This document shows, piece after piece, positions 1-10,615 of a stretch of 10,615 bases of DNA. Position 1 is the stretch's first letter; each line of letters begins with the position of its first letter. The DNA lies in NCBI GenBank assembly GCA_043821645.1, contig JBDRCO010000014.1, forward strand, positions 1-10,615, given 5' to 3'. Under the pieces are notes generated by a model. The model had not been told where the DNA came from. It saw only the letters and a list, made by a program, of their open reading frames with translations, and ran no database searches. A program made the position numbers and the translations under genes. Source of the DNA: Pseudomonadota bacterium. GTDB lineage: Bacteria; Myxococcota; JACRCW01; JAFGSX01.

Positions 1-74
1 GCACGGCGTTCATCAGCAAGCCCTTCAACGCCGACGACCTGGGGCGCAAGGTGCGCGAGGTGCTGGATGGGTGA
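1..74 (+). CDS. 3' end of a receiver (REC) domain protein, probably a hybrid histidine kinase or response regulator (partial, 5' end outside window)
   Basis: Manual translation of frame 3 (from nt 3): TAFISKPFNADDLGRKVREVLDG, TGA at 72-74. F-I-x-K-P-F followed by an LxRKVREVLD helix is the typical beta5-alpha5 end of a receiver domain. Confidence 0.85.
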   Translation, partial: TAFISKPFNADDLGRKVREVLDG

Positions 75-167
75 GGGACGCAGCGGCCCGATGATCGTCA
101 CGCGCACGGGCAGCAGCTGTGTCACCGCCCGGAGGCTGGGCCCGAAACACGGCTTCCAAAAGCGGCC

Positions 168-1472
<1,305 letters not shown>

Positions 1473-1963
1473 ATGGACTGGCGCATGCCGGTGATGGATG
1501 GCCTCGAGGCCACCCGCCGCATCCGCGCCCTCGACGGTGGCCGTGAGGTCAAGATCGTGGCCCTGTCGGCCTCGGTGTTCAAGGACGAGCGCGATCAGGT
1601 GCTGGCCGCCGGGGCCGACGACTTCGAGCCCAAGCCCGTGCAGCTCGGCCGCATCTACGACTGCCTGGCGCGGCAGCTGGGTGTGCGGTACGTCGACGTC
1701 GCGGGCGCACCTGCCACGGCCTCCGCGCGCGAGCTCGACCCGGGAGCGCTGGCCGCCCTGCCCGCGACGCTGCGCACCGAGCTGGAGACGGCGCTGGTCA
1801 GCCTGGACCGCGAGAGGATTGCACGCGTGCTGACGCGCGTGACCGAGGACAACCCGGCCCTGGGCGCGGCGCTCGAGGGGCACGCGCGCCAGCTCAAGTA
1901 CACGGCCATGCTGCAAGCCCTTCAGACCTGCCATCGCGAGGTCGCGACCGACGAGGTGCCTTC

Positions 1964-1967
<4 letters not shown>
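1473..1967 (+). CDS. C-terminal fragment of the interrupted hybrid kinase (second half of REC plus helical tail); independent translation uncertain
   Basis: Begins MDWRMPVMDGLEATRRIR, with the phosphoacceptor Asp as residue 2. The ATG immediately follows the TGA. Its own stop overlaps the next start (ATGA at 1964-1967). Confidence 0.45.
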
Positions 1968-4720
<2,753 letters not shown>

Positions 4721-4846
4721 CATGGCAGGCACTCACCACACCCCGGTCTCACGGTGCGGCCGACCCGCGGTGCATGTTCGGACAGGGGATGAACAGGGTG
4801 ATCGAAGGGATCCATTAGGGGCCTGGACCCCGGGAGTTCGACGACC

Positions 4847-7120
4847 GTGAACCTCGACATGCGCACCATCCTGATCGGCGCGGCCCTGAGCAACGCCGTG
4901 TGCGTGGTGATCGCCATCGGACTGTGGCGCCAGAGCCGCCGTCGCTTTGCCGGCACGGGCTACTGGGTGCTGGACTTTGCCCTGATCACCGGCAGCCTGC
5001 TGCTGATCAGCGGCCGCGGCCAGCTGCCGGACTGGCTGTCCATCGTGGTGGCCAACGTCATGGCCTGGAGCGGGGCCCTGCTGGGCTACCAGGGTCTGCT
5101 GCACTTTGCCGGGGTGCGGCGGCGCCAGCTCCTCAACATCGCCCTCATCGCGACCCTGGCCGTGGTCCATACCCTCTTCACCTATCGCCATCCGGACCTG
5201 ACCGTACGCACCTTCAACACCGCCCTGGGCCTGTTCGTGCTGTGCGGGCAGTGCGCCTGGTTTGCCCTGCGCGGTGCCGGGCCCCGGATGCGCGCCTTGA
5301 TGCGCGGCGTGGGCCTGGTCTTCGTCGCCTACGCTTTGATCGCGCTGGGGCGCATGATTCGCGCGGTGGTCGCACCGGGGATGGCCCCCTCGTACCTGCT
5401 TCCCGACACAGTCGAGGCCGGGATCATGCTGTCCTACCAGGTGCTGCAGCTCGCCCTCGCCTTTGGCCTGGTGCTGATGGTGAACCGGCGACTGCTGGGC
5501 GAGGTGGCTGCCCAGGAGGCCAAGTTTGCCGCGGCCTTTCGCTCGTCACCCTATGCCATCACCCTGACCCGCCCTGCCGATGGCGCCCTGATCGAGGTCA
5601 ACGAGGGTTTCGTGCAGATCACGGGTTATGGGCGCGAGGACTTCCTGGGGCAGAGCAGCGTGGGCCTGGGGCTGTGGGCCGAGGAGGCGGAGCGCACCGA
5701 GGTGGTGCGCCTGCTCTCGGTGCATGGAAGCGTGCGCGATCGCGAGTGCCAGTTCGTGCACAAGTCAGGGCAGCGCATCACCGGGCTGTTCTCGGCCGAC
5801 GTGATCACCGTCGACGGCGAGCCCCTGATCCTGTCCAGCATCGCCGACATCAGCGAGCGCAAGGCCGCGGAGCAGGAGCGCGTGCGCTTGCAGGCGAGCC
5901 TGGCGCAGTCCGACCGCATGGCCAGCATGGGCATGGTCGCGGCCGGGGTGGCGCACGAGATCAACAACCCGCTGGCCTACGTGCTGTACAACCTCGAGAG
6001 CCTGGCCGACGAGCTGCCGCTGCTGGCCCGGGCCCTGCGCGAGGGCCGCCCGCTCGCGCTGAACAAGCTCGACGAGGCCGCCCAGGGTGCCCGCGAGGCC
6101 GCCCTGGGCGCGCGTCGCATCCGCGAGATCGCCGGTGCGCTGAGCAGCTTTGCCCGGGTCGAGCCCAACGCCCGCGCGTCCGTCGACGTGCGCCAGGCCA
6201 TCGTGCACGCGCTGACCCTGGTCGGCAACGAGCTGCGCTACCGGGCGCGGGTGGTCACCGAGTTTGCCGAGGTGCCGCCGGTGCTGGCCAGCGAGGGCAA
6301 GCTGGCGCAGGTGGTGCTGAACCTGCTGCTCAACGCCGCGCACGCCATGGCCGAGGGCGACGCCGAGCACAACGAGGTGGTCGTGCGCTGCCACGCCGAC
6401 GGCGATCGCGTGTGCATCGAGGTGCGCGACAGCGGCCACGGCATCACTGCCGAGAACCTGCCGCGGGTGTTCGAACCCTTCTTCTCGACCAAGGGCGTGG
6501 GCAAGGGCTCGGGCCTGGGGCTGACCATCTGCAAGAGCATCGTCGAGGGCTTTGGCGGCGAGATCCGGGTCGAGTCCCGGCCCGGCCAGGGCGCGCGCTT
6601 CGAGCTGCGCCTGCCCCGCGCACCCGATACCGTGGCGACGGTGCTGCCGGTGCAGGCGAGCCCCGGGTCCGACAGCGCCCAGGTGCCGCGCGGTCGCATC
6701 CTGGTGGTCGATGACGACGCCGGCGTGCGCAAGGTCCTGAATCGCATGCTCGGACCTACCCACGACCTGGTGCTGGTCGCGACCGGCGTCGAGGCCAGGA
6801 CCCTGTTCGAACAGGGCCAGCGCTTCGACGTCATCCTGTGCGATCTCATGATGTCGCCGCTGTCGGGGATGGAGCTGCACGGCTGGCTCGCCCGGCGCGA
6901 TCCCGAGCAGGCGAGGCGCGTGGTGTTCATCACCGGCGGCGCCTTCACCCCGGGGGCCCTGGACTACCTGCAGCAGGCCAACCTGCCCTGCGTCGAGAAG
7001 CCCTTTGACACGGACGCCCTGCGCGCCCTGATCGAGGCCAGGCTGGTCGCGTCGGCCGACGCGGGCCCTGAGTTCGAGGGAGGGCGAGACCAGGCTGGGC
7101 GCGTCCCGCCCTCGCCCTGA
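4847..7120 (+). CDS. Membrane hybrid sensor histidine kinase: about 7 TM helices, PAS, HisKA, HATPase_c, REC (757 aa)
   Basis: GTG start at 4847 with GGGAG at 4832-4836. About 7 hydrophobic segments in the first ~212 aa (LDMRT...RGQLPDWLSIVVAN motif). PAS domain (FRSSPYAITLTR...DISERK). H-box AAGVAHEINNPL, N/G1/F/G2 boxes, and REC ILVVDDD...ILCDLMM...EKPF. Confidence 0.95.
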   Translation: MNLDMRTILIGAALSNAVCVVIAIGLWRQSRRRFAGTGYWVLDFALITGSLLLISGRGQLPDWLSIVVANVMAWSGALLGYQGLLHFAGVRRRQLLNIALIATLAVVHTLFTYRHPDLTVRTFNTALGLFVLCGQCAWFALRGAGPRMRALMRGVGLVFVAYALIALGRMIRAVVAPGMAPSYLLPDTVEAGIMLSYQVLQLALAFGLVLMVNRRLLGEVAAQEAKFAAAFRSSPYAITLTRPADGALIEVNEGFVQITGYGREDFLGQSSVGLGLWAEEAERTEVVRLLSVHGSVRDRECQFVHKSGQRITGLFSADVITVDGEPLILSSIADISERKAAEQERVRLQASLAQSDRMASMGMVAAGVAHEINNPLAYVLYNLESLADELPLLARALREGRPLALNKLDEAAQGAREAALGARRIREIAGALSSFARVEPNARASVDVRQAIVHALTLVGNELRYRARVVTEFAEVPPVLASEGKLAQVVLNLLLNAAHAMAEGDAEHNEVVVRCHADGDRVCIEVRDSGHGITAENLPRVFEPFFSTKGVGKGSGLGLTICKSIVEGFGGEIRVESRPGQGARFELRLPRAPDTVATVLPVQASPGSDSAQVPRGRILVVDDDAGVRKVLNRMLGPTHDLVLVATGVEARTLFEQGQRFDVILCDLMMSPLSGMELHGWLARRDPEQARRVVFITGGAFTPGALDYLQQANLPCVEKPFDTDALRALIEARLVASADAGPEFEGGRDQAGRVPPSP
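5954..6008 (+). repeat. Paralogous H-box coding segment, copy 2 (53/55 nt identical to 3545-3599)
   Basis: Direct comparison by eye with 3545-3599 shows two mismatches. Confidence 0.85.
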
Positions 7121-7122
7121 CC

Positions 7123-7971
7123 TCAGCGGGGCGACGAACCTCCCGTCGTCCCCCCGGGGCTGTCGCGCCAGGCCCTGGCCCGCGGGCTGAGCCGTCGTGC
7201 CGTGCCCGCGTAGCGCACGCTGCCCGCCGGCAGCCGCTGCAGCACCGGATGTTGCTGCGCCGCGCCCTCGGCGGCGTGGGCCAAAAACACGTGGATCGAG
7301 ACGCCCAGGGCCAGGGTGCTGAGCTCGTCGGGAGACAGGCCCAGGTCGAGGCAGGCGGCGGCGTAGGCGCCGGCGATGTTGGGCGGCAGCCCCCGCTGCT
7401 GCTGCACCAGCGGCCACACCTGCTCGAACAGGCGCCACCAGGTGCGCTCGTGTCGTCCGCGCGCGATCAGGCAGCGGCGCAGGGCGGGCACCCGCTCGTC
7501 GAGGTCGCGAAACGGCACCCCGAAACCCTGGGGCCTTGGATTGGCCGCAAGCGCCGCCTGCACCGCGGCGTCCAGGTCGCTGGCGTCGGACGACACCTGC
7601 ACGCGCTGCTGCACGTCGAGCAAAAAGCGCGCGGCGCCGGCCGACACGTGCAGCACGCCAATAAAGGGATTGTCCAGGCTCAGGTAGCCCGCGGCGATGC
7701 CCTGCACCAGCCCGCCGTACGAGGCCACCAGGCGGGTCAGCTTGAGCGGCCAGATGCGCGGGTCGGCCACGGTCCACACCGTCATGATGTCGTCGAGCAC
7801 CCGGGCGTCCTCCAGTGGGAGGCGGCGACCGACGGCGCTCAGGGCCAGCAGGCTGGCCACGCTCTCGCGGCCCGCCAGGTCCGCGAACACCCTGTGGCCG
7901 TAGTAGCTGTGCTCGTCCCAGCCGGCGCGGGCGATGCGCGTGCGGACCACCGGCGCGTCCAGGGGACTCAT
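7123..7971 (-). CDS. Citrate synthase / citryl-CoA lyase-fold protein, divergent (282 aa; start revised from 8121 to 7971)
   Basis: ATG at 7971 overlaps the upstream TGA (ATGA, 7968-7971) and follows GGAGG. Ordered motifs resemble the CS/CCL family: RTRI..., YG..V..DLAG..S (N-terminus), ADPRIW (cf. DH), GFGVPFRDLDER (cf. GFGH...DPR), LPPNIAGA (cf. NVDG/F), AHAAE, YAGTARR (cf. YxGPxxR). Confidence 0.75.
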   Translation of the reverse strand: MSPLDAPVVRTRIARAGWDEHSYYGHRVFADLAGRESVASLLALSAVGRRLPLEDARVLDDIMTVWTVADPRIWPLKLTRLVASYGGLVQGIAAGYLSLDNPFIGVLHVSAGAARFLLDVQQRVQVSSDASDLDAAVQAALAANPRPQGFGVPFRDLDERVPALRRCLIARGRHERTWWRLFEQVWPLVQQQRGLPPNIAGAYAAACLDLGLSPDELSTLALGVSIHVFLAHAAEGAAQQHPVLQRLPAGSVRYAGTARRLSPRARAWRDSPGGTTGGSSPR

Positions 7972-8663
7972 GGCGCCACCTCCGCGAAGGCCGGCAGGTT
8001 CATCGGGTAGGACTTCATGCTGAGCGGTCGCACGGCCGTGGCCTCGGCGATGGCCACGCCCAGGCGCGACAGCACGAGCAGGGTCTCGAGCTGCTCGGGC
8101 TTGCGAAAGCCCGCCCACCACAGCACGGCCAGCAGCGCAGGAAAGCGACCGAGGTCGGCGCGCAGCAGCGGCACCTCGACACCGCGATGCTCGAGGGCCT
8201 GCCGGAGCCTGTCCACGGCCGCCCGCTCGTCGTCATCACGAGACCGGGCCGAGGTCGGTGGCTCCCCTTCGCCGCTGCCCAGCCAGGTCAGCAGCTCGGC
8301 CTGCTGCTGCACCTGATCCCGCGCCTGCTCGGCCAGACCCATTGCTGCGATACCGCTCAGGGCGCTGTGCTGCACGCCGATGACGCGCCCGAGGCGCGCC
8401 GCGTGCACGGGCGCCTCGGCCACCGAGCAGGCCGCGGCGAAGATCAAGGCCACCTCCACCGCCCGCCGCCTGTCCTCGTCGAGCAGCTCGCCGCCCAGGG
8501 CCAGCAGCAGCACCTCGAGCAGGCCATAGTGGCAGGCCAGGTCGTCCTCGACGTCGTAGCCGCGGATGGCCGGCGTGGGCTGGCTGTCGACGACGCGCGC
8601 CTGCAGCTGCTCGGGCCAGGCCACGGCATCCAGGGGGCTGGCGGCATCCTGGGGATCGCTCAT
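7968..8663 (-). CDS. Uncharacterised protein with a citrate synthase / citryl-CoA lyase-like N-terminal region (231 aa)
   Basis: Starts 2 nt after the ThDP gene stop, with AAGGA upstream, and its stop overlaps the next start. IRGYDVEDDLACHYGLLEVLLLALGGEL resembles the CS/CCL N-terminal xRGYxxxDL...EVxxLLxxGELP pattern. Also APVHAARL and SRLGVAIAEA. The fold assignment is by motif recognition only. Confidence 0.7.
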   Translation of the reverse strand: MSDPQDAASPLDAVAWPEQLQARVVDSQPTPAIRGYDVEDDLACHYGLLEVLLLALGGELLDEDRRRAVEVALIFAAACSVAEAPVHAARLGRVIGVQHSALSGIAAMGLAEQARDQVQQQAELLTWLGSGEGEPPTSARSRDDDERAAVDRLRQALEHRGVEVPLLRADLGRFPALLAVLWWAGFRKPEQLETLLVLSRLGVAIAEATAVRPLSMKSYPMNLPAFAEVAP

Positions 8664-8665
8664 GC

Positions 8666-10423
8666 TCAGTCCTTTTCAAAGCCCGCGATGGAGCGCGCGC
8701 GGGCGCCGATGGGAGGGGGGATGTTGCCGTCGACGCGAACCTCGATCAGGGCCGGCGCGTCCAGGGCCAGCGCCTCGGCCAGCACGGCCTGGATCTGGTC
8801 CGGCGCGTCCACCACCCAGGCCTGCACGCCCATGGCCCTGGCCATGCTGGCCACCTCGAGGGGGCGCCGGTAGCGCGCGCACTGCATGGGCTGGCGGCCG
8901 CCCACCAGCTGGCTGCCGTGCCAGATGATGCCGTGCATGTTGTTGTTCTCGACGATCCACAGCACCGGCACCTGGTGCTCGACCGCGGTGAGCAGCTCCA
9001 TGCCGTGCATGGTGAAGCAGGCGTCGCCGACGATGGCGACGACGGGGCGCTCGGGCAGGGCCAGCTTGGCGCCCACCGGGGCGGCGGTGCCGTGGCCCAT
9101 GGAGGCGAAGCCGAAGTTGATGACGAAGCGCTGGCCGCGGCGCAGCACCAGGTCGTGCAGGTTGAAGAACATGTGGCCGCCGATGTCGCTGAACAGCAGC
9201 ACGTCGTCGGGCAGGGCCTGCAGCAGGTCGACGCGCCAGCGCTGCGGGGTCAGCGGGCGGGCGCTGGAAACGCGCAGCGCGGGCTGGTCGAAGCGCGCGT
9301 GGCTGCGATCCAGGGGTGGCGCCCCGGGCCACAGCGAGCGCGGCCGGGCGCCGTCGCGCAGGCTGCGGTGCAGGTGGTAGACCAGCTCGACCAGGATGGT
9401 CTGGGCATCGCCCACCAGGGCCACGTCGACGGGGTAGTTGCGGCCGATGCGGTGCGGATCGACGTCGAGCTGCATGAGGGCGCGGCTCGGCCTCAGCGCC
9501 GGCGACCAGCCCAGGGTGGTGGGCTCGTTGAGCGAGGCGCCCACCGTGAGCAGCACGTCGCAGGCGCCACCCAGCACGGCATCCGAGGCGGCGCGGTGGC
9601 CGGCGTAGCCCAGCACGCCCAGGGACAGCGGGTGGTCCTCGGCGAACACGCCCTTGGCCGCGGGCGTCGACGCCACGCGCGCGGGCAGCAGCTCGGCCAG
9701 GGCCGCCAGGTGCTCCTCGGCGCCGGCGCGCAGCACGCCCGAGCCCGCCAGCAGCAGCGGGTGCTCGGCCTGCAACAAGAGCGTTGCGGCCTGCTGCACG
9801 GCCTGGCGATCGAAGCCGCGGCTGGGCGGTCGGTAGGTGGCGGGGTCGAACCAGTCCTCGTCCAGCGGTTGCTCCCACAGGTCCACCGGGATGTTCAGGT
9901 GCACCGGCCCGGGGCGACCGCTCAGGGCCTGGCGCAGCGCGCGGCGCAGGTGGTGGGCCAGGGCCTGGGGCGAGGTCACCATGGTCGAGTACTTGGTCAC
10001 CGGCCTGAACATCTCGACGATGTCCACGTCCTCGCGCGGGGTCTCCTGGGCCGCACCGCGCCCCTGCGACAGCAGCGCGGCCTGCCCGGTGACGACGAGC
10101 ATGGGTACGCCGTCGGCGCAGGCGCAGGCCACGCCGGTGAGCAGGTTGGTGGAGCCCGGCCCCGAGGTGCCCGCGCACACCGCCAGGCGCCGGCTGACCC
10201 GGGCAAAGCCGTCGGCCATGAAGGCCGCCGCGCCCTCGTGCTTGGCCACCACCTGGCGCAGCTCGGGGTCCTGCTCCACCGCCTCGAAGACGTGGTGCAG
10301 CAGGCCGCCGGGGATGCCGAACACCACGGACGCGCCCTCGGCTTTGAGATAGCGCAGGAACACGTCGACCACCCGGCTGCCGCTGCTGCTGCGTGCGCTG
10401 CCGGCCATGTCCTCGAGTTGCAT
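8666..10423 (-). CDS. Thiamine diphosphate-dependent enzyme, acetolactate synthase-like superfamily (PYR, central and PP domains; 585 aa)
   Basis: VFGIPGG, KHEGAAAFMADGFAR (catalytic Glu), TSGPGSTN, GRPGPVHLNIPVD, central domain GSGV...DVDPHRIGRNYPVDVALVGDA, SDIG, ASMG, and ThDP/Mg motif GDACF-x-ENN. GGAG lies 5 nt before the ATG at 10423. Confidence 0.93.
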   Translation of the reverse strand: MQLEDMAGSARSSSGSRVVDVFLRYLKAEGASVVFGIPGGLLHHVFEAVEQDPELRQVVAKHEGAAAFMADGFARVSRRLAVCAGTSGPGSTNLLTGVACACADGVPMLVVTGQAALLSQGRGAAQETPREDVDIVEMFRPVTKYSTMVTSPQALAHHLRRALRQALSGRPGPVHLNIPVDLWEQPLDEDWFDPATYRPPSRGFDRQAVQQAATLLLQAEHPLLLAGSGVLRAGAEEHLAALAELLPARVASTPAAKGVFAEDHPLSLGVLGYAGHRAASDAVLGGACDVLLTVGASLNEPTTLGWSPALRPSRALMQLDVDPHRIGRNYPVDVALVGDAQTILVELVYHLHRSLRDGARPRSLWPGAPPLDRSHARFDQPALRVSSARPLTPQRWRVDLLQALPDDVLLFSDIGGHMFFNLHDLVLRRGQRFVINFGFASMGHGTAAPVGAKLALPERPVVAIVGDACFTMHGMELLTAVEHQVPVLWIVENNNMHGIIWHGSQLVGGRQPMQCARYRRPLEVASMARAMGVQAWVVDAPDQIQAVLAEALALDAPALIEVRVDGNIPPPIGARARSIAGFEKD

Positions 10424-10475
10424 GCGGACTCCACGCGCTGCGGGCGCAGCGCCCCGTCGCGGCGCAGGGGCGGAC

Positions 10476-10615
10476 TCAGTCCCCGCTGGCCACGCGGCGT
10501 ATGGTGACCACGCGCGCCAGCAGCGCGTCGTCGGTCTCGATGGGCCGTGGTGCGGCCTCGGCCTCCTGTTGCACCGGGGCCTCGCGGGGCAGGTAGATCC
10601 AGAAGGTGGTGCCCT
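10476..10615 (-). CDS. 3' end of a sensor histidine kinase (HATPase_c C-terminus; partial, 5' end outside window; not in the supplied ORF track)
   Basis: Manual reverse-strand translation from 10613: GTTFWIYLPREAPVQQEAEAAPRPIETDDALLARVVTIRRVASGD, TGA at 10478-10476. GTTFxIYLP is the typical last strand of a kinase ATPase domain. Confidence 0.8.
   Translation of the reverse strand, partial: GTTFWIYLPREAPVQQEAEAAPRPIETDDALLARVVTIRRVASGD

Follow-up and report, generated by a model that had tools for sequence, protein, structure and literature searches.

A conserved four-gene unit of Myxococcota encodes a sensor histidine kinase, a BbmA/CsmA-like ThDP enzyme and two predicted citryl-CoA-lyase-fold proteins

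Introduction

In the CqsA/CqsS and RpfF/RpfC/RpfG systems, a metabolic superfamily supplies the enzyme, which is encoded next to a membrane-anchored sensor kinase dedicated to it. The enzymes are a PLP-dependent protein (CqsA) and a crotonase (RpfF); the sensor of CqsS is a polytopic membrane domain, and CAI-1 and LAI-1 are alpha-hydroxyketones. Acyloins are formed by ThDP-dependent carboligases such as ScyA of the scytonemin pathway, whose known partners are ScyB and ScyC, and by the further carboligases NzsH and CybE. Citrate synthase (CS) and citryl-CoA lyase (CCL), the latter represented by the single-chain enzyme of Hydrogenobacter thermophilus (PDB 6hxp) and by the CCL module of ATP-citrate lyase, form homo-oligomers; in such oligomers the C-terminal arm wraps around the neighbouring subunit. 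Two other ThDP enzymes of solved structure, BbmA (PDB 8x3x, 8x3y and 8xod) and CsmA (8x3z), are the closest relatives of the enzyme described here; our literature search found no paper on their function, organism or gene context, and neither name occurs in the word-searchable text of a 2025 review (PMC12247030).

Here we analyze a window of 10,615 nucleotides, the whole of a contig from a bacterium assigned to Myxococcota, that likewise pairs an enzyme from a metabolic superfamily with the gene of a dedicated, membrane-anchored sensor kinase. The ThDP enzyme family of the window is unrelated to CqsA or RpfF, and the two small proteins encoded beside it are diverged paralogues predicted to form a heterodimer, whereas CCL is a single chain.

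Results and Discussion

Three co-oriented genes on the minus strand form the core of the locus. The first (8666..10423), identified from its ORF and translation, encodes a ThDP-dependent enzyme of 585 aa (P0001); the second (CCLa, 7968..8663) encodes a divergent protein of 231 aa with a predicted CCL fold and no Pfam family (P0002); and the third (CCLb, 7123..7971) encodes a protein of 282 aa with a predicted CCL fold that lacks the canonical catalytic triad (P0004). The stop codon of the ThDP gene is separated from the CCLa start by a 2-nt gap (8664..8665, minus strand; TGA-gc-ATG), and the CCLa stop and CCLb start overlap in an ATGA (7968..7971, minus strand). Purine-rich, SD-like motifs are found 7-12 nt 5' of each ATG: GGAG for the start at 10423, AAGGA for 8663 and GGAGG for 7971. 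The longest ORF of CCLb begins at a GTG at 8121; its homologues align from the ATG at 7971, which backs the start chosen in the initial annotation. The junctions and ribosome-binding motifs described in that annotation are likewise present in the sequence, ORFs and translations.

To place the locus we used 40 loci carrying a CCLb homologue, all from species-representative genomes and nearly all labelled Myxococcota. Genes were predicted with a crude ORF/GC3 caller that missed some of them, so junction counts refer to called junctions only. A CCLa homologue lies directly upstream of the CCLb homologue in 40 of 40 loci, one of them interrupted by a contig end. The pair is directly preceded by a ThDP enzyme in 33 loci and has one nearby in 35 if we include two cases within approximately 2.5 kb, on the opposite strand in L004 and beyond a 1.2-kb gap in L011. 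The ThDP type of the window accompanies the pair in 25 of the 40 loci (directly upstream in 24), where the orthologues of P0001 show 52-70% identity, and a ScyA-related enzyme takes its place in another 10 (704 and 590 bits on NF035927). In 8 of 13 called cases, the ThDP and CCLa genes overlap by 4 nt. Three loci (L001, L008 and L019) carry the pair without an adjacent ThDP gene, next to MFS, HIBADH-like, FadB-like and thiolase genes; one (L031) combines the pair and a kinase without a ThDP gene; and one (L032) is interrupted by a contig end. A search for fused forms longer than 495 aa returned none, which is weak evidence. The trio arrangement is far beyond chance, and the view that these genes are one coupled unit kept in other genomes holds. 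The unit is nevertheless sporadic in the phylum (16 of 401 genomes, that of the window included). As the initial annotation had surmised in knowing of no characterised pathway with these genes, a literature search for the combination found no paper.

The same annotation had proposed a minimal cassette of three genes, and this part has to be revised. The window ends within the 3' end of a sensor histidine kinase gene (10475..10615, minus strand; last 46 codons and stop), truncated at the contig end. The remainder of the gene (560 aa; L045:10855-12537) was located on another contig of this genome, C100, whose end shares approximately 141 identical bases with the end of the window. This ORF has a conserved N-terminal sensor domain and matches NCBIfam kinase families, and the C-terminal consensus of the window's kinase recurs in the upstream kinases of related loci; in three of these (L002, L006 and L010) the upstream gene matched the HisKA and HATPase_c core in Pfam. 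The kinase-specific sensor domain is encoded ahead of the ThDP gene in 21 of the 25 loci with the window's ThDP type, as it is in the window's genome, and two more loci are interrupted by contig ends; it had no match in the two Bradymonadales loci (L028 and L036) or in any of the 10 ScyA-type loci. In most called junctions (12 of 15), the kinase stop and the ThDP start share 4 nt, as ATGA or GTGA. The sensor histidine kinase is the first gene of a four-gene unit.

The N-terminal sensor domain of the kinase is conserved and Cys-bearing. Among 13 members, seven gave weak matches to Arabinose_bd (best E 1.5e-4), three to V4R (best E 0.022) and one to HNOB, and these sub-threshold matches led us to predict an H-NOX/V4R-like domain of the cytoplasmic small-ligand type, in contrast to the polytopic sensor of CqsS. 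The loci examined show no conserved gene for a cognate DNA-binding response regulator next to that of the kinase. A gene for a receiver-EAL protein (c-di-GMP phosphodiesterase) adjoins the unit in 3 of 40 loci, an arrangement that recalls RpfG, and two CCLb homologues bear a fused receiver domain.

The domain composition of P0001 is that of a ThDP enzyme, with three TPP_enzyme domains in Pfam (PF02776, PF00205 and PF02775) and, in its translation, the cofactor-activating Glu (KHEGAA) and the ThDP motif GDACF...ENNN. The three domains, the Glu and the GDG-type motif are superfamily features and are not AHAS-specific. P0001 scores under every NCBIfam cut-off. Its best matches in the PDB are BbmA (E 4e-134, 451 bits) and CsmA (E 6.8e-99, 335 bits), a full-length likeness much better than to any AHAS (E. 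coli AHAS I, E 4e-70). Sequence comparison thus assigns P0001 to a BbmA/CsmA-like branch of the AHAS-like superfamily. It is not ScyA-like, as ScyA models are absent among its best 25 NCBIfam matches. Given that no function was found for BbmA or CsmA, we infer the chemistry of P0001 from its superfamily only.

Could P0001 simply be the acetohydroxyacid synthase of the organism, with the small proteins as unusual regulatory subunits? AHAS large-subunit models do top its NCBIfam list, and no other AHAS-like gene in the genome is above cut-off. Yet P0001 reaches only 365.2 bits on TIGR00118, whose cut-off is 538.35, and is likewise under the cut-off of all other AHAS models, in line with the earlier assignment as a non-AHAS enzyme. 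Further, none of ilvN, ilvC and ilvD reached its family cut-off in the genome, which is 94.7% complete, so that their absence is no proof; the sole match with E <= 0.001 was to ilvC, at 20.5 bits against a cut-off of 226.15, and the control search for ilvC, ilvD and ilvN was positive in 14, 14 and 13 of 14 reference genomes, respectively. The rarity of the unit in the phylum also speaks against this reading. On the sub-cut-off score and the failure to find ilvC, ilvD and ilvN, P0001 is not an ilvB/ilvI orthologue and a part in branched-chain amino-acid synthesis is not supported; we regard the AHAS interpretation as close to refuted.

The partner enzymes are relevant to the original proposal of a small secondary-metabolite cassette. 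In such a cassette a specialised metabolite would be assembled by the ThDP enzyme together with the CS-fold pair, and the neighboring kinase would do no more than regulate transcription of the cluster. Because a ScyA-related enzyme precedes the pair in 10 of 40 loci, the pair appears to work with acyloin-type ThDP enzymes of two branches, BbmA/CsmA-like and ScyA-related, both of them acyloin-forming natural-product lineages. The sporadic distribution of the unit fits such a cassette, as does an O-methyltransferase gene next to one BbmA-like relative in another lineage (L049). However, the loci examined have no further conserved genes for tailoring, transport or resistance near the unit, and the called genes of the ScyA-type loci share no cluster or Pfam family beyond those described here. 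The translational coupling of kinase and ThDP genes and the lack of a conserved DNA-binding response regulator beside the kinase are also at odds with a simple regulator, the ThDP orthologues are unusually uniform (66-72% identity over the best 120 matches), and the CCL pair lacks the condensing residues (see below). We consider a cassette of this kind rather unlikely.

In a catabolic role the ThDP enzyme would be a lyase; the CCL pair would process the fragment, an acyl-CoA or a carboxylate, while the kinase would switch on the operon in response to substrate. Lyase-type models for such an enzyme are 2-hydroxyacyl-CoA lyase, benzaldehyde lyase and cyclohexane-1,2-dione hydrolase. Some neighborhoods agree with this role: pairs without a ThDP gene adjoin genes for an MFS transporter, a tartronate-semialdehyde/HIBADH-like reductase, a FadB-like enzyme and a thiolase, and TonB-dependent receptors neighbor distant pairs. 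But P0001 matches 2-hydroxyacyl-CoA lyase in the PDB with E 7e-51 and below, lyase and hydrolase members being far weaker than BbmA, CsmA or AHAS, and no catabolic partner genes are conserved in the 25 loci with the window's ThDP type. A catabolic module is, in our estimation, improbable.

Relatives of BbmA in other lineages provide additional context. A representative nearer BbmA (P0252; 552 bits to BbmA) has relatives in 80 metagenome loci, and the loci most like it (47-57% identity) gave no match to the CCL pair or the sensor domain. Pfam was applied to two of these loci, L049 and L062, and in both the ThDP gene is beside signalling genes: L062 has a SpoIIE-HATPase_c_2-STAS module, and L049 a hybrid kinase and response regulator together with the O-methyltransferase.

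Structural models were informative for the two small proteins, neither of which matched Pfam in a search that included PF00285. On NCBIfam, where the PRK06224 models represent this family, CCLb scored 53.7 bits against the cut-off of 193 for citryl-CoA lyase (NF004868), its other matches being far under cut-off, and CCLa had a single match (14.9 bits against a cut-off of 261). The model of CCLb (pLDDT 89) retrieved 6hxp in Foldseek with E 1.6e-9 and aligned to it over 252 of 256 residues (Z 22.6, rmsd 5.7). The best Foldseek match of the CCLa model (pLDDT 86) was also 6hxp (E 1.1e-5), with 200 residues aligned (VIA; Z 13.9, rmsd 4.8). In addition, the CCLa profile matched citrate synthase in the PDB (E 4.8e-5), and hhalign showed its homology with CCLb across 92 N-terminal columns (80.6%). 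The models thus give both proteins a citryl-CoA-lyase fold, as had been proposed, which they share along almost their entire length with the H. thermophilus enzyme and the CCL module of ATP-citrate lyase.

The fold appears to have been kept without the catalytic residues. We take the citrate synthase triad to be H274, H320 and D375 of the pig enzyme, the Asp corresponding to ACLY D1026. In an alignment of the CCLb family profile with 6hxp, a profile and sequence comparison and not a superposition of coordinates, the triad positions are occupied by Pro/Arg, Val and a small residue; the CCL motifs IDHGIAP, GYGHRYY and LNVDGA read ADPRIWP, GFGVPFR and PNI-a-a. CCLa has a Val at the first His position and no GxGH motif. 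By alignment, then, the His/His/Asp triad is replaced in both proteins, which makes a citrate-synthase-type Claisen condensation unlikely and tells against the earlier suggestion that the pair condenses the product. The most conserved segments of CCLb (DPRIW.LK..R, GFGVPFR..DER, PN, D209 and Y.G..PR) nonetheless align with active-site segments of 6hxp, with the Arg of the DPR/DER motifs and the C-terminal Y.G..PR retained, and are also kept in distant homologues outside the main group.

CCLa and CCLb are predicted to form a heterodimer. Modeling of the complex gave an ipSAE of 0.68 (0.63, 0.71 and 0.68 in individual runs), compared to 0.00 for the best control. Of 157 solved complexes, 116 attained this mark, as did 2 of 215 mismatched pairs, a calibration that holds only roughly, as our own alignments were used. 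At least 90% of contacts are common to the runs, with a partner pLDDT of at least 90, and the predicted interface brings together the invariant tail of CCLb (254-265) and the invariant G35, Y36, D41 and L42 of CCLa. Likeness to solved CS/CCL homodimers may also account for this result.

Loss of the triad may also mean that the CCL pair has no catalytic role. A further alternative is a metabolite-sensing complex, in which the pair, and perhaps the ThDP enzyme, would be ligand-binding co-sensors or regulatory subunits that inform the kinase of a 2-oxoacid, acyl-CoA or citrate-like metabolite and make no product themselves. The replacement of the triad in both CCL proteins beside a conserved ligand-pocket signature, the receiver-domain fusions to CCLb, the co-translation of the operon with the kinase and the signalling genes beside the ThDP gene in L062 and L049 are all consistent with sensing. 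The ThDP enzyme, on the other hand, retains its cofactor-activating Glu and ThDP motif and is conserved as expected for an active enzyme, and the kinase has a conserved ligand-type domain of its own. We consider a pure sensing complex, too, rather unlikely.

We infer a biosynthetic unit, which has the appearance of a small-molecule system not described before and linked to signalling. Our leading explanation, which we hold tentatively, is that the three genes are the last three members of a conserved four-gene operon with translational coupling, sporadic in Myxococcota, in which the kinase gene is followed by those of a BbmA-like ThDP carboligase, CCLa and CCLb, and which would constitute an enzyme system for a 2-oxoacid-derived small molecule coupled to a dedicated kinase. 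In the proposed mechanism, the ThDP enzyme would remove CO2 from a 2-oxoacid and join the resulting acyl anion to a second carbonyl, yielding an alpha-hydroxy-beta-keto acid or an acyloin. The CCLa/CCLb heterodimer would offer one strongly conserved, Arg/Lys-rich pocket where CCL binds citrate or citryl-CoA; the ligand of this pocket may be that product, a carboxylated tertiary alcohol, or else an acyl-CoA partner, and the bound compound would be converted or held by chemistry other than a citrate-synthase-type Claisen condensation. The kinase carries a putative cytoplasmic small-ligand domain of the H-NOX/V4R-like type ahead of its hydrophobic segments, and its functional link with the enzymes would be either to detect what they make or consume or to regulate them.

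Implications

CAI-1 and LAI-1 belong to the alpha-hydroxyketones, the product class expected of a ThDP carboligase. A bolder possibility, to which we give a low probability, is that the four genes amount to a chemical signalling system of Myxococcota that is complete in itself and has so far escaped notice. In it, the ThDP carboligase and the catalytically re-tooled CCL-fold heterodimer would make an acyloin-type signal from 2-oxoacids, and the kinase would detect it via the H-NOX/V4R-like domain; in some lineages the signal would act on c-di-GMP turnover. The signalling neighbors of BbmA-like relatives, in both of the loci examined among the 80, hint at a wider association of such ThDP enzymes with signalling. 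If true, the system would be a ThDP-based counterpart, in its logic, of CqsA/CqsS or RpfF/RpfC/RpfG.

Gene organization and conservation of the unit

The window, which has a G+C content of 72%, is the entire contig C14 of a 7.07-Mb genome in 140 contigs. Its minus strand carries three consecutive ORFs for the ThDP enzyme P0001 (10423..8666; 585 aa) and two smaller proteins, CCLa (P0002; 8663..7968; 231 aa) and CCLb (P0004; 7971..7123; 282 aa). The first junction reads TGA-gc-ATG and the second ATGA, and a purine-rich SD-like motif lies ahead of all three starts. For CCLb the start is the ATG at 7971, where homologues begin aligning; a GTG upstream (8121) was not supported. The initial annotation had described three co-oriented genes with a 2-nt gap, an ATGA overlap and SD-like motifs, all of which were seen in the sequence and the ORF translations. 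Its proposal of one coupled unit held, but not the completeness of the unit with three genes, because a sensor kinase is an additional first gene. Scans of positions 6900-10615 found no promoter-like site and one terminator-like site, within CCLb, with shuffles giving as many; at this G+C content (72%) the scans are uninformative.

Over the rest of the window, the plus strand carries genes for hybrid histidine kinases. One of them (4847..7120) converges on CCLb, and the 2 nt between the stop codons of the kinase (7120) and CCLb (7123) leave no room for a terminator. Another (168..1967, plus strand) is broken in its receiver domain by an in-frame TGA at 1470-1472, one residue ahead of the phospho-acceptor motif (..HLI-TGA-MDWRMPVMDG), and the Pfam receiver match is divided between the two flanking ORFs (profile positions 1-46 and 48-108). 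A nonsense mutation, an error of assembly and read-through are all possible explanations of this TGA.

We found at least 169 homologues of CCLb (39-51% identity), almost all metagenomic; the few named ones are from Polyangiaceae or 'Deltaproteobacteria'. A motif-seeded scan, restricted to one genome per species, yielded 40 loci, almost all labelled Myxococcota (Polyangiaceae, Nannocystaceae, Bradymonadales and unclassified Myxococcales); three MAGs carry the labels Enterobacterales or Pseudomonadota. Because our ORF/GC3 heuristic for calling genes at these loci missed some, we preferred counts made by tblastn and HMM where possible. A CCLa homologue lies immediately 5' of CCLb in all 40 loci (one is truncated at a contig end), and a ThDP enzyme accompanies the pair in 35 of 40, so that the trio is conserved in other genomes. 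In 25 loci (P0001-type) the enzyme is 52-70% identical to P0001 and is encoded directly upstream of the pair, except in one (L004) where it is on the opposite strand. Another 10 loci have an enzyme only ~30% identical to P0001, directly upstream in nine and after a 1.2-kb gap in the tenth (L011); the two tested were ScyA-related (NF035927, 704 and 590 bits; cut-off 1000). The remaining five have no ThDP gene, one of them being cut at a contig edge. The distribution across the phylum is sporadic (16 of 401 sampled genomes, counting the window's own). In a midpoint-rooted tree of CCLb (41 rows, none dropped), seven ScyA-type and three ThDP-less loci formed one well-supported clade and the remaining ScyA-type loci fell at two further places. 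This scatter indicates two or more exchanges of the ThDP partner.

A conserved ~190-aa protein (L001:6956-7534; also in L007, L008, L009, L011, L014, L019 and L023) is encoded in 8 of the 15 ScyA-type or ThDP-less loci and in none of the 25 P0001-type loci. It has no Pfam or NCBIfam match and no relation to the sensor domain of the kinase.

The ThDP enzyme

P0001 has three TPP_enzyme domains (Pfam) and scores under every NCBIfam cut-off, including that of the AHAS large subunit (TIGR00118; 365 bits vs 538). Its nearest relatives in the PDB are the ThDP enzymes BbmA (8x3x, 8x3y and 8xod; E 4e-134) and CsmA (8x3z; E 6.8e-99), with E. coli AHAS I (E 4e-70) far behind. Among 8000 candidates scored, 2930 were homologues at E <= 1e-60; the best 120 all lie at 66-72% identity and carry only the names 'acetolactate synthase large subunit' or 'TPP-binding protein'. 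Besides P0001, the genome encodes just two paralogues, namely IolD and, under cut-off, a PRK05858/2-hydroxyacyl-CoA-lyase-like protein. No ilvC, ilvD or ilvN match reached the family cut-off in this 94.7%-complete genome, a 20.5-bit ilvC match being the only one, and the same search was positive in 13-14 of 14 control genomes, which makes a role for P0001 in branched-chain amino-acid synthesis very unlikely. The organism may be auxotrophic for these amino acids. That P0001 is an odd AHAS is barely credible: the score is below the AHAS cut-off and the ilv partners were not found in this 94.7%-complete genome. The enzyme's earlier description as a non-AHAS protein is borne out.

Our literature search found no paper on BbmA or CsmA, and a word search of the review PMC12247030 returned no occurrence of either name. 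Looking for BbmA's own cluster by way of 50%-identity representatives and cluster names led only to MAG entries (Ozemobacteraceae, Elusimicrobiota) named 'thiamine pyrophosphate-binding protein'.

CCLa and CCLb have a citryl-CoA lyase fold with an altered active site

Neither small protein matches a Pfam family. Against the NCBIfam citryl-CoA lyase models, CCLb scored 53.7 bits, far under the cut-off of 193, and CCLa gave a single match (E 0.01); direct searches of the PDB with the single sequences returned chance-level matches only. Family profiles did reach the citryl-CoA lyase of Hydrogenobacter thermophilus (6hxp) and citrate synthases (CCLb, E 1.2e-11; CCLa, E 4.8e-5). The AlphaFold models were confident (pLDDT 89 for CCLb and 86 for CCLa, from alignments of 26 and 19 homologues, respectively) and both had 6hxp as their best structural match (CCLb: Foldseek E 1.6e-9, VIA Z 22.6, rmsd 5.7, 252 aligned; CCLa: Foldseek E 1.1e-5, Z 13.9, rmsd 4.8, 200 aligned). 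Next came the citryl-CoA lyase modules of ATP-citrate lyases, with citrate and methylcitrate synthases after them. Structure and profile matches thus bear out the citrate synthase/citryl-CoA lyase fold proposed for both proteins. By hhalign, the two families are also related to one another across the N-terminal 92 columns (80.6%, E 1.3e-5).

Profile alignment, rather than superposed structures, was used to call the catalytic residues. Where 6hxp reads IDHGIAP, GYGHRYYKDFDPR and LNVDGA, CCLb reads ADPRIWP, GFGVPFR..DER and PNI-a-a. The two catalytic His and the Asp are therefore all replaced in CCLb, which retains the Arg of DPR/DER; in CCLa, Val takes the place of the first His and the GxGH motif is absent. 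The replaced segments are the most conserved parts of CCLb, with R72, W74, P75, K77, R80, R155, D158, E159, R160, N198, D209, Y254, G256 and R260 invariant in 26 sequences. Such conservation argues that the pocket is under selection and, judging from the alignments, for a role distinct from the citrate-synthase reaction. We consider it improbable that the unit is a catabolic lyase module.

Complex prediction paired CCLa with CCLb at an ipSAE of 0.68 (runs of 0.63, 0.71 and 0.68; best control, 0.00), a mark that 116 of 157 solved complexes attained, as did 2 of 215 mismatched pairs, although this calibration is only rough because our own alignments served as input. At least 90% of contacts agreed between runs, and partner pLDDT was at least 90. 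The predicted interface sets the invariant tail of CCLb (254-265) against the invariant G35, Y36, D41 and L42 of CCLa. The model supports a CCLa/CCLb heterodimer without demonstrating binding, and its score possibly reflects likeness to citrate synthase and citryl-CoA lyase dimers, which are solved. A search for CCLb fusions exceeding 495 aa found none, which is weak evidence.

A sensor kinase is the fourth gene

Neighbour clustering placed a histidine kinase immediately 5' of the ThDP gene. It comprises a conserved N-terminal domain of ~190 residues, one or two hydrophobic segments, HisKA and HATPase_c. Invariant residues of the sensor domain include W51, R132, C144, R147, P155, G159, P161, G174, D175 and C178, and its C-terminal motif is C...GD..CEY..W. 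The domain is present in 22 of 40 loci, among them 21 of the 25 P0001-type loci (two more of these stop at contig ends). It is absent from both Bradymonadales loci and from all 10 ScyA-type loci, and occurs once (L031) downstream of a CCL pair without a ThDP gene. The kinase and ThDP genes share an ATGA or GTGA stop/start overlap at 12 of the 15 junctions that were called. In the window's own genome the domain was found once (L045:10855-11436), on contig C100, whose last ~141 bases (17397-17537) are identical to the window end (10475..10615). The two contigs therefore abut, and the kinase gene was split by the assembly break: a 46-codon tail remains in the window (10615..10475, minus strand), and the 560-aa kinase (L045:10855-12537) stops 50 nt short of the ThDP start. 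Neighbouring Ser/Thr kinases were set aside as non-specific, given how many such kinases this genome encodes.

The sensor domain had no PDB relative by profile search, no family above threshold and no Atlas match at 0.9 or above. Sub-threshold matches were to Arabinose_bd (7 of 13 members; best E 1.5e-4), V4R (3 of 13) and HNOB (1 of 13), from which we infer an H-NOX/V4R-like domain for small ligands, located in the cytoplasm. We regard a plain secondary-metabolite cassette, in which the kinase is regulatory, as rather unlikely.

Links to signalling extend beyond this kinase. Two metagenomic CCLb homologues of ~400 aa (P0096 and P0121) have a C-terminal response-regulator receiver domain, and a receiver-EAL protein adjoins the unit in 3 of 40 loci. 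Using P0252, a relative nearer BbmA, as the query, we retrieved 80 metagenome loci, with HMM matches to CCLb in 18, CCLa in 18 and the sensor domain in 17; most of these belong to one orthologous group with the window's unit, and the loci most like P0252 had no CCL or sensor-domain match. We examined the ThDP neighbours of two P0252-like loci, both from other lineages. In one (L062:2052-6725), a BbmA-like ThDP gene lies directly behind a partner-switching set comprising a dCache-HAMP-SpoIIE phosphatase, an RsbW-like kinase (HATPase_c_2) and a STAS protein; in the other (L049:2318-7729), the ThDP gene lies between a receiver/hybrid kinase, an HTH-receiver regulator and an O-methyltransferase. 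In three loci of 54-60% G+C (L094:2374-6716, L095:1848-6698 and L101:3216-6695), very distant CCLa/CCLb pairs (22-25% identity to CCLb) have TonB-dependent receptors as neighbours along with a BbmA-like ThDP gene. These pairs share the CCLb signature of the main group (DxRIW / G..P...DER / N / D / Y.G..R), with the His again absent, and they indicate that the ThDP-CCL association is wider than the main group.

Proposed function and significance

The data thus show four conserved genes in one operon. Its ThDP enzyme is not an AHAS, its two CCL-fold proteins lack the canonical triad and are predicted to form a heterodimer, and these enzyme genes are tightly coupled to that of a dedicated kinase. 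The components come from known superfamilies. In the reading that we tentatively favour, and rate at slightly short of an even chance, the ThDP enzyme would carry out a 2-oxoacid carboligation, the conserved Arg/Lys pocket of the heterodimer would bind either an acyl-CoA or the product, a citrate-like alpha-hydroxy acid, and the kinase would sense or control this chemistry. A non-catalytic metabolite-sensing complex, with the triad lost, the pocket kept and the kinase at hand, is doubtful beside a conserved ThDP enzyme. A ThDP-based autoinducer-type signalling system is likewise conceivable but not probable. Literature listings returned no paper on the combination of a ThDP enzyme with a CCL-fold pair, in line with the initial annotation, which knew of no characterised pathway.

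Should literature on BbmA or CsmA already describe the unit, the value of these results would lie in the annotation of several hundred genes now entered as 'hypothetical' or 'acetolactate synthase' in myxobacterial MAGs. If carboligation, pocket binding and kinase control are borne out, CCLa and CCLb would be a new, well-populated pair of CS-fold families that lost the classic triad and kept a conserved pocket, and a clean case for re-use of the fold. Acyloin-forming ThDP enzymes from two branches would have recruited one accessory heterodimer, which would point to a step of general occurrence, as yet undescribed, that follows or accompanies ThDP carboligation. The enzyme system would, furthermore, be tied to a dedicated sensor kinase by a stop/start overlap, making a role in small-molecule signalling or metabolite sensing directly testable with four genes.
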